Positions 1 through 64,000 of a DNA stretch of 64,000 nt are shown one piece after another; position 1 is the first letter of the stretch; each line of letters opens with the position of its first letter. The stretch is from an uncultured Chloroflexia bacterium (lineage in GTDB: Bacteria > Chloroflexota > Chloroflexia > QHBQ01 > JADMIH01), in assembly GCA_963797095.1 (NCBI GenBank), contig CAWCNY010000006.1, forward strand, positions 672,001-736,000, in the 5' to 3' direction. The position numbers were made by a program, and so were the translations under genes. The notes beneath the pieces were generated by a model that made no database searches, was not told the origin of the DNA, and worked only from the letters and a program-made list of their open reading frames with translations.

Positions 1-61
1 CCACTTCGAGCATACGGTAGCAATCACCGAAAATGGCCCTGAGATTTTGACTTTGCCGTAA
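1..61 (+). CDS. map: type I methionyl aminopeptidase, 3' end only
   Basis: Frame 2 reads HFEHTVAITENGPEILTLP*, the conserved Map C-terminus; usual position upstream of infA-rpmJ. Confidence 0.9.
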   Translation, partial: HFEHTVAITENGPEILTLP

Positions 62-75
62 TCTTGTGATATAAT
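47..75 (+). promoter_or_regulatory. sigma70-type promoter for infA-rpmJ-rpsM operon
   Basis: TTGACT-N17-TATAAT with extended -10 TG at 67-68. Confidence 0.6.
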
Positions 76-119
76 TAGCGTTTGGTGCTCCCTTTTTCGG
101 GGGCGGCAAAAGAGACACT

Positions 120-350
120 TTGACAAATAAGATTGGCGAAACCAGGGTAGAAGGCAAGGTCGCAGAAGCGGCGCCAAACAGCACATGGAGTGTGCAACTC
201 GACAACGGCCACATGGTAATTGCCCGGCTCGATGACAAATTGAGGATGAACGCAGTACGCGTGATTCCGGGCGACCGAGTGGCGCTGGTGCTTTCTCCCT
301 ATGATCTCACCAGGGGCCGGATCGTAGAGCGGCTGAAACAGACGAAGTGA
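120..350 (+). CDS. infA: translation initiation factor IF-1 (divergent)
   Basis: EGKV..A.PN, LDNGH, PGDRV, LSPYDLTRGRI motifs; TTG start; synteny map-infA-rpmJ. Confidence 0.88.
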   Translation: MTNKIGETRVEGKVAEAAPNSTWSVQLDNGHMVIARLDDKLRMNAVRVIPGDRVALVLSPYDLTRGRIVERLKQTK

Positions 351-443
351 GAAGTGAAGCGTAATGAGTGAAACGTGATGCGTGAAAATGAAAGCGTATC
401 GCACAAATGAAGAAGACAGGTCACATATCACGTATTACGCATC
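347..443. repeat. inverted heptamer arms, CGTGAAA/TATCACG family
   Basis: gtgagaa gtgaagc gtaatga gtgaaac gtgatgc gtga ... tcacata tcacgta ttacgca tca between infA and rpmJ. Confidence 0.75.
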
Positions 444-469
444 AGAGATCGGTTAGGAGTTAATTAGAA

Positions 470-583
470 ATGAAAGTACGAGCATCAGTGAAGCCGCGCT
501 GCGCCAAGTGCCGAATCATCAAGCGGGCAGGCGTGGTAATGGTCATTTGCAGCGACCCGAAGCACAAGCAACGACAGGGCTAA
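470..583 (+). CDS. rpmJ: 50S ribosomal protein L36 (zinc-binding type)
   Basis: Not in ORF track; manual translation [37 protein letters not shown]; AGGAG upstream. Confidence 0.97.
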
Positions 584-657
584 TTGCGGAACGCCGGTTG
601 CGTGTTTGTCTCCTTACCAGGACAAACCCGCAATCCAAAATCTGAAATCCGCAATTC
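582..657. repeat. inverted heptamer arms, ATTGCGG/CCGCAAT-CCAAAAT family
   Basis: aattgcgg ... ccgcaat ccaaaat ctgaaat ccgcaat t. Confidence 0.75.
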
Positions 658-674
658 CCAAGTGGGAGGAATAA

Positions 675-1046
675 GTGGCAAGAATCGCCGGCGTAGACAT
701 TCCCCGCAACAAGCGGGTCGAGATCGCACTTACCTATATATTTGGAATCGGGCCGACCAGCGCCAAGCAGATCGTTGCCAGGACCAATGTGGACCCCGAC
801 ACCCGCGTGAATAACCTCACTGAAGAAGAGGTCAACCGCATCCGCGAGGTAGTCGACAAGGAGTACACCGTCGAAGGCGACCTGCGCCGTCAGGTTAGCA
901 TGAACATCAAGCGCTTGATCGAAATCAAGTGCTATCGCGGTATCAGGCACACCCGCGGTCTGCCCGTGCATGGGCAGCGTACCCGCACCAATGCACGCAC
1001 CCGCCGTGGCCCTCGCAGGACAGTAGGCGTCCGCCGCAAGAAGTAA
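675..1046 (+). CDS. rpsM: 30S ribosomal protein S13
   Basis: [38 protein letters not shown]. Confidence 0.98.
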
Positions 1047-1050
1047 GTAA

Positions 1051-1126
1051 ATGACCACAGGCGAACGACGAATGACGCAAGAGATTCTCCCCAGTTATTC
1101 GTCATTCGTCCACCGTCTTTCGTCAA
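1051..1126. repeat. inverted heptamer arms, GACGAA(N)/TTCGTC(N) family
   Basis: ggcgaac gacgaat gacg ... ttcgtca ttcgtcc accgtct ttcgtca. Confidence 0.75.
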
Positions 1127-1141
1127 TTACGAGGAGATACG

Positions 1142-1567
1142 ATGGCTGAGAAGCAGCAAAGCAGCAAAGTAACAGCTACCAAGGCACGGCAGGCGCGAGC
1201 GCGCAGACGCGAGCGCAAGATGGTGCCACGCGGGACCGCCTACGTGCAGTCGAGCTTTAACAACACGATTGTGACGCTGGCCGATCCCCAGGGCAACGTA
1301 CTCTCGTGGGGCAGTGCCGGTGCTACCGGCTTCAAAGGCTCCCGCAAGAGCACACCCTATGCGGCGCAGATTACCGCCGACGGTGCGGCCCGCCGCGCTA
1401 TGGAGCACGGCCTTCGTCAAGTAGAAGTATTCGTGAAGGGTCCAGGCGCTGGCCGTGAGGCCGCCATTCGCGCCATTCAGGCAGCAGGTATCCAGGTAGT
1501 CGCCATAACCGACATAACACCAATACCTCATAATGGCTGTCGCCCTCCGAAGCGAAGACGCGTATAA
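1142..1567 (+). CDS. rpsK: 30S ribosomal protein S11
   Basis: [46 protein letters not shown]. Confidence 0.98.
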
Positions 1568-1759
1568 CTGACATAGATTAGGGTTGGGAGATTAGCCCTC
1601 CCGGTCCTCACCCACAATATATTCTGCGGTCAGGCAGGTGCGTTGGAACTCCGCGGCAACTTAGTTCCGGCAACCCTATCTGAAAACGAACATATAGATA
1701 ACGCGCCCAACCCCAGCAAACCGGGAGTTGGGCCGGAACTGTGATTATACGGAGATAAA

Positions 1760-2386
1760 ATGGCAAGATATACAGGTCCAGTTTGCAAACTGTGCAGGCG
1801 TGAAGGCATGAAGCTCTTCCTCAAGGGAGACAAGTGCTTCCGCAACTGCACCTTCGAAAAGCGAAGCCAACCGCCTGGCCCTCACATGCAGCGCCGCGGA
1901 CGCAAGGTGTCTGACTTCGGACTTCAGCTTCGCGAGAAGCAAAAGGCCCGCAGAATATACGGCGTTTTGGAGCGCCAGTTCCGCCGCCACTTCGAGGCTG
2001 CCGAGCACCGCCCCGGTGTGACGGGCGAGAACCTACTCATGGTGCTCGAAATGCGCCTCGACAACGTGGTCTATCGGCTTGGCTTTGCCGATTCGCGTGC
2101 CCAGGCCCGCCAGATAGTGCGCCACGGTCACTTCGCCCTCAACGGCCAGAAGACCGATGTGCCTTCAGCCATCTGCAAGCCTGGCGACGAAATCAGCGTT
2201 CGCGAAGTCTCCCGCGCTAATGAGTATTTCCAGGTTGCCCAGGCCCAGCTGCCTCGCAAGGATATAGCTGCCTGGATGGCGGTAAGCGCGCCCAATATGA
2301 GTGGCCGCATCGAACGAATGCCCAGCCGCGATGAGCTTGGTCTAGATCTGAATGAGCAGTTGATCGTAGAGTTTTACAGCCGGTAG
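1760..2386 (+). CDS. rpsD: 30S ribosomal protein S4
   Basis: [44 protein letters not shown]. Confidence 0.98.
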
Positions 2387-2390
2387 GAAA

Positions 2391-2448
2391 GTGAGACGTG
2401 ATCGTAATATGTGAGCTCAAATTCACGTATCGCGTATCACCTATCACG
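2391..2448. repeat. inverted heptamer arms, CGTGA(N)2/TATCACG family
   Basis: gtgagac gtgatcgtaatat gtga ... ttcacgt atcgcgt atcacct atcacg. Confidence 0.7.
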
Positions 2449-2465
2449 AACAGGAGAGAGCAACT

Positions 2466-3830
2466 TTGACAAGTGGAATAACAAGCAGTCTGCCTAATGT
2501 CGTGGCGGTGGCGACAGCCCCCAACTATGGCCGGTTTGCAATCGGTCCGTTGGAGGGAGGGATCGGCATCACGCTGGGCAACGCTTTGCGCCGCATTCTG
2601 CTGTCCTCGCTACCCGGCTCTGCGGTTACCAGCGTGCGGATTCAGAACGTGTACCACGAGTTTTCGTGCATACCTAATGTGCGCGAAGACGTGACAGAGA
2701 TCGTACTTAATGTAAAGAACATCCGCCTTCGCTCTTACAGCGACCGGGCGGTGCGCCTCAACCTGAGCAAATATGGCCCAGGCGAAGTGCGCGCTGGCGA
2801 TATTGACCTGCCCGCCAACGTCGAATTGGTCAATCCCGAATTGGTGCTGGCTACCCTCGATGGTACCGGTGCCCGCCTTGAGATGGAACTGACAGTAGAG
2901 CGCGGTCGCGGCTATGTGTCCTTTGAGGCCCGCGAGGGGATGCAGATCGGCACGATACCCGTTGATGCCATCTTCTCACCCATCCCTAAGGTGAACTACC
3001 TTGTACAGTCCGCCGACGCCGATGTCCTCTACCCCATACCTGAGGTGGGCGATACCACGGCTGAGTCGAACGGCGCGACCGACTCTGACTCGGCCCCCGT
3101 CGTAGACCTGACAGGACGCGAACAATTGCAGATCGAAATCTGGACGGATGGCACGATTGACCCCGGCGAGGCCCTTAGCCTATCGGCCCAATATCTCGCC
3201 CAGCATTCGTCCCTGATCAGCAACTTCAACAAGCAGGCCGCCCCCACAGGGCGCGAGCTACCCGGCGCGATCGCCATCCCGCCCCACCTGTTCGAGATGC
3301 CTATCGAGGATCTCAATCTCTCGATGCGCACCTACAACTGCCTCAAGAGAAGTGGTATCACTAAAGTAGGTCAGGTTCTCCGCATGGAGAAGAAAGAACT
3401 TCTCGGCCTGCGCAATTTCGGCGAGAAATCGTTTGATGAACTGCACCAGGCCCTCTCCACGCGCGACCTGATCCCGCCTGGCACTCCGCTCGACCTTTCA
3501 GGCGAAAATGAGGAAGGTGCGGAAGGCGAAGGCGAGGACGAAAGCCTGGATCAGGTGGAAGTCGGGTATGGAGAATACGATGCCCCTGCTGAACCTGAGG
3601 CCTTTATGGGTGAAGGGGAGGGCGGCGATGATTATCGCTCTGCCGAGGTTGTAGACCTTGCAGGCGAGAGTGAAGGCAGCGCGGAAGCCTCTGCCGGTAT
3701 CTACATCGACGGTGAGCCTGCCTCTGACGGCATAGACCTCACCCCTGACCCCGATACCACGGGCGAGATCGACACCGAAGAAGAGGCCGCTGAAGAGGCC
3801 CAGTCCAAACCAAGAAGCAAAAGGAAGTAG
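2466..3830 (+). CDS. rpoA: RNA polymerase alpha subunit with insertion and long acidic tail
   Basis: G.TLGNALRRILLSSLPG, VREDVTEIVLN.K, RGRGY, IEDLNLSMRTYNCLKR, NFGEKS; 454 aa; TTG start after AGGAG. Confidence 0.95.
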   Translation: MTSGITSSLPNVVAVATAPNYGRFAIGPLEGGIGITLGNALRRILLSSLPGSAVTSVRIQNVYHEFSCIPNVREDVTEIVLNVKNIRLRSYSDRAVRLNLSKYGPGEVRAGDIDLPANVELVNPELVLATLDGTGARLEMELTVERGRGYVSFEAREGMQIGTIPVDAIFSPIPKVNYLVQSADADVLYPIPEVGDTTAESNGATDSDSAPVVDLTGREQLQIEIWTDGTIDPGEALSLSAQYLAQHSSLISNFNKQAAPTGRELPGAIAIPPHLFEMPIEDLNLSMRTYNCLKRSGITKVGQVLRMEKKELLGLRNFGEKSFDELHQALSTRDLIPPGTPLDLSGENEEGAEGEGEDESLDQVEVGYGEYDAPAEPEAFMGEGEGGDDYRSAEVVDLAGESEGSAEASAGIYIDGEPASDGIDLTPDPDTTGEIDTEEEAAEEAQSKPRSKRK

Positions 3831-3886
3831 TCACAGGTAGCGGAACTTTCACACCTGACTACCGACTACCGACCACTGACTACCGA
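3826..3886. repeat. inverted heptamer arms, CGGTAGT/ACTACCG family
   Basis: agtagtc acaggtagcgg ... gactacc gactacc gaccact gactacc g. Confidence 0.75.
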
Positions 3887-3897
3887 AGGAGATAGTA

Positions 3898-4254
3898 ATG
3901 CGACACAGAGTAAAAAGCCGGAGCTTTGGCCGCAGCAGCGGTGAGCGCCGTGCGCTCTTCAGGAACCAGCTTGTGAGCCTGCTCATGCATGAGCGCATCC
4001 GCACCACCGAGGCCAAGGCTCGCGAGCTTCAGCCCATGGCCGAGCACGTGATCGCTCTGGGCCGCGAAGATACCGAGCGGAACCGTACGACCGCCGCCTC
4101 CATCCTGGCGAACTCGCTGATGGTGCGCAAGCTGTTCGAGGACATTGGTCCCCGTTACATCGATCGCTACGGCGGTTACACTCGAATCTACAAGCTCCAC
4201 CAGCGCCCTGGCGACGGTTCGTTGGTATGCCAGCTTGAGCTAGTAGAAGAGTAA
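3898..4254 (+). CDS. rplQ: 50S ribosomal protein L17
   Basis: MRHR, ERI.TTEAKARE, R.GGYTRI.K, R.GD. Confidence 0.97.
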   Translation: MRHRVKSRSFGRSSGERRALFRNQLVSLLMHERIRTTEAKARELQPMAEHVIALGREDTERNRTTAASILANSLMVRKLFEDIGPRYIDRYGGYTRIYKLHQRPGDGSLVCQLELVEE

Positions 4255-4257
4255 GGC

Positions 4258-4317
4258 ACGACGAAAGACGAATAGCGAAGATAGTCCTTCGCCGTCCGTC
4301 CTTCGTCGTTCGTCTTG
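4258..4317. repeat. inverted heptamer arms, GACGAA(N) family
   Basis: acgacgaaagacgaatagcgaag ... cttcgcc gtccgtc cttcgtc gttcgtc. Confidence 0.75.
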
Positions 4318-4321
4318 ACAG

Positions 4322-5164
4322 TTGCACCTTAAATTACGAATACAGTACGACGGCACCGACTTCCTGGGTTCACAACTCCAGAAAGAAGGGCGGACCGTGC
4401 AGGCCGAACTTGAGGCCGCTCTCTTGAGGCTGGCTGGCGCTCCCATCAGAGTAGCGTTAGCCGGGCGCACCGACAGCGGAGTTCATGCCTGGGGACAGGT
4501 GGCAAGCCTCGACTTTCCTGAGAGGCCGCGCCTGGACTCTCCGGTTGTGATAGCAAAGGCCCTCAATGCCCTACTCCCACACGACATGGCCGTGCTTGGT
4601 GCGGAGATAGTCTCAAAGGACTTCCACGCTCGCTTCAGCGCCAAACGCCGGGCCTACCGCTACCTCCTGCTGAACGCGCCGGCACCTCTACCAATCCTGA
4701 GACGCTACGCGCTTCACGTCCCCCAGGCTCTCGACACCGGAGCGATGGCGCAAGCCGCAGCCCTGTTGGTGGGCACCCACGATATGGCAGCCTTCGCCGG
4801 AAGCGGCTTGGGCGTCCCGGATCGCGAAGATGAACTGGAATCTGGCGAAAGCAAACCCTCTACGTTCCGCACGATCCACTTAGCGCGCATGCTGCCGCTC
4901 GACCCCTCGGTCGATCCCTGGCACTGGCAAGCCCCCGAACCGGCGGGCGTGGATACCCCTCAAGGCGACCTCTGGGCGATTGACCTCGTAGCCAATGCCT
5001 TCCTGCCGCAAATGGTCCGCACAATCGTGGGCACCCTCCTCGAAGTGGGACTGGGCAAACGTACTGTAGAAAGCATAGAAACGTTGATCAAGATCAGAGA
5101 TCGCAGGCAAGCAGGCCAAACTGCCAGGCCACACGGCCTATGCCTCCTCTGGGTAGAGTACTGA
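4322..5164 (+). CDS. truA: tRNA pseudouridine(38-40) synthase
   Basis: YDGT.F.G.Q, AGRTDSGVHA.GQV, FHARFSA, NAFL.QMVR, TA..HGL.L. Confidence 0.95.
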   Translation: MHLKLRIQYDGTDFLGSQLQKEGRTVQAELEAALLRLAGAPIRVALAGRTDSGVHAWGQVASLDFPERPRLDSPVVIAKALNALLPHDMAVLGAEIVSKDFHARFSAKRRAYRYLLLNAPAPLPILRRYALHVPQALDTGAMAQAAALLVGTHDMAAFAGSGLGVPDREDELESGESKPSTFRTIHLARMLPLDPSVDPWHWQAPEPAGVDTPQGDLWAIDLVANAFLPQMVRTIVGTLLEVGLGKRTVESIETLIKIRDRRQAGQTARPHGLCLLWVEY

Positions 5165-5169
5165 ATCGT

Positions 5170-5223
5170 GTGGAAGATAGACGGTAGCTCATATCGTTGC
5201 CCATCGTCTATCGTCCATCGTCC
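5170..5223. repeat. inverted heptamer arms, GACGATR/CATCGTC family
   Basis: tggaagatagacggtag ... ccatcgt ctatcgt ccatcgt cca. Confidence 0.7.
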
Positions 5224-5241
5224 ACATGGAGAAGAAGAGTA

Positions 5242-5715
5242 ATGAGCACAAAGACATATACACCGACCGCCGCTGAAGCCGACGCTGCCCGCAACTGGTA
5301 CCTCGTTGATGCCAAGGGCCAGACCCTCGGCAGGTTGGCGACCCTGGTTGCCCAGTACCTGCGCGGCAAGCACAAGCCCACTTTCGTCACCCACATGGAT
5401 ATGGGTGACTACGTGGTTGTGATCAATGCGGCCGATGTGGTAGTCACAGGCAACAAGACTAACGACAAGATGTACTATCGCCACTCCGGTCACATGGGCC
5501 ACCTCAAGACCATCCCCTACAGCGAGATGATCAAGACCCACCCGACCTTCCCGGTAGAAGACGCTGTGCGCGGTATGCTCCCCCACAACCGCCTCGGCGA
5601 TCAGATGCTGATGAAGCTGAAAGTGTACGCAGGCCCGCAGCACCCACACGCTGCCCAGAAGCCCGTTCCTCTGCGCATAAACCAGGAGACCGGCGCCTTC
5701 GAAGTAATAGGCTAG
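5242..5715 (+). CDS. rplM: 50S ribosomal protein L13
   Basis: W.LVDA.GQTLGRLA, GKHKP.F, D.GD.VVVINA, HPH.AQKP; start moved to ATG 5242 (MSTKTY). Confidence 0.97.
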   Translation: MSTKTYTPTAAEADAARNWYLVDAKGQTLGRLATLVAQYLRGKHKPTFVTHMDMGDYVVVINAADVVVTGNKTNDKMYYRHSGHMGHLKTIPYSEMIKTHPTFPVEDAVRGMLPHNRLGDQMLMKLKVYAGPQHPHAAQKPVPLRINQETGAFEVIG

Positions 5716-5791
5716 TTATCGCTTGTCGGTTGCCTATCATCGGTTTCTTGAGACAATAACAACCGGCAACCGATAGCGTGATAACCGACAC
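5715..5791. repeat. inverted heptamer arms, TCGGTTG/CAACCGA family
   Basis: gttatcg cttgtcg gttgcc ... caaccgg caaccga tagc...taaccga cacc. Confidence 0.7.
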
Positions 5792-5803
5792 CTAAGGAGA
5801 ATT

Positions 5804-6223
5804 ATGGACAATACCACTCGCAGCACAGATAGACCGGCATATTTCTACGGCACAGGTCGCAGGAAGAGCGCCGTGGCTCGCGTCCGCCTCTATCCCGGCA
5901 ATGGTCAGATCGTGATCAACGGTAAAGAGGCCGCTGACTACTTCGGTGGCCGCGCCATCTACGGCCAGATGATCAACCAGCCTCTCGATCTGACCGACAA
6001 CACCACTAAGTACAATGTCACCGTCAAAGTGCTTGGCGGTGGTGTGACAGGGCAGGCAGGTGCCGTGCGTCATGGCCTGGCCCGCGCCCTCGTCCAGGCT
6101 GATGGCAACTTCCGACCAGTCCTCAAGAGAGCCGGCCTGCTGGCTCGCGATGCCCGCGTCAAAGAGCGCAAGAAGGCCGGTCTGAAGCGCGCTCGCAAGG
6201 CTCCTCAGTACACGAAGCGCTAA
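5804..6223 (+). CDS. rpsI: 30S ribosomal protein S9
   Basis: [42 protein letters not shown]. Confidence 0.98.
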
Positions 6224-6244
6224 TTACAGCCACGCTCAACTAAT

Positions 6245-6293
6245 ACAAGGCAAGAGATACCCGCTCTTTAGTTGGTATTTCCTGCCTTGTTTG
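6245..6293 (+). terminator. imperfect hairpin after rpsI, possible terminator
   Basis: acaaggca..gatacc / ggtattt..tgccttgt followed by a short T run. Confidence 0.4.
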
Positions 6294-6376
6294 GCATCTT
6301 CTCCTCTGGCGAATAGGATCACCCATCTCATCGCGACCTTGCATCAGCCCTGCTCCATTCGATTCGCTCCATCTGC

Positions 6377-6406
6377 TTGACATAGCTTGACAGCCTGCAC
6401 TATAAT
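6377..6406 (+). promoter_or_regulatory. sigma70-type promoter for mreBCD
   Basis: TTGACA-N18-TATAAT; a second TTGACA at 6387. Confidence 0.6.
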
Positions 6407-6612
6407 GCCTTGGCGGTTCCTGGGCCGGAACTCGGCAATCTTTTATGTATCAATCCGGTAGATTGCCGGGCCACCTATAGTAAGCGCTGGGTTCGGCACC
6501 CGTCACCGTCCTGTACTACGAGTACATCCACTATAACTTGCAAACTCGCGGCGTGGCGACGCGCCGCTTCTCTGCATTTTGTAATAATGCGAGCCAGCAT
6601 AGGAGACAACTA

Positions 6613-7680
6613 ATGATAGGCCCTTTGAACGCACTGTTCGGCCTTTTCAGCCGCGACCTCGGTGTAGACCTGGGCACGGCCAACACTCTCGTACATGTCA
6701 GAGGTAAGGGCATTGTGGTGTCCGAGCCTTCCGTAGTTGCCATCGACAAACGCAGCCGGAAGCCCTACGCGGTGGGTGCTGAAGCCAAAGCCATGGTCGG
6801 TAAGACCCCAGGCTACATCATCGCTATACGCCCCCTCAAGGATGGCGTGATAGCCGACTTCGACATGGTTGAAACCATGCTCAAGCACTTCATCCGTAAG
6901 GTGCACTCGCAGGGGCTGATGACCCCCAAGCCACGTGTGGTCATTGGCATCCCCTCTGGCGTAACCGAGGTCGAGCGTCGCGCCGCCCACGACGCCGCCA
7001 TCAACGCCGGGGCGCGTGAAGCCTATCCCATCGAGGAGCCGATGGCCGCAGCTATTGGTGCCGGTCTGCCGGTTCAGGAGCCTGTCGGCTCGATGATCGT
7101 GGACATCGGCGGTGGCACCACTGAAGTGGCTGTCATCTCGCTGGGCGGCATCGTGATCAACCACTCTATCCGCACGGCAGGCGATGAGATCGATGAGTCG
7201 ATCATCCAGTACGCTCGCCGAGAGCACAACCTCCATATCGGTGAGCGCATGGCCGAGGCCGCCAAGATCAACGCAGGCTCGGCTTATCCTCTGGAGCAGG
7301 AAGTTGCCGTTACCCTCCGTGGGCGTGATGCTATTACCGGCCTGCCCAAGGCCGTGGATGTCAGCAGCGTCGAGTTGCGCGAGGCAATCAGCCAACCTGT
7401 ATCGGAGCTTATAGAGGTGGTCAAGTTGGCTCTCGAAGAGACCCCACCTGAGCTTGTGGCCGACATCATGGAGAACGGTATCACCCTGGCCGGTGGTGGT
7501 GCTCTCCTCAAAGGGTTGGATAAGCGCCTCTCTATTGAGACCAAGATGCACGTCAATATCGCCGACGACCCCCTTACCTGCGTGGTACGTGGAGCGGGCC
7601 GCATCGTCGAGTCTCTTGAGCAGTACGACCGCATCCTCCGCTCCAGTGCCCAGAACCGCCGCGCCGTTGTAGTTCAGTAA
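6613..7680 (+). CDS. mreB: rod shape-determining protein MreB
   Basis: DLGTANTL, EPSVVA, RPLKDGVIADF, IEEPMAAAIGAGLP, DIGGGTTEVAVISLGG; AGGAG before ATG 6613. Confidence 0.97.
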   Translation: MIGPLNALFGLFSRDLGVDLGTANTLVHVRGKGIVVSEPSVVAIDKRSRKPYAVGAEAKAMVGKTPGYIIAIRPLKDGVIADFDMVETMLKHFIRKVHSQGLMTPKPRVVIGIPSGVTEVERRAAHDAAINAGAREAYPIEEPMAAAIGAGLPVQEPVGSMIVDIGGGTTEVAVISLGGIVINHSIRTAGDEIDESIIQYARREHNLHIGERMAEAAKINAGSAYPLEQEVAVTLRGRDAITGLPKAVDVSSVELREAISQPVSELIEVVKLALEETPPELVADIMENGITLAGGGALLKGLDKRLSIETKMHVNIADDPLTCVVRGAGRIVESLEQYDRILRSSAQNRRAVVVQ

Positions 7681-7758
7681 CGACGGGTGACGAGAAGAGC
7701 GTAAACTGGAATCGTCGTTCGTCCTTTGTCTTTCGTCCCAAAAGAAAGTAGGCTCTCC

Positions 7759-8598
7759 ATGAAGCAGAAGGACCGTACCCTTTCATGGACACGAACGCTC
7801 TACTTGCTGGTGGCGCTGGTGCTGGTAAGCCTTGCCCTGATCCTGTTGAGCCAGGGGCGTACCCTCCAACCTGTAGAGGATGTCGCCAGTGCCATATTCA
7901 ATCCCATCCAGCAGGCAGCTAGTGATGTCACCTCCACCGTTGGCGGCTGGTTCAGCGGCTTTGGCCGCATGGGCGAGCTTGACGCCGAGAATAAACGCCT
8001 CCGCGAGGCGCTGGACGCTGTGACCGCCGAGAACGCTCGCCTTCAGGAGATGGGCCGCGAAAACGAGAGCTTGCGCGCCATGCTCAAATTCCAGGATGAA
8101 CGCCCCGACGTGGAGGCGGTGGTGGCGAACAGCATCGGCGGCGACCCAAGTGGCCTCACCAGGGTGCTTACCATAGACCAGGGTGCTAACGCGGGTATTG
8201 TGAAGGGCATGGCTGTCACCAGTCCCGGCGGCATACTGGTAGGCACTATCGACTCGGTCAAACCGGATCGCTCAAGTGTGCTCTTGATTACCGATGTCAA
8301 TTCCAGCATTCCGGTAGCGACCCAGCGGGCGCAGGTGCCGGGCGTGCTCGACGGCCAGTGGCAAAAGGGCGGCAATCTGACCATGACCCATATCCCACGC
8401 GATGCCGACGTGCAGAACGGCGACGTGCTTGTCACGTCAGGTCTGGGAGGTAGCTTCCCCAAAGGCATCCTCTGTGCCCAGATAGAGAATGTTCACCAGA
8501 ATGACGTTCAAGTAGAGAAGGATGCTGACGCTATCCCCCTGGTGGATCTGAATTCCCTGGAAGTGGTATTAGTAGTAACAAACGGCACAAGCGAGTGA
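7759..8598 (+). CDS. mreC: rod shape-determining protein MreC
   Basis: N-terminal TM, coiled coil (EN..LR..L), IDQG..AGI..GM.V, GD.LVTSGLGG.FPKG. Confidence 0.93.
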   Translation: MKQKDRTLSWTRTLYLLVALVLVSLALILLSQGRTLQPVEDVASAIFNPIQQAASDVTSTVGGWFSGFGRMGELDAENKRLREALDAVTAENARLQEMGRENESLRAMLKFQDERPDVEAVVANSIGGDPSGLTRVLTIDQGANAGIVKGMAVTSPGGILVGTIDSVKPDRSSVLLITDVNSSIPVATQRAQVPGVLDGQWQKGGNLTMTHIPRDADVQNGDVLVTSGLGGSFPKGILCAQIENVHQNDVQVEKDADAIPLVDLNSLEVVLVVTNGTSE

Positions 8599-8670
8599 AA
8601 CGTGATATGTGACCACCGCATACTGGTCACTCGCCACTGGTCACTCACCATCTGACTACCAACAACCGAT
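8594..8670. repeat. mismatched heptamer arms (CGTGAAA then TGGTCAC/ACTACC types)
   Basis: gtgaaac gtgatat gtga ... ctggtca ctcgcca ctggtca ctcacca. Confidence 0.65.
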
Positions 8671-8671
8671 C

Positions 8672-9178
8672 ATGGTATATATAGGCACCATACTTCTCTT
8701 CCTCTCAGCGCTTGTCCAATCGGTCATCTTGCCGAAGGTCGTGCCGTTGGCGGCCATGCCCCATCTGGTGCTTCTGCTGGTGGTTGCCATCTGCCTTGTC
8801 GAAAGCCTGCACGATGCCATTATCTGGGGCTTCGTCGGCGGCCTTATCCTCGACCTGATGACCTCGCCAGCCCTTCCACTCGGCAGCAACGCCCTCCTGC
8901 TTGTGCTGGTCGCTCTCCTTGCCAGCCTGGGCCAGGCCGATCCATTCCGCACTCTCGTAGTCGTCCCCCTGGCTACCGTCTTTGGAGCTACCATCTTCTA
9001 CAATATCATGCTCATGCTTCTGCATCTCATTTCGGGCGAAAGTGTGCCCTTCTTCGATAACTTCCTGCGGGTTGCCCTTCCCGCCGCCATCATGAACGCT
9101 ATCCTGATGCCGGTCGCCTACAGCGCTATGCTATGGCTCAGTGAGCGGATCGGGAGGAGGATGCGCGTGGAATGGTAA
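8672..9178 (+). CDS. mreD: rod shape-determining protein MreD
   Basis: Hydrophobic ~168 aa, Q.V..P, GF.GGL.LDL, PLG; between mreC and PBP2. Confidence 0.9.
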   Translation: MVYIGTILLFLSALVQSVILPKVVPLAAMPHLVLLLVVAICLVESLHDAIIWGFVGGLILDLMTSPALPLGSNALLLVLVALLASLGQADPFRTLVVVPLATVFGATIFYNIMLMLLHLISGESVPFFDNFLRVALPAAIMNAILMPVAYSAMLWLSERIGRRMRVEW

Positions 9179-11367
9179 ACTCCCCTACCAGACGTTCCTT
9201 CCCGCTCCTTTATGTGATCCTGGTGCTTATGTTCATCCTGCTGGTCGCCCAGCTATTCAATATGCAGCTACTCCAGGGCGCCAAGTACCAGACCTCGGCG
9301 GTCCAGAACCGAGAGCGCACGGTCACTACTAACGCCATTCGGGGCATTATCTACGACCGCACAGGGCAAAAACTGGTGGTCAATAACCCATCCTATTCTA
9401 TAGCAGTCACGCCATCCGACCTGCCCGACATCAACTGCGGCGCGGGACAATTGGAAGGCTCGGCGGTCTTCCCCAAACTGGCCGCGACCCTCGCTACCAG
9501 CGATGTGATAGCCCTCAAACCGAACGACTTGCCCTCAGACAAGATGGTGGAGGTGGCAAATCGCCTTTCAGTGCCTTTGCAGGTAAACAAAAACATCCTT
9601 CTTACCTCGATGCAGGATGTCAAGAGCAAGTGGCCGGACAGTACGCGTCTTTTCCTGGTGCGCAGTGATGTATCGGCTGAAGCAAGCAGCCAGCTAAGAG
9701 ATGAACTTGATAATCTGCCGGGTATTCATATCTACAATATGCTGGAATACAATTTCCTCACCCGCTATGCCAGTTGCCTTGAACCTATCATCGTCAAGCG
9801 CGGTGTAGACTACTCAACCAGCCTGAAAACCGAGGTTTCTAAGCTGACAGGTGTGAGCGTCATACCTGAGGCGGTGCGCGTCTACCCGGACAGCACATAC
9901 TTTTCGCATCTGCTTGGCTACATGGGGCCGATTTCCCGCGATGACTACGAGGCGAATAAAGGCCTCTACTCCCCTGATGACAAAGTGGGGCAGGTGGGGC
10001 TTGAGGCTTCGCTCGAAGATCAATTGCGCGGGCAAAGAGGCGAGTCTCGCTATACGGTCAACTCCCAGGAGCAGATAGTAGAGCAAATAGCCGCCCGCCC
10101 GCCGATCACCGGCAACAACGTGTCACTTACAATCGATGCAGCCCTACAGATCAGCGTCACCCAGGCCCTCCAGGAAGGTCTTGAAGAAGCTAAGGTCAAT
10201 GCAGGGGTGGCAATCGTCATGCGCGTCACCGACGGTCAGATACTGTCGATGGTCTCCCTTCCCTCCTACGACAACAACCTCTTCTCGGCGGGTATATCAC
10301 AATCGGCGTTCGATTCTCTCAATACAGACCCCAATCTACCGATGTTCGACCGCGCCATTGGCGGTGCATATCCGCCCGGCTCGACCTACAAGATGATCAC
10401 GGCTTCGGCGGCCTTGCAGGAGAACGTAGTAACGCCCGATACCACCGTTTTGTGCCCCGGCTACATCGAGGTGCCTTACACAAACAACGAGAACCAGCGC
10501 ACAGCCTTCCGTGATTGGCGTCCTCAGGGCCATGGTAATCTAAACATAATCCAGGCTCTCTCCGAATCGAGCGATACCTTCTTCTACATAATGGCCGGGC
10601 CGCATGAGGAAGATCGCGTAATCCATAACGACGACGGCACAGACACTATTTTCTATACGCGCTACTACAATCCCGGTTCGAGGACACCCATTGAGTTCAA
10701 CGGGTTGGGCATTGAGAAACTGCACCAGTATGCAGAGGCGTTTGGCCTGGGGCAACGCACCGGCGTAGAACTGCCGGGCGAGGTGCCGGGTATCGCGCCC
10801 GACCGCGCCTGGAAACAGACCGCCACCCCCGACAATCCCTGGTCCCTCGGCGACACTCTGTTCACCGCTATAGGCCAGGGCGATAACCTAGTTACCCCCC
10901 TGCAATTGGTGAACGTCACGGCGGTAGTCGCAAACGGCGGCACGCTTTACCAGCCTCAGTTAGTGCTTAACGTGACCGACCCATCGGGCAAAATAGTTCA
11001 GGGTTATCAGCCCAAAGTGATCCGGCAGGTGCCTGTCTCACCCCAGAATCTGGCGATAGTCCGCGAAGGTATGCATCAGGCGGTGTCCGACCCGGTAAAA
11101 GGCACGGCTTCCAACCACATCACCCTCAAGAGCATACAGTGGGCAGGCAAGACAGGCACAGCAGAATTTGGCGAACCGATAGCGGTCAAGGATGGCAAGG
11201 AGGTGCGTCGCGCCCACGCATGGTTCACCGCCTTCGCCCCCTACGACAAGCCTGAGATAGCAGTAGTAGTTCTCCTGGAAGGCGGCCAGGAAAGCCTGGA
11301 AGGTTCAACATTTGCCGTCCCCGTCGCCGACGAAATCCTGAAGGCGTACTTTCACACGGACAAGTAG
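9172..11367 (+). CDS. mrdA: penicillin-binding protein 2 (class B)
   Basis: RG.IYDR.G, G..GLE, YPPGSTYK, S.D motif, GKTGTAE, HAWF..FAP. Confidence 0.95.
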   Translation: MVNSPTRRSFPLLYVILVLMFILLVAQLFNMQLLQGAKYQTSAVQNRERTVTTNAIRGIIYDRTGQKLVVNNPSYSIAVTPSDLPDINCGAGQLEGSAVFPKLAATLATSDVIALKPNDLPSDKMVEVANRLSVPLQVNKNILLTSMQDVKSKWPDSTRLFLVRSDVSAEASSQLRDELDNLPGIHIYNMLEYNFLTRYASCLEPIIVKRGVDYSTSLKTEVSKLTGVSVIPEAVRVYPDSTYFSHLLGYMGPISRDDYEANKGLYSPDDKVGQVGLEASLEDQLRGQRGESRYTVNSQEQIVEQIAARPPITGNNVSLTIDAALQISVTQALQEGLEEAKVNAGVAIVMRVTDGQILSMVSLPSYDNNLFSAGISQSAFDSLNTDPNLPMFDRAIGGAYPPGSTYKMITASAALQENVVTPDTTVLCPGYIEVPYTNNENQRTAFRDWRPQGHGNLNIIQALSESSDTFFYIMAGPHEEDRVIHNDDGTDTIFYTRYYNPGSRTPIEFNGLGIEKLHQYAEAFGLGQRTGVELPGEVPGIAPDRAWKQTATPDNPWSLGDTLFTAIGQGDNLVTPLQLVNVTAVVANGGTLYQPQLVLNVTDPSGKIVQGYQPKVIRQVPVSPQNLAIVREGMHQAVSDPVKGTASNHITLKSIQWAGKTGTAEFGEPIAVKDGKEVRRAHAWFTAFAPYDKPEIAVVVLLEGGQESLEGSTFAVPVADEILKAYFHTDK

Positions 11368-11369
11368 CA

Positions 11370-11476
11370 CGTGACGAGTGACGAGTGACGAGTGACGAGT
11401 TGCGCAAAGGTGGATTACTGAATCTGCCTTGCACAAAGCGAATACAATAATCACGTATCACTCGTCACTCGTCACG
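11370..11476. repeat. inverted heptamer arms, GTGACGA/TCGTCAC family
   Basis: (gtgacga)x4 at 11371-11398 and tcactcgtcactcgtcac at 11458-11475. Confidence 0.85.
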
Positions 11477-11487
11477 GAGGAAACCCT

Positions 11488-12303
11488 TTGCAAGTATCCG
11501 AGCCTGTGATCATCAAAGGTGTGCGCGATGGGCTGCTGCTCATCATTGATGATGATGTGCCTTTCGCGCAGGTACTGACAGATCTTGTGGCGCGTATCAA
11601 AGCCCAACCCAGCTTCTTCCAGGGCGCGACCGTGACCCTGAATATGGGCCGGCGCGTGTTCGATGCGCCGGAATTTGACATCCTCTACCGGATGCTGACG
11701 CGCAGCGGTATGAAAGTGGCATCCGTGGTGAGCCAATCTGCGCAGAGTAGAATGGTTGTAGAGAACTTCGGAGTCGGTAGAATGGTTGTAGAGAACTTCG
11801 GAGTCGGTAGCCGCCCTCCATCCTATTCAGCAGGCGACTCGGTCGTTGGCCCGGGCCTGAAAGGGCGAGGTTCCCAGCCCGGCGCACTCTCCCCTGGGGG
11901 CCTCGCCTGGCCTGAAGGAGCCGATCCCGCGCAGGGTTGGGAAGATGTGGTCGAGGCGGGTGTGGGGCTTTTTCTGCGCTGCTCCTTGCGCCCCGGTCAG
12001 TCTGTGCGTTACGGTGGCGACGTGTGCATAATGGGCGATGTCGAGACCGGCGCAGAGGTGGTTGCCGAAGGCGATGTAATAGTGTGGGGCACTCTGAAAG
12101 GGATAGCGCACGCGGGCGTAGGAGGCGACGATGAGGCGGTCGTGTGCGCCCTCAGAATGAACCCCACCCAGTTGGGCATAGCCGGGATCCTGGCACGCTT
12201 CCCCACTACCACCACCGGCTACCTGTACGACACGCAGCCCCCTGAAATGGCCCGGCTCGATGGCGGCAGGATCGTTGTCGAGGCCTGGAGGCCGGAGCTT
12301 TAG
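11488..12303 (+). CDS. minC: septum site-determining protein MinC
   Basis: IKGVRDGL N-terminus; LRPGQ.V, GDV..GAEV.A.GD..VWG.L.G.AHAG..GD beta-helix; TTG start after GGAGG. Confidence 0.9.
   Translation: MQVSEPVIIKGVRDGLLLIIDDDVPFAQVLTDLVARIKAQPSFFQGATVTLNMGRRVFDAPEFDILYRMLTRSGMKVASVVSQSAQSRMVVENFGVGRMVVENFGVGSRPPSYSAGDSVVGPGLKGRGSQPGALSPGGLAWPEGADPAQGWEDVVEAGVGLFLRCSLRPGQSVRYGGDVCIMGDVETGAEVVAEGDVIVWGTLKGIAHAGVGGDDEAVVCALRMNPTQLGIAGILARFPTTTTGYLYDTQPPEMARLDGGRIVVEAWRPEL
11747..11810 (+). repeat. exact in-frame 30-bp tandem duplication in minC
   Basis: gtagaatggttgtagagaacttcggagtcg x2 followed by gtag; duplicates RMVVENFGVG. Confidence 0.95.
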
Positions 12304-12524
12304 GCCGCTCTTTCTCCAGGCTCGGCGCGGCCAACCCAGAAGTGGTTGGGTCGTACGTAAGAAACTACCTTCACTTCCAGCCCATCATAATTGGTCATAT
12401 CTGCCTGGTTCAGCAGACACAAATTGGGGTTCTCGCCGAACTTGGCGACATATCTCTCTATGGCTTCTTCAATCTTCGTCTTGGCTGTCTTCTTGCGGTC
12501 ATCATCAAACCATCCCAAAAACAT
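12300..12524 (-). CDS. small hypothetical protein (74 aa)
   Basis: Globular-looking ORF with GGAGG RBS and its own promoter; overlaps the minC stop by 4 nt. Confidence 0.8.
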   Translation of the reverse strand: MFLGWFDDDRKKTAKTKIEEAIERYVAKFGENPNLCLLNQADMTNYDGLEVKVVSYVRPNHFWVGRAEPGERAA

Positions 12525-12569
12525 CGCTGTTACCTCCGCTCTTGATCTCCATAAATCTCGTCTGTTCTT

Positions 12570-12583
12570 AGAACTCCTGTTCT
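12570..12583. promoter_or_regulatory. LexA/SOS-type box AGAAC-N4-GTTCT
   Basis: agaac tcct gttct, immediately downstream of the minus-strand -10 element. Confidence 0.65.
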
Positions 12584-12584
12584 G

Positions 12585-12613
12585 ATTTTATCACTCCTGG
12601 TGCCTGTTGTCAA
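12585..12613 (-). promoter_or_regulatory. sigma70-type promoter for the 74-aa gene
   Basis: Minus strand TTGACA-N17-TAAAAT with extended -10 TG. Confidence 0.7.
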
Positions 12614-12788
12614 TACACTTTTCCACACCACCGATCCTCAAACTAAGGCTAAAACAACGCTCCTTTCTGCTGGTTCTCATTTCAGATAGCGTGTTCTCCG
12701 TTGGCGGGTTAGGTGCCAATCTGTTATGCTATCAACGTCCCGGACGCGGGACCTATTTGTCACATCCCCATTCCGATTTGGAGAATAA

Positions 12789-13541
12789 ATGAGTCGGGCA
12801 AGTCAGCTTTACGACCTACAAGAGATCGATTCCGGCCTTGATAGCCGCGTGGCTCGCATGCGTCAGATTGATAACGATATGATCGACAGCGAGGCGCTGG
12901 TTGCGGCGCGCGCCCGGAGAGAGGAGGCGGCGGTCACCCTGGCGCGAGACCAGGCCGATCTTAAGCGCCTGTCGCATGAAGTCGATGAGACGAGTGCTCG
13001 TCTCAAGACCCTTGAGCGCAAGATGTACGATGGCTCGGTGAAGAACCCCAAAGAGCTTGCGCAGATGGGAGAGGAAGTGTCCCACTTGAAGGCGCGTCTC
13101 AAGGACCTAGAGGATAGCACACTCGATGCTATGCTTGCAACTGAGGCCTCGGAAGAAGCCAAAGCCGAAGCCCAGCAGAGCTACGACAACGCCATGAAGG
13201 AACATGAGCTTTATCATGCCGGCCTGATCGAGGAGAAAGACAAGCTGCTGAGCCAGGCAAAGGTGCTCCAGGTCAAGCGCCAGCGCGCCATTAGCGATCT
13301 GCCCTGGGCAGACCTGCAAGCCTACGAGCGGTTGCGCAGGGCCAAAGGGGGTGTGGCGGTGGCGGCTGCGCGGGGCGCGATTTGCGGAGGTTGCCATTCC
13401 ACCATCCCCGTCAACATCATGCGCCAGGCGCGCATGCCGTCCGAGCTAACCCCCTGTCCGACCTGTGGCCGCATCCTCTATCCGCTGGGCGAAGTGAAGT
13501 ATGAAGAATTCAACCACGATCTCGATAACGTGGATAAGTGA
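12789..13541 (+). CDS. coiled-coil protein with C-terminal C4 zinc ribbon (DUF164/CT398-like)
   Basis: L..LQ.ID N-terminus, long coiled coil, YERLR..KGG.AVA, CGGC...CPTCGRIL. Confidence 0.85.
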   Translation: MSRASQLYDLQEIDSGLDSRVARMRQIDNDMIDSEALVAARARREEAAVTLARDQADLKRLSHEVDETSARLKTLERKMYDGSVKNPKELAQMGEEVSHLKARLKDLEDSTLDAMLATEASEEAKAEAQQSYDNAMKEHELYHAGLIEEKDKLLSQAKVLQVKRQRAISDLPWADLQAYERLRRAKGGVAVAAARGAICGGCHSTIPVNIMRQARMPSELTPCPTCGRILYPLGEVKYEEFNHDLDNVDK

Positions 13542-13592
13542 TATTGCCCGCCCGGCGCATTCACCACAGAAGCATCAACTACAAGCATACCA

Positions 13593-15116
13593 GTGATGAG
13601 GAACCCCGTGTTACTGATAGCCATATCCGCCGGTAAGGTATCGGCCCTGGCTACGCGCCTTCTGGGGCGGGGTGGGGGCACGGCCCTCCCAGGTTTGGTA
13701 GCCCAAACCGTCTACCCCGGCGTATTGCGCGACATCACCCGCCAACTTCCCGCAGGCTCGGTGATGGTGAGCGGCACCAACGGCAAGACCACTACCAGCC
13801 GCATGATCGGCTCGATCCTGGAGGCTGCGGGCCTTGCCCCTCTCCATAACCGTTCAGGCTCCAACCTGGAGCGCGGCCTTATCTCGGCCCTGGTAGAGGC
13901 GGCTTCACCCGGCGGTGGCCTCCCGCGTCGCTACCGTTCGGGCCTGTTCGAAGTGGACGAAGCCGCTATGCCCGCCGTGCTGGCTGCGCTCAGGCCCAGG
14001 GTGCTCCTGCTCAACAATCTCTTTCGCGACCAACTCGACAGATATGGAGAGCTTGACACCATATATAGCAAGTGGCGCGCCGCTCTTCACCGGCTTGGTC
14101 CCTCTTCTACCCTTGTGCTCAACGCCGATGATCCAGCAATCGCAGCCCTCACACTATCTCCTAACCTCCGCGCAAGCATCTTGACCTTCGGAGTAGAAGA
14201 CCGTCGCTACGACCTGGGTGCCTTGCCCCACGCCTCCGACTCGATCTCTTGCCCGCGATGCAATAGCCGCCTCCAGTACAGCATGGTGCTCCTCTCGCAC
14301 CTGGGGCATTGGGCGTGTCCCAACTGCGGCCTCGCCCGCCCCCATCCCGATATATCTGCCTTCCATGTCCAATTGAACGGGACCGACAGCAGCGACCTGC
14401 TCCTGAGCACGCCACACGGCGACCTGGAGATCAACCTGCGAGTACCCGGCCTCTATAACGTCTACAACGCGCTGGCAGCGGTCTCTGCGACTCTTGCCTT
14501 TGGCGTGTCCCTCGCCCATATCAAGGGCGGGCTAGAGAGCTTTACCGCCGCCTTTGGCCGCATCGAGCGTGTACCGATCCCAGGCGAAGGCAACCGGAAC
14601 CTGCTGATGGCGCTGGTCAAGAATCCAGTAGGCTTTAACGAAGTGATTAGAATGCTGTTCCCTTTGGACGACGAAGGACGAACGACGAACGACGAACGAT
14701 ACCAGGCGGATGGTGAACAAGCAATTGAACATAATCCAAGATCCAAAATCCAAAATCCAAAATCGAGTGCCCGCCACCTGCTGATCATCATCAACGACCT
14801 TATCGCCGATAGCCGCGACGTTTCATGGCTGTGGGACGTGGACTTCGAGACTTTAGCGACCGCGCCGCAGGGCGTAGCTCGCGTAGACGTGTCCGGCATC
14901 CGCGCAGGTGATATGGCAGTGCGTCTCAAGTACGCAGGTGTGGATATGCCTCTTATCCACTCCACCAAACCCCTTGACGATGCCCTGGATGCCGCAGTTG
15001 CCAATCTACCCAAAAACAGCACGCTTTACGTTCTGCCCACCTACACGGCAATGCTAGAGTTCCGCAAGATGCTGCACGACCGAGGTTGGGTAGACACGCA
15101 ATTCTGGGAGGATTGA
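13593..15116 (+). CDS. murT: lipid II isoglutaminyl synthase subunit MurT (Mur ligase + DUF1727)
   Basis: GGT.LPG, GTNGKTTT, EVDEA, NLFRDQLDRYGE, CP.C/CP.CG zinc finger, LVKNP.G, D.SWLWDVDFE, PTYTAM; adjacent gatD. Confidence 0.92.
   Translation: MMRNPVLLIAISAGKVSALATRLLGRGGGTALPGLVAQTVYPGVLRDITRQLPAGSVMVSGTNGKTTTSRMIGSILEAAGLAPLHNRSGSNLERGLISALVEAASPGGGLPRRYRSGLFEVDEAAMPAVLAALRPRVLLLNNLFRDQLDRYGELDTIYSKWRAALHRLGPSSTLVLNADDPAIAALTLSPNLRASILTFGVEDRRYDLGALPHASDSISCPRCNSRLQYSMVLLSHLGHWACPNCGLARPHPDISAFHVQLNGTDSSDLLLSTPHGDLEINLRVPGLYNVYNALAAVSATLAFGVSLAHIKGGLESFTAAFGRIERVPIPGEGNRNLLMALVKNPVGFNEVIRMLFPLDDEGRTTNDERYQADGEQAIEHNPRSKIQNPKSSARHLLIIINDLIADSRDVSWLWDVDFETLATAPQGVARVDVSGIRAGDMAVRLKYAGVDMPLIHSTKPLDDALDAAVANLPKNSTLYVLPTYTAMLEFRKMLHDRGWVDTQFWED
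14667..14765. repeat. heptamer arrays inserted in frame in murT
   Basis: gacgaag gacgaac gacgaac gacgaac ... atccaag atccaaa atccaaa atccaaa atc; encodes DDEGRTTNDER...NPRSKIQNPKS. Confidence 0.85.
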
Positions 15117-15118
15117 GA

Positions 15119-15192
15119 AGTCGGTAGTCGGTAGTCAGAAGTCACCAACCAGGAACCGGGAACCATAATCCGACTACCGACTACCGACTACC
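15119..15192. repeat. inverted heptamer arms, CGGTAGT/ACTACCG family
   Basis: agtcggt agtcggt agtc ... cgactac cgactac cgactac c. Confidence 0.85.
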
Positions 15193-15205
15193 AGGAGACA
15201 CAAAT

Positions 15206-15940
15206 ATGGACCTGAGAATAGCCTTCCTCTATCCGGAACTGATGAACATCTACGGCGACAGGGGCAACATCCTCGCCCTGAGCAGGCGTGCCCAATGGCG
15301 CGGCATTGACGTGCTCGTGGACAACGTGAGCATCGGCGACCGTATCGATCCCGACTACTACGACTTCTATTTCTTCGGCGGCGGCCAGGACAAGCAGCAG
15401 ATCGCCGTCTCACATGACCTTCAAGGGCGAAAAGGCGAGGCCATCAAGGAGGAGGTTGAGCGCGGGGCGGTTATCCTGAGCATCTGCGGAGGCTACCAGT
15501 TGCTTGGTCATTACTACCGCCCCTTCGACGCCGACGACCTGCCCGGCATCGGCCTGTTTGATGCCCACACCGACGCCGGGAGCAAGCGCTACATCGGAAA
15601 CGTGCTGGTGCAGCCAGACCTGCCCGGCGTCGGCACAATCGTAGCATTCGAGAACCATTCCGGGTGCACATTCCTGCACGAAGGTTGCAGGTCGTTCGGC
15701 AAGTCGATTATCGGTGGAGGCAACAACGGCCAGGATGGCACAGCAGGTGCGATCTACAAGCGCGCCTACGGGTGCTACCTCCACGGCTCGCTTCTACCCA
15801 AAAACCCCCAACTGGCCGACCTTCTGCTGGCCCAGGCCCTGGAGCGCAGGCACGGCCCCGTCGAACTGGCTCCACTTGATGACAGCCTGGAGAGCATGGC
15901 CCATAGCAACGCCTCGGAGCGTGCCCGCACCACGCACTAG
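15206..15940 (+). CDS. gatD: lipid II isoglutaminyl synthase glutaminase subunit GatD
   Basis: LYPELMNIYGDRGN, GGGQD, ICGGYQLLG, FENHSG, YLHGSLLPKNP. Confidence 0.93.
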   Translation: MDLRIAFLYPELMNIYGDRGNILALSRRAQWRGIDVLVDNVSIGDRIDPDYYDFYFFGGGQDKQQIAVSHDLQGRKGEAIKEEVERGAVILSICGGYQLLGHYYRPFDADDLPGIGLFDAHTDAGSKRYIGNVLVQPDLPGVGTIVAFENHSGCTFLHEGCRSFGKSIIGGGNNGQDGTAGAIYKRAYGCYLHGSLLPKNPQLADLLLAQALERRHGPVELAPLDDSLESMAHSNASERARTTH

Positions 15941-15941
15941 G

Positions 15942-17072
15942 TCAGGTATCCTCGAACTCCACCGCAACCTGGGTACTCAAGAAAGCACTCAACCGCTCTG
16001 CTTCGGCTTCAATGCCCGCTCGGATTGCAGCCGCCGGTGCTGAGAACATGCGAACCTTGACGACGGTTTTCGAACCTTTGCTTTGATGTTCCCAGACCCC
16101 TTTTATGCGCCCATCAACCAGTACGGCAGCGGTGATCCAACCCTGTGGGCGAAAGACCCTGATCTTGTGCCCCCTGGGCAGTAACTGCTCTACATCGCGC
16201 CCAAGCCCCAACACATACGCATCGAACAACGGCAGCAGTCGTACAACTCCGGTTGCTTCGAACTCTTGCATTGGCTCAAGAGTCGCACGCAGAGCCACAC
16301 CCTGCCAACCCTCTACATCGACTGTTTCCAACTCGTTTTCTAATGACTGAAATAGCTTTCTGGCAGCGACGCGCCCTATGTCTCCCCACCAGAGAACGAA
16401 GTCCTGCACCTTGGCCGGGCCGTATGATCTGAGATAATGGCGGGCCACCTCTTGCAGCGCCGTGTGAGGCTCCATCGATTCCCGCTCTCCGAGCCACTTG
16501 CGTGGGTTAACGAAGGTAACGTTGCGGCCTTGATTCGGCCCGAAACAAAGGTCGCCCCGCCAGGCCGAAGGTTTCCACAGCGAACCCCAGCTTGATGCCA
16601 GCAACATCTTTCCCACTTCCGGAGCGCCGATATGCTCTGCCAACGAGGTCGCGAGCAACTCGCGGGTCATTGGTTCGCCGCCGAGCACCTGGGGCACCGC
16701 CGCAATGAAGTCTTTGTATTGCTCGGGTGTAAGGCCGAAGTAGGTGAAATACTTCAGCCAGTTGCGCCCCTCATACGTGCTACGCGCCGCTACGTACAGA
16801 GGTAATTCGTCGGCAGAGAGCAGATGTAAGGTGGCACGCATCGCCCAGGTCTTGACAAGGGTGCGATCCTGCCAGAGCGCGGATTGCACATCCTCACGAG
16901 AAAGCCCGTCCACGCGCGCCCACAACGCCAGCTCGGCTGCCGACATCAGCTGGGCCTGGATACCGCCGGTGCGTGTCACCCCTTTGACGAAGTCCTTGCG
17001 CTCCAATCGCGGCTGCAAGCAATGTTGCGCCAATCGCCAGGCATTAACTTGCTGCCATTTCAATGATCTCAC
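15942..17072 (-). CDS. winged-helix DNA glycosylase-like protein (AlkZ/YcaQ, HTH_42)
   Basis: QAQ motif, L.LWAR, W.MR.TLH, YL.SYGPA...DF..W.G, LLP.FD.Y, VLVDGR..G.W; GTG start at 17072 estimated. Confidence 0.85.
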   Translation of the reverse strand: MRSLKWQQVNAWRLAQHCLQPRLERKDFVKGVTRTGGIQAQLMSAAELALWARVDGLSREDVQSALWQDRTLVKTWAMRATLHLLSADELPLYVAARSTYEGRNWLKYFTYFGLTPEQYKDFIAAVPQVLGGEPMTRELLATSLAEHIGAPEVGKMLLASSWGSLWKPSAWRGDLCFGPNQGRNVTFVNPRKWLGERESMEPHTALQEVARHYLRSYGPAKVQDFVLWWGDIGRVAARKLFQSLENELETVDVEGWQGVALRATLEPMQEFEATGVVRLLPLFDAYVLGLGRDVEQLLPRGHKIRVFRPQGWITAAVLVDGRIKGVWEHQSKGSKTVVKVRMFSAPAAAIRAGIEAEAERLSAFLSTQVAVEFEDT

Positions 17073-17225
17073 AATCGGCCCCTCTTCTCTCTTCCGAATT
17101 ATCGGATGTGTTTGCGTCCCCATTTTACCAATTTTGCGGACAAACCTGATCCCAGGTTGCAAGGCACAGCCGGTGATCGAGATTTCCGCAGGTAGATGGG
17201 AGGATGATTTTACTTCCCCTCATTA

Positions 17226-17286
17226 ACTAATGGCATTGGTGGGACAAATCTGGACAGGTTTTGAGGTGTACTTAGGTATGGTTTTT
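17226..17286 (+). mobile_element. IS-end-like sequence, inverted copy at 27804-27865
   Basis: aatctggacaggttttgaggtgtactt (17247-17273) matches the reverse complement of 27817-27843 at 26/27; similarity extends to about 60 bp and includes TGGCA. Confidence 0.5.
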
Positions 17287-17374
17287 GGTGGTGCAGTAGA
17301 GGCACCCCTTGTGGGCAATGTTGTCGCATAAACCCACGAACATAGCCCAAGTGGGGGTATTGCTAACGGGTGTC

Positions 17375-17436
17375 CTGCCCCATTATCACCCAAAGCAAGT
17401 AGTCCCGAAGGGACCTGGTCTGGGTGGCATTCCATC
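17375..17436 (+). repeat. REP-like element, direct copy at 27618-27745
   Basis: ctgccccatta..cccaaagcaagtagtcccg.agggac and gggtggca.tccatc shared between the two spacers. Confidence 0.7.
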
Positions 17437-17504
17437 GGGTACTTACAAGGGGTACACTTTACAATTGGTTCTTCCTATGCTGGTGTTTTTATGCGACACC
17501 AATG

Positions 17505-17574
17505 CCCCAGGTGGGTGCCCCGTACGCCTGCCGCGATCTCACCCCAACAGGGCACCCACCTGGGGTGCCCCTAC
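17505..17574. repeat. GTAG-type REP inverted pair (REPIN-like)
   Basis: ccccaggtgggtgccc ... gggcacccacctggggtgcccctac; partial copy gtagaggcacccc at 17296. Confidence 0.7.
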
Positions 17575-17623
17575 TTCACGGGTTGTTTGCGTGCGGGCTG
17601 GAAGTTCACCTATGTGGAAATGC

Positions 17624-17710
17624 TTGCAAACCCCCCAAAACAGCCTATAATGAGGAAAAGTGTGGAAAAAGTGGCGAAAAGTGGGGAAATGTGGGGAGAA
17701 ATGTGGAAAA
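17624..17710 (+). promoter_or_regulatory. dcw promoter with MraZ-binding repeats
   Basis: TTGCAA-N16-TATAAT followed by GTGG at 17662, 17671, 17681, 17691 and 17703 (about 10-bp period), the known MraZ operator pattern. Confidence 0.8.
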
Positions 17711-17772
17711 CTCCCGACCCAACGACCGTGAGCAACGACCCAGATAAGCAATAGGCAGTAAGCAGCAACAAC

Positions 17773-18201
17773 ATGTTCCTCGGCAGATTCGAACATTCAG
17801 TGGACAACAAAGGGCGTGTAGCGGTGCCCGCGCGCTTCCGCGACCGCCTGTCCGGTGAACTGATCCTGACCAGGGGCAACGACCGGTGTCTTTATCTCTT
17901 TACCCAGGAGGCGTGGGAGCCTCTTGCCTCCAAGTTGAACGCGCTTCCCACCGGCGACTCCGATGCCCGCAACCTGCGCCGCGCCGTCTTCTCAGCCGCC
18001 GAGCCTGTGGAAATCGACAAGCAGGGCCGAATCATCATCCCCGACCACCTTCGCCAGTACGCCTCCATCTCAGGCGACGTATCAATTATAGGCCTCGGGA
18101 GCTACATAGAAATCTGGGATACCCAGTCGTGGCAGACCCTCGACAGCAATATCGAGCAGAACGTGGACGTTATCTCATCCCACCTGTCGGGGCAGTACTA
18201 A
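17773..18201 (+). CDS. mraZ: division/cell wall cluster repressor MraZ
   Basis: MFLG.FEH.VD.KGR..VP.RFR, D.QGRI.IP..LR, G....EIW. Confidence 0.96.
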   Translation: MFLGRFEHSVDNKGRVAVPARFRDRLSGELILTRGNDRCLYLFTQEAWEPLASKLNALPTGDSDARNLRRAVFSAAEPVEIDKQGRIIIPDHLRQYASISGDVSIIGLGSYIEIWDTQSWQTLDSNIEQNVDVISSHLSGQY

Positions 18202-18203
18202 TA

Positions 18204-18233
18204 GTGCGGAATTCGGAGTGCGGAGTGCGGAGT
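18204..18233 (+). repeat. heptamer arm, GTGCGGA family (no local partner)
   Basis: gtgcggaattcggagtgcggagtgcggagt. Confidence 0.8.
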
Positions 18234-18247
18234 AGATTGGGACGTAT

Positions 18248-19222
18248 GTGGCTGATGTAACGGCAACTCCTAACCCGCCCCACATTCCGGTACTGCTCAA
18301 CGAAGTGCTGGCAGGGCTGCGAATACAGGATGGTGGGGCCTGCATAGACGGTACGATAGGTGCGGGCGGGCACTCAGAAGCAATCCTAGAGCAGGGCAAA
18401 AGTGTCAGACTGTTAGGGTTGGATGTTGACCCCGCCGCCCTGGAGATCGCGGGGAAACGGCTACAACCTTACATAGACCAGGGGCGCGCCCGGTTGGTGC
18501 GCTCCAACTTTTCCAACCTGGATATTATAGCCGAGCATGAAGGTTTCGCGCCTGCTGCCGGGGTGTTGCTCGACCTGGGGGTATCCTCGATGCAGCTTGA
18601 TAGGCCTGAGCGCGGTTTCTCGTTCAGGACGAGTGGACCGCTCGACATGCGGCTCGACCCATCAGGCCCCGTAACCGCTGCCGACCTGGTGAACAGCCTC
18701 CCGGAGTCGGACCTGGCCGACCTGATCTACAAATACGGCGAGGAACCGGCCTCCCGCCGCATCGCACGACGGGTCGTGGAGGCCCGCCGGAAAGAGTCTA
18801 TAACCACGACAGATCAACTGGAAAGCATAGTGTACGGTGCCATGGGCGGGCGCACACCGGGCCGCACCCGCAGCGCCATTCACCCGGCCACAAAAACGTT
18901 TCAGGCCCTCAGGATAGCGGTCAACCGTGAGCTAGAGGTATTGGAAGAAGGACTGGCAGCGGCAGGGCGAGTGCTGAAACCGGGAGGCCGCCTGGCGGTC
19001 ATATCCTTCCACTCGCTGGAAGACAGGATCGTCAAGCTGTTTATAAGGCAGGAGCAAAAAGGGTGTATATGCCCTCCCGAATACCCAACATGTATGTGCG
19101 GGCGCAAGCCCACCCTCAAAGCGATCAACAACAAACCTATAGAAGCTACCGCCGAGGAAGCGGCACGCAACCCGCGCAGCCGCAGTGCCAAGCTACGGGT
19201 GGCGGAGCGCATCGAAGCATGA
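18248..19222 (+). CDS. rsmH: 16S rRNA m4C1402 methyltransferase
   Basis: HIPVLL.E, D.T.G.GGHS, DLGVSS.QLD...[34 protein letters not shown]. Confidence 0.97.
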
Positions 19223-19234
19223 TCAGGTAGAGAT

Positions 19235-19759
19235 ATGACCATCAGGCGAGAGAAAAAACGTTCGCAGGCCGCGCCGATCAACCGGCGATCGGGTGCAACA
19301 CGCGCTCGTCGCAGCGGCAACGGCGCGCGCTCTGTGCTGTCCGTGGTCCCGCGCAGCGTTACCGAGGCTACAGGGCAGGCGGCGCGCCGTTCGGTCGACC
19401 GCCTGCGCCCCTCTTTGCCCCGGTGGATAGATCCCCACCCCGGCATCGCCCTTCTCGTCGCTGCCGCCATCATCGCCGCCGTCTGCTTCTTCTATGTATC
19501 GCAGGTAACCAACGTCAGCAACGCCAACTACCGCCTGCAAGACCTCAAGAACCAGTACGCCACCCTCCAGCGCCAGCAGGACGAACTGCGCCTCCAGATC
19601 GCCCAGGCCCAATCCCTCACCACTATAGCCGACAAGGCAGCCCATAAGCTCCAGATGGTGCCCATAGACGACCACTACAGCTACCTGCCCCTGCCCGATG
19701 GTCCCCTTGCCAGCCTTCCACCTCAACCCACGCCTGCACTCCCCACACCGGGGCCGTAG
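19235..19759 (+). CDS. ftsL: cell division protein FtsL-like
   Basis: Basic N-terminus, single TM, leucine-zipper coiled coil; between rsmH and ftsI. Confidence 0.7.
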   Translation: MTIRREKKRSQAAPINRRSGATRARRSGNGARSVLSVVPRSVTEATGQAARRSVDRLRPSLPRWIDPHPGIALLVAAAIIAAVCFFYVSQVTNVSNANYRLQDLKNQYATLQRQQDELRLQIAQAQSLTTIADKAAHKLQMVPIDDHYSYLPLPDGPLASLPPQPTPALPTPGP

Positions 19760-19830
19760 TCGGTAGTCGGAAACTCGTCACTGGTCACTGGTCACTGGTC
19801 ACTGGTCACTCGTCATCATCGTCTTTCGTC
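19756..19830. repeat. composite heptamer arms (CGGTAGT, then TGGTCAC x4, then TTCGTC)
   Basis: gtagtcggtagtcgg ... tcgtcac (tggtcac)x4 tcgtca ... tcgtctttcgtc. Confidence 0.8.
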
Positions 19831-19841
19831 AAGGCAACCCT

Positions 19842-21674
19842 ATGTCCCAGGCAACCCTAACGGGCCACAATCGAGCGAAACAGGCCGCGCGCCCCCAGCG
19901 CGTATCTTCAATACGGCTCTGGATCATGCTGGGCGTGTTCACGGTCTTCGGTCTCTACAATCTCTTTACCGTCTTCAAGCTACAGATCCTTCAATACAAC
20001 GACCTTTCGACGCGCGCCGAAGAGAGGATCAAGCGCAAAGAGACTATCGTACCCAGGCGCGGGCTGATCTACGACACTCGCGGCCAACTGCTGGCGGGCA
20101 ACGCTATCGCCTATGACGTATACGTCGACCTCACCCACCGCCAGGAGGACTCTCAACTCCACGAAATAGCCGATCTGCTAGCTCCGTCTCTCGGCCAGAG
20201 CGCACAGACCATGTTCACCAATTTCCACGACATGCTCGACCAGGGGGTTGACTATGTGAAGGTCGCCAGCCGCGTAGACCCTGCTACCAGGGACAAAGTG
20301 CACGCTCTGGCCGCGCAATATGACGACGTATTGCAACCTGTGGTCAACTTCGAAATACAGTCGTTACGGCAATACCCGAACCCTTCAGCCTACGGGTCGG
20401 GCGGCCTCGCTGCCTCTCTACTCGGCTTCACCGATTATGATAACGTGGGGCACTACGGCGTAGAGGAGTTCTACAACGCCACTCTGGCGGGCGAAGCAGG
20501 CTGGATCGACGCCGAGCGTGACGCCTACGGCAACCCCCTTGTCCTCCAACAACCGGAGATGCAGCCAGCCGTTGACGGCTCGGACGTGGTGCTCACAATC
20601 GACAGCGCCATCCAGTACATGGTGGAGCGCGAGCTAAAATCCTCGATTGACGAGTTTAAGGCCGATTACGGATATGCAGTCGTGCAGGATCCCAGCACGG
20701 GTGCTATCCTGGCGATGGCAAACTACCCGACGTTCGATCCCAATGAATTCAACCAGGTCACCGATTACGGGCTATTCAAGAACCCGGCAGTCACCGACAT
20801 CCGCGAGCCTGGTTCCACGATGAAGATCCTCACCTACTCATCGGCTATTGATGCAGGCGCGATCCTTTCCACCACCAGTATGTACGGCACCGCTTGCGTC
20901 ACCAAGTACGGCCAGAGCCTGTGCAACGCCACACGCACCGAATGGGGCTGGCAGACCATGGAGCAGGGGCTTGCGCGGTCGGATAATGTGGCCGCCATGT
21001 TCGCCGCCGAACAACTTGGCCCGGACAAGTATTACCCCTACATCAAGAAGTTCGGCATCGGCACTCGCACCGGCATCGACCTGGCGGGCGAAGTGGCGGG
21101 CCTAGTTAGCTGGCCCGACTCGGACGGCTACAGCCCTGTCGACTTCTACACAACCTCCTTCGGCCAGAGTGCAGCCGTCACGCCTATCCAACTGGTAAAT
21201 GCCGTGTCTGCCGTCGCCAATGGCGGCACGCTTCTCAAGCCGTATGTGATGAAAGAAATCCGCAAAGACAACGAGGTAGTTGCCACGGGCCAGCGCGAGG
21301 AGGTCAGGCGCGTGATCCAGCCCGGCGCCGCGCAAGATATTGCGAACATGCTCGCCTACGGCGTCGAGAATGGCGGCGTGGCCCGCCTGGCCGCCGTGCC
21401 CGGCTACCATGTTTCGGTCAAGACCGGCACTGCCAACGTGCTTAACGATAACGGCATCGGCTACAACGACAGCGTAACGTTTGCCTCCGCTATGGGCTTC
21501 GGTCCCTCGCAAAACCCGCGCTTCACCCTCTACATCGGCCTGATGAACCCACGCACCAGCCAGTGGGGTGAGAACACTGCCTCCGTATCGTGGGGTCGCC
21601 TGGCACAACAGATTCTCCTTTACATGAACGTCCAGCCCACCGGACCGCTCCCCACAGCGACGCCTGCTCCGTAG
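19842..21674 (+). CDS. ftsI: septal class B penicillin-binding protein FtsI
   Basis: RRG.IYD..G, EPGSTMK, SDN, KTGTA. Confidence 0.93.
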   Translation: MSQATLTGHNRAKQAARPQRVSSIRLWIMLGVFTVFGLYNLFTVFKLQILQYNDLSTRAEERIKRKETIVPRRGLIYDTRGQLLAGNAIAYDVYVDLTHRQEDSQLHEIADLLAPSLGQSAQTMFTNFHDMLDQGVDYVKVASRVDPATRDKVHALAAQYDDVLQPVVNFEIQSLRQYPNPSAYGSGGLAASLLGFTDYDNVGHYGVEEFYNATLAGEAGWIDAERDAYGNPLVLQQPEMQPAVDGSDVVLTIDSAIQYMVERELKSSIDEFKADYGYAVVQDPSTGAILAMANYPTFDPNEFNQVTDYGLFKNPAVTDIREPGSTMKILTYSSAIDAGAILSTTSMYGTACVTKYGQSLCNATRTEWGWQTMEQGLARSDNVAAMFAAEQLGPDKYYPYIKKFGIGTRTGIDLAGEVAGLVSWPDSDGYSPVDFYTTSFGQSAAVTPIQLVNAVSAVANGGTLLKPYVMKEIRKDNEVVATGQREEVRRVIQPGAAQDIANMLAYGVENGGVARLAAVPGYHVSVKTGTANVLNDNGIGYNDSVTFASAMGFGPSQNPRFTLYIGLMNPRTSQWGENTASVSWGRLAQQILLYMNVQPTGPLPTATPAP

Positions 21675-21676
21675 AG

Positions 21677-21837
21677 CGTGAAACGTGAAACGTAATACGT
21701 GAATGGCTCCGATACCTCCCTTGATAGCGTTGCCAGTTTACCCCTGATCCGTTATGCTTTTATGTGGCCCGCAAATAAGGGCTAATCAAGAATCACATCC
21801 AACTCGCTACTCGTCGCTCGTCGCTCGTCACTCGCCA
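21677..21837. repeat. mismatched heptamer arms (CGTGAAA, then CTCGTCN)
   Basis: cgtgaaa cgtgaaa cgtaata cgtgaa ... ctcgcta ctcgtcg ctcgtcg ctcgtca ctcgcca. Confidence 0.75.
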
Positions 21838-21843
21838 TCACCA

Positions 21844-23238
21844 ATGTTCACCCTAGAAGATATCCTGCAAGGCACAGGCGGCCACCTGGATGCGCCGGGC
21901 GGCGCGCTTGCCATGACCGGCCTCGGCTTCACTGGAGTCGCAATCGACTCGCGGGCGGACCTGCGCGGCGCTCTCTTTATCGCGTTGCAGGGTGAGCATG
22001 TTGATGGGCATGAGTTCGTCTTGGACGCGGTGGGGCATGGGGCGCGTGGCGCGTTGGTGCGCCGCGACTGGCATGCCCCTTCCGCTCTACCCGCCGGTGT
22101 AGCTCTTGTGCGCGTGGACGACCCCCTCACCGCCTTGCAGAGCCTGGCCCGCTGGTGGCGCAGCCGCAATGCCACCCAGGTGATAGCCATCACCGGCAGC
22201 ATCGGCAAAACCTCTACCAAAGAGGTGATCGCCTCCGTCCTTTCGCGCCGTTACAACACCCTCAAGTCGCAGGGCAACCTCAACAACGAGATCGGCCTCC
22301 CGCTCACCCTCCTTCGCCTCCAACCCACCCACGAAAAGGCCGTGCTGGAGATGGGCGCGGGCTACGCCATGGGCGAGCTTACCCTCCTGTGCGAGATCGC
22401 CCGTCCCCAGATCGCGGTGGTAACTATCGTGGCACCCGTGCACCTTGAGCGCATGGGCACTCTAGAAAACATCGCCCTCAACAAGAGCGAGCTTGTGCGC
22501 GCCCTCCCCGCCGATGGCACAGCCGTGCTCAACGGCGACGACGAGCGGGTACGCGCCATGCGTGAAGTAACCTCCGCGAAGGTGATCCTCTACGGTCTGG
22601 ACGAAGGCAACGACCTTCGCGCAACCGACATAATGAGCCACGGCCTGCAAGGCGTTCACTTCACCCTTACGGTCTCCGGTGGCAACTCATGGCGCGTGCG
22701 CCTTCCTCTGCTGGGACGCCACAGCGTGCACACCGCCCTGGCTGCTGCGGGCGCTGCCCATGCTGCCGGTATGGAGTGGGGTGACATAGTTGCCGCCCTC
22801 CAGGGCCTCGATGCCCAGGTGCGCCTGCTGGTGGTGGCCGGGTGGAACGGCTCGACGCTCATTGACGACACCTACAATGCCGCCCCCGAAAGCACTCTGG
22901 CGGCCCTCAATCTTCTGGACGAAATGAAGGGCAACAAGATCGCCGTGCTCGGTGATATGTTGGAGCTTGGCTCCTACACCCAGGAAGGCCACCTGAAAGT
23001 CGCCCGGCGTGCTACCGTGGTAGCGGGCAGGCTAATAGTTGTCGGTACGCTGGGCAAGCTGATCGGCGAGGAGGCTCTGAGAGTCGGCATGCCTCCGCAC
23101 CAGGTCTTCTTTGCCGCCGACAACGCCCAGGTAGTCGAGTATCTCAAGCGCGCTCTCAAGCCAGGCGATTACGTGCTTGTCAAAGGCTCGCGGGGGCTAC
23201 ACATGGAAGAAATAATCTATGGTCTGAAGGCTGAGTGA
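21844..23238 (+). CDS. murF: UDP-MurNAc-tripeptide D-Ala-D-Ala ligase
   Basis: IDSR, DGH.F, TGS.GKT.TKE, N.NNEIG.PLT, DD.YNA.P.S, GDMLELG, LVKGSRG; ATG 21844. Confidence 0.95.
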   Translation: MFTLEDILQGTGGHLDAPGGALAMTGLGFTGVAIDSRADLRGALFIALQGEHVDGHEFVLDAVGHGARGALVRRDWHAPSALPAGVALVRVDDPLTALQSLARWWRSRNATQVIAITGSIGKTSTKEVIASVLSRRYNTLKSQGNLNNEIGLPLTLLRLQPTHEKAVLEMGAGYAMGELTLLCEIARPQIAVVTIVAPVHLERMGTLENIALNKSELVRALPADGTAVLNGDDERVRAMREVTSAKVILYGLDEGNDLRATDIMSHGLQGVHFTLTVSGGNSWRVRLPLLGRHSVHTALAAAGAAHAAGMEWGDIVAALQGLDAQVRLLVVAGWNGSTLIDDTYNAAPESTLAALNLLDEMKGNKIAVLGDMLELGSYTQEGHLKVARRATVVAGRLIVVGTLGKLIGEEALRVGMPPHQVFFAADNAQVVEYLKRALKPGDYVLVKGSRGLHMEEIIYGLKAE

Positions 23239-23242
23239 CCCA

Positions 23243-24466
23243 TTGAATCACTATTTCTCCCTGCTGACAATTGCGAACAACACCTTTTCTATAGTCCATT
23301 CGTTGGGCTTTGCCGCCGCCCCTGATCCCGCGCCCGCCGGGCATTGGCTTGATCTATTATCGAATATCACCGCCCAGACGTTGCCAACGCCCACAGTAGG
23401 TATCGCACCAGCCGACCCCATAACCTCTACCGGCACTATCAACGCGGTGGCCTCTGTGACAGGTGTCAAGAAAGAGATACCCCCTCTTCAGCCGATCAAA
23501 ATGGTGCGCGGCCTCACCCTTGGCGCTGTGGCTTTTCTGCTGGGTGTAACCGTTGGCAGGCCGGTGATCAACTGGCTCCGCGACAGGGGCATAGGCAAGC
23601 ACATCAGGATCGAAGGCCCCGCCAGCCACCAGGTGAAGACAGGCACCCCCACCATGGGAGGTATGATCTTCCTGATCCCCCTTGTGATCGTGATCGCCGT
23701 CTTCATGGATATTCTCTCCTTCAACTCGTTACTCCTCCCGCTCGGCATCGTGGTGTCGTGCGGTATACTCGGCGCGATAGACGACCTCATGAGCACCGTA
23801 GGGCGCAACAGGGGCGGTATGAAGGCGCGCTTCAAGATGGCCTGGTTGGTGGCGATAAGCACCATCGCAGCGTGCATCCTCTACTTCCTGCTCGGCCACG
23901 ACACGATCCTGCTGCCTTTCCTGACCCCGCCGCCCATACCCATCGGCCTCTTTTATATTCCTATCGCGGTATTCCTGATAGCGGGCACAGCCAATGCAGT
24001 GAACTTCACCGATGGCCTCAACTCGCTGGCGGGAGGCACCACCGCTATCGCGTTCGTGTCCTACGGCATCATCGCCTACCTGCAAAAGCAGGAACCCATC
24101 GTTTACCTCTGCTTTGCCGCCGTGGGCGCGCTGCTGGCCTTCCTCTGGTTCAACGCCCACCCCGCGATGGTCATCATGGGCGATGCAGGCGCCCTCACCC
24201 TGGGTGCGCTGCTGGCGATCTGCGCCCTCATGACCGACCAATGGCTCCTTCTCCCCCTGATCGGCATAGTGTTCGTCGCCGAGACCCTCGCAGTAATTCT
24301 GCAAGTGCTCTACTTCAAGCTGACCGGTGGCAAGCGCCTCTTCAGGATGGCCCCTCTCCATCACCACTTCGAGATGCTCGGCTGGTCTGAAACGCAGGTC
24401 ACCATGCGCTTCTGGATGTTAAGCATGGTGGCCGGGATGCTTGGTGTAGCGCTTGCACTTGTTTGA
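23243..24466 (+). CDS. mraY: phospho-MurNAc-pentapeptide transferase, copy 1
   Basis: KTGTPTMGG, IDD, NAVNFTDGLNS, VIMGD.G, MAPLHHHFE; start uncertain. Confidence 0.92.
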   Translation: MNHYFSLLTIANNTFSIVHSLGFAAAPDPAPAGHWLDLLSNITAQTLPTPTVGIAPADPITSTGTINAVASVTGVKKEIPPLQPIKMVRGLTLGAVAFLLGVTVGRPVINWLRDRGIGKHIRIEGPASHQVKTGTPTMGGMIFLIPLVIVIAVFMDILSFNSLLLPLGIVVSCGILGAIDDLMSTVGRNRGGMKARFKMAWLVAISTIAACILYFLLGHDTILLPFLTPPPIPIGLFYIPIAVFLIAGTANAVNFTDGLNSLAGGTTAIAFVSYGIIAYLQKQEPIVYLCFAAVGALLAFLWFNAHPAMVIMGDAGALTLGALLAICALMTDQWLLLPLIGIVFVAETLAVILQVLYFKLTGGKRLFRMAPLHHHFEMLGWSETQVTMRFWMLSMVAGMLGVALALV

Positions 24467-24497
24467 TCCGAATTCTCAAGAAGGCTAAGTTCCTCCA

Positions 24498-25640
24498 TTG
24501 AGCACTTTCCTTGAATTGGCGAATATCGCTGCTAACTTATGTGTGCTCCCTCATGCACACGGGTCGTTGCCGGATCTTGTGGGGGGCGTAAGCGCACAGC
24601 GCGTGATGACACCCACTGTTGTTACTACGGGCACCGGAGGGGCGAGCATCGCAGCAAGCTTACCCCCGATTACAATGGTGCGCGGGTTGACGCTGGCGGC
24701 CGTGGCGTTCTTGTTGGGAGTGCTTGTGGGCAAGCCGGCGATCAATTGGCTGCGCGACCGGGGCATCGGCAAGCATATCAGGATCGAGGGTCCGGCAAGT
24801 CACCAGGTGAAGACGGGCACGCCGACGATGGGGGGCATGATATTCCTGATACCACTTGTGATTGTTATCGCCGTGTTCATGGATTTGCTGACCTTTAAGT
24901 CGCTCTTGCTGCCGCTGGGGATCGTGGTGTCGTGCGGGATACTGGGTGGAGTAGACGACCTGATGAGCATTGCGGGGCGTAACAGGGGCGGGATGAAGGC
25001 ACGCTTCAAAATGGCGTGGCTGCTCGTGATCAGTACTATCGCGGCATGCATACTTTATTTCTTGCTGGAGTATGATGAGTTGAACCTGCCTTTCCTGACC
25101 CCGCCACCAATACATATCGGATTGCTGTTCATTCCCATTGCGATATTCCTTATTTCGGGCATGGCGAACGCGGTCAATTTTACTGATGGGCTGGACTCAC
25201 TGGCGGGCGGGACTACGGCTATCGCTTTTGTGTCATATGGGATTATCGCGTATCTGCAAAAGCAAGAGCCGGTGGTGTATCTGTGTTTCGCTGTGGTGGG
25301 GTCGCTGCTCGGGTTCTTGTGGTTCAATTCGCACCCGGCGATGGTGTTTATGGGGGACGCAGGGGCGCTTACGCTTGGGGCTTTGCTGGCTGTGTGCGCG
25401 CTGATGACGAACCAATGGCTCCTTCTTCCCCTGATCGGCATAATCTTCGTCGCCGAGACCCTCGCCGTAATTCTGCAAGTGCTCTACTTCAAATTGACGG
25501 GTGGCAAACGTCTGTTGAAGATGTCGCCGCTGCACAACCATTTCGTGGAACTGGGCTGGTCTGAAACGCAAATAACCATGCGCTTCTGGATGGTAAGCAT
25601 GGTAGCGGGCATGCTAGGCGTCGCCCTCGCCCTCGTATGA
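24498..25640 (+). CDS. mraY: phospho-MurNAc-pentapeptide transferase, copy 2
   Basis: KTGTPTMGG, VDD, NAVNFTDGLDS, VFMGD.G, MSPLHNHF; close paralog of copy 1; start uncertain. Confidence 0.92.
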   Translation: MSTFLELANIAANLCVLPHAHGSLPDLVGGVSAQRVMTPTVVTTGTGGASIAASLPPITMVRGLTLAAVAFLLGVLVGKPAINWLRDRGIGKHIRIEGPASHQVKTGTPTMGGMIFLIPLVIVIAVFMDLLTFKSLLLPLGIVVSCGILGGVDDLMSIAGRNRGGMKARFKMAWLLVISTIAACILYFLLEYDELNLPFLTPPPIHIGLLFIPIAIFLISGMANAVNFTDGLDSLAGGTTAIAFVSYGIIAYLQKQEPVVYLCFAVVGSLLGFLWFNSHPAMVFMGDAGALTLGALLAVCALMTNQWLLLPLIGIIFVAETLAVILQVLYFKLTGGKRLLKMSPLHNHFVELGWSETQITMRFWMVSMVAGMLGVALALV

Positions 25641-25671
25641 TTTTGGATTTTAGATCTCCGATTTTGGATTT
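25640..25671 (+). repeat. left heptamer arm (TTTTGGA) of four-helix-bundle cassette
   Basis: ttttgga ttttaga tctccga ttttgga ttt begins at the mraY2 stop and ends at the RBS. Confidence 0.8.
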
Positions 25672-25681
25672 GAGGTAATTG

Positions 25682-26041
25682 GTGAACGAGAAAGAATTCA
25701 AAATCTGTACTAAACGTTTTGCTATTGAGGCAATTCGTTGCGTGCAAGACCTGCCGAGAGACGAAACTGCTGACATAATTGGTAGACAATTATTGCGGTG
25801 TGCTACGTCTGTGGGAGCAAACTATCGAGCTGCATGCCGGGCGAAATCTACACCGGGTATGGTTGCGAAACTTGCGATTGTTGAAGAAGAAGCAGACGAG
25901 AGCTTATATTGGTTGGAATTGTTGGTGGAAGCCGACATTGTTCCTGCTACAAAGCTAACTGACATCATGGCTGAAGCTAATGAGATTACAGCCATGGTTG
26001 TAGCATCAATCAGAACCTTGCGTACCCAAAAGAGCAGGTAA
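25682..26041 (+). CDS. four-helix bundle protein (23S rRNA IVP / TIGR02436-like)
   Basis: TK.FA, I.RQLLR.ATSVGANYRAA.RA.S, KL.IVEEEADE..YWLELL, EA.E; lower GC than neighbours; GAGGT RBS. Confidence 0.9.
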   Translation: MNEKEFKICTKRFAIEAIRCVQDLPRDETADIIGRQLLRCATSVGANYRAACRAKSTPGMVAKLAIVEEEADESLYWLELLVEADIVPATKLTDIMAEANEITAMVVASIRTLRTQKSR

Positions 26042-26077
26042 TATCCTCCAGCCAATCTCGACTTTACGCGCAAGACG

Positions 26078-27523
26078 ATGGACAGAGAAGAAAGATCCAA
26101 AATCCAAAATCCAAAATCCAAAGTCGACGAGTTCCGCAATCAAAGTGTCCTTGTCATGGGACTTGGCGTGCACGGTGGTGGCCTCGGCGTTGTGCGCTGG
26201 ATGGCTGGGCAAGGCGCTAATGTCCGCGTTACCGATCTTCGGACTGAAGATAAGCTCCAGAGTTCCATCGCTGCAATAGAAGCCGAAGGCATCCCCGTCA
26301 CCTACACGCTCGGAGAGCACCGCGAAGAAGACTTCCGTTGGGCCGATATCGTAGTGCGCAACCAGGCCGTTCCGCCAACCTCTCCCTGGCTCACCTTTGC
26401 CCGCAGTCTCGGCAAGCCCATCGAGATGGAGATGACCATCTTCCTCAGGCTATGCCCTGGCCCTGTCGTGGCCGTCACCGGTACCAAAGGCAAATCGACC
26501 ACCGCCACCTGGACCTGGGAGATGCTACGCCACTGGCGTCCTGATGCCCTCCTCGCAGGCAACCTCCGCGTCTCCGCTCTCGAAGCCCTTCAGCGCATCA
26601 CACTCGACACCCCCGTGGTGCTTGAGCTATCCAGCTTCCAGCTAGAGGCGTTCGAGCGCCCCGATGTATCTGTCCACATAGCCGGGATCACCAATCTCTC
26701 ACCCGACCACCTGGATCGCTACAAAACCATGCAAGAGTACGGCGAGGCCAAGAAGATGATCTTCCGCAACCAGCGCTTCGAACAGAGTGATTGGACCGTC
26801 TTCAATGCCGATCACCCTATCGTATCCGGCTGGGCTGCCGAAGCCCCCGCAGGCGTTGCCTGGTTTGGCCTCGACGCAACGCCACGCTCTCCCGGCGTTT
26901 TTCTCGAAGGCGTTGATCTCGTCTGGTATCCACCCGCAGGCGAAAAGCTCTCCCTCGGCAGCAGCGATCTTGTAAAGGTTCCCGGCAAGCACAATTTAGC
27001 CAACGCCGCCTGCGCCGCCGCCATGTCTCTCCTCGCGGGCGCGCCCCTCGACGCTGTGCGTGCCGGCCTCTCCTCCTTCACCGGAGTGGCCGACCGCATG
27101 GAATACCTGGCAACCCTGGAAGGTGTGCGCTTCATCAACGACACAACCTCCACCACCCCCGCCTCCACCGATGCAGCCTTACACTCAGTAGGGGGCGACC
27201 TGATACTGATCGCCGGAGGCGCAGACAAGGGCCTAGATTTCGCCGCGCTCGCGCCCATAGTCGCGGCCCGCACACAGGGCGTGGTACTCCTCGAAGGCAC
27301 CGCCACCGACCTCATGGAGCGCCAGTTCCAGGGGGCTGGAGTGCGCATCCTGGGCCGCTACGACGACTTCGGCACCGCAGTAAATGCCGCCTGGCGCGCT
27401 ACCCCCACCGGCGGCACGGTCCTCCTCTCCCCCGCCACAGCCTCCTTCGGCATGTTCCGCAACGAATTCGACCGGGGCGAGCAATTCAAAGCCATAGTAG
27501 CCCAGTTAGCCACCCCCTCCTGA
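26078..27523 (+). CDS. murD: UDP-MurNAc-L-Ala D-glutamate ligase
   Basis: GLG..G.G, TGTKGKSTT, GN, LELSSFQLE, N.SPDHLDRY, ND..ST, IAGG.DK, LLSP..ASF..F. Confidence 0.95.
   Translation: MDREERSKIQNPKSKVDEFRNQSVLVMGLGVHGGGLGVVRWMAGQGANVRVTDLRTEDKLQSSIAAIEAEGIPVTYTLGEHREEDFRWADIVVRNQAVPPTSPWLTFARSLGKPIEMEMTIFLRLCPGPVVAVTGTKGKSTTATWTWEMLRHWRPDALLAGNLRVSALEALQRITLDTPVVLELSSFQLEAFERPDVSVHIAGITNLSPDHLDRYKTMQEYGEAKKMIFRNQRFEQSDWTVFNADHPIVSGWAAEAPAGVAWFGLDATPRSPGVFLEGVDLVWYPPAGEKLSLGSSDLVKVPGKHNLANAACAAAMSLLAGAPLDAVRAGLSSFTGVADRMEYLATLEGVRFINDTTSTTPASTDAALHSVGGDLILIAGGADKGLDFAALAPIVAARTQGVVLLEGTATDLMERQFQGAGVRILGRYDDFGTAVNAAWRATPTGGTVLLSPATASFGMFRNEFDRGEQFKAIVAQLATPS
26095..26122 (+). repeat. right heptamer arm (TCCAAAA) of four-helix-bundle cassette, within the murD 5' end
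   Basis: atccaaa atccaaa atccaaa atccaaa; reverse complement of the 25640 arm. Confidence 0.85.
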
Positions 27524-27542
27524 TGCAACACAAACAAAAATC

Positions 27543-27566
27543 GTAGGGGCGAGGCATGCCTCGCCC
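27543..27566 (+). repeat. GTAG-type REP palindrome
   Basis: gtag gggcgaggca tgcctcgccc. Confidence 0.7.
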
Positions 27567-27617
27567 AAGCCCCAACGCGAAAGAAAGCGCCATGCAATGG
27601 TACACCTGTCAGGTGCG

Positions 27618-27865
27618 CTGCCCCATTACCCCCAAAGCAAGTAGTCCCGTAGGGACGGTAGAGAGTAGCCCAGGGCTTACGCCCTATGGTAAGCACAACA
27701 CCCTATAATAGTCCCTTCGGGACGTGGCTTGGGTGGCAATCCATCCACAGGGCGTGCTCCTGCATTCCGCACTCCAAACCTCGAAGTTCGAACTTCGAAC
27801 TATAAAAACCACCCGAAAGTACACCTCAAAGCCTGTCCAGATTGAGCTCACCTTTGCCATTTAGT
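27618..27865. repeat. mosaic of REP-like element, heptamer arms and IS-end-like sequence
   Basis: gtcccgtagggac and gtcccttcgggac palindromes, cattccgcactcc, cgaagtt cgaactt cgaact, and the inverted copy of 17226-17286. Confidence 0.65.
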
Positions 27866-28043
27866 ATATGAAGGCAGGAATATACCTGACGGAAAACAGG
27901 CTCTCGAATCTTCGCAACAAACGGAATCCGCCAGACGTCCCCAGCAGAACACATCAAACGTGCGGCACGTGTGGAAAACTCCACTCGACACTATCCGATG
28001 GCCTAAACTGAATAGTCCAGGGACCATTCACAGAACGACCCAC

Positions 28044-28073
28044 ACTCCGCATTCCACACTCCGAATTCCGCAC
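28044..28073 (+). repeat. heptamer arm, TCCGCAC family
   Basis: actccgcattccacactccgaattccgcac, 28/30 match to the reverse complement of 18204-18233. Confidence 0.8.
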
Positions 28074-28084
28074 CAACCAAGCTT

Positions 28085-29239
28085 ATGAGCACTCGCGCCC
28101 GCAGATTTGATCGCCCCGATTACTGGATACTGGCCGTCGTCGGTATCCTCTGTATCATCGGCGTCCTCATGGTCTTTTCCTCCAGCGGGATCGACCAGGA
28201 GAACAGCAACCTCATCACCAAGCATATCTTCTCGCTGGGCGTCGGTATGGTCGCCATGTTCATAACCATGAGTGTGCCCTACCAGCGCCTTCGCAGGTTC
28301 TCGGTGCCTCTCCTCGTCTTCAGCGCCGTCCTCCTGATGGTGGTGTACGTGATAGCCGAGCCTGTCAACGGTGCCAAGCGCTGGCTCGACCTCGGGATTA
28401 CCACCTTCCAACCCTCGGAGCTGGTCAAGTTCGCGCTTGTCCTCTACCTGGCCGATTGGTGCTACAGCAAGGGCGAGCAGGTGCGCGATCTCTCCAACGG
28501 GCTTGTGCCCTTCGGAATCGTGCTGGGATTCCTGGGTGGCCTCGTCTTCATCGAACCTGACATGGGCACCATGCTCGTTATCTTCGCAATCGGAGTCACC
28601 ATGTACTTCGTGGCGGGTGCCGCCATCCCGCACCTGCTGGGAGGTTTCGTCCTGGCGGCGGCGGGTTTTGTACTGGCTGCCCTCGCCGAGCCATACAGGT
28701 TCGCCCGCATCCTCTCCTTCCTCGACCCCTACAATCCCGCCGAGGAGTTGGGCACCAACTACCACATATTCCAATCGTTGATCACCCTCGGTTCGGGTGG
28801 CCTCACAGGCCAGGGCCTGGGCGCATCACGCGGCAAGTACGGCTGGCTCCCTGAGCAGTCCACCGATGCCATCTTTTCCGTTTGGGGGCAAGAGGTCGGC
28901 TTCCTGGGGGCCATGCTCCTGATCAGCCTCTTCATCGTCCTGGCCTGGCGCGGCTTCCGCGTGGCACGCCTCGCCCCCGACGGTTTTACCGCCTTGCTGT
29001 CGGCAGGGCTTACCACCTGGGTAATAGCCCAGGCGATGATCAATATAGGCGCGGTCAGTGGCGCGATCCCCTTCACGGGCGTGCCCCTCCCCTTCGTGAG
29101 TTACGGAGGCTCCTCCCTGATAATCACCCTGTCAGGCGTCGGTCTCCTGCTCAACTTGAGTCGCTACGCAACCTCCGAGCGCACAGCCCCCGCAACGTCC
29201 GGACTAAGAGTATTGAGGCTAGATAGAAGCAACACGTAA
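28085..29239 (+). CDS. ftsW: SEDS peptidoglycan polymerase FtsW
   Basis: G..MV.SSS, NGA.RW, QPSE..K, EPD.GT, GSGG..G.G.G, LPE..TD.IF, P.TG.PLPF.SYGGSS. Confidence 0.95.
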   Translation: MSTRARRFDRPDYWILAVVGILCIIGVLMVFSSSGIDQENSNLITKHIFSLGVGMVAMFITMSVPYQRLRRFSVPLLVFSAVLLMVVYVIAEPVNGAKRWLDLGITTFQPSELVKFALVLYLADWCYSKGEQVRDLSNGLVPFGIVLGFLGGLVFIEPDMGTMLVIFAIGVTMYFVAGAAIPHLLGGFVLAAAGFVLAALAEPYRFARILSFLDPYNPAEELGTNYHIFQSLITLGSGGLTGQGLGASRGKYGWLPEQSTDAIFSVWGQEVGFLGAMLLISLFIVLAWRGFRVARLAPDGFTALLSAGLTTWVIAQAMINIGAVSGAIPFTGVPLPFVSYGGSSLIITLSGVGLLLNLSRYATSERTAPATSGLRVLRLDRSNT

Positions 29240-29343
29240 CCACTGCATACTACATATTGCTTAGTACCAGGGCATGTTAGCATCAGCATAAACTGTGCTT
29301 TGACGCAAGATGCAGTACGCAGTGCGGAGTACGCAATAAAGGC

Positions 29344-29952
29344 ATGGTAATTACTCTCGAATGGTGGCAATGGGTGCTTCCGGCGGTGTTCCTGGCCGTG
29401 GTGGCCGGGCTTTACATGGGCTGGAAGATCATGGGCCTGTGGACTATCGGGGTTTTCTTCAGCGGCCTGGTGGCTGCCAAGCTTGGGCCAAAGCTCGACC
29501 TGCTGCTCAGTAAGCTGTTGAGCGTCATGGGCCAGTTCGCCGCTATCGCCACCGACAAGCCCGAAGACACGATCACCACGCCCAAAATCGAGATCGCTTC
29601 CCCCTGGGAGCCGGTGGCGACCGCGGCGCTTTTTATCTCGCTGGTGATTTTCTCGTGGTGGGTGGCTCGCAAGCTGGCATCTCGCTCAGGTGGCCTTATC
29701 GACAGCCTGATCGGTGGGGTCTTCGGTGCGTTGGCCTCCGTGCTTGCTTTATCGCAGGCGTTCGACTACTGGGCCGATTTCGTCCAGCGGAGCGGCACCA
29801 ACCCCACCAGTGCCACCCCACAAATATCGATTGGAGTGGCCGCCCTTCCATCCACCAACCCGCTTGTCGGCATGGCGACGGTGGCCCTCGGCCTTTTCCT
29901 GCTGATCGTAATCGTGTACACTATCTGGCGGGCGGCAAAAGCAGCCCTCTAG
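29344..29952 (+). CDS. multi-pass membrane protein, CvpA-like topology
   Basis: About five hydrophobic segments, D.L.G..FGA motif; occupies the usual murG position. Confidence 0.6.
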   Translation: MVITLEWWQWVLPAVFLAVVAGLYMGWKIMGLWTIGVFFSGLVAAKLGPKLDLLLSKLLSVMGQFAAIATDKPEDTITTPKIEIASPWEPVATAALFISLVIFSWWVARKLASRSGGLIDSLIGGVFGALASVLALSQAFDYWADFVQRSGTNPTSATPQISIGVAALPSTNPLVGMATVALGLFLLIVIVYTIWRAAKAAL

Positions 29953-30008
29953 AGAATGCGGAATGCCAATATCATTCCTGACTTAGAACTCCGCATTCCG
30001 CATTCCAC
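29953..30008. repeat. inverted heptamer arms, ATGCGGA/TCCGCAT family
   Basis: agaatgc ggaatgc ... gaactcc gcattcc gcattcc ac. Confidence 0.75.
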
Positions 30009-30009
30009 C

Positions 30010-32451
30010 ATGACACTCCATTGGCACTTCATTGGCATAGGCGGCGCGGGCATGAGCGCGCTTGCCGCTGCTCTGCTCGAGTCGGGGGCTAAAGTCTCCG
30101 GCTCCGATGCCGTCGAATCCGACGCTACTGGTGACCTTCGGGCACACGGGGCCATTATCACCGTCGGCCACAGCGCTGCCAACCTTGGGAATCCCCCGCC
30201 CGACCGTGTGGTAGTCACCGCCGCCCTCCAGCCTGACAACGAGGAATGGCTTGAAGCCCAGCGCCTCAATGTGCCCATCGTTAAGCGCGCGGCCCTCCTG
30301 GGGCAGTTGATGGACACCCGCCGTGGCGTGGCGGTGGCGGGCACCCACGGCAAGACCACCACCTCGGCGATGCTTGCCTGGGCGCTGGCCCGCGCCGGAC
30401 GCGACCCGTCTTACATGGTCGGCAGCACCATCCGTGGCCTCAGTTCCGGCGGTCATTGGGGAGGTGGGCGCGACCTTGTGGCCGAAGCCGACGAGTACGA
30501 CCGCTCCTTCCTGCACCTCCACCCCGAAGTGGCGATCATCACCAACATCGAGACCGACCACCTCGAATACTACGGTTCGGTGGAGGCTATCTTCGGGGCA
30601 TTCGCCGAGTTCGCTCTCAACATCAAACGCGGCGGTCTCCTGGTGCTCTGCGGCGACGATGCCGGGGCGCGTAAGCTTGGTCAAGAGCTATCCGAAGGCT
30701 CTCCTCCCTTCCGTGTACAATACTACGGCTCGTCCTCAGATGCCCTCTGGAGGCCGGGAGCCATAGGAGCCAACACTCAGGGCGGCAGCGACTTCACAGT
30801 CCTTTACAACGGCAGTGAGGCCGCGCGCGTTTCCCTTCGCATCCCTGGCAGGCACAACGTCCTCAATGCCCTTGGCGCGATTGCTGCTCTTGCTGAGCTT
30901 GGCATCCAGCCTGACCAGTCGGCGCAACTACTCCATGATTTTGAGGGCAGCGGGCGTCGCTTCGAGGTCAAGGGCGAAGCCTGGGGCGTGACCGTTGTGG
31001 ACGATTATGGCCACCACCCAACCGAGATCAGCGCAACCCTCGCCGCAGCCCGCCAGCGCTACCCAAACCGCCGCCTCTACCTGGTATTCCAGCCGCATAC
31101 CTACACGCGCACCCGCGATTTTCTCGGCGACTTCGCCGCCGCACTCAGCGAAGCCGACAGGTGCATTGTCACCGAGATATACGCCTCTCGCGAGCACGAC
31201 ACCCTGGGCATGAGCGGCAGGGACATCGTACAGCGTATGACGGGTGCAAACGTAGAGTTCGCCGCCACCCTCGAAGAAGCCCGTGATCTTCTGCTGGACG
31301 ACTTGCAGCCCGGTGACGTGCTGCTCACGATGGGCGCTGGCGATATTACCAAGCTGGCCGGATGGGTGCTGGACGACCTTCAAGAACGGGCGATGGATGA
31401 TAGATGGGACGTGGAGGACGAAGGACGCCTGCCGACTAAGCTACATATCCCGGTAGCTACCAAGTGGCATAGTGCTGTCCCACAAGCGGCCAGGAGTTCC
31501 TGGCGCTTCACTCCTGACCTCGCAGGCGAGTTACAGGATGCCACGGGCCTACAGGTCGTAAGCGATGAGCCGATGAGCAAGCACAACTCTTTGCGCATTG
31601 GCGGTCCTGCACAATTGTTTGTAGCCCCTGATACCACCGATCAATTGGTCAAAGCTGTCCTATTCGCCCGGCGGCGAGCAATACCGCACCTGGTGATAGG
31701 CAACGGCACCAATATAATGGCCGGGGATTACGGCATAGAGGGGCTGGTGATCCACAACCGCACCCGCGACATATCCCATGAGGTTGAAAATGGCGGCCAA
31801 ACCAGCATCTGGACGGTATCCTCCGGCGTGCTGTTCAGCAGGTTGGCGCGCCTCACCTGCGAGGCCGGCTGGGCAGGCCTTGAATGGTCGAACAGCGTGC
31901 CGGGCAGCGTTGGCGGTGGCGTGGTCAGTAACGCCGGAGCGCACGGCAAAGAACTAAAGGACAACCTCATAGACATCCAGGTGCTTACATTGGAAGGTGT
32001 GCTGGACACCTGGCCCGTCGAGAGCCTGCAACTCGGCTACAGGGCCAGCAGGTTCAAAGCCCACGGGCACCGCGAACTATCCGCAGGCGAGGTGATTCTG
32101 AGCGCCTGTTTACGGCTCTATCGCGACGCGGAGAGAGGTTGCGACGCTCGCCTGCGCGCATTCTTAAAAGAACGGCAGGAGAAGCAGCCCCAGGGCAAAA
32201 GCGCAGGCTCGACGTTCAAGAACCCTCCCAACTACTCGGCGGGCTGGCTGATCGAGCAGGTGGGGCTGAAAGGGCACAGGCACGGGCAGGCCCAGTTCTC
32301 GCCCAAGCACGCCAACTTCATGATGAACCTGGGCGGCGCTACCGCCGAAGATGTGCTCTATTTGATACGCCTTGCCCAGAAAGAGGTCTTTGCACGTTTC
32401 GGCGTTACCTTGGAGCCTGAGATCGAGCTAGTAGGCGACATTGAGCTATAA
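30010..32451 (+). CDS. fused MurC (L-alanine ligase) - MurB (enolpyruvyl reductase)
   Basis: MurC motifs HFIGIGG.GMS, GTHGKTTT, EADE.D.SF, DDY.HHP.E, FQPH, MGAG, followed in frame by MurB motifs IGG.A, G.G.N, PG.VGG...NAGA, YR.S, SAGS.FKNP, KHANF, LE.E. Confidence 0.92.
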   Translation: MTLHWHFIGIGGAGMSALAAALLESGAKVSGSDAVESDATGDLRAHGAIITVGHSAANLGNPPPDRVVVTAALQPDNEEWLEAQRLNVPIVKRAALLGQLMDTRRGVAVAGTHGKTTTSAMLAWALARAGRDPSYMVGSTIRGLSSGGHWGGGRDLVAEADEYDRSFLHLHPEVAIITNIETDHLEYYGSVEAIFGAFAEFALNIKRGGLLVLCGDDAGARKLGQELSEGSPPFRVQYYGSSSDALWRPGAIGANTQGGSDFTVLYNGSEAARVSLRIPGRHNVLNALGAIAALAELGIQPDQSAQLLHDFEGSGRRFEVKGEAWGVTVVDDYGHHPTEISATLAAARQRYPNRRLYLVFQPHTYTRTRDFLGDFAAALSEADRCIVTEIYASREHDTLGMSGRDIVQRMTGANVEFAATLEEARDLLLDDLQPGDVLLTMGAGDITKLAGWVLDDLQERAMDDRWDVEDEGRLPTKLHIPVATKWHSAVPQAARSSWRFTPDLAGELQDATGLQVVSDEPMSKHNSLRIGGPAQLFVAPDTTDQLVKAVLFARRRAIPHLVIGNGTNIMAGDYGIEGLVIHNRTRDISHEVENGGQTSIWTVSSGVLFSRLARLTCEAGWAGLEWSNSVPGSVGGGVVSNAGAHGKELKDNLIDIQVLTLEGVLDTWPVESLQLGYRASRFKAHGHRELSAGEVILSACLRLYRDAERGCDARLRAFLKERQEKQPQGKSAGSTFKNPPNYSAGWLIEQVGLKGHRHGQAQFSPKHANFMMNLGGATAEDVLYLIRLAQKEVFARFGVTLEPEIELVGDIEL

Positions 32452-32518
32452 TATGAGCTTAGGCGCGAGGCAACCAAACTCTAAGAATGGGAGCAATTCT
32501 ATGGAAGGACCGTTACAA

Positions 32519-32845
32519 ATGCCCAAAATTGTGGAAAAACCCTGGGGTCGCGAGATATGGTATGCTCATACCGACCATTACGCGGGCAAAGTGCTTGAGG
32601 TGCTGGCAGGCAAGCGGCTCAGCCTCCAGATGCACGAGATCAAAGAGGAGACCCTCTATCTCCTCTCAGGCAAAGTGATCCTCACCTATGGCGACCGCAC
32701 CTACGATTGGGAGGCCGGGCAGCTAGTCTATATACCGACGGGTACCATACACCGCTTCGAGGCGATAGAGGACTCAGTGCTGCTTGAAGTCTCAACCCCT
32801 TATCTGGAAGACGTGGTACGCATAGAGGACGATTACGGGCGATAG
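32519..32845 (+). CDS. cupin (mannose-6-phosphate isomerase C-terminal-like)
   Basis: VEKPWG.E, LSLQ.H..K.E, HRF, EVSTP...DVVR.EDDYGR; start uncertain. Confidence 0.8.
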   Translation: MPKIVEKPWGREIWYAHTDHYAGKVLEVLAGKRLSLQMHEIKEETLYLLSGKVILTYGDRTYDWEAGQLVYIPTGTIHRFEAIEDSVLLEVSTPYLEDVVRIEDDYGR

Positions 32846-32894
32846 CCCTGATCGTCAATCGGTAGTCGGAATCGGTTGACCGTCATAAGGAACT

Positions 32895-34067
32895 GTGTTG
32901 GCACGTAAGATACGAGTTGGTGTGCTTTTCGGGGGCCAGTCCAGCGAACACGAAGTTTCGCTGGCTTCGGCGCGTAGCGTCCTACGCGCAATGGACCCGG
33001 AAAAGTACGACATTGTTCCCATCGGCATTACCAAGCGCGGCGTGTGGCTCACCACGGGCGACCCGCTGGCCCAACTGCGGGCGGGCACGTCAGGCGAATT
33101 GCCTAGCCCTCCATCAGGCTCATCCCTAATAGCGCCCGATCCTCAAGGCGAAGGGCGTGCCGAGATAGTCGAGATCGTGCCAGGCAAAAACGGCATGACC
33201 GAAATGACCGCTCGCGTTGGCGAACGCCTGGATGTGATCTTCCCTGTGTTGCATGGCCCATACGGTGAAGACGGCACCGTTCAAGGCGCGCTTGCCCTGG
33301 CCGGCATACCATACATCGGCTCCGAGGTGCTCGGTTCTGCCGTTGGGATGGACAAGATCACCATGAAGAGCCTATTCCGAGATCATGGTCTGCCGGTGCC
33401 ACCCTACACATCTACCAGCCGTGCTGAGTGGGAGCGCGACCCTCACGATGTGCAGGAGCGGGCTGAACGTCTGCTTCACTACCCGATGTTCGCCAAGCCA
33501 TCCAACATGGGATCGAGCGTTGGCGTGAGCAAGATACACACACCTGAGGAGTTCGCCGACGCCGTGACGCTGGCTGCCCGCTACGACAGGCGCGTTCTGA
33601 TCGAGCAGGGCCTGGATGCCCGTGAATGCGAGTGCGCCGTGCTCGGCAACGACGCCCCGCAAGCCTCTGTAGTTGGCGAGGTCGTCCCCGGCAATGAGTT
33701 CTACGACTACCGGGCCAAGTATGTAGACGACAACTCCGACCTGATCATCCCGGCCAGAATACCAGACCACCTTGCCGAAGAAATCAGGCGCTTGTCCGTG
33801 CGGGCATTTACCGCTCTCGACTGTGCGGGTATGGCCCGCGTCGACTTCTTTGTGGAGCGTGACCTTTCGCAGGTGTGGATCAACGAGTTGAACACCATTC
33901 CAGGGTTCACGCGCATCTCGATGTATCCTAAGCTGTGGGAAGCATCAGGCATAAGCTACTCCGAGCTTATAGATCGTCTTATCGAACTGGCTTTCGAGCG
34001 CCACCAGGATCGTCATGTGAGCAAGAAAGCCCTGGATGATTTAGGTACCGATCTGGGCAACGTATAA
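32895..34067 (+). CDS. ddl: D-alanine--D-alanine ligase
   Basis: FGG.S.EHEVSL.SA, LHGPYGEDG..QG, MDK, GSS.G, YDY.AKY, RVDFF, NE.NT.PG.T..S.YP. Confidence 0.96.
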   Translation: MLARKIRVGVLFGGQSSEHEVSLASARSVLRAMDPEKYDIVPIGITKRGVWLTTGDPLAQLRAGTSGELPSPPSGSSLIAPDPQGEGRAEIVEIVPGKNGMTEMTARVGERLDVIFPVLHGPYGEDGTVQGALALAGIPYIGSEVLGSAVGMDKITMKSLFRDHGLPVPPYTSTSRAEWERDPHDVQERAERLLHYPMFAKPSNMGSSVGVSKIHTPEEFADAVTLAARYDRRVLIEQGLDARECECAVLGNDAPQASVVGEVVPGNEFYDYRAKYVDDNSDLIIPARIPDHLAEEIRRLSVRAFTALDCAGMARVDFFVERDLSQVWINELNTIPGFTRISMYPKLWEASGISYSELIDRLIELAFERHQDRHVSKKALDDLGTDLGNV

Positions 34068-34075
34068 GGGGCAAT

Positions 34076-34951
34076 ATGGGTCGCCGAAGCAATACAAGTG
34101 ACCATCTCCAAATGGTTCCTCGCGTCCAGGCGCACGTGCTGGGGGCCGAGGGGCACCCTGCCATGCTCGGTGAAAGTGGCGGCAAGCGGCGCGAAGGTGC
34201 CGAGAAGCAGGGTTGGCGGTTATTCAGTGAGGACGTGCGGCGTGGCCGCTTCTTCGCGTTGGTGGGCCTTGTTCTCATATTCGCTGCGGGTGTTTCGTTT
34301 GCCACCTCGCCCGAATACATGGTGGACTCGGTGACGGTCGAGGGGAGCACCGTATTGAGCCTGGAACAGGCCAACGCCATCGCTGGCGTGCAGGGAGCCA
34401 ATATTTTCACGGTAGATGCCGAGGCGGTGCGCGAGCGCCTGGCCGAGAAAGCTGCACTCCTGAAGGGCGTGTCGGTCGAGACTCGCCTGCCCAATAGCGT
34501 CATCATCCACGTGCAAGAGCGCAAACCCGCGACCGTGTGGGTGATCGGCGATGGTACTCCGTTGCTGGCAAGCGACGACCACGTTGTGGTCGGCTATGCC
34601 TCTACCCTCAACGGCTTTGTCACCATATTCGACAGAGGTCCAATGACCGACACATTGGAGATAGGCAAGCCGCTGCCGGTGCACAAAGCCGATGCCGCCG
34701 ACACAGCCCAGCAAATCTACCTGACTCTCCCTGAAGCCACAGGTCTACAGTTGCGCCAACTCGAATGGGACCCGGCAGACGGTGTATCGGCCATTACGGT
34801 CACCGGTGAGCGGATTGAGTTCGGCACAGGCGATCAGCTAGAGCAAAAAATCAAGATCGTGCAGGCCGTAGTGAAACAATCGGCAACCAGTTGGCAGCCC
34901 TGGACCGTCCTTGATGTGCGCTCGGTGGACAGGCCAAGCATCAAGCGATAG
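34076..34951 (+). CDS. ftsQ: cell division protein FtsQ/DivIB
   Basis: Single TM, POTRA-like V.VEG, LPN...I.V.ER.P, FG, D.R...P C-terminus; start uncertain. Confidence 0.85.
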   Translation: MGRRSNTSDHLQMVPRVQAHVLGAEGHPAMLGESGGKRREGAEKQGWRLFSEDVRRGRFFALVGLVLIFAAGVSFATSPEYMVDSVTVEGSTVLSLEQANAIAGVQGANIFTVDAEAVRERLAEKAALLKGVSVETRLPNSVIIHVQERKPATVWVIGDGTPLLASDDHVVVGYASTLNGFVTIFDRGPMTDTLEIGKPLPVHKADAADTAQQIYLTLPEATGLQLRQLEWDPADGVSAITVTGERIEFGTGDQLEQKIKIVQAVVKQSATSWQPWTVLDVRSVDRPSIKR

Positions 34952-34963
34952 CAGCACTGCAAG

Positions 34964-34998
34964 CACAAAACCGGCGCTACTTTGGCGCCGGTTTTGTG
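34964..34998. terminator. bidirectional intrinsic terminator
   Basis: cacaaaaccggcgc-tactttg-gcgccggttttgtg between convergent genes. Confidence 0.8.
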
Positions 34999-35064
34999 GT
35001 ATTCTATTCTATTGTTTGGCTGTTAGCCGATGTGCAGGCTGATGGCCTTTCCGGCCTCTCATAT

Positions 35065-36006
35065 TTATCTGTGTGTACCTGTACCTGGCGTCTCCGTTTT
35101 CAGGGCGAACTCGTACTTTGCGGCGCTGCCTGCGTCGACAGCTATTCCTTTGGTCATTGAGCTATAGCCTTGCGCGCTCACCGTGACCTCATACTGGCCT
35201 GGGGCAACCATGAAGCTCACACTCCCTTGCTTGTCAGTCGTCGCATGGGCGACGATATGGCCATCATGGGAGGCTACGACTACGTTAGCATTGACGATAG
35301 GTTTGCCGACCATCGCGTCGACCACGTTGATAACGAGCTTGTTGAGCGAAGGAGCGGGCGGCGTCATTGGCGTGAGGAGTGCATCATGTTGGGTTTCCTG
35401 TCCGGCCTTCACATCCAGGCCCACCTTCTGGCTGACATACTTATCCTTCTCTATGACCACGATGTAGTTGTTTGCGGGCACTTTGGCGACGAAAGATCCC
35501 TGGCCGTTAGTTTTTCCGGCAGCAACCTCATAATTCTTATTGTCCCTTACACTCACATGTGCACCTGCTAACCCCGTTTTCGTAACTGCATCCATCGTAT
35601 GCACGGATATCTTGCCGAGCATGCTCGTCTGCCACAGGACCGCATCCTGGGTGGTGTTGTTGCCTGATGTGACCGCGATATTGCCACTCCAGCCTTCGTA
35701 ACCCTTTGCCATAGCAGTTAGAGAATAGTTACCTGGGTCTAGCGTGAACCGTACTTCGCCCGTAGTGTAATCGGTTTTACCCACCGCCACGACGCCGGAT
35801 GCTCTGTAGACTACGACCGTGGCTCCGCCTACGGGCAATATACTGGGGTAGCTGTGCGCGCTTATGGTGGCCACTCCCAGACCGGGAATAGGGTCGCTAG
35901 AGGCAAGGCTGGCAGTTGGGAATGACATAGCGACAAGGGCCACGATAGCTGCGAATACGCTCCAGAAGCGTGCAGTTCGGGGCAGAACGTCAAATTTACG
36001 AAACAT
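35065..36006 (-). CDS. secreted protein with three carboxypeptidase-regulatory-like beta-sandwich repeats
   Basis: Signal peptide; repeats of GA.V.V...G.T...G...F.L.PG.Y...A.GY; GGAGG RBS. Confidence 0.8.
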   Translation of the reverse strand: MFRKFDVLPRTARFWSVFAAIVALVAMSFPTASLASSDPIPGLGVATISAHSYPSILPVGGATVVVYRASGVVAVGKTDYTTGEVRFTLDPGNYSLTAMAKGYEGWSGNIAVTSGNNTTQDAVLWQTSMLGKISVHTMDAVTKTGLAGAHVSVRDNKNYEVAAGKTNGQGSFVAKVPANNYIVVIEKDKYVSQKVGLDVKAGQETQHDALLTPMTPPAPSLNKLVINVVDAMVGKPIVNANVVVASHDGHIVAHATTDKQGSVSFMVAPGQYEVTVSAQGYSSMTKGIAVDAGSAAKYEFALKTETPGTGTHR

Positions 36007-36287
36007 CTGAAACCTCCAATTGACTGTGTTTGTCTTCTTGTGTTTGATTCGCTGACTGGTTTTGCTTCAGCAATTCGTTACTGTTCTACGCTGAAAATGA
36101 ACCGCATATTCAGCTGGTCTGCTAGTAGTTTAGCATCAAATATTGGTCTGTGGTGGGTTAATGCGGAATGAGCGAAAAGTACCAGGGTAGAGTCTGATGC
36201 TTTCGCTGTAGCCTTAGTTTCCTGGATTAGCCAGATCAGGTTACGTCTCACACCGGAGGTACTATGTCGCCTGCACTGGGCAAATAA

Positions 36288-36317
36288 CAAGGCCTGCGGA
36301 GTTCTCCGCAGGCCTTG
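36288..36317. terminator. perfect hairpin between the two secreted paralogs
   Basis: caaggcctgcgga-gttc-tccgcaggccttg. Confidence 0.65.
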
Positions 36318-36381
36318 TGGCCTTGATATTACGCGATTTTCGGCTTTGTATCCCAGCCGACCTAAGCCTTTGATCTACTGC

Positions 36382-37359
36382 TCATCGGGTATCCGGCAGA
36401 TTATCGGGCAAAGGAATCGTGCATTCAGTGGTATTGCCTGCTATTATGACGACCTCAGTTGACATCGTCATATAGTTGGGGGCACTCGCTGTAACGACAT
36501 ACCTGCCTTCAATAAGGTCAAAGCTTATGGTCCCTACCTTGTTAGTCGTACCCTGAGCGACGATCTTTCCAGTCGATTCAGCTACCGTTACGTTGGCTCC
36601 TGGGATGGGATCTTTACTAATAGTATCAACGACATGGACATCAAGCATGCCTATCCCCGGCATAAGAATCGCATCGTAGTGGATATCCTTACCGACTATC
36701 ACATCAAGCATCGTCTTTTGTGCGACATACTTGTCGAGTTCCATGACGAATGTATAAGTATTCGCGGGTAGCTTGACATAATAGTAGCCCTTGATGTTAG
36801 TAGTGCCAACCGCCATCCGAAAACCGCCACGATCATAGATTGTTACCTGCACACCTTTCAGGAGTGCCTTAGTAACGCCGTCCATAGCGGTGATGGATAC
36901 TGCACCGGTCTGATCAGTTCGCCACATGACCGCATCCGTGGCGGTCTTGGTGCCTCCTCTGATCTCCACCTGGGAAGCCCAGTTTTCAAACTCGTCGGCA
37001 ACGACTGTGACAATATAGATTCCGGGACTCAACTTCAATTCAGCATTACCTGATTGGTTGGTGCTACCCTTGGCGATCAGCGTGCCTGACAGGTCGCGAA
37101 CTATGACCCCGGCCCCGGGAATGCCCAGCCAGAGTGGGTAGCTATAGGCGTTCAATTCCAGAACACCCTGTTTACCCTCATTTGGGGCGGATGCGCCTTG
37201 AAAGACCTCACCCGGACCTGGCGTACCCATATCCTTAGATGGGTTGATTGCTGCACGGCTTCCGGCCGGGAAAGTCATAGTAGCAAGTGCTACAATAACC
37301 ATGGCCATACCGGAGAGCTTTGCTGCTCTTTTTATGGATCGGAAAAGAGTGACCATCTT
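36382..37359 (-). CDS. secreted protein with three carboxypeptidase-regulatory-like repeats, paralog of 35065-36006
   Basis: Shares AYSYP/AHSYP, TDAVMW/QDAVLW, MD.VTK, LPANTY/VPANNY, DKYV.QK; start MVTLF after GGAGG. Confidence 0.8.
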   Translation of the reverse strand, partial: KMVTLFRSIKRAAKLSGMAMVIVALATMTFPAGSRAAINPSKDMGTPGPGEVFQGASAPNEGKQGVLELNAYSYPLWLGIPGAGVIVRDLSGTLIAKGSTNQSGNAELKLSPGIYIVTVVADEFENWASQVEIRGGTKTATDAVMWRTDQTGAVSITAMDGVTKALLKGVQVTIYDRGGFRMAVGTTNIKGYYYVKLPANTYTFVMELDKYVAQKTMLDVIVGKDIHYDAILMPGIGMLDVHVVDTISKDPIPGANVTVAESTGKIVAQGTTNKVGTISFDLIEGRYVVTASAPNYMTMSTEVVIIAGNTTECTIPLPDNLPDTR

Positions 37360-37711
37360 GAACCTCCTTTTCCAGAGTTGACTGCATTCGTTCGAAATCG
37401 TGGCTGGGAGAGCAAGGCCACACATACAAATAGCCCAACCGCATTGTCTGGCCGGTCAGGAGAGGTCCTTCATGACACATTAAGAATATCCTTACTTGGT
37501 TACAGCATTGGTGGAAGGAGGTGAATGACAGGTGTCAGGTTGCAGATGGCTAGCTCAGATAAAGAGAGGTGGTCGGGCAACATCTCTTCGTCTGATATCA
37601 ATCTGCAATCCCCTCCACTACAGAGGGCGAAAATATGTTCCAGATGTCTTGCCTTACCAAATGCCTTGTTATGGGGACAAACGGAAGATATAACAGATGC
37701 AACTGGAAGAC

Positions 37712-37720
37712 TTATCCACA
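37712..37720 (+). promoter_or_regulatory. perfect DnaA box upstream of ftsA
   Basis: TTATCCACA; one-mismatch copy TTATCCATA at 37842; TATAAT at 37739. Confidence 0.45.
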
Positions 37721-37862
37721 AATAGTGCAAAAGAGGTTTATAATATGCGGAAGCGGAGTAGAATGATCTCCCTAGCTCGACCCAGGAGGTACTGGGAGCC
37801 GATAGGGAGGCATGCTATAAACTGGCCGCAATGCATGACCCTTATCCATACCTGGCAAACCT

Positions 37863-39272
37863 ATGCCCACTAACGACAGGATCATTGTCGGCATTGACGT
37901 CGGCACCCATAAGATATGCACAATCGTGGCGGAAGCCGAGCCTGGCCCCAATATGCTCAATGTACTTGGTGTGGGCGCGGTGGCCTCGGAGGGTGTCACT
38001 AAAGGACTCATTACCGACATAGTCAAGGCAAGTGGGGCTATAGCGCATTCACTGGAAGCAGCCGAAAGGCAGTCCGGTTGCCGTATTCTGTCAGCCTACG
38101 TCTCAATATCAGGGCATCATATCTCATCGTTTAACAGCCGAGGACTGGTATCCGTTTCTCACCCCGATCACGTGATCGGCGCTGACGACCTGGAGAGAGC
38201 AGTAGAGGCTGCAAAAGCGGTAGCTATGCCTGCTGGGCGCGAGTTGTTACACGTTATCCCACGCACTTATACGATAGATGGGCAGGAGGGCATACGGAAT
38301 CCGGTTGGGCTTTCGGGTTGGCGGCTGGACGTGGAGACGCACCTTGTTACCGGCGCTAGCAATGTGCGCGAGAACCTGATCAGGTGCGTGCAGCAGGCCG
38401 ACGTGGAGGTGGACGACGCGGTGTTGTCACCTCTGGCTGGGGCCGAGGCCACGCTAACAGAGCAGGAGAAGAATCTGGGCGTGATGTACATCGATGTGGG
38501 TCATGGTACGACCGACATTGCGATCTATGTCGAAGGCTCAGTATGGCACACCAAAATCATTCCCATAGGTGGATGGCACCTGTCGAATGACCTGTCCATC
38601 GTGTTCAACATACCCTACGAGGCTGCCGAGGCGCTCAAGTTGCAGTACGGACGAGCGGTGGTGCCTGGCAGCAAACCGCACACAACCACTCTGCCGCAAA
38701 CCGTTAATGGCAAGTCTCATCCGGCGGGCGTGGGGGCAGCCTATGCAGCCGGTGATAGCTATGCCAATGGCAAACGTGAGCGGCTGGACGGCGAGATGAT
38801 AGCCATCGGCACTGGTGTTGAAGATGCAATGCTGGAGACCATAGGCTTCAACGACGAGCCAAAGCAGATCGGCAGAGGTGAGTTGAATGAAGTAATGGCG
38901 GCCAGGTTTGATCAGCTCTTCGGTATGATAGCAGATGAGATCAGGCGGAGCGGATATGAAGGTCTACTCCCTGGCGGCGTGGTGCTGGCTGGTGGTGTAT
39001 CCACCATACCTGGAATAGAGCAGTTCGCACGCACCAAGCTGAAAATGCCGGTACGCACAGGGCGACCCAGGAAGATAGGTGGCCTTGCCGAGGCGTTCGA
39101 CAGCCCGGCTTATGCGACGAGCGTTGGTCTTGTGCTGTGGGGTTTGCGACAGATCTCTCACCCACAACCGGGTTTGCGGCTCACCATGGGTAGCATGGGG
39201 CGTACGCGAAATGAGGGTGAGCCGGATAACATATTGGCTAAATGGCTAAAAAGGTTCTTACCGGGAGGTTAA
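37863..39272 (+). CDS. ftsA: cell division protein FtsA
   Basis: GIDVGT.KIC, G...G.I.D, IDG...I.NP.G..G.RL, ID.G.GTTD, G.VL.GG, P.YAT.VGL. Confidence 0.95.
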   Translation: MPTNDRIIVGIDVGTHKICTIVAEAEPGPNMLNVLGVGAVASEGVTKGLITDIVKASGAIAHSLEAAERQSGCRILSAYVSISGHHISSFNSRGLVSVSHPDHVIGADDLERAVEAAKAVAMPAGRELLHVIPRTYTIDGQEGIRNPVGLSGWRLDVETHLVTGASNVRENLIRCVQQADVEVDDAVLSPLAGAEATLTEQEKNLGVMYIDVGHGTTDIAIYVEGSVWHTKIIPIGGWHLSNDLSIVFNIPYEAAEALKLQYGRAVVPGSKPHTTTLPQTVNGKSHPAGVGAAYAAGDSYANGKRERLDGEMIAIGTGVEDAMLETIGFNDEPKQIGRGELNEVMAARFDQLFGMIADEIRRSGYEGLLPGGVVLAGGVSTIPGIEQFARTKLKMPVRTGRPRKIGGLAEAFDSPAYATSVGLVLWGLRQISHPQPGLRLTMGSMGRTRNEGEPDNILAKWLKRFLPGG

Positions 39273-39507
39273 GAACGTGATCGCGAGCATGGCCGCCAAA
39301 TTTTAACAATTTTAACAATTCGGCGGCCGTAGAGGTTGAAATGATTGGCGCTGATATTGTATTATCAGTCGTCGGCTCTATCGCATTCTTGCGATAGGGT
39401 CTTGAATTAGCTCAACTGTCGGTTCTCAGCACCGATATAGCGGCAGCCAGATCACTTTCCACACACCATCATATCGTGGCACTATCGGGGTAAGGAGGAG
39501 AATCGAG

Positions 39508-40881
39508 ATGTTTCCACCTAACGGGGGCAATACAAACCGCCCCGTGCCAATGTTCGGCCATGGCCGGGACAAAGACAAAGAACTTCCATCGGAGAACTTC
39601 GCTCAAATCAAGGTTATCGGCGTTGGTGGTGGTGGCTCCAACGCGGTCAACAGGATGATACAGGCGGGCGTGAAAGGTGTTGACTTCATATCTGTCAATA
39701 CCGACGCCCAGGCCCTGCTCAAGTCGGATGCCCCCACCCGCATCCGGATCGGTGACAAGCTTACCAAGGGCCTCGGTTCAGGCGGAAACCCTGAGACCGG
39801 CAGACGCGCCGCGGATGAGAGCAGCGAGGAGCTGTTCGAGGTCCTCAAAGGCGCGGATATGGTCTTTATCACGGCTGGTATGGGTGGCGGCACCGGTACC
39901 GGTGCCGCCCCCGTGGTCGCGCAGATATCGCATGAGATCGGGGCGCTTACCGTGGGCGTGGTAACCAAGCCCTTCATGTTTGAAGGTGCTCGTCGGCGGC
40001 AGGCTGCCGACGAAGGAATCGCGGCGCTCAGAGAGCAGGTAGACACTCTTATTACGATCCCTAACGACCGTCTCCTCCAGATAGCCGAGAAGAAGACCAC
40101 TATGCAGGAAGCGTTCCGCATCGCGGACGATGTTCTGCGCCAGGGTATCCAGGGCATTTCAGACCTGATCATCGAACCTGGATTGATCAACCTCGACTTC
40201 GCTGACGTGAAAAGTATCATGCAGGTGGCCGGCTCTGCGCTGATGGCAATAGGGCGTGGCACCGGCGATACACGCTGCGTGGATGCAGCCCGGCAAGCCA
40301 TCGAGTCGCCTCTGCTGGAGATCAGTATCGAGGGTGCCAAAGGTGTGCTGTTCAACATCACAGGTGGCCCTGACCTGGGCATCCTGGAGGTGAACGAGGC
40401 AGCCACGCTGATCAAAGAGCATGCGGACCCCGATGCCAACATCATCTTCGGCGCTGTGATAGATCCCGAAATGGGCAACGATGTGAAGATCACTTTGATC
40501 GCTACCGGGTTCGATTCGCTGCGGCGTAGCATCGAGATGCGTGGCGAGCACACATATGTGCGACGCGATACTGGAGCGTACTCTCCAAACTATGGCTCGC
40601 AGCCACCCAATCCATCACAGCAGCAGACCCAGGGCCATCCACATGGCCAGGGGCAACCTCAAGGATATACTAATGGGCAGGTGCGCATGCCTGCCGACTA
40701 TAGTAATGGCAACGGGAGCCAGCCTCCTGCCCGCACTCCAGACCACATCACCCCCGCACCAATGACGGTCCGCCCCATGCCTCAGAAATCTTCTCCTTAT
40801 TCCACACCCCAGGTTTCTGTCAACAGCCCCGACGATCTCGATATTCCTCCATTCCTGCGGGATAAGCACCAGAACCGGTAA
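39508..40881 (+). CDS. ftsZ: cell division protein FtsZ
   Basis: [35 protein letters not shown]-terminal DIPPFLR. Confidence 0.98.
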
Positions 40882-40883
40882 GT

Positions 40884-40933
40884 ATAGATGGGACGAAAGT
40901 GAAGGACGAAGGTTACCCGCCTTCGTCCTTCGT
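40884..40933. repeat. inverted heptamer arms, GACGAAG family, between convergent genes
   Basis: ggacgaaagtgaaggacgaagg ... ccttcgtccttcgt; may act as terminator. Confidence 0.7.
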
Positions 40934-40935
40934 GT

Positions 40936-41583
40936 TTATGCCTCTGTCAGTTTGCCTTGCACCTTTCGGCGATAGTAGCGGCGGGCCTTGGCAGTGTTGC
41001 CACAGTCTTTCATGTCGCACCAGCGGCGGCTGTGGTTCTTGCTCGTGTCTATGAACATCCAGCCGCAGGTATCGCCCGCGCATTCGTGTACCCTGGCAAG
41101 CTTATTCGATATCAGGAGATCGGCGGCTGACCTGGCGATAGGCCAGAGAATACGCTCCAGGTTGCCTTCAGCGCTCTCCCAGCCCCATTGATAGCCATCT
41201 TGCGTGTGTTCGACGCGAGCGTGACACATGGCTTCGGCTATGTGGCTGTTGAGCAGATCGAAACTGTGGGTTTCGGGTGGCAAGCCCTCTGATGCCGCCA
41301 GGAAGGTGCGCTGGATCGACTCGCGCAGCTCTTTTGCCCTCCGGAAGGCTGATTCGGTCTCCTGGGGCCGGTCCTCGGCCACCTTATCGAGCGCCTGTTG
41401 TTCTTCACGAGTTATTACACCCGCCTGGCGTGCCCAACTGAGAATATCGGCATAAGATTCGAAATAGTCGTAGGTCGGGTTGAGCTTGTCGATGTAGTTG
41501 CCTCTTGTGTTCACAAAATCGAGGCACAACGCCCCGCCGACCAGGTCGTAGGTGCGCTCTCGCTTTTCTTCCATAGTTGCCAT
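40936..41583 (-). CDS. ABATE domain / CGNR zinc-finger putative transcription regulator
   Basis: GG.LCLDFVNT, C....CGW.F.D.SKN.SRRWC.M..CGN.AK.RR. Confidence 0.9.
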   Translation of the reverse strand: MATMEEKRERTYDLVGGALCLDFVNTRGNYIDKLNPTYDYFESYADILSWARQAGVITREEQQALDKVAEDRPQETESAFRRAKELRESIQRTFLAASEGLPPETHSFDLLNSHIAEAMCHARVEHTQDGYQWGWESAEGNLERILWPIARSAADLLISNKLARVHECAGDTCGWMFIDTSKNHSRRWCDMKDCGNTAKARRYYRRKVQGKLTEA

Positions 41584-41606
41584 ATCTGTTGCTCCGAATA
41601 TCAATA

Positions 41607-41681
41607 TAACCTGCAAAAAAGCCTTGACAGGTTAGGAAATCTGTGATATAATCTAACCATCAAAACCATTATAGATGGTTA
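41607..41681. promoter_or_regulatory. consensus promoter with two TAACC-N18-GGTTA operators
   Basis: TTGACA (41624)-N17-TATAAT (41647) with TG; palindromes at 41607-41634 and 41654-41681. Confidence 0.8.
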
Positions 41682-41718
41682 ACTGTGAAAAGTCAAGAGG
41701 TCAGGGCTGCGAACAGAG

Positions 41719-41928
41719 ATGAAAGGAGACATGGTGATGTTTGGCTGGTACGAGGCTGAGGCCGAGCAGAGGCAAAAGGAACGCCTGCACGAAGCCGAGC
41801 AAGAGCGAATGATCCGGACCGCCGGTATAGGGCGTCGCAGCCGTGCGAGGTTGCGGGGCCGAGCGATGGTGTGGGTCGGGAGCAGGCTGGTAGAGTCGGG
41901 TAGGCGTTTGCAATTGGATGATGAATAA
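41719..41928 (+). CDS. small hypothetical protein
   Basis: Downstream of a strong promoter; GGAG before ATG 41731 as alternative start; R..EAEQER...W.G..LV..G.RL pattern. Confidence 0.65.
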   Translation: MKGDMVMFGWYEAEAEQRQKERLHEAEQERMIRTAGIGRRSRARLRGRAMVWVGSRLVESGRRLQLDDE

Positions 41929-41978
41929 CAGCACGTTGCGGATAACAGGCTAAAGGGCCGAGAGAAGGGAGAGGTGAC

Positions 41979-42125
41979 ATGGAAGTCATAGTTATTCTTG
42001 TTGGTGCTGCCTTGTTTGAGATGGCGTCGCTCCTGTGGGGGAAGGACACCAGATATGGTGTGACCGACCCGGAGTGGGAGCGCAGGCGCACCTGGCGGGG
42101 TTTCACGCGCAACGGATCGCGATAG
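41979..42125 (+). CDS. 48-aa membrane peptide
   Basis: Not in ORF track; MEVIVILVGAALFEMASLLWGKDTRYGVTDPEWERRRTWRGFTRNGSR*; GAGGTG RBS. Confidence 0.65.
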   Translation: MEVIVILVGAALFEMASLLWGKDTRYGVTDPEWERRRTWRGFTRNGSR

Positions 42126-42280
42126 TACGCGAGATCGTTCGACGGGGCATGGCAGCGTCATGCCCCTTTGGTTTGCCTGGGGTGACTGTTTCATTGCCTC
42201 TTTTGCTATAATAAGACATATATGAAACCATGCACCGTAAATGACGGTGTTAATATAGCAGAGAGGTCTAAAGAACGGGG

Positions 42281-43384
42281 ATGGTAGCAGAGGCTAGAGG
42301 GTATACATTAGAGGTTGCGGATAGCTTTGATGATGGTGTGGGCGTCACGCGGGAGGAGTGGAACGGTCTCCTCGCGCGGGCGGCTTCGAACGTTGTGTTT
42401 CTGACCAGAGAGTGGCAGGAGACGTGGTGGCGGCATTTCGGAGGGGCGGCAGGCTGTAGGCTCCACTTGCTGGCATTGCGCGAAAACGGAGGAGCGTTAG
42501 TTGGCATTGCTCCTCTTTTTGTTGCTTATGAGGCTTTGCCTCCTGTGAAGGAGTATCGGCCAGGCGAGTTGAGGCCGGAGCGCGAGGGGGAGCCGCTCAG
42601 GATAGTGCAGTTTGTGGGCGGGATCGACGTGGCCGACTATTTGGACGTGATCGCCGAACCGGAGTGGATGGAGGATATTTGGGCCGGTGTGCTCGACTAC
42701 CTGCTTGAGAGGCGTGGCGAGTGGGACGCTATTGATTTCCATTCGCTGCCTGAGTGGTCGCCTTCGCGGGAGATTGTGGCGCGGCTGGGGGCCGAGCGCG
42801 GGTTGGAGTTTCAGGTGGTGGCCGAGGATGTTTGCCCGGTGGTGGAACTGCCCGGCGATTGGGATACTTACCTGATGAGCCTGCGGAAGAAGGACAGGCA
42901 TGAACTAAAGCGAAAGGTGCGCAAGCTTGAGGGACGGGACGATGTGCGCTGGCATCTTGTACCGCCGGACGACCCTGATAGAATGCGGCAGGAAATGAAG
43001 GTGTTCCTGGAACTGCACAGGAGCAGCGGAGTGGACAAAGCGCACTTCATGGACGATAAGATGGCGGCCTACTTCCTCGATATGGCGGAAGATATGGCTG
43101 GCACAGGCTGGCTGGACCTGGCGGTGCTGGCTGTGGATGGCGAACCTGCTTCGGCCTACCTGTCGTATATATATGGGGAGAGGTTGTATCTGTACAATTC
43201 CGGATATTCGCAGCGGTTCGCGGCTTATAGCGCCGGTGTGGCGCTGCTGGCTTACAGGATTCATAAGGCGATCTTGCAGGGGGTGAAGTGGTTCGACTTC
43301 CTGCGGGGCGACGAGGATTATAAATACGATTTCGGGGCTAAAGATACGTATGTGTATAGGGCCGTGTGGACGAGTGGCGAGTGA
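42281..43384 (+). CDS. GNAT family protein (CelD/BcsL-like)
   Basis: F...EW...WW.HF, LVGIAPL, DYLD, W..YL..L, Y.SGY, G..LL, FDFLRGDE.YK. Confidence 0.85.
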   Translation: MVAEARGYTLEVADSFDDGVGVTREEWNGLLARAASNVVFLTREWQETWWRHFGGAAGCRLHLLALRENGGALVGIAPLFVAYEALPPVKEYRPGELRPEREGEPLRIVQFVGGIDVADYLDVIAEPEWMEDIWAGVLDYLLERRGEWDAIDFHSLPEWSPSREIVARLGAERGLEFQVVAEDVCPVVELPGDWDTYLMSLRKKDRHELKRKVRKLEGRDDVRWHLVPPDDPDRMRQEMKVFLELHRSSGVDKAHFMDDKMAAYFLDMAEDMAGTGWLDLAVLAVDGEPASAYLSYIYGERLYLYNSGYSQRFAAYSAGVALLAYRIHKAILQGVKWFDFLRGDEDYKYDFGAKDTYVYRAVWTSGE

Positions 43385-43412
43385 CGAGTGACGAGTGACG
43401 AGTGACGAGTGG
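43368..43412 (+). repeat. heptamer array GTGACGA overlapping the GNAT stop codon
   Basis: ggacgag tggcgag tgacgag tgacgag tgacgag tgacgag tgg. Confidence 0.85.
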
Positions 43413-43524
43413 CCGGTGGTGTGCTGTGGATGTGTGGGCATAATTCGTGCATTGGGTTGTGTTTTGTTGGTATAGCTCAAAGTTAGATATAAGGTTAAGA
43501 TAGATCAAAGAGGATATAAGATAG

Positions 43525-44796
43525 ATGAGTAACATAGCGGTGATCAGTATGCATACCTGTCCTCTGGCGTGCCCGGAGGCTTTGCTCGGGGGGCGTGAGA
43601 CAGGTGGCATGAACGTGTATGTAAGGGAATTGAGCCGGGAGCTTGGGAAGCGTGGGCATCGGGTGGATGTCTTTACGCGGTTCCAGGACGAGCAGACGGC
43701 GCAGGTGGAGGAGTTCGGGGAGAACGCACAGGTGGTACACCTGGAAGCGGGGCCGCGAGCGCCATATGATAAGAACAGGTTGCCCATGCACGTGGACGAG
43801 TTCGTGGAGGGGATCGAGGAGTACGCCCGCGCTGAGGGGCTCAAGTACGATGTGATCCACAGCCATTACTGGGTGTCGGGCCTGGTAGCGCGCAAGTTGC
43901 AGCAGGCGTGGGATGTGCCCTTCGTGCAGATGTTCCACACGTTGGGCGAGTTGAAGAACAGCGTCGCCAAGGCGGTCGGCGACCGGGAAGTGGCGGCGAG
44001 GATCGTGGGTGAGGCATCGGTGATGCGCTGGGCCGACAGGCTGATAGCGGCCACGCCTCTCGAAGAGGAGCAGATGGTATGCCTGTACGGGGCTAACCAG
44101 TGCAAGATCGAGGTTATTCCGGCGGGCGTGGATACCAGCCTCTTTTATCCTCGTGATAAAGAAAACGTCAGGGAGTTATTGAGCTTGCCTGGTATCGAGA
44201 CGCCGATCCTGCTGTTCGTAGGACGGATCGAGAGGTTGAAGGGGATAGATACGCTGCTGGAGTCGGCGGCGGTGGTGAGCCGCTACTGCTCAGGGCGAGA
44301 TTTGAAGGTGCTGATCGTGGGTGGCGGCGGGCAGACCGAGGAGGAGAACGCGGAGCTACGACGCGTGGTTGAGCTGCACCACGACCTGAACCTTGAGGAG
44401 CAGGTGGAGTTCGTGGGGTCGAAGCCCCAGGAGATGCTGCCGCTCTATTACTCGGCGGCGGATGTGACGATCATGCCCTCGCATTACGAGTCGTTCGGGC
44501 TGGTGGCTGTGGAGTCGATGGCTTCGGGCACGCCTGTGATCGCCTCGAACGTCGGTGGATTGTCTTACACTGTAGTGGATGGCGAGACCGGCTTCCTGGT
44601 GGAGCAGGAGAACCACTTCCAACTGGCGGAGCGGGTGCATACTCTGTTGAAGAACCCGGAGATGCGAGAGCGGATGGGGGAGCAGGCGCATTTGCATGCT
44701 CAGCAGTATTCGTGGGAGAATATCGCTTCGCGGGTACTAGAGGTGTACGAGGAGGCGATCAAGGAGAGGCAGGGCGCGGAGCCTGCTTGCGCTTGA
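43525..44796 (+). CDS. GT4 glycosyltransferase, MshA-like
   Basis: S.HT.PL, GGMNVYV, HSHYW.SG, HTL, FVGRI..LKG, ESFGLVA.E..A.GTPV.A..VGGL. Confidence 0.85.
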   Translation: MSNIAVISMHTCPLACPEALLGGRETGGMNVYVRELSRELGKRGHRVDVFTRFQDEQTAQVEEFGENAQVVHLEAGPRAPYDKNRLPMHVDEFVEGIEEYARAEGLKYDVIHSHYWVSGLVARKLQQAWDVPFVQMFHTLGELKNSVAKAVGDREVAARIVGEASVMRWADRLIAATPLEEEQMVCLYGANQCKIEVIPAGVDTSLFYPRDKENVRELLSLPGIETPILLFVGRIERLKGIDTLLESAAVVSRYCSGRDLKVLIVGGGGQTEEENAELRRVVELHHDLNLEEQVEFVGSKPQEMLPLYYSAADVTIMPSHYESFGLVAVESMASGTPVIASNVGGLSYTVVDGETGFLVEQENHFQLAERVHTLLKNPEMRERMGEQAHLHAQQYSWENIASRVLEVYEEAIKERQGAEPACA

Positions 44797-44808
44797 TGTG
44801 GACCAGAT

Positions 44809-44920
44809 GAACCACAGAGGCCCAGAGGCCCAGAGGTTATTTGTGGTTCTTGTACACGAAGAGACGAAGGAGAGCGAAGGGCACGACGATTCTTTGGGGT
44901 TTGAAGTTCGAAGTTTGAGA
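44809..44920. repeat. short-period repeats (CAGAGG 8-mer hairpin, ACGAAG, AAGTTYG)
   Basis: gaaccacagagg cccagagg cccagagg ... tgtggttc; tttgaag ttcgaag tttgag. Confidence 0.6.
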
Positions 44921-45179
44921 TAGTTGTGGATTGTGGGAAGGGTGCATGCGATCGTTGGGATCATGTGCGCCCTTTCTTCATGTTCGGTTGTGCCGTGCCT
45001 GCTGCTCTTTTAGTATTGGGTTGGTAAGGTGCCGGACTCGGATGACATTGGGATGTTGTTTGCCCATCGGCTTCGTTGCTGCGGGGTTGGATTCGAGTCC
45101 TTATGCATTAGATCATAGCACATGAGTTCTGATATCACAAGTACGCAAATGGCTACATTTTTCGCAAATTTGGTGAGAC

Positions 45180-46388
45180 TCAGGGAGTTGGTTGGGTTGT
45201 TGGTAGGGCTGTGCTTACAGGTGAAGGGATTTCGGTACAGGCAGTTTTAGCGGGCATATCGAATTTGAAGGTCCATGTGTTGGTGGAGGAGTAGCCGGGT
45301 GGGCGGCTGCCGGAATAGGTATCGTTTACCAGAAGTATCCAGTCGGTAGTAGGGGCGTCCATGAGGGATTGGCCTGAGTAGCGGAAGCCGGGGTAGCCTC
45401 CGCGAAAGCCGGGGAACGGGCCGCAGTTGCCGAAGGAGCAGTCGCTCCAAAGCTGGATGGGCATAGAGCTCACAGAGCTTACGCCCGTGGTGAGGCTGGC
45501 GGTAGTGGTCCAATCGTTGGTGTTGGTGGAGGTGCCATCGATGAGAGTGCCGGTGTAGCTCATGTTGAAGCGGGCCTCGGTGGCTGTGATGAGGACGTAG
45601 TTGAGGGTCATCAGCACGTTGTTTCCGTAGGCCGGCCTCGGGATATCCATCAGACGGCATTGCTTGTCGAGGGTCGTTGCCAGGTCGAATGTAAAGGTGA
45701 TAGGTTTGTTGGGTGGCGGGATGGGGCTTGGCGATGGTATGGGAGTAGGAGTGTAGTAGACGCCTGGGGGCGCGGTGGGGATGGGGGAAGGGTATGGTGT
45801 GAAATAGGGCGAGTAATCGAGCATGGTGGGGAGTGTGAGGTGCATCGTGAGGGTGTCGGGTAGGGAGCCGAGCAACGACGTGTCAAAGACGAGGTAGCCG
45901 AACTGGGGAGTGGTTTCGCCTATAGGGTGGGATTGCCAGCCAAATTCGAATGTGTCAGTGTCCGGACTGAGGCTGGTTTGAGGAAGTACAGTTCCATCAT
46001 CGAGAGTCAGGCTTGGAGGTCTGTTATCCAGGGAGTTAGTTGCGATGAAATATGGGTAGGGCAAGGTTGGTCCTGCCACCGTGTAGGTGAAGATGAGGCG
46101 GTTGAGATCGGCGTAGCGGGTTTGGACAGAGACGGTTATGCCGTCGAGGGTCTGGGAGACAACGGAGGGTGTTGGACCGAGGGATGGAAGGGTAGAGGTC
46201 GGCTGGGGTGTTGGTAGGTAGACGAGATAAGCATAGACGGGGGTCGCGGTGGCGAAGGGGGAATAGGGAGTTATGGGCGGGTCGTTCTGGGCCACGAGTT
46301 GGGAGATGAAGAGGAATGCGGCTACTACGCCCGCTGCGAGCAGCAGGAGCAGAGAGCAGCCGATGATGGTGGGGTCGAGGCGGCGCAT
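45180..46388 (-). CDS. membrane-anchored Pro/Thr-rich extracellular protein (DUF4179-like domain)
   Basis: N-terminal TM, PT-rich linkers, SQT.DGITV.V...YAD.NRL...Y; start MRRL after GGAG. Confidence 0.7.
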   Translation of the reverse strand: MRRLDPTIIGCSLLLLLAAGVVAAFLFISQLVAQNDPPITPYSPFATATPVYAYLVYLPTPQPTSTLPSLGPTPSVVSQTLDGITVSVQTRYADLNRLIFTYTVAGPTLPYPYFIATNSLDNRPPSLTLDDGTVLPQTSLSPDTDTFEFGWQSHPIGETTPQFGYLVFDTSLLGSLPDTLTMHLTLPTMLDYSPYFTPYPSPIPTAPPGVYYTPTPIPSPSPIPPPNKPITFTFDLATTLDKQCRLMDIPRPAYGNNVLMTLNYVLITATEARFNMSYTGTLIDGTSTNTNDWTTTASLTTGVSSVSSMPIQLWSDCSFGNCGPFPGFRGGYPGFRYSGQSLMDAPTTDWILLVNDTYSGSRPPGYSSTNTWTFKFDMPAKTACTEIPSPVSTALPTTQPTP

Positions 46389-46521
46389 GAAATCTCCGGA
46401 GGTGCGGGATTGGTGTCGGCATATAGTCGGCATATAAACGTAGGGTGGGTTGGTTGCGGAGATTGTGCTCGTCAGGAGGGCGAGGCACAGCCCTATATGT
46501 GTGAAATGGCCGAATGTAGTA

Positions 46522-46719
46522 TCAGCCTGTGCCTACGATTTCTTCTGCGCAGATGTCGCAGTAGGGGGTGGTGGAGTTGGCTACTCGGATGCCGCAGTTC
46601 TGGCAGATGCGGTAGCCTTCTGACTTGCATTGGTCGCAGAGGACGGGGCCTTCGGCGTTTACAGGGCGACCACAGCGGATGCAGTGGTTGGTTTCGTTGG
46701 ATGGGTTTTCTGAGGGCAT
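46522..46719 (-). CDS. small double zinc-finger protein
   Basis: Four CxxC motifs in 65 aa; AAAGGA RBS. Confidence 0.7.
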   Translation of the reverse strand: MPSENPSNETNHCIRCGRPVNAEGPVLCDQCKSEGYRICQNCGIRVANSTTPYCDICAEEIVGTG

Positions 46720-46732
46720 TTGGGTCCTTTCT

Positions 46733-46814
46733 ATTGCGTACTGCGTATTTCTTATTGGGGCAGTTCTATATTGATGGGGTATACAGTACGCAATACGCAG
46801 TGCGCAGTACGCAG
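46733..46814. repeat. heptamer arms, TACGCAR family
   Basis: attgcgt actgcgt a ... tacgcaa tacgcag tgcgcag tacgcag. Confidence 0.75.
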
Positions 46815-46816
46815 TC

Positions 46817-47770
46817 TTACCATTGGATCTTTACTACCAGGGCTGTTATATCGTCCTCGTGGGCGCGATAGTTGTATGTGGCTGAGATGTCGGCTGGGTC
46901 GGGGAGGGAGCGCTCAGCCGAGCGCTCGTCGCTGCGGTCTACCAGGGTGGCAGCCGGGTCTATGGAGTTCATTGAGGCGGCGATCTCGTCGGTGGTGAGG
47001 TTGGCGTAGACGCCGTCGCTGCAGAGGAGGAGACAGTCGCCTGGTTGAAGCTGGATGGTGCTGAACTCGGGGGTGGAGGCCTCGGCGGAGTCGCCTAACT
47101 GACCGAAAACGAGGTTGCGCTGGGCGAAATATTTGACGGCATCCGGATCGAGCTTACCGAGGTCGAAGCCGGTGAAGGTGTCAAGCTCGTTGTCTATGGT
47201 TTCGGCCTGTTCGGGAGTTAGCCTCCCCTCTATGCAATCGAGGTGGACGAGATCCTGGTCCTCGGTGAGGAGGAGAAGCTCGCCATCGGAGTAGAGGTAG
47301 CAGCGGGTGTCGCCGTTCTGGCTGATGACGGCGCGGCGTCCGCCTTCGCAGAGGATAGTGGCGGTGAGGCAGGCGGCGGCCATCACGTCGCCCGCGGTTT
47401 TGCCTTCGGGTATTTGTTCTGGGGGAATGTCGCCCCCGGCGTTGATCTCGTGGAAGACGCGGGCATCGCCCTGGGCTATGACGGCAGAAAGGATCTCGCG
47501 GGCGGCGGAAACGGAAACGTTGTTGGGAAGGTCCTGGAGACGGTCGTCGAGGGTAGCGCGAAGGATGGCGGCAGCGTGCTCACCACCGATCTCTTTGCCG
47601 TTGACTACGCGGCGGCTGCCACCCATGCCGTCTATGACCGCGTGGGCAAGGCCGTTGTGGGCCGACCAGTAGGCGTCCTCGTTGCGCTCAGGGTGAGCAC
47701 GGCTGGGGGTGGATTTTACCCAGATGCGGGCGATGGTGGACTGGGGGGGTTGGGTTGTGGGTGGGTCCAT
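46817..47770 (-). CDS. PP2C-family Ser/Thr phosphatase
   Basis: NEDA, DGMGG, GD.R.Y, LT.D, LLCSDG, DD.T motifs; start at MDPP because upstream in-frame codons are repeat-derived. Confidence 0.88.
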   Translation of the reverse strand: MDPPTTQPPQSTIARIWVKSTPSRAHPERNEDAYWSAHNGLAHAVIDGMGGSRRVVNGKEIGGEHAAAILRATLDDRLQDLPNNVSVSAAREILSAVIAQGDARVFHEINAGGDIPPEQIPEGKTAGDVMAAACLTATILCEGGRRAVISQNGDTRCYLYSDGELLLLTEDQDLVHLDCIEGRLTPEQAETIDNELDTFTGFDLGKLDPDAVKYFAQRNLVFGQLGDSAEASTPEFSTIQLQPGDCLLLCSDGVYANLTTDEIAASMNSIDPAATLVDRSDERSAERSLPDPADISATYNYRAHEDDITALVVKIQW

Positions 47771-47778
47771 TTGGGTTT

Positions 47779-47892
47779 GTAGCCGGTAGCCGGTAGCCGG
47801 TAGTCGGTAGTCGGTAGCCGGTAGTCGGTAGCCGGTAGTCGGTAGTCGGAACATTCTGTTGCTAGTCCTCCTACTACTGACTACCGACTACC
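47779..47892. repeat. longest heptamer array, (GGTAGYC)x10 with a short inverted arm
   Basis: gtagccg/gtagtcg x10 at 47779-47849; ctactga ctaccga ctacc at 47874-47892. Confidence 0.9.
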
Positions 47893-47900
47893 ATTGTTCT

Positions 47901-48608
47901 TCACGGTCTTGGTAGCAATTCGAGTACCAGATAGCTACCGGAGGCAGTGGGGGCGTTGTGCTGGTAGAAAGGTAAGGCGTCGGGGTCGCCCATGAATATC
48001 CGGTCGCCGGGTTCGAGGTCGTAGGAGGAGTCGGGGTTGGCGTTGCGGATTGTGCCGAAAGTCTCTAGCGGCGTGAAGGTGTTAGAACCAACTGGTTTGA
48101 CGAGGGTATCCAGTTCGGCTCCTGGGCAGGAGCGTATGGTGACGGCATTACCGGGGGTTAGGGATAGGTAGCACTGCTTGCGGTGAACGAGGTATTGCTT
48201 CTGGCCGTGGATGTCCATCGGCTGCACCCACTGGCGAAGGTCGATATCGGCCTGGCTGCCCAATTCGGCGTCGGTCCTGCCGACCATGTATTCGCCGGGT
48301 TGGGTGATGGTGAAGCCCTGGGCGGGGTCGGCTGTGCCCGATACGACGATGGCGAACTGGGCGCTACCGGCGGGTGCCGAGGTGCCCGATTGGGGAGGTG
48401 GGACGATACCGGATACGGGAGTGATGGTCGGGGCGGTATCGGGCGATGCAGTGCCGGAGGTAGCGGCGGGGTCGGTTGTGGGGGTCGCGGCGGGGTCTGT
48501 GGCCTGCTGAGCCTGGGCATCAATGGCATTTATGAAGTAGCCGCAGTTCTCGCAGAATTTGCCGATCTCCTGGTCGGGGGCTCCGCAATTTGGGCAGGTG
48601 ATTGTCAT
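47901..48608 (-). CDS. zinc-ribbon protein with degenerate FHA-like domain
   Basis: CPNCG...FCENCG, Pro/Thr linker, VGR......DIDL, VHRKQ in place of VSRxH, L.PGDRI..G. Confidence 0.7.
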   Translation of the reverse strand: MTITCPNCGAPDQEIGKFCENCGYFINAIDAQAQQATDPAATPTTDPAATSGTASPDTAPTITPVSGIVPPPQSGTSAPAGSAQFAIVVSGTADPAQGFTITQPGEYMVGRTDAELGSQADIDLRQWVQPMDIHGQKQYLVHRKQCYLSLTPGNAVTIRSCPGAELDTLVKPVGSNTFTPLETFGTIRNANPDSSYDLEPGDRIFMGDPDALPFYQHNAPTASGSYLVLELLPRP

Positions 48609-48624
48609 TGGTGTCTCCTGCGTT

Positions 48625-48748
48625 CGTGAATCGTGAAACTTGAAACGTGATACGCGACGACGAAAGACGAAGGACGATTATTACGAGTGACGAGTGACGA
48701 GTGAATACGCAATACGCAATACGCAATACGCACTATCTCGCGTATCAC
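48625..48748. repeat. composite of four heptamer families
   Basis: cgtgaat/cgtgaaa..., gacgaaa gacgaag, gtgacga x2, (atacgca)x4, then tatctcgcgtatcac. Confidence 0.85.
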
Positions 48749-48749
48749 T

Positions 48750-50096
48750 CTATGGTTTTGCTAAGGTCCATTGTTTGGTCACTGAGTCGTATTGCATTGT
48801 TCCCTGGAAGATCCATGTATATTGGCCTGTTTGGGGTGATTGGCCGAGGTGTTGGACGCTTACCGTAACGAGGGAGGTGTCGCCGTTGGCGTCGAAGGAC
48901 CAGTCGCCCAGGATGTTATCGCCGGGGAGTTTGGCGGTGCTGGTGTTGGCGACGGCCTGGCGGATGGCTTCGCGATCTTTCTTGTTGGCGGTGGCTATAG
49001 AGTTGACGGCTACTCTACCTGCCTCGTAGCCGAATGGTGCCCAGTCTTCGTTGCAGTCGTTTGGATACTGAGACTTGTAGCTGCTGTACCAATCTGCGCC
49101 CGCACCGGTTAGGCGAGCGGCGGGGAGACCCACGATGGTGGCATAGACCTTATCATCGTCTTCGAGGCCGGCATTGCGCAGGTTGTTGATGAATGTATCG
49201 CCCAGGGCGTCGGCCCCCATGAAGGAGCCATCGTAGCCTAGGGAGCGCAGGTCGCGGAAGACCAGGTCGGGGTGGTTGGCGTCGCTGCCGCCGAAATAGA
49301 CGAGGTCGGCACCGGAGTCGATGATGCGGTTGGCAAGCTGAGTGTAGCTCTCGGCGTGGATGTCTATGCTTTCGGGACCGCCCGCGACGGTGAGGCCGAG
49401 GTTACCGGCTTCGCGGGCGAAGACCTTGGCTATGCCTTTGCCGTATAGCTCGGTGTCGTCGAGGACGAACACCGATTTAGCGCCGATCTCGCGGGCGTAG
49501 GCGGCGGCAGCCGCGCCCTGGAGGTCGTCGGCTGGCACCACGCGGAAGTAGTTGCGGGTGCCGAGGGGATAGTAGATGTATGGCTCGCCTGCGCTGCCTG
49601 TGCCTGGCTTGGTGAGGCCGGGGTAGGTGTTGCCGGGGCTGATCATTGCCATGCTGACGCGGTTGAGCACTGGTATGCTGATCTTGGCCGCGCCTGAGTT
49701 GTAGGTGCCTATATAGACCATCGCATCGGGGTCTTCGACGGCGCGGCGGGCGTTGGCAAGCTCTACATCGGGGTCCCAGTTATAGGAGCCATCGGCACGT
49801 GCGACGGCGTCGTTGAGGGGAACATACTCGATGCGAAAGTCTCCGGCGTGGTCGTTGGCTTCATCAATCGCCATTTGAGCACCATGAACGATACTGTCGT
49901 AGCCGCAGCGGTCCTTGCTGCCGAAATTGCCCGAAAGGGGGACGGACGCGTAGATACGTACCAGCGATGGATCGCCGGAGCTACCCTGCCCGAAGACAGG
50001 GCTGAGGACGAGAAATGTGATTATGCCGAGCACGAGAGCAACGAGGACGGGGACGATTACCTCGACGGTGTTCAGGGTCAGGTTTCTTGGACGCAT
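48750..50096 (-). CDS. branched-chain amino acid ABC-type substrate-binding protein (type I fold), membrane anchored
   Basis: S.PLSG, IGTYNSGAAK, ISP.NT.PGLT, YFR....DD.QG, DD...YG.G.A, Y.Y.A, G...FD.NGD; no permease genes nearby. Confidence 0.88.
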   Translation of the reverse strand: MRPRNLTLNTVEVIVPVLVALVLGIITFLVLSPVFGQGSSGDPSLVRIYASVPLSGNFGSKDRCGYDSIVHGAQMAIDEANDHAGDFRIEYVPLNDAVARADGSYNWDPDVELANARRAVEDPDAMVYIGTYNSGAAKISIPVLNRVSMAMISPGNTYPGLTKPGTGSAGEPYIYYPLGTRNYFRVVPADDLQGAAAAAYAREIGAKSVFVLDDTELYGKGIAKVFAREAGNLGLTVAGGPESIDIHAESYTQLANRIIDSGADLVYFGGSDANHPDLVFRDLRSLGYDGSFMGADALGDTFINNLRNAGLEDDDKVYATIVGLPAARLTGAGADWYSSYKSQYPNDCNEDWAPFGYEAGRVAVNSIATANKKDREAIRQAVANTSTAKLPGDNILGDWSFDANGDTSLVTVSVQHLGQSPQTGQYTWIFQGTMQYDSVTKQWTLAKP

Positions 50097-50104
50097 TTGT
50101 GAGT

Positions 50105-50157
50105 ATTTTGGAATTCGGAATCCGGAGTTCGGAGTTATCGGGTTGAGGTTCGAAGTT
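50105..50157 (+). repeat. heptamer arm, TTCGGAR/AGTTCG families
   Basis: tttggaa ttcggaa tccggag ttcggag ... ggttcgaagtt. Confidence 0.65.
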
Positions 50158-50360
50158 ACGCTAGTTCAGTGTTGGTGTAACCTTTGCACAATGTGACCAC
50201 GTAGTTTCATATAGTGAGGTTACGTTTGAGCGCACTGAGAGTTAGGTCGAAGGGGGTTTCGATTGTGCGTGGCAGTGGAACTGAGTATACTATAAGCCAG
50301 CCGACGGTACAACAGCAATGCCCAGGCAGAGATTTCGCGTGAGGATGTGGATATTGAGGT

Positions 50361-52868
50361 ATGGCTAAGAGTAAGGCTACACATGCTAAGAAGGTTGAGT
50401 GTCCGACTTGTCACGAACATGTGGTGCCGGACAACGGATATTGCCCGAATTGCGGATCACCTATAGAGGTTAAGGCCGATGGATCTGTGGCCGCGCCTTC
50501 AGGCTCCAGCACGGCTGCGTCAGCCGATGCGGCTGGTGCCGGGACCGTGACTTGCCCTGTTTGCGGCACGCAGAACAAGGCCGGTGAGGAGTACTGCACC
50601 AATTGCGGCGCGCCGCTGGCGGCTGTGCTGGGTGGGAATGGTGCCGGCGCGGCGGCTGGTACGGCGTCAGCGGGGGGAATAGGGCAGGCGATCGAGTGCT
50701 CGGTGTGTGGGAGCGAGATCCAGGCGGGCGAGGAGTATTGCCCGAATTGTGGCGCGCCACGAAGCGCGTCTACCGCTCTTGCGTCGCCTGATGGAAAGTC
50801 GGCGGATGGAGCGCAGGGCGATGGGCAACCGCTTGTTTGCCCGAATTGTGGCGCGCCCCTGAGGCCGGGGGCCAAGTTCTGCCGTGAGTGCGGGCAGCGT
50901 TTTACGGGGCTGCCGACCGACAAGGGTACGCCCGCAGCAGAGCGTGGGTTGCAGGTCGGGCAGATCCTGGCCGGGCGGTACAAGCTGGTATCGGTGATCG
51001 GCGGCGGCGGCATGGGTATGGTGTTCAAGGCGTTCGACCTGAACCTGAAGACGCGGCAGGAGCCTGAGGGGAGGCCGGCGGCGGTGAAGGCGATCCTGAA
51101 CACAAGCGACCCCGAATTGCTGGCACAGGCGGTGGACGAGCGCGAGATGTTGATCCGTCTGGATCACCCGAATATTGTGCGCATTTACGATATTGTGCAG
51201 GATAAGGGCGTTCCTTATATAGTGATGGGGTTCGTGAAGGGGACCAGCTGGAAAGAGATGTACGACCAGAACGGGGGGCCGCTGCCTGAGGGAGAGGCGC
51301 TGAGGCTGCTGCTGGGGATACGTGGGGCGTTCGAGTATTTGCATGGCAGGACGCCTCCGGTGGTGTACCGCGACTTCAAGCCCGGCAACGTGATCCAGGT
51401 GGACGAGGGGAACGGCAGGGTGCGACAGGTGCTGATCGACCTGGGAACGGCGATGGAGTATTTTCCAGGCCAGAAGCGCGAAGCGTGGGGCACTGTTGGG
51501 TTCGCGCCGCCTGAGATCGGTGGGATTTGCGAGCAGCCACCCTCGATGGACTTGTTTGCTATCGTAAGCACGCTGGCGGCGCTGCTGGGGGTGGACGTGA
51601 GCAACCAGGGGATCGGGGCACCCCCCAGGAACGAGTGGCCCGTGTCGCCTGAGATCTATGATTTCGTGGCGCGGGGGCGTGATGCAGACCCGCGCGTGCG
51701 CTTCCAGACTGTGACCGAGTTGTTCGACCAGTTGGAGGGAATAGAGCGGTTCATCAGGGGACAGGAGCGGGCACGGCTGGCGGGCAAAGGCACGATGAGC
51801 GGGCACGGCACAAGCCCGCTGACAGGGTCGCTGGTGCCAGTGCAGAGCACGATCATCACGGGACGGCTTACCTCAACGGTGCAGGGGACGACGGGGAGGA
51901 TCAGCGCGCTGCCTGCTCTAAGCTCGGCGGATCCTGCCGGGCAGATGTTGCAGGAGGCGCGGGATTTGATGTCGGCGGCGCGTTACCCTGAGGCGTTGCA
52001 GCAGATCGATGCGGCGCTGAAGATGCACCCGGCCAGTATCGACGGCTATTTGCTGCGAGCGGCGGCGTTGAACAACATGGGGCAGGTGGATGCTGCTAAG
52101 GAGTTGCTGGCGCAGGCCGACAGGTTGAGCACCCCCGCGACGCGCTGGCGCACGCTGCTGGTGGACGCACAGGCGGCTGAAGCGGCTGGTGACTATAAGA
52201 AGTCGGAGACGCTGTTCGGGGACCTGATTAAGCTGGTGCCGGGTGAGGTGCTGCCGAAGCAGGCGCTGGCCGATATTTACCGTCAAACGGGAAGGTATCA
52301 GCAGGCCGCCGAGTTGTACGGGCGGGTGGTGGCGGCGGACCCTGCGAACGCCGACGCGGTGCTTGGATGGGCCGATAGCCTGGTGGCGTTGAACCATACG
52401 AACGATGCTATCAGTGTGCTTGATGCGGTGAACGAGAACGCGCTCCGGTTCGTGGACGCGCAGTTGCGACTTATCGAGTTGTACCTGGCGAGGATCGATG
52501 CTTACCTGAGCAAGCAGTGGCGTGTATTGCGCGGCCTTGGGCAGAACAACCCCGATTTGCAGGCTTTGTGGGGCGACCTGGGGTTGGCAGGGAGGGCTAT
52601 TGCGGGGTTGAACGATAGGACGGAGTTGACTCACTATTACAGGTTGCAGGCCGATTGGTGGTACGCGGCATACAGGCTATCGAAGGCGGGCAAGCTGCCG
52701 CCCAATTTGGAGTGGCCCGACAGGCGTCCGCACAAAGCGGACAACCCCGAAGAGATCGGAGAGGCGTGCCGGGAAGCGTACAAGCGCTATTTGCAGCGCT
52801 CCCCCGACGCGGTGGATAGAGAGGATGTGTTGGCCCGGATTTACTTCGATGTGGAGGAGTGGCAATGA
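50361..52868 (+). CDS. PknG-like Ser/Thr kinase: four double zinc ribbons, kinase, TPR
   Basis: Eight CxxC motifs; GGGGMG.V, AVK, E....L..LDHPNIV.I, YRDFKP.N, LIDLG, GT.GF..PEI; DP and WR...PGE..PK.ALA motifs of the PknG TPR region. Confidence 0.88.
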   Translation: MAKSKATHAKKVECPTCHEHVVPDNGYCPNCGSPIEVKADGSVAAPSGSSTAASADAAGAGTVTCPVCGTQNKAGEEYCTNCGAPLAAVLGGNGAGAAAGTASAGGIGQAIECSVCGSEIQAGEEYCPNCGAPRSASTALASPDGKSADGAQGDGQPLVCPNCGAPLRPGAKFCRECGQRFTGLPTDKGTPAAERGLQVGQILAGRYKLVSVIGGGGMGMVFKAFDLNLKTRQEPEGRPAAVKAILNTSDPELLAQAVDEREMLIRLDHPNIVRIYDIVQDKGVPYIVMGFVKGTSWKEMYDQNGGPLPEGEALRLLLGIRGAFEYLHGRTPPVVYRDFKPGNVIQVDEGNGRVRQVLIDLGTAMEYFPGQKREAWGTVGFAPPEIGGICEQPPSMDLFAIVSTLAALLGVDVSNQGIGAPPRNEWPVSPEIYDFVARGRDADPRVRFQTVTELFDQLEGIERFIRGQERARLAGKGTMSGHGTSPLTGSLVPVQSTIITGRLTSTVQGTTGRISALPALSSADPAGQMLQEARDLMSAARYPEALQQIDAALKMHPASIDGYLLRAAALNNMGQVDAAKELLAQADRLSTPATRWRTLLVDAQAAEAAGDYKKSETLFGDLIKLVPGEVLPKQALADIYRQTGRYQQAAELYGRVVAADPANADAVLGWADSLVALNHTNDAISVLDAVNENALRFVDAQLRLIELYLARIDAYLSKQWRVLRGLGQNNPDLQALWGDLGLAGRAIAGLNDRTELTHYYRLQADWWYAAYRLSKAGKLPPNLEWPDRRPHKADNPEEIGEACREAYKRYLQRSPDAVDREDVLARIYFDVEEWQ

Positions 52869-52911
52869 GTTGTGGTGAGTAAGTATATGGTGAAACGAAG
52901 CAACAACGTGG

Positions 52912-53530
52912 TTGTCATCCTGAGCGAAGCGAAGGATCTCGCTCCTCGCGAATACCTTTTGGCGTGGCGCTCTCTCAAAGCGTGATCTTGGGGATCGAGA
53001 TCCTTCGCTTCGCTCAGGATGACAAAGGCGACGGGGTGGCTTTGACGAACATTTGCCTTATCAGCGAGCCTTTGTTGAGGACAACGAAGGTTGATGGGAG
53101 AGTTCACTGGATGATGAAGTATTACGTTTACATCATGTCCAATCAATCGCGAACGATTTATGTTGGAGTAACCAATCATCTGGAACGTCGTGTATACGAG
53201 CATAAGCAGAAACTGATTGAGGGGTTCGCAAGCCAGTACAATGTCACCAGGTTAGTATGGTTTGCTGAGACTGAGGATGTGCGTGATGCTATTGCGCGAG
53301 AGAAGGGGATCAAAGGTTGGCTCAGGGCTAGGAAGAAGGCTTTGATTGAGGAAATGAACCCTGGGTGGGAGGATCTTAGCACTGCATGGTTCACTAGATG
53401 ACACCCCTTCGTGGGTAGGTCATGCTGGAAGTGTATGGGGCTTTACGCCTGGTGGGTCGGCTTTTGCCTGGGTAGTTGTCGATGCTTGATCAGTAGAGAG
53501 CGAGATCCTTCGCTTTGCTCAGGATGACAA
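52912..53530. repeat. 30-bp repeats flanking the GIY-YIG gene
   Basis: ttgtcatcctgagcgaagcgaaggatctcg (52912-52941), perfect inverted copy 52996-53025, one-mismatch inverted copy 53501-53530. Confidence 0.9.
53111..53401 (+). CDS. small GIY-YIG nuclease
   Basis: YYVYIM, IYVGVTN.L.RR..EH, AI.REK.IK.W.R..K..LI...NP.W.DL. Confidence 0.9.
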   Translation: MMKYYVYIMSNQSRTIYVGVTNHLERRVYEHKQKLIEGFASQYNVTRLVWFAETEDVRDAIAREKGIKGWLRARKKALIEEMNPGWEDLSTAWFTR

Positions 53531-53616
53531 AAGAACAATGGTGGCTTTCCTAATAGAATTTCGGGACTCGGATATTGAATAGAGGCGAGGCTAAGACGTT
53601 TTGGTGAGGAGAAAGA

Positions 53617-54921
53617 GTGATGGTGAAGTTTAGAGTGACGCCGCACCCGGCTGAGGCGCAGGTTTTGCAGGGGCAGAATATGGCCCGCGTTATGTATGAT
53701 GTGGGGGCCGACGCTAGCGCGGGGCCTTCGGGGCCGGGGGCTGTGCCTGTCTTCCTTAGCGTGGTGCTTGACCAGTCGGGGAGCATGGAGGGGCAGAAAC
53801 TGTACGCCGCCAAAGAGGCGTTGTTGCGGTTGCTGCACCAGGTGCCTTCGAACGATAGAGTGATAATACAAATCACGTTGTTCAGCGATGATGCGCAGGA
53901 GTTCCTCGCGCCTATTTCAGGGACGGATTTACAGAAGCGGATGGAGCCTGTTTCGAGAGATGTCCAGAATATCGCCGCCGGCGGAGCTACGTCGCTTGGG
54001 AGCGGGTTGCGGGTGGCGTTGCGCGCCTCGCGGCCCTATTCAGAGTATGCTCGGCGCGTGTTGATGATCACCGACGGCAAGCAGGAGGGCACTCTCCCTG
54101 TTAGCGATGCTTACAAGGCAGCCAACGAGCTTGCCTCCGCGGGGATCAGAGTCGATGCCTGGGGCGTGGGCAACGGCTGGGAGGCCGACCAGTTGCGCAC
54201 CATCGCGCACAACACCGGGGGAGAGGCCGATGCTTTGCCCGATGCTTTCGGCCTGGTCGATGCCGTGACGCAATTGTTCTCTGACGTTCAGAGCACAAAG
54301 GCCAGCAACGTGCGCCTGGTGCTGAACACCCCCGTTGGCACGCTGATCAAGAGCGTGCGGCAGGTCTACCCGTCGGTGCAGGATAGAGCGGCACAGATGA
54401 TAAACGATCAGAAGTGGGTTATACCTATCGGGGCGTTGACCCAGGAAGAGCCCAAGTTTGTCATCGAATTGGAGACCACGCCAAGGGGAAACAACATACC
54501 ATTCCGCATCCTGGTGCCGACGGTGCTCTATAACCTGGGGAGCGAGGAGTTCGCGGATGAACTGGATAGGTCAGCGTGGTTCTTCGTGAGATGGGTAGGA
54601 TCGCCGGGCGAAGTGAAGATGGACGACCAGTTGACGCGCTTCACCGGAGAGGAGGAGATCGCCAGCCTGTCTCAAGAGGGTTTCGCACTGCTTGAGGTGG
54701 GCGCGGTGGACGAGGCTACCGCCAAGCTGAGCGCGGCGCTCACCAAGGCTGTGCAGATCAACAGCCCACAGGCGGTGGTGTTAAGCGCCGTTGTGAACCC
54801 GAAGACAGGGCGACTGGTGAGCACCAACGCCAGCGACGCGATCAACAAGACAGGCAAACTGCATACCGGTAAGACAGGAAGGATCATTTCGAGCACGGGC
54901 AAACTGCCAGGACCACAATAA
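53617..54921 (+). CDS. von Willebrand factor A domain protein
   Basis: MIDAS DQSGSM, GAT, ITDG, GVG..W....L..IA...GG. Confidence 0.88.
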   Translation: MMVKFRVTPHPAEAQVLQGQNMARVMYDVGADASAGPSGPGAVPVFLSVVLDQSGSMEGQKLYAAKEALLRLLHQVPSNDRVIIQITLFSDDAQEFLAPISGTDLQKRMEPVSRDVQNIAAGGATSLGSGLRVALRASRPYSEYARRVLMITDGKQEGTLPVSDAYKAANELASAGIRVDAWGVGNGWEADQLRTIAHNTGGEADALPDAFGLVDAVTQLFSDVQSTKASNVRLVLNTPVGTLIKSVRQVYPSVQDRAAQMINDQKWVIPIGALTQEEPKFVIELETTPRGNNIPFRILVPTVLYNLGSEEFADELDRSAWFFVRWVGSPGEVKMDDQLTRFTGEEEIASLSQEGFALLEVGAVDEATAKLSAALTKAVQINSPQAVVLSAVVNPKTGRLVSTNASDAINKTGKLHTGKTGRIISSTGKLPGPQ

Positions 54922-55036
54922 TTTTAGATTTTAGATTGCGGATTGAATAGCTCCAATTCCCGCAAATGGCTTCGGCGCTGACTAAGGCGAAGCTAAGAAA
55001 GATAGATCCGAAATCCGCAATCTAGAATCCGCAATC
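54921..55036. repeat. inverted heptamer arms, ATTTTAG-ATTGCGG/CCGCAAT family
   Basis: attttag attttag attgcgg attg ... atccgaa atccgca atctaga atccgca atc. Confidence 0.8.
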
Positions 55037-55056
55037 AAAGAGGGGGGTTTGGTTTA

Positions 55057-55866
55057 GTGATCACTTTAGATGAGTTGAGGCGGCTGGCTAACAGCGTTGG
55101 CATGGAGAGGCTGGTGATAGTGGGCGGTGCCGTGAGCGGTATCGCTATACTTGTGCTGCTGATCGGCTGGCTGCTGATCGGTTTTTGGGCGGGGTTGCTG
55201 GGGGCATTGGTGGTGCTGGTCGGTTTCTACTTGTCTCTACGGAATATCCTGGCGAGATTGGCGGGTGGAGCGACGTTAGGGGCGACCGGTGCGCCCACCG
55301 TGCGGATCGACTTGAGCAAATTACAGGGGAACGAGCGCGCGTATGTGCGGCGGGCGTTGGATAGGCGGGCCAGTATCGAGCAGGCGGTAGCGGGTGCGGG
55401 CGACCCCGGTGTGAAGCGGGCGCTTGTTGATGCCACGCGGGATTTGCCGGAACTTGTGCAGACGATCTATGAGCTGGCGTTGAAGTCGCAGGGCGTGGGG
55501 GATGCGTTGCGCTCATCGGGCACGATGGTGAGTTTAATACAGGATACACAGCGGCTTGACGCGCTGATCAAGTCGACAACAGACGAGTTTCAGAAGAGCC
55601 AGTACCGGGCCACACTGGACGGCAAGTTGCAGCAGATGCAGAATATGACGGATACCGAGGTTGCGCTCAAGCGATGGGACGCTCAACTGGGCAACGCGCT
55701 TGGCACGCTCGATACTATCCTGTCGCAGGTGCTGAGGATATCTTCATCGCAGGTGCTATCTTATACTGGGGAGACGGCTGACGACCTGTCGACCACCCTC
55801 AAGCGCGAGGTGGAGGAGTTGAAGGCCACTTCGGATGCGTTCGATAGCGTATACGGGCGGACATAA
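55057..55866 (+). CDS. membrane protein with cytoplasmic coiled coil
   Basis: Two N-terminal TM helices and a long helical region; co-oriented with kinase and vWA genes. Confidence 0.75.
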   Translation: MITLDELRRLANSVGMERLVIVGGAVSGIAILVLLIGWLLIGFWAGLLGALVVLVGFYLSLRNILARLAGGATLGATGAPTVRIDLSKLQGNERAYVRRALDRRASIEQAVAGAGDPGVKRALVDATRDLPELVQTIYELALKSQGVGDALRSSGTMVSLIQDTQRLDALIKSTTDEFQKSQYRATLDGKLQQMQNMTDTEVALKRWDAQLGNALGTLDTILSQVLRISSSQVLSYTGETADDLSTTLKREVEELKATSDAFDSVYGRT

Positions 55867-55906
55867 GGGACGGCGAAGGGCGAAGGACGATGACAGGTGA
55901 GTGCTG

Positions 55907-55938
55907 CATGAGTTGTGGTGCTCATGAGTTGTGGTGCT
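55907..55938 (+). repeat. 16-bp tandem duplication
   Basis: catgagttgtggtgct x2; 13-nt core also at 52865-52877. Confidence 0.8.
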
Positions 55939-55978
55939 AAGGTGCAATCATGGAAGGCATCAGAGATAGGTGAGAGAA

Positions 55979-56545
55979 ATGGCAGTACAAATCGGACGGC
56001 GATTGTTTACCATAGATGAGTTCGAGAAGATGATCAGCGATGGCATTCTTAAAGAAGATGAGCGTGTCGAGTTAATTAGAGGTGAGATCATCGATATGGG
56101 CCCGATCAAGCATCCGCACGCAGCCTGCGTGGCAATCTTGGAATTCCTGTTGGGAGAGAAACTTGGTAGGAGAGCATATGTTTGGGGGCAGAATCCGATA
56201 TGGTTCGATGATAGGAATCGCCCACAGCCGGATGTAGCTTTGTTGAAGTGGCGGGGTGATTTCTACCAGCGGAAACGACCAGGCGCGGAGGATGTGCTTT
56301 TGATTATCGAGGTCGCGGATACGTCTTTGCGGCACGACAGGCGTGATAAATCCACCTTATATGCGGAGGCAGGCATACCCGAATATTGGATCGCCAATAT
56401 CAAAGAACGAGTGGTTGAGGTCTTTTCAGAGCCTGTCAACGGTACGTATCAGAAGACCTGGACGGCAAAGGCGGGCGACACAATATCTCTGCCGGGCGAT
56501 TTGCAGGCAGAGATAGACGTTAGCGAGATATTCGACATAGAGTGA
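55979..56545 (+). CDS. Uma2 family endonuclease-like protein
   Basis: RLFT..E...M...G.L.E.ERVEL..GEI..M, PQPD, L.IEV.D.SL..DR..K..LYA.AGIPEYW. Confidence 0.9.
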   Translation: MAVQIGRRLFTIDEFEKMISDGILKEDERVELIRGEIIDMGPIKHPHAACVAILEFLLGEKLGRRAYVWGQNPIWFDDRNRPQPDVALLKWRGDFYQRKRPGAEDVLLIIEVADTSLRHDRRDKSTLYAEAGIPEYWIANIKERVVEVFSEPVNGTYQKTWTAKAGDTISLPGDLQAEIDVSEIFDIE

Positions 56546-56549
56546 GAAT

Positions 56550-57990
56550 ATGGCAACAGTAGCAATTGGAAACAGTACCGGTGCGGCTCCGCAGGCCGTG
56601 GCGGCTCGTGGTGTTAGAAGCAACTCGCGAGTTGGGCGGCTGCGGTCGTGGATGCTGGCTATCGTGGCGGCTTCGGTGTCGTTCAGTTTGCTTGCCGGAT
56701 TTATATCCTGGCAGGCCAACCTGGTGACCTACGACAACTACCGTAAAATCGTGGATGAGGGATCGGTAAGCGTCGACTCGGCGTTGCGGGCGAGAGCCGC
56801 TGTGCTGGACCACATGAGCGCGGCGGCTACCTATCTTGAGACGACAGGGGCAAACCAGCCGGCGGCGGAGGAACGGGCGCGCGAGCGGTGGGCGGCTTTC
56901 AGCGACGAGGCGAGGCGGTCGTGGCAGAACCTGACCGACAGGAACTCATGGCGAGTACGCGGTATACTCGGCGGCGGACTCGGCGGCGAGCGACTATATC
57001 CAACAGATCGGGGCGATGTTCTCGTATTACCAGGCCGGAGAGGCCAATAGGGCGGGCGATGCCTTCCTTGAGGCGCGTGAAATATTGAATACGCGTTTGG
57101 TGCCTGCTCTGGGCGGTCTGGAAGCTGTCAAAGTTGAGGACATGGAGACGACCTACGCTGGCGCGGCGGAAACGATCTCAGGCTGGACTACAGCGCTGAC
57201 CTGGGGAGCGTTGGTGCTGGTCCTGATACTGGCAGCGGGGTTGCTGGCGATCAGGAGAATGCACTACCGGTGGTCATGGCCGGTGGGAGCGGCGCTTGTG
57301 GTGTGCGCGGCACTGGCTGGCCTGATGCTGTTTCAGTTGAACCAGGCGCGGAATGATGCGCGTGTGATGGTACGCGAGGCGTATGACAGCATAGCGGGTG
57401 TGCAGGACATGGCGGCGAACCTCAGCCAGGGGCGCGCGCTGGAGAGTATCGCCATATTCGACCCGGACCAGGCGGCTTCCCACCTCGGAGATTTCGACCA
57501 GTATATGGAGTTGGTGGAACAGAGGCTGTGCGGGCCTCGCGATTGCACGGCCAACACATTCCTTTCGGGAGGTGACCAGATCAGCGCGGCGGTCAGCGCG
57601 GCGGCGGTGGACGAGAAGAACAGGCTGGGTCTGGCTAGGTTGCCTCTGGTGGCGAACGTGACATTTCCAGGTCAGGCGGCTGCCTACGAACAGTTCCGCG
57701 TGAATTACAGGAAGTGGCTCGATGCGCATGCAACTTTGGCGCAACAGGTAGAGGCGCGGCAACTGGCCGCGGCATCCCAGACCTCAACGGGCGACAGCGC
57801 CTCGGCGTTCGCCGACGTTGTGGCGAGCGTGGACGCCGCTGGGCAGGTGGCACGCGCCGAGTATGACAAGATCTGGCAGGGCGTATACAGGACGACCACC
57901 ATCAACCAGGCGTTGGCCCTCGCCTTCCCATTGATGGGGTTGATCGGCGCATGGGGCGTGTGGGTCAGGCGTAGTGAGTTGTTTGCGTGA
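56550..57990 (+). pseudogene. GlnX-like four-TM sensor, split by a +1 frameshift near 56941-56944
   Basis: ORFs 56550-57050 and 57016-57990 join by removing one base (…LTDR|THGEYAVYSAAD…); topology TM-helical domain-TM-TM-helical domain-TM. Confidence 0.7.
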
Positions 57991-58093
57991 GACGAGGAAG
58001 GACGACGAGTGACGAGTGACGAGTGATACGCAGTACGCAGTACGGACTCCGGGCGACTGACAACCATTAACTTTCGTCTTTCGTCTTTCGTCC
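57991..58093. repeat. composite heptamer arms
   Basis: gaaggacgacga gtgacga gtgacga gtga tacgcag tacgcag ... (tttcgtc)x3. Confidence 0.85.
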
Positions 58094-58106
58094 AGCGAGG
58101 TGAGTT

Positions 58107-58952
58107 ATGCGAATTGGGGTTGGGCTGCCTGGCACTTTGCCGGGGTCTGATGGTCGCTTGGTGTTGGAGTGGGCTCGGCGGGCTGACCGTGGGCCTTTCT
58201 CCAGCCTGGGAGTGCTCGATAGGCTCCATTACGACAGCTACGACCCTCTAAACGTGCTGGCGGCTGCGGCTGCGGTGACCGAGCGGGTGCTGCTGGCGAC
58301 CACTATCGTGGTGGGGCCGATGCACAATACCTATATGCTCGCCAAGAGCGCCGCCTCTGTGGATGCCTTGTCGGGGGGCAGGGTGGTACTGGGATTGGCT
58401 GTGGGGGCGCGCAAGGACGATTACGATGTCGCAGGGATAGACTATGGCGGCAGGGGAAGGCGGATGGTGGAGCAACTGGCCTCGCTACGCGATATCTGGC
58501 AAGAGGGCACGGTTAGCCCGACCGGAGCGCGCAAAGACGGGCCGCCTCTGCTGGCCGGCGGGTTGAGCGATGCCGGGTATGCGCGCATGGCCCGCTACGC
58601 GGATGGGTATGTGCATGGCGGTGGACCTACCAGGGCTTTCGCACGTGCGGCGGATAAGGCTCGATCGGCGTGGCTGGCCGCCGGGAGGCCTGGTATGCCG
58701 CAGTTGTGGGGACAAGGGTATTTCGCACTTGGTGGAGAAGAGGCTGCAGAGGCCGGAGCGCGCTATTTGCGCGAGTATTATGCCTTTACCGGAGCGTTCG
58801 CTGAGAGGATTGCCTCCGGTCTGCTGACCACCCCGCAGGCGATTGCGGGGTTCGCACGAGGCTATGAAGAGGCCGGGTGTGATGAGCTGGTGCTATTCCC
58901 CGCCATAGGTGACATATCGCAGTTGGATATGCTGGCGCAGGCGGTGAGGTGA
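58107..58952 (+). CDS. LLM-class flavin-dependent oxidoreductase
   Basis: DP....AAAAA.TER..L.T, AK.AA..D.LSGGR..LG...G, AG.DE. Confidence 0.88.
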   Translation: MRIGVGLPGTLPGSDGRLVLEWARRADRGPFSSLGVLDRLHYDSYDPLNVLAAAAAVTERVLLATTIVVGPMHNTYMLAKSAASVDALSGGRVVLGLAVGARKDDYDVAGIDYGGRGRRMVEQLASLRDIWQEGTVSPTGARKDGPPLLAGGLSDAGYARMARYADGYVHGGGPTRAFARAADKARSAWLAAGRPGMPQLWGQGYFALGGEEAAEAGARYLREYYAFTGAFAERIASGLLTTPQAIAGFARGYEEAGCDELVLFPAIGDISQLDMLAQAVR

Positions 58953-59030
58953 TGGAGGATAGTTCCAAGTTCCAAGTTCCTGGTTGTCGCTGATCGATTG
59001 TTGGTTGTTTTGATTTGCCTTTGATGATAT

Positions 59031-61226
59031 ATGCCTGAAATTGGAGCGAGACAGCGTAGTCGGAAAGTTGTAGTGTTGGGTGGTGGCCCGGCGGGTTTGT
59101 ATTGTGCGCTTTTGCTCAAGAAGGCGAACCCTGCGTGGGACGTGGAATTGATCGAGCGCAATCCCGCCAATGTGACCTACGGATGGGGTGTTGTCTTTTC
59201 GGATCGCACCCTTTCTTCGTTTCAAAGGGTCGATTATAAGAGCTACACTGCCATTACCGAGCAGTTTGTGGTATGGGATGCCATTGATGTTCGCTATAGA
59301 GGAGAATTGATCTGCTGTGGCGGGCATGTAATCGCGGCGATTGAACGGCGAAAGTTGCTCAACATACTGCAGGAGCGATGCGCAGAGCTTGGGGTTGAGA
59401 TGCGGTTCGGTGTGGATGTCGCGGACCTGTCGCAGGTGCCTGAGTGCGACCTGTTGGTGGCGGCGGACGGTGTGAACAGCATGGTGCGGCGGTCGTTCGA
59501 GGCGGTGTTCAAGCCAAAGACCGAGATGGGTCGGGCCAAATACATCTGGCTTGGAGCCAACAAGGTGTTGGCCGCCTTCAACTTCATCTTCCATGAGACC
59601 GAGCATGGTTTGTTCCAGGTGCATGCCTATCCGTTCAGCGGGACGACCAGCACTTTCATTGTGGAGTGCGCCGAGGACGTGTGGCTGCGGGCGGGGCTGG
59701 ACAAGGCCGATGAAGCCGAGAGTTTGGCGTTCTGCCAGGATCTGCTGGCGGACGACCTGGGTGACGTGCCTCTTCAATCGAACAATTCTAAGTGGATCAG
59801 CTTCGCGACGCTCAAAACCGAAAAGTGGCACACGACACTCCGAAAGCCAAAATCCAAAATCCAAAATAGTATTGTCTTGATGGGCGATGCGGTGCATACT
59901 GCGCACTTCTCGATTGGGTCGGGCACGAAGCTGGCGATGGAGGACGCTATCGCGCTGGCGGAGGCATTGGAGAAGTACGGGGATATCGAAAAGGCGCTGG
60001 ACGCGTACGAGCTAGAGCGCAAGTCCGTTGTTGAGACGTTTCAGCGAGCGGCGCGGGAGAGCCAGGTGTACTTCGAGACACTGAAGCGATATCTTGTGCT
60101 ACCTCCTATGCAGTTTGCGTTTCAACTCCTTACCAGGAGCGGCAGGATCAGCTACGACGACCTCCATTTTCGGGATACGAAGTTTGGCGATGCGGTCGAT
60201 AGGTGTTTCGCTTCGACTGCAACGGAGGCAGCGGTAGGAGGCGGGTTTGCACCCTCGCCCATGTTCGCCCCGCTCACGGTGCGGGATGTCACTATGTCGA
60301 ACCGGCTGGCGGTGGCGGATGCGGTCGCGTCGGAGGGCACTGACGGTACTCCTGCTATGGCGGCTTCGAGAGGACCCTCGCTGAGTGGGTTTGGTCTTGT
60401 TGTAGTCGAAAACTGTGTTGTATCCGAGGATGGGCGTGTGACCCCTTTGGATTGTGGGATGTACAGGGACGAGCATGGGAACGCATGGGCCGAGTATGTG
60501 GAGGCAGTTCACAAGCGGTCGGACGCGAAAGTGGCGTTGCAATTGAATCACGCGGGGCGGCGAGGGGCTACAGAACCGCGCTTGTGGGGCCTTGATAGAC
60601 CGTTGCGCGAAGGTGGATGGGAGTTGGTAGCGGCCTCGGCGGTGCCGTATACGCCGAAGAGCCAGACCCCGAAGGAGATGGATCGCGCTGATACGGAGCT
60701 GGTGCGCGATGACTTCGTGCGGGCGGCTTGCATAGCCGACAGGGCCGGGTTCGATATGCTGCTGTTGCACATGGCCCATGGCTACTTGCTGGCGGGCTTC
60801 TTGTCACCTCTGACCAATCTGCGCGAGGACGAATATGGAGGCGACCTGGATGGTCGGGCGCGCTTTCCATTGGAGGTGTTAGAGGCGGTGCGGCGGGTGT
60901 GGCCTGATGGCAAGCCCCTGGGCGTGTCGCTAAACGCTGAGGACAATATCAAAGGTGGTTTCACTATAAAGGATGCTATTATACTAACGCGGAAACTCAA
61001 AGAGAAGGGGTGCGACCTGGTGCATGTGCTGGCGGGCCAAACCGTGCCCGCAGGGGACCTGCCTTATGGCCGTGGCTTCCTCACGCCATTGAGCGACCGC
61101 ATCCGCAACGAAGCTGGCATCATGACTATGGTCGGCGGATATATGGCGACGAGCAGCGATGCGAACACAGTGCTGGCGGCTGGCCGGGCTGACATATGCG
61201 TAATGTCGGGAGTTGGTAATCGATGA
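59031..61226 (+). CDS. bifunctional aromatic-CoA monooxygenase/reductase (anthraniloyl-CoA / salicylyl-CoA hydroxylase family)
   Basis: GGGPAGLY, GWGVVFSD, DL.VAADG.NS, GDA.HTAHFSIGSGTKLAMEDA, then OYE-like QL.HAGR, H.AHGYLL..FLSPLTN.R.DEYGG. Confidence 0.9.
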   Translation: MPEIGARQRSRKVVVLGGGPAGLYCALLLKKANPAWDVELIERNPANVTYGWGVVFSDRTLSSFQRVDYKSYTAITEQFVVWDAIDVRYRGELICCGGHVIAAIERRKLLNILQERCAELGVEMRFGVDVADLSQVPECDLLVAADGVNSMVRRSFEAVFKPKTEMGRAKYIWLGANKVLAAFNFIFHETEHGLFQVHAYPFSGTTSTFIVECAEDVWLRAGLDKADEAESLAFCQDLLADDLGDVPLQSNNSKWISFATLKTEKWHTTLRKPKSKIQNSIVLMGDAVHTAHFSIGSGTKLAMEDAIALAEALEKYGDIEKALDAYELERKSVVETFQRAARESQVYFETLKRYLVLPPMQFAFQLLTRSGRISYDDLHFRDTKFGDAVDRCFASTATEAAVGGGFAPSPMFAPLTVRDVTMSNRLAVADAVASEGTDGTPAMAASRGPSLSGFGLVVVENCVVSEDGRVTPLDCGMYRDEHGNAWAEYVEAVHKRSDAKVALQLNHAGRRGATEPRLWGLDRPLREGGWELVAASAVPYTPKSQTPKEMDRADTELVRDDFVRAACIADRAGFDMLLLHMAHGYLLAGFLSPLTNLREDEYGGDLDGRARFPLEVLEAVRRVWPDGKPLGVSLNAEDNIKGGFTIKDAIILTRKLKEKGCDLVHVLAGQTVPAGDLPYGRGFLTPLSDRIRNEAGIMTMVGGYMATSSDANTVLAAGRADICVMSGVGNR
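59840..59867 (+). repeat. heptamer array in frame inside the monooxygenase gene
   Basis: ccgaaag ccaaaat ccaaaat ccaaaat encodes RKPKSKIQN. Confidence 0.75.
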
Positions 61227-61267
61227 GCTACGGGCTTACGTGTGCCAATCTATAACTTGGAGATTGC

Positions 61268-61690
61268 GTGAATACACAGTCCAGAGGTGATCTCGTCAGG
61301 ACCACAGGTTTGTATTTACTGACACTTGCGGGGAGTGGGTTAGTGCTGCTATGGTGGTGGGGCATGGGCGGCTTTGCATGGCACCATTTCTTGACGCCTG
61401 CGGAGCAACTTGAGCTACCGGCTGTGATGCCCTATGACGTTGAAGTGCCTTATCCCTGGACGCCCGGATTCGGGCGCGGGTTGATGGCGGTTTTGTTTGT
61501 CGCAATCATTGTATTCGTTGCGGCGAATACGGGGATATTGGCGAGTCGTGTGAAGGGAGTCTCTGTTCACCTTAGTTATCGTACCTGGTCAAAGTGGGCA
61601 TTGGGCGGATGGTTAGTATTATTCTTGCTGTCGTTGTGGGCATGCGCTCTACTCTTCTGGGGAACGACGATGTGGGACGGGACTCGGTAG
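61268..61690 (+). CDS. small membrane protein
   Basis: Three hydrophobic segments; GGAG upstream of GTG. Confidence 0.55.
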   Translation: MNTQSRGDLVRTTGLYLLTLAGSGLVLLWWWGMGGFAWHHFLTPAEQLELPAVMPYDVEVPYPWTPGFGRGLMAVLFVAIIVFVAANTGILASRVKGVSVHLSYRTWSKWALGGWLVLFLLSLWACALLFWGTTMWDGTR

Positions 61691-61720
61691 CTTTGGGCCG
61701 AGATTGGATTGTAACTGAAG

Positions 61721-62503
61721 TTGATTCTTGACCTGACAAACAAGAGGGCTGTAGTAACAGGGGCCGGGCGCGGGATCGGGCGGGCTTCGGCGTTGGCTCT
61801 CGCGGGCGCCGGGGCTGATCTTGCGGTTACAGCCCGCACGATGGCTGATCTGGAAAGCCTGGCGCGCGAGATCGAGGCGTTGGGTAGGCGGTGCGTTGTA
61901 CTGGAATGCGACGTTACCGATCCGGAGGCTGTGCAAGCTATGGCCGAGGGCGCGCTCGCGGGGTTAGGTGGAGTCGATACCCTGGTGAATAACGCGGGAC
62001 GCGGGGAGAGCCACCCGTTCAAGGACCATCCAGATGAACTCTGGCACAAGATGATCGCGGTCAACCTGACGAGCGTGTATTACGTGACCAAGGCATTCGC
62101 GCCCTCTTTGATGGCTAACAAGTGGGGCCGGATCATCAATATCGCGTCTACGGCAGCGAAGGCGGGTGAGAAGTATGTGGCCGCCTACACGGCAGCCAAA
62201 CATGGGGTGCTTGGGCTGACGCGGTCGCTGGCGGCTGAGCTTGTTGGGTATGGGATCACGGTGAACGCGATCTGCCCCGGCTTCGTGGACACCCCTATGA
62301 CAGAGGATAGCGTTGCCAACATAGTGCGTCGGACGGGTATGGACGCGGAGCAGGCGAGAAAGCGGCTCGAAAGCGCCAACCCCCAGAAGCGGCTGATCCA
62401 GCCAGATGAGGTGGCGGCTATGGTAGTGTACCTGGCGTCGGATGCGGCAAGCGGTATCAACGGGCAGGCGATCAATATCGATGGGGGAGCAGTAATGAGT
62501 TGA
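61721..62503 (+). CDS. short-chain dehydrogenase/reductase
   Basis: TGAGRGIG, NNAG, YTAAKHG, NAICPG.V.T, G..I.IDGG. Confidence 0.92.
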   Translation: MILDLTNKRAVVTGAGRGIGRASALALAGAGADLAVTARTMADLESLAREIEALGRRCVVLECDVTDPEAVQAMAEGALAGLGGVDTLVNNAGRGESHPFKDHPDELWHKMIAVNLTSVYYVTKAFAPSLMANKWGRIINIASTAAKAGEKYVAAYTAAKHGVLGLTRSLAAELVGYGITVNAICPGFVDTPMTEDSVANIVRRTGMDAEQARKRLESANPQKRLIQPDEVAAMVVYLASDAASGINGQAINIDGGAVMS

Positions 62504-62519
62504 TGGGTGGTGAGGGCCA

Positions 62520-62618
62520 ATGCGTACTGCGTATTGCTTATTGTTGCTTTCGTCACTCGTCACTCGTCACTCGTCACTCGTCACTCGTCACTCGTCACGC
62601 ACCGTTCGTCGTTCGTCC
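62520..62618 (+). repeat. composite heptamer arm (TGCGTAY, TCGTCAC x7, TTCGTC)
   Basis: tgcgtac tgcgtat tgcttat ... (tcgtcac)x7 ... cgttcgt cgttcgt cc. Confidence 0.88.
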
Positions 62619-62635
62619 AACTCAAGGAGTTTGTT

Positions 62636-63427
62636 GTGGAGCTTGATTTTCGGTTTGAGGTCAATGAGGGGATCGGGACTGTTACCTTCGACAGGCCGGA
62701 GGTTATGAACGCGCTTACTTTCGAGGTTTACGCGCAGTTCCGCGACCTGCTGGAAACGCTCCGGTACGACGAGAGCGTGAAGGTGCTGGTGGTGACGGGG
62801 GCAGGCGAGCAGTTTTGCTCAGGTGGCGATGTGCACGAGATCATCGGAGCGCTCCTTGAGCGCGACGTTAAGGAGCACCTGGCCTTTACACGTATGACGG
62901 GGGCTGTGGTACAGAATATGCGGCTGCTCGACAAGCCGATCATCGCGGCGATCAACGGGATGGCGGCGGGGGCGGGATCGGTGATCGCGTTGGCCTCGGA
63001 CCTGCGGGTGGCCTCCGAGCGGGCGCGGTTCGCGTTTCTGTTCACGCGGGTTGGGCTGGCAGGGGTCGATATGGGGTCGGGCTATCTGTTGCCCAGGCTG
63101 GTGGGCACAGGTCGTGCTGCCGAACTGCTGATGTTCGGCGATACAATCGACTCGGCCACAGCAGACCGCTACGGGCTTGTGAACAAAGTGGTGCCGCACG
63201 ATGAGTTGATGCCGACCGCTCTGGAGTGGGCGCGCAGACTGGCTGGTGGGCCGACGCTTGCGCTCTCGATGACCAAGCGAATGGTGAACAACGAGCTGAA
63301 TATGGACCTGGTGACCGCTCTGGAAGCCGAGGCGCAAGCGCAGGCGTTGATGCTGATGGGAAAGGACCACAAGATCTTCTACGAGGCTTTCAAGAAGAAA
63401 GAGAAACCGAAGTTCGAGGGAAGATAG
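62636..63427 (+). CDS. enoyl-CoA hydratase/isomerase family protein
   Basis: RPE..NAL, FCSGGDV, KP.IAA.NG.AAGAG...ALA.D.R, LLPR.VG..RA.E; GTG after AAGGAG. Confidence 0.92.
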   Translation: MELDFRFEVNEGIGTVTFDRPEVMNALTFEVYAQFRDLLETLRYDESVKVLVVTGAGEQFCSGGDVHEIIGALLERDVKEHLAFTRMTGAVVQNMRLLDKPIIAAINGMAAGAGSVIALASDLRVASERARFAFLFTRVGLAGVDMGSGYLLPRLVGTGRAAELLMFGDTIDSATADRYGLVNKVVPHDELMPTALEWARRLAGGPTLALSMTKRMVNNELNMDLVTALEAEAQAQALMLMGKDHKIFYEAFKKKEKPKFEGR

Positions 63428-63539
63428 GAAGTTCGGAGTACGGAATGATTTTCACCCCGAAGATTCCGCAGAAGTGTTCGAGATTCTTGAGGTTCGTAGG
63501 AGCAGACCCACCTGTTTATTCTGTCTGGAGAAATGACTT

Positions 63540-63962
63540 ATGTTCAATACTATGGGACCTGGTGAAAAGAGGTTAGTCAATCCTTCCAAGTTAGTTAAGC
63601 CTATCGGCTACAGTCATGGGATAGAGGTGACACAGAGACGTTTTGTTTTTCTCGCCGGGCAGATCGCGGTGGACTCCGAAGGAAATCTGATCGCAATGGG
63701 TGATGTCGTGGGGCAATACAGGCAGGTGTTATCCAATCTGCAAGCGGTAGTGGAAGCAGCCGGTGGTTCGATGCTCGACATTGCCAAGCTGACCATTTAT
63801 GTGAAGGACCGGGACGACTACAGGGCACACCTGGAGGAGTTGGGGCGCGTGCACAAGGACTTCTTCGGGTCGTATTACCCCGCGACCGCGCTGGTGGAGA
63901 TCTCGCGCTTCTTCGAGGAAGGTGTGCTTGTGGAGATCGAAGGGATAGCGGTGCTTGCTTAG
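63540..63962 (+). CDS. RidA/YjgF family protein
   Basis: P.GYSH, FLAGQ, Q....L.N, YPA..LVE...., VEIEG.A. Confidence 0.9.
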   Translation: MFNTMGPGEKRLVNPSKLVKPIGYSHGIEVTQRRFVFLAGQIAVDSEGNLIAMGDVVGQYRQVLSNLQAVVEAAGGSMLDIAKLTIYVKDRDDYRAHLEELGRVHKDFFGSYYPATALVEISRFFEEGVLVEIEGIAVLA

Positions 63963-64000
63963 GAGGGCGACAAAGTGGTTGATGATTCTGCCGCCTCGAA

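Follow-up and report, generated by a model that had tools for sequence, protein, structure and literature searches.

A four-helix-bundle gene enclosed by inverted heptamer arrays between mraY and murD is one copy of a probably mobile cassette resembling 23S rRNA intervening sequences

Cyanobacterial STRR are dispersed heptamer repeats of a kind similar to those described here, and to our knowledge bacterial heptamer repeats (STRR, TAACTGA and others) have gone unexplained for decades. Each RAYT gene has REPs of its own family on either side. As far as we know, PF05635/TIGR02436 is a very large protein family with a function known only within DGRs, and we know of no description of heptamer arms for Avd genes. 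The intervening sequence (IVS) in the 23S rRNA of Coxiella, as outlined in the relevant sections of PMC4990558, has a 28-bp terminal stem and tandem GACAGAT heptamers upstream of the S23p ORF; the copy number of these repeats differs between strains, and RNase III cuts at the first repeat. The same sections cite ORF-bearing 23S IVSs also for Leptospira, Brucella and Xanthomonas, report a pentamer for the Xanthomonas homologue of S23p, and regard the 23S IVS as a selfish element of unknown origin. Within DGRs, Avd is reported to act on nucleic acid in concert with a reverse transcriptase (PMC6182149). For the TAACTGA repeats of Beggiatoaceae, the part of PMC4679880 that describes them gives 169 direct-repeat sets and one inverted repeat.

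The window analysed here, a 64-kb stretch (64,000 nucleotides) of the genome of an uncultured Chloroflexia bacterium, contains a PF05635 gene in the following arrangement.

23243-24466: mraY copy 1
24498-25640, plus strand: mraY copy 2 (mraY2), the upstream host gene, in the same direction as the cassette
25639-25672, plus strand: left (5') arm, about five GATTTTG-type heptamers
25670-25674, plus strand: Shine-Dalgarno-like GAGG motif where the left arm ends on the gene side, with the GTG start 7 nt on
25682-26041, plus strand: four-helix-bundle gene (PF05635/TIGR02436), 119 aa from the GTG at 25682, with an alternative TTG start at 25679
26078-27523, plus strand: murD, present as a single copy in the genome
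26095/26096-26125, plus strand: right (3') arm, (TCCAAAA)x4, complementary to the left arm

An earlier note on this DNA had described a low-GC gene for a 119-aa four-helix bundle between mraY2 and murD, enclosed by inverted heptamer arms of which the left one starts at the mraY2 stop, with the ORF in the loop of a potential RNA stem. This description held. The ORF matched PF05635 (E 9.7e-15, 55.1 bits, cut-off 33.8) and TIGR02436 (79.5 bits, cut-off 24), and the GC content of the cassette was 0.45-0.47 versus 0.58 for the genome. The arms were found at 25639-25672 and 26096-26125, the left one consisting of GATTTTG GATTTTA GATCTCC GATTTTG GATTTGA, in that order, with its 5' end falling within the TGA stop codon of mraY2. 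Their complementarity extends over 31 nt (25639-25669 versus 26095-26125, 84%) with a 19-nt core of 95%, and the arms were paired in both the MFE and the centroid RNA folds of 25630-26135 (z = -4.05). The (TCCAAAA)4 array had been placed just after the gene, which was loosely worded, since it begins 54 nt past the stop codon. It is translated as the residues SKIQNPKSK of an N-terminal extension of MurD. Upstream of the conserved VLVMGLG motif, murD has a single in-frame start, the ATG at 26078, and this codon is within the loop of the hairpin. The double-heptamer motif occurred 13 times in the window versus 0.22 expected, and none of 100 shuffles had as many. No transposase, recombinase or target-site duplication was visible for the cassette.

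Set against the published outline of the 23S rRNA IVS, the locus has the same build: a PF05635/S23p gene that reads in the sense direction of its host transcript, a length of ~430-500 nt, terminal inverted repeats forming a stem of ~28-31 bp, and tandem heptamers in the arm upstream of the ORF. Unlike the IVS, which occupies helix 25 or 45 of 23S rRNA, the window cassette lies between mraY and murD in the dcw operon, both its arms are whole heptamer arrays belonging to a genome-wide population of ~1000 arrays, and its right arm is translated as part of MurD; excision by RNase III would damage murD. With the REPIN/RAYT systems (Bertels and Rainey 2011, PMC3116915) it shares a single-copy gene that has a short repeat in inverted orientation on its two sides, the dispersal of that same repeat as hairpin-forming doublets, and a family-by-family pairing of gene and repeat. 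However, RAYTs are Y1 (IS200/IS605-like) transposases, which the window gene is not, and the repeats here are tandem heptamer arrays rather than palindromes of 20-30 nt. In addition, the genome under study (G000; other G numbers denote related published genomes) has no one-to-one relation between gene and repeat, with two PF05635 genes and 187 units. Nor are the repeat families here confined to genomes with the cognate gene: TCCAAAA arrays occur without theirs in G017 and G011, and TGAGGAC arrays in G007 and G005. The arrays resemble the TAACTGA repeats in being short tandem heptamers, mostly intergenic, often just upstream of starts and phylogenetically scattered; the sections of PMC4679880 on these repeats report no tied protein gene, cassette or handedness, whereas inverted pairs with a specific cargo gene are usual here. 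Our literature search found no paper on this arm-gene-arm design outside rRNA.

The window protein (~120 aa) is a small helical bundle for which PF05635 and TIGR02436 were the only matches, and no catalytic domain was found in it. The nearest solved structure by sequence match was 2rld_A (E 2.7e-14), an entry with five chains, and neither paralog of G000 matched any family among the PADLOC anti-phage defence models. The protein also belongs to a four-helix-bundle fold family homologous to that of Avd (PMC10053308), and its gene could be an Avd gene left over from a DGR, a reading also favoured by the 28.7 bits that the second paralog of G000 (C7) reached on the Avd equivalog model NF033474. 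This is most improbable. The window protein gave no match to NF033474, and the score of C7 is far below the 80-bit cut-off; no reverse transcriptase adjoins the window gene, all 24 RVT_1 matches fall outside contig C6, and no template/variable repeat (TR/VR) pair was seen beside the gene.

The inverted heptamers that the earlier note had expected to flank paralogs were found in this and in other genomes. Both PF05635 genes of G000 have such arms, the second paralog using a different heptamer, and wherever G000 has exact inverted pairs of neighbouring arrays around a loop of 200-700 nt, which is at two places only, the loop holds a PF05635 gene; same-unit inverted array pairs with gaps of 200-2000 nt number ~7 in the whole genome (~4573 called genes; pair list read by eye). 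Gene calls came from a crude caller, and SW thresholds were set by the analyst. Among 86 evaluable PF05635 loci in related published genomes, 67 were armed, compared to 4 of 150 in the null. Relatives from many phyla, collected with the single window protein as query, were armed in 49 of 76 cases in named records, with ATTTTGG or AGATTTT as the unit in 22 of the 49 and GATTnnn-type variants in most others. The remaining possibility that a small gene simply lies between two array-bearing intergenic regions, by chance or through annotation, draws on the density of the mostly intergenic arrays (one per ~6 kb), but it is refuted by these arm counts and by the recurrence across phyla, and we give it a negligible probability. 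Arms were absent at 11 of the 86 loci, and one armless PF05635 clade has a conserved position upstream of recF, not adjoining a reverse transcriptase, indicating that the arms are dispensable for the protein. Together, the data support the view that gene and arms form a recurrent package that changes location, and segment 25639-26125 is very probably one copy of a widespread, mobile gene cassette.

What relocates between sites, species and phyla is the arm-to-arm unit. Between non-syntenic cassettes, homology ran on for more than 20 nt beyond the left arm in 1 of 70 cases and beyond the right arm in none of 70, and some pairs were homologous over the cassette only, with unrelated flanks (L003/L008, 501 nt at 82%; L063/L075, 553 nt at 75%). 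An AGTGGTT cassette at one site (site A) was present only in G019 and absent there in G007, G009 and G023, whose flanks are ~90% identical. Thus, of the earlier suggestion that the arm-gene-arm segment is mobile or excisable, the mobile part is borne out by homology that ends at the arms, whereas RNA excision at mraY-murD is doubtful because the only usable start codon of murD lies inside the loop. The nearest relatives of the window cassette are only 67-73% identical at the DNA level, so neither a recent donor nor a recent jump is indicated for this copy. The heptamer is specific to the protein clade, also across phyla: among non-syntenic pairs, 16 of 26 with a protein identity of at least 70% had units no more than 1 nt apart, versus 22 of 1316 with less than 40%, and the protein tree agrees with this match of unit and clade, which answers the question of family specificity raised beforehand. 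The clade of the window protein has GATTTTG-type arms in Chloroflexota, Cyanobacteria, Acidobacteriota and other phyla. Within a genome each cassette has its own unit, with a common unit in 1 of 89 cassette pairs.

Both filled and empty alleles, as anticipated in the earlier note, exist at the mraY-murD site: the gene is present in 1 of 21 published genomes, and gene-less heptamer hairpins occupy the site in 7 others, G009 and G019 having the same TTTTGGA arms, empty. The GATTTTA variant at repeat 2 of the left arm is common to G000, G017, G009 and G019, with the gene only in G000, which suggests an older hairpin at this site. Empty hairpins had also been proposed as footprints of the cassette, which the closest empty allele, that of G017, did not bear out. 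Its 46-nt loop gave a best local score of 13 against the cassette interior, a score matched by 456 of 500 shuffles, so the loop shows no gene remnant and gives no support to a deletion footprint. Global alignments with cheap gap extension gave scatter only. What looked at first glance like similarity between the loop and the cassette interior was the ribosome-binding site and start codon of murD itself. Low-depth contigs from a soil metagenome yielded 151-nt pieces over the gene, and one apparent joint turned out to be another hairpin, with unlike flanks.

The arms are kept complementary through concerted, compensatory changes. The C7 cassette of G000 and its syntenic counterpart in G017 (77.6% identity over 3079 nt) have GGTAGCC and GGTAGTC arms, respectively, each with 30 of 30 positions complementary. 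Dispersal of the derived unit is confined to the genome with that unit in its cassette: GGTAGCC x2 was counted 51 times in G000 versus 1, 1, 0 and 0 times in four relatives. Apart from the cassette arms, G000 has it at 19 loci, among them 5 short hairpins. Of eight GGTAGCC loci in G000, seven (all but L178) were searched for in relatives; among these seven, L172 had no match, and L173 and L175 matched on one flank only. At none of the 4 resolvable orthologous sites did G017 have a GGTAGYC array, so that in 4 of 4 cases the array of G000 is new or has been replaced when compared with G017.

At the level of sequence, comparison with relatives shows that the cassette is tied to the thousand-odd heptamer arrays scattered through the genome. 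G000 contains ~1001 arrays, of which 74% lie outside called CDSs, compared to a non-coding share of 15.7% of the genome, and arrays related to the window arms number 70, in 66 loci. Solitary arrays after stop codons were more often G-rich than C-rich (180 versus 79), and those before start codons more often C-rich than G-rich (109 versus 45). Two of these sites in the window had been put forward as gene-less copies of the arms:

54921-55039, no strand assigned: gene-less hairpin, ATTTTAG/ATTGCGG ... CCGCAAT/CTAGAAT, G-rich arm first
624-652, no strand assigned: solitary C-rich array CCGCAAT CCAAAAT CTGAAAT CCGCAAT, of the family of the window arms, upstream of rpsM

The first of these, proposed at 54921-55036, is indeed a hairpin, formed by related arms (18 nt, 94% complementary, loop of ~65-67 nt), whereas 582-657 has only a 13-nt non-heptamer stem beside the solitary array. 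Cassettes and gene-less hairpins of G000 have common arm families and a common handedness, the 5' arm being G-rich in 63 of 67 cassettes of related genomes, in 46 of the 47 cassettes scored in other phyla, and in 55 of 60 empty hairpins. The handedness of an inverted repeat is equal on both strands, and it was scored as G-first versus C-first and not as polarity relative to the gene. The proposal that the cassette is the autonomous form of the repeats and the empty hairpins are non-autonomous copies is only partly supported: ~1001 arrays in 187 unit families stand against two genes. The earlier note had named paralogs lacking arms and arm-rich genomes lacking the gene as observations that would speak against its reading; the former were not seen in G000, and the latter were in part, since TCCAAAA x3 matched 71 times in G011, a genome without any PF05635 match, and 65 times in G017, which lacks the cognate cassette, compared to 42 times in G000.

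The explanation that we regard as best as a whole, and as somewhat more likely than not, is that of a mobile, IVS-like cassette with arms that work at the DNA level. The arms would serve mainly as terminal inverted repeats of the element, and the cassette interior may have been gained into the older cognate hairpin at mraY-murD, or may change places with such a hairpin, through recombination or template switching that spans both arms. Gain through such arm-guided exchange we hold only tentatively; it needs pre-existing cognate hairpins in the recipient, which is hard to square with a spread over many phyla unless gene and arms move together. The upstream gene is co-directional with the PF05635 gene in 60 of 62 classifiable loci, and a promoter scan of the cassette gave one site, not above shuffles, with no promoter-like excess; both suggest that the four-helix-bundle gene may be expressed by read-through from mraY2. 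The protein, whose relatives form pentameric, Avd-like rings, may act on nucleic acid with the heptamer repeats, in which case the cassette would be the one coding form among the hairpins; this, too, is a possibility that we put forward with reserve. Alternatively, the arms could form a stem in the operon transcript from which RNase III cuts and excises the cassette RNA. The anatomy shared with the Coxiella 23S IVS (as given in the sections of PMC4990558 cited above), the pairing of the arms in the RNA fold and the co-directional upstream genes fit this alternative, but cutting the stem would sever the AUG from the coding region of single-copy murD, and ribosomes terminating at the mraY stop in the left arm would probably open the stem. 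Moreover, arm mismatches show no RNA-strand bias, G-U wobbles numbering 48 in sense and 50 in antisense RNA, and we consider RNA-level excision unlikely.

We attach an equally low probability to the arrays being intergenic elements of the host, with the gene as passive cargo and a protein unrelated to the repeats. The intergenic bias and the orientation of arrays next to stop and start codons, the gene-less hairpins with orthologous arm variants at mraY-murD, and the abundance of arrays without cognate genes would all be expected of such elements. However, the cargo is exclusive (2 of 2 exact-arm loops of 200-700 nt in G000), the unit stays with the protein clade from phylum to phylum and irrespective of the host, homology stops at the arms, and the derived GGTAGCC is common to the cassette and the dispersed arrays of G000 only. 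A further alternative is that the protein mobilises or generates in trans the arrays and hairpins of its own heptamer, in the manner of REPIN/RAYT systems, with empty hairpins as non-autonomous copies. The inverted copies beside the gene of a repeat that is also dispersed through G000 (the 70 related arrays), the G000-specific GGTAGCC unit in cassette arms and dispersed loci, the new or replaced state of these loci, the single handedness of cassettes and empty hairpins, and the highest count of TGAGGAC x3, 155 matches in G009, which has an intact cognate cassette, are in line with this. Against it stand a four-helix bundle without catalytic domain, the excess of unit families over genes, the largest families of G000, ACGAGTG (147 arrays) and ACCGACT (108 arrays), which have no cognate gene in G000, and TGAGGAC arrays without cognate cassette in G007 (67 matches), G005 (33) and G011 (24). 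Gene conversion among arrays could also give unit sharing. We consider mobilisation in trans improbable to a similar degree.

Compared to the known systems, new here are the stop of homology at the outer arm ends, the tracking of protein clade by the unit, the concerted unit change, the common handedness and the presence of the same arms, empty, at mraY-murD in sister species. The window locus and its relatives connect the PF05635/TIGR02436 family with heptamer repeats, and the 23S rRNA IVS may be recast: instead of an rRNA oddity, it would be one of the places where a general cassette has landed. More speculatively, and in our estimate with a lower probability than any of the three alternatives just weighed, PF05635 proteins could be the trans-acting partners of an undescribed class of bacterial repeats with a clade-own 7-nt unit, in which the cassette serves as the coding copy, one machinery has also given rise to the thousands of arrays and hairpins dispersed in many phyla, and repeats are synthesised from a template at DNA ends. 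If true, the one handedness (G-rich arm 5' on both strands), the perfect concerted renewal of both arms and the very rapid turnover of arrays at intergenic sites that themselves stay fixed would reflect directional, template-driven synthesis, that is, telomere-like healing of breaks followed by end joining with or without the gene, and not slow point mutation. Handles for experiments are the arm-to-arm mobility unit, the clade-specific heptamer code conserved across phyla, the one handedness of filled and empty hairpins, and the derived GGTAGCC unit, which in one genome only, G000, has appeared at once in new dispersed arrays and in the arms of the cassette.

Of note, arrays are translated inside essential genes, here at the N terminus of MurD. 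Many arrays lie at contig ends and thus appear to break assemblies.

As the earlier note had claimed, the four-helix-bundle gene between mraY2 and murD is enclosed by inverted heptamer arms. In window coordinates, the parts of this cassette are:

25639-25672, left arm of GATTTTG-type heptamers, with its first base within the mraY2 stop codon
25679/25682..26041, plus strand, PF05635 gene (PF05635 E 9.7e-15; TIGR02436 'four helix bundle protein' 79.5 bits)
26096-26125, right arm, (TCCAAAA)x4

The gene is preceded by two tandem mraY copies and followed by murD, in a genome (G000) of 6.02 Mb with 58% GC in 8 contigs, where the window occupies G000:C6:672001-736000. The GC content of the cassette is low (0.45-0.47). 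The solved structure 2rld_A is related to the encoded protein. The two arms are 84% complementary across 31 nt and pair in the predicted RNA fold, where they enclose the entire cassette in both the MFE and the centroid structure (z = -4.05). The heptamer motif has 13 matches in the window versus 0.22 expected, 60-fold above chance. Two sites had been named as empty versions of the element; 54921-55039 is a genuine related hairpin, but at 582-657 there is only a small stem, unrelated, that adjoins a solitary array. A cut of the stem would disable murD, because this gene, present as a single copy in the genome, has only one in-frame start ahead of its conserved N-terminal motif, ATG 26078, which sits in the loop. 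The tandem mraY copies (window 23243-25640) share ~77% DNA identity across 733 nt, and the duplication was found in the related genomes G017, G004, G014 and G015 as well.

The arm-gene-arm arrangement is recurrent. The only other PF05635 gene in the whole G000 genome, on contig C7 (59321-59776), lies between the arms (GGTAGCC)x4 and (GGCTACC)x4, which are complementary at 30/30 positions, and these two loci were the only exact adjacent inverted pairs in G000 with loops of 200-700 nt. PF05635 matches were present in 33/41 related genomes. We fetched 90 loci (30 + 60) in addition to the window locus, and scored arms by the best local alignment of the upstream flank with the reverse complement of the downstream flank; leaving aside three loci of unpublished genomes and two truncated by contig ends, 86 were evaluable. 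Period-7 inverted arms were found in 67 of these, weak ones in 8 and none in 11, and only 4/150 mismatched flank pairs passed the threshold. Cassette spans ran from 418 to 695 nt, with 508 nt as the median. Named records from Chloroflexota, Cyanobacteria, Acidobacteriota, Planctomycetota, Verrucomicrobiota, Bacteroidota, Desulfobacterota, Armatimonadota and others contained proteins related to the window protein at 52-68% identity. Among these cross-phylum relatives, 49 of the 76 evaluable ones carried arms; in 22 of the 49 the unit was one of the two variants that predominate in the window left arm (ATTTTGG, AGATTTT), and in most of the remainder it was a GATTnnn-type variant. The feature is thus real and non-random, and belongs to a family of PF05635 cassettes with heptamer arms that extends across phyla. 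An armless clade with nearly identical proteins is kept just upstream of recF in G009, G007, G019 and G023 (loci L100, L101, L105 and L107), and may be a fixed, domesticated copy. One cassette in G014 (locus L025) is bounded by a whole hairpin on either side in place of single arms (1388-1466 and 1894-1972, direct orientation, 74/79 identical). Many contigs of G019, G009 and G007 start or stop in AGTGGTT arrays of ~95 nt; short-read assemblies appear to break at long heptamer arrays, and therefore the number of cassettes counted in a fragmented genome is a minimum.

Sequence comparison shows that the unit from arm to arm is mobile, as had been proposed. Aside from 11 syntenic pairs of orthologous cassettes with homologous flanks, there were many close pairs with unrelated flanks in which homology was limited to the arm-to-arm unit, for instance 501 nt at 82% (L003/L008), 553 nt at 75% (L063/L075) and 577 nt (L020/L086). 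Among 70 non-syntenic HSPs, homology extended more than 20 nt past the outer arm end in a single case on the left side and in none on the right. At one site (site A), an AGTGGTT cassette was present in G019 only, and G007, G009 and G023, with flanks that were ~90% identical, had different heptamer content in each, in G007 a solitary (CTAACCA)x3 array adjoining the same flank. A second site (site B) was filled in G007, G023 and G009, with a broken gene in the latter; its apparent emptiness in two further genomes came from unpublished assemblies and was left out of the count. The nearest relatives of the window cassette show 67-73% DNA identity and have unrelated flanks, so the window copy did not arrive recently from any donor in the sample.

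Arm units clustered by clade in a quick IQ-TREE phylogeny built from 83 proteins, a search not run to completion that included three rows from unpublished genomes. Unit sharing, defined as at most 1 difference, was then scored for non-syntenic pairs among 60 armed intact cassettes.

Sharing of arm units between non-syntenic cassettes, by protein identity
70% or more: 16/26 pairs
55-70%: 46/185 pairs
40-55%: 9/232 pairs
Below 40%: 22/1316 pairs

Within a genome, a common unit was found in only 1/89 cassette pairs. These comparisons show that arms are specific to the protein clade, the family specificity that the earlier note had wanted examined. The C7 cassette of G000 is syntenic with one in G017 (77.6% over 3079 nt), and the arms, GGTAGCC in the former versus GGTAGTC in the latter, are each perfectly complementary; in G015 the corresponding site is taken up by an empty hairpin whose arms read GTGATAA. 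The 51 matches to GGTAGCC x2 in G000 are spread over 20 loci, of which one is the cassette, 5 are short hairpins and the other 14 are arrays, either solitary or mixed; GGTAGCC and GGTAGTC units occur together at 12 of the 20. Among four relatives, GGTAGCC x2 was found once in G017, once in G014 and not in G015 or G011. GGTAGTC x3 is abundant in both G000 (231) and G017 (75), and at four resolvable orthologous sites in G017 there were no GGTAGYC arrays but other content or nothing. It follows that, in one and the same genome, the derived unit arose both in the arms of the cassette and in dispersed arrays that are new. One of the 20 G000-specific loci lies in the window at 47785-47798 (G000:C6:719785-719798), a short G-first mixed hairpin of 9 forward and 2 reverse units. 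The loops of four GGTAGYC hairpins in G000 (L171, L174, L176 and L177) hold a common (AACCAGG)x2 / (CCTGGTT)x2 module in either orientation, and therefore whole composite hairpins look copied, like miniature elements.

The mraY-murD junction was readable in 21 published genomes from the genus, and filled and empty alleles were both found: the gene in G000 only, and gene-less inverted heptamer hairpins in 7 genomes, with arms TTTTGGA/TCCAAAA in G009 and G019, ATTTCGG/ATTTTAG/ATTGCGG in G017, GAATTTC-type in G007 and G023, TGCGGAA in G041 and CGTATTG in G011. The second repeat is a GATTTTA variant in G000, G017, G009 and G019, thus the arms are orthologous and predate the split of G000 and G017. 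The suggestion that empty hairpins may be footprints of the cassette found no support at this site, where no similarity was found between the G017 loop and the cassette interior. Repeated clean loss of the interior could also have led to this distribution, but parsimony favours an older hairpin whose interior was probably gained once, in G000. The window cassette is lodged in this old hairpin of the dcw operon. G000 and G017 have the murD start within the loop and translate the right arm; in G009, G019 and G007 the start lies downstream of the arm. The junction of G003 (L045 807-1499) contains an unrelated 691-nt insert without heptamer arms, with two overlapping small ORFs (130 + 59 aa) that may be toxin-antitoxin-like.

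The simple picture of an autonomous element with non-autonomous copies was only partly borne out: the mobile unit and its clade-specific arms agree with it, but the numbers of arrays do not. In G000, TRF detected 1029 arrays with period 7 and 2.8 or more copies, 1001 once overlaps were removed, in 187 unit families versus 2 PF05635 genes, and the commonest units have no cognate gene there. With the reservation that genomes are incomplete and relatives are non-independent samples, TCCAAAA x3 occurs 42 times in G000, 65 times in G017, which lacks a cognate cassette, 71 times in G011, a 77% complete genome without any PF05635 match, and not at all in G008 and G018; TGAGGAC x3 occurs 155 and 45 times in G009 and G017 (intact cassette), 11 times in G002 (broken cassette), and 67, 33 and 24 times in G007, G005 and G011 (no cognate cassette). 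What we say of the movement mechanism, the role of the protein and the relation to the dispersed arrays, we infer. In full-text searches of the literature, we found no paper on PF05635 genes within heptamer arrays outside rRNA. The passages of PMC4990558 on the Coxiella IVS describe a 28-bp stem with RNase III cleavage at the first repeat, and tandem GACAGAT heptamers of variable copy number upstream of the S23p ORF. A passage in PMC10053308 connects PF05635 to Avd, '23S rRNA IVP' is among the abbreviated domains in a figure legend on CRISPR-linked proteins (PMC10910872), and TAACTGA heptamers, where PMC4679880 treats them, are intergenic and without a protein partner. REPINs are treated in PMC3116915.

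The G-rich arm came first in 63/67 cassettes, in 46 cross-phylum cassettes versus 1 with the C-rich arm first, and in 55/60 empty short-loop hairpins of G000 (C-first in 3). Since an inverted repeat reads alike on both strands, this order is inherent in the hairpin itself. Arm mismatches were mostly transitions, giving G-U in the sense RNA in 48 cases and in the antisense RNA in 50 (others 45), an even split that gives no sign of the sense transcript being under selection. The gene was co-oriented with its upstream neighbour in 60/62 classifiable loci, both neighbours being co-directional in 52, and promoter-like sites were not in excess at the cassette, which fits expression by read-through.

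Across G000, 60 inverted same-unit pairs had a loop below 100 nt versus 2 direct pairs, thus heptamer-armed hairpins form a distinct class. By a crude gene caller based on codon usage, which gave 4573 genes and 84% coding sequence, 264/1001 arrays lie entirely within called CDSs, and the remainder in or bordering the non-coding 15.7% of the genome. On the sense strand, solitary arrays at most 40 nt after stop codons were G-rich in 180 cases versus C-rich in 79, and those at most 40 nt before start codons C-rich in 109 versus G-rich in 45. Inside a 507-aa ORF of the Mur ligase family (13593..15116), the window carries an in-frame composite insert (14670-14765), made up of a GACGAAC-type G-rich array, a spacer of ~40 nt and a (TCCAAAA)x3 array, which translates as ...DDEGRTTNDERYQADGEQAIEHNPRSKIQNPKS...; as the array families differ it is not a hairpin, the G-rich array nonetheless coming first. 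The TCCAAAA array is translated in three window proteins, including those with 59839-59866 (ORF 59031..61226) and 26096-26125 (murD), and the encoded peptides read KPKSKIQN / SKIQNPKSK.
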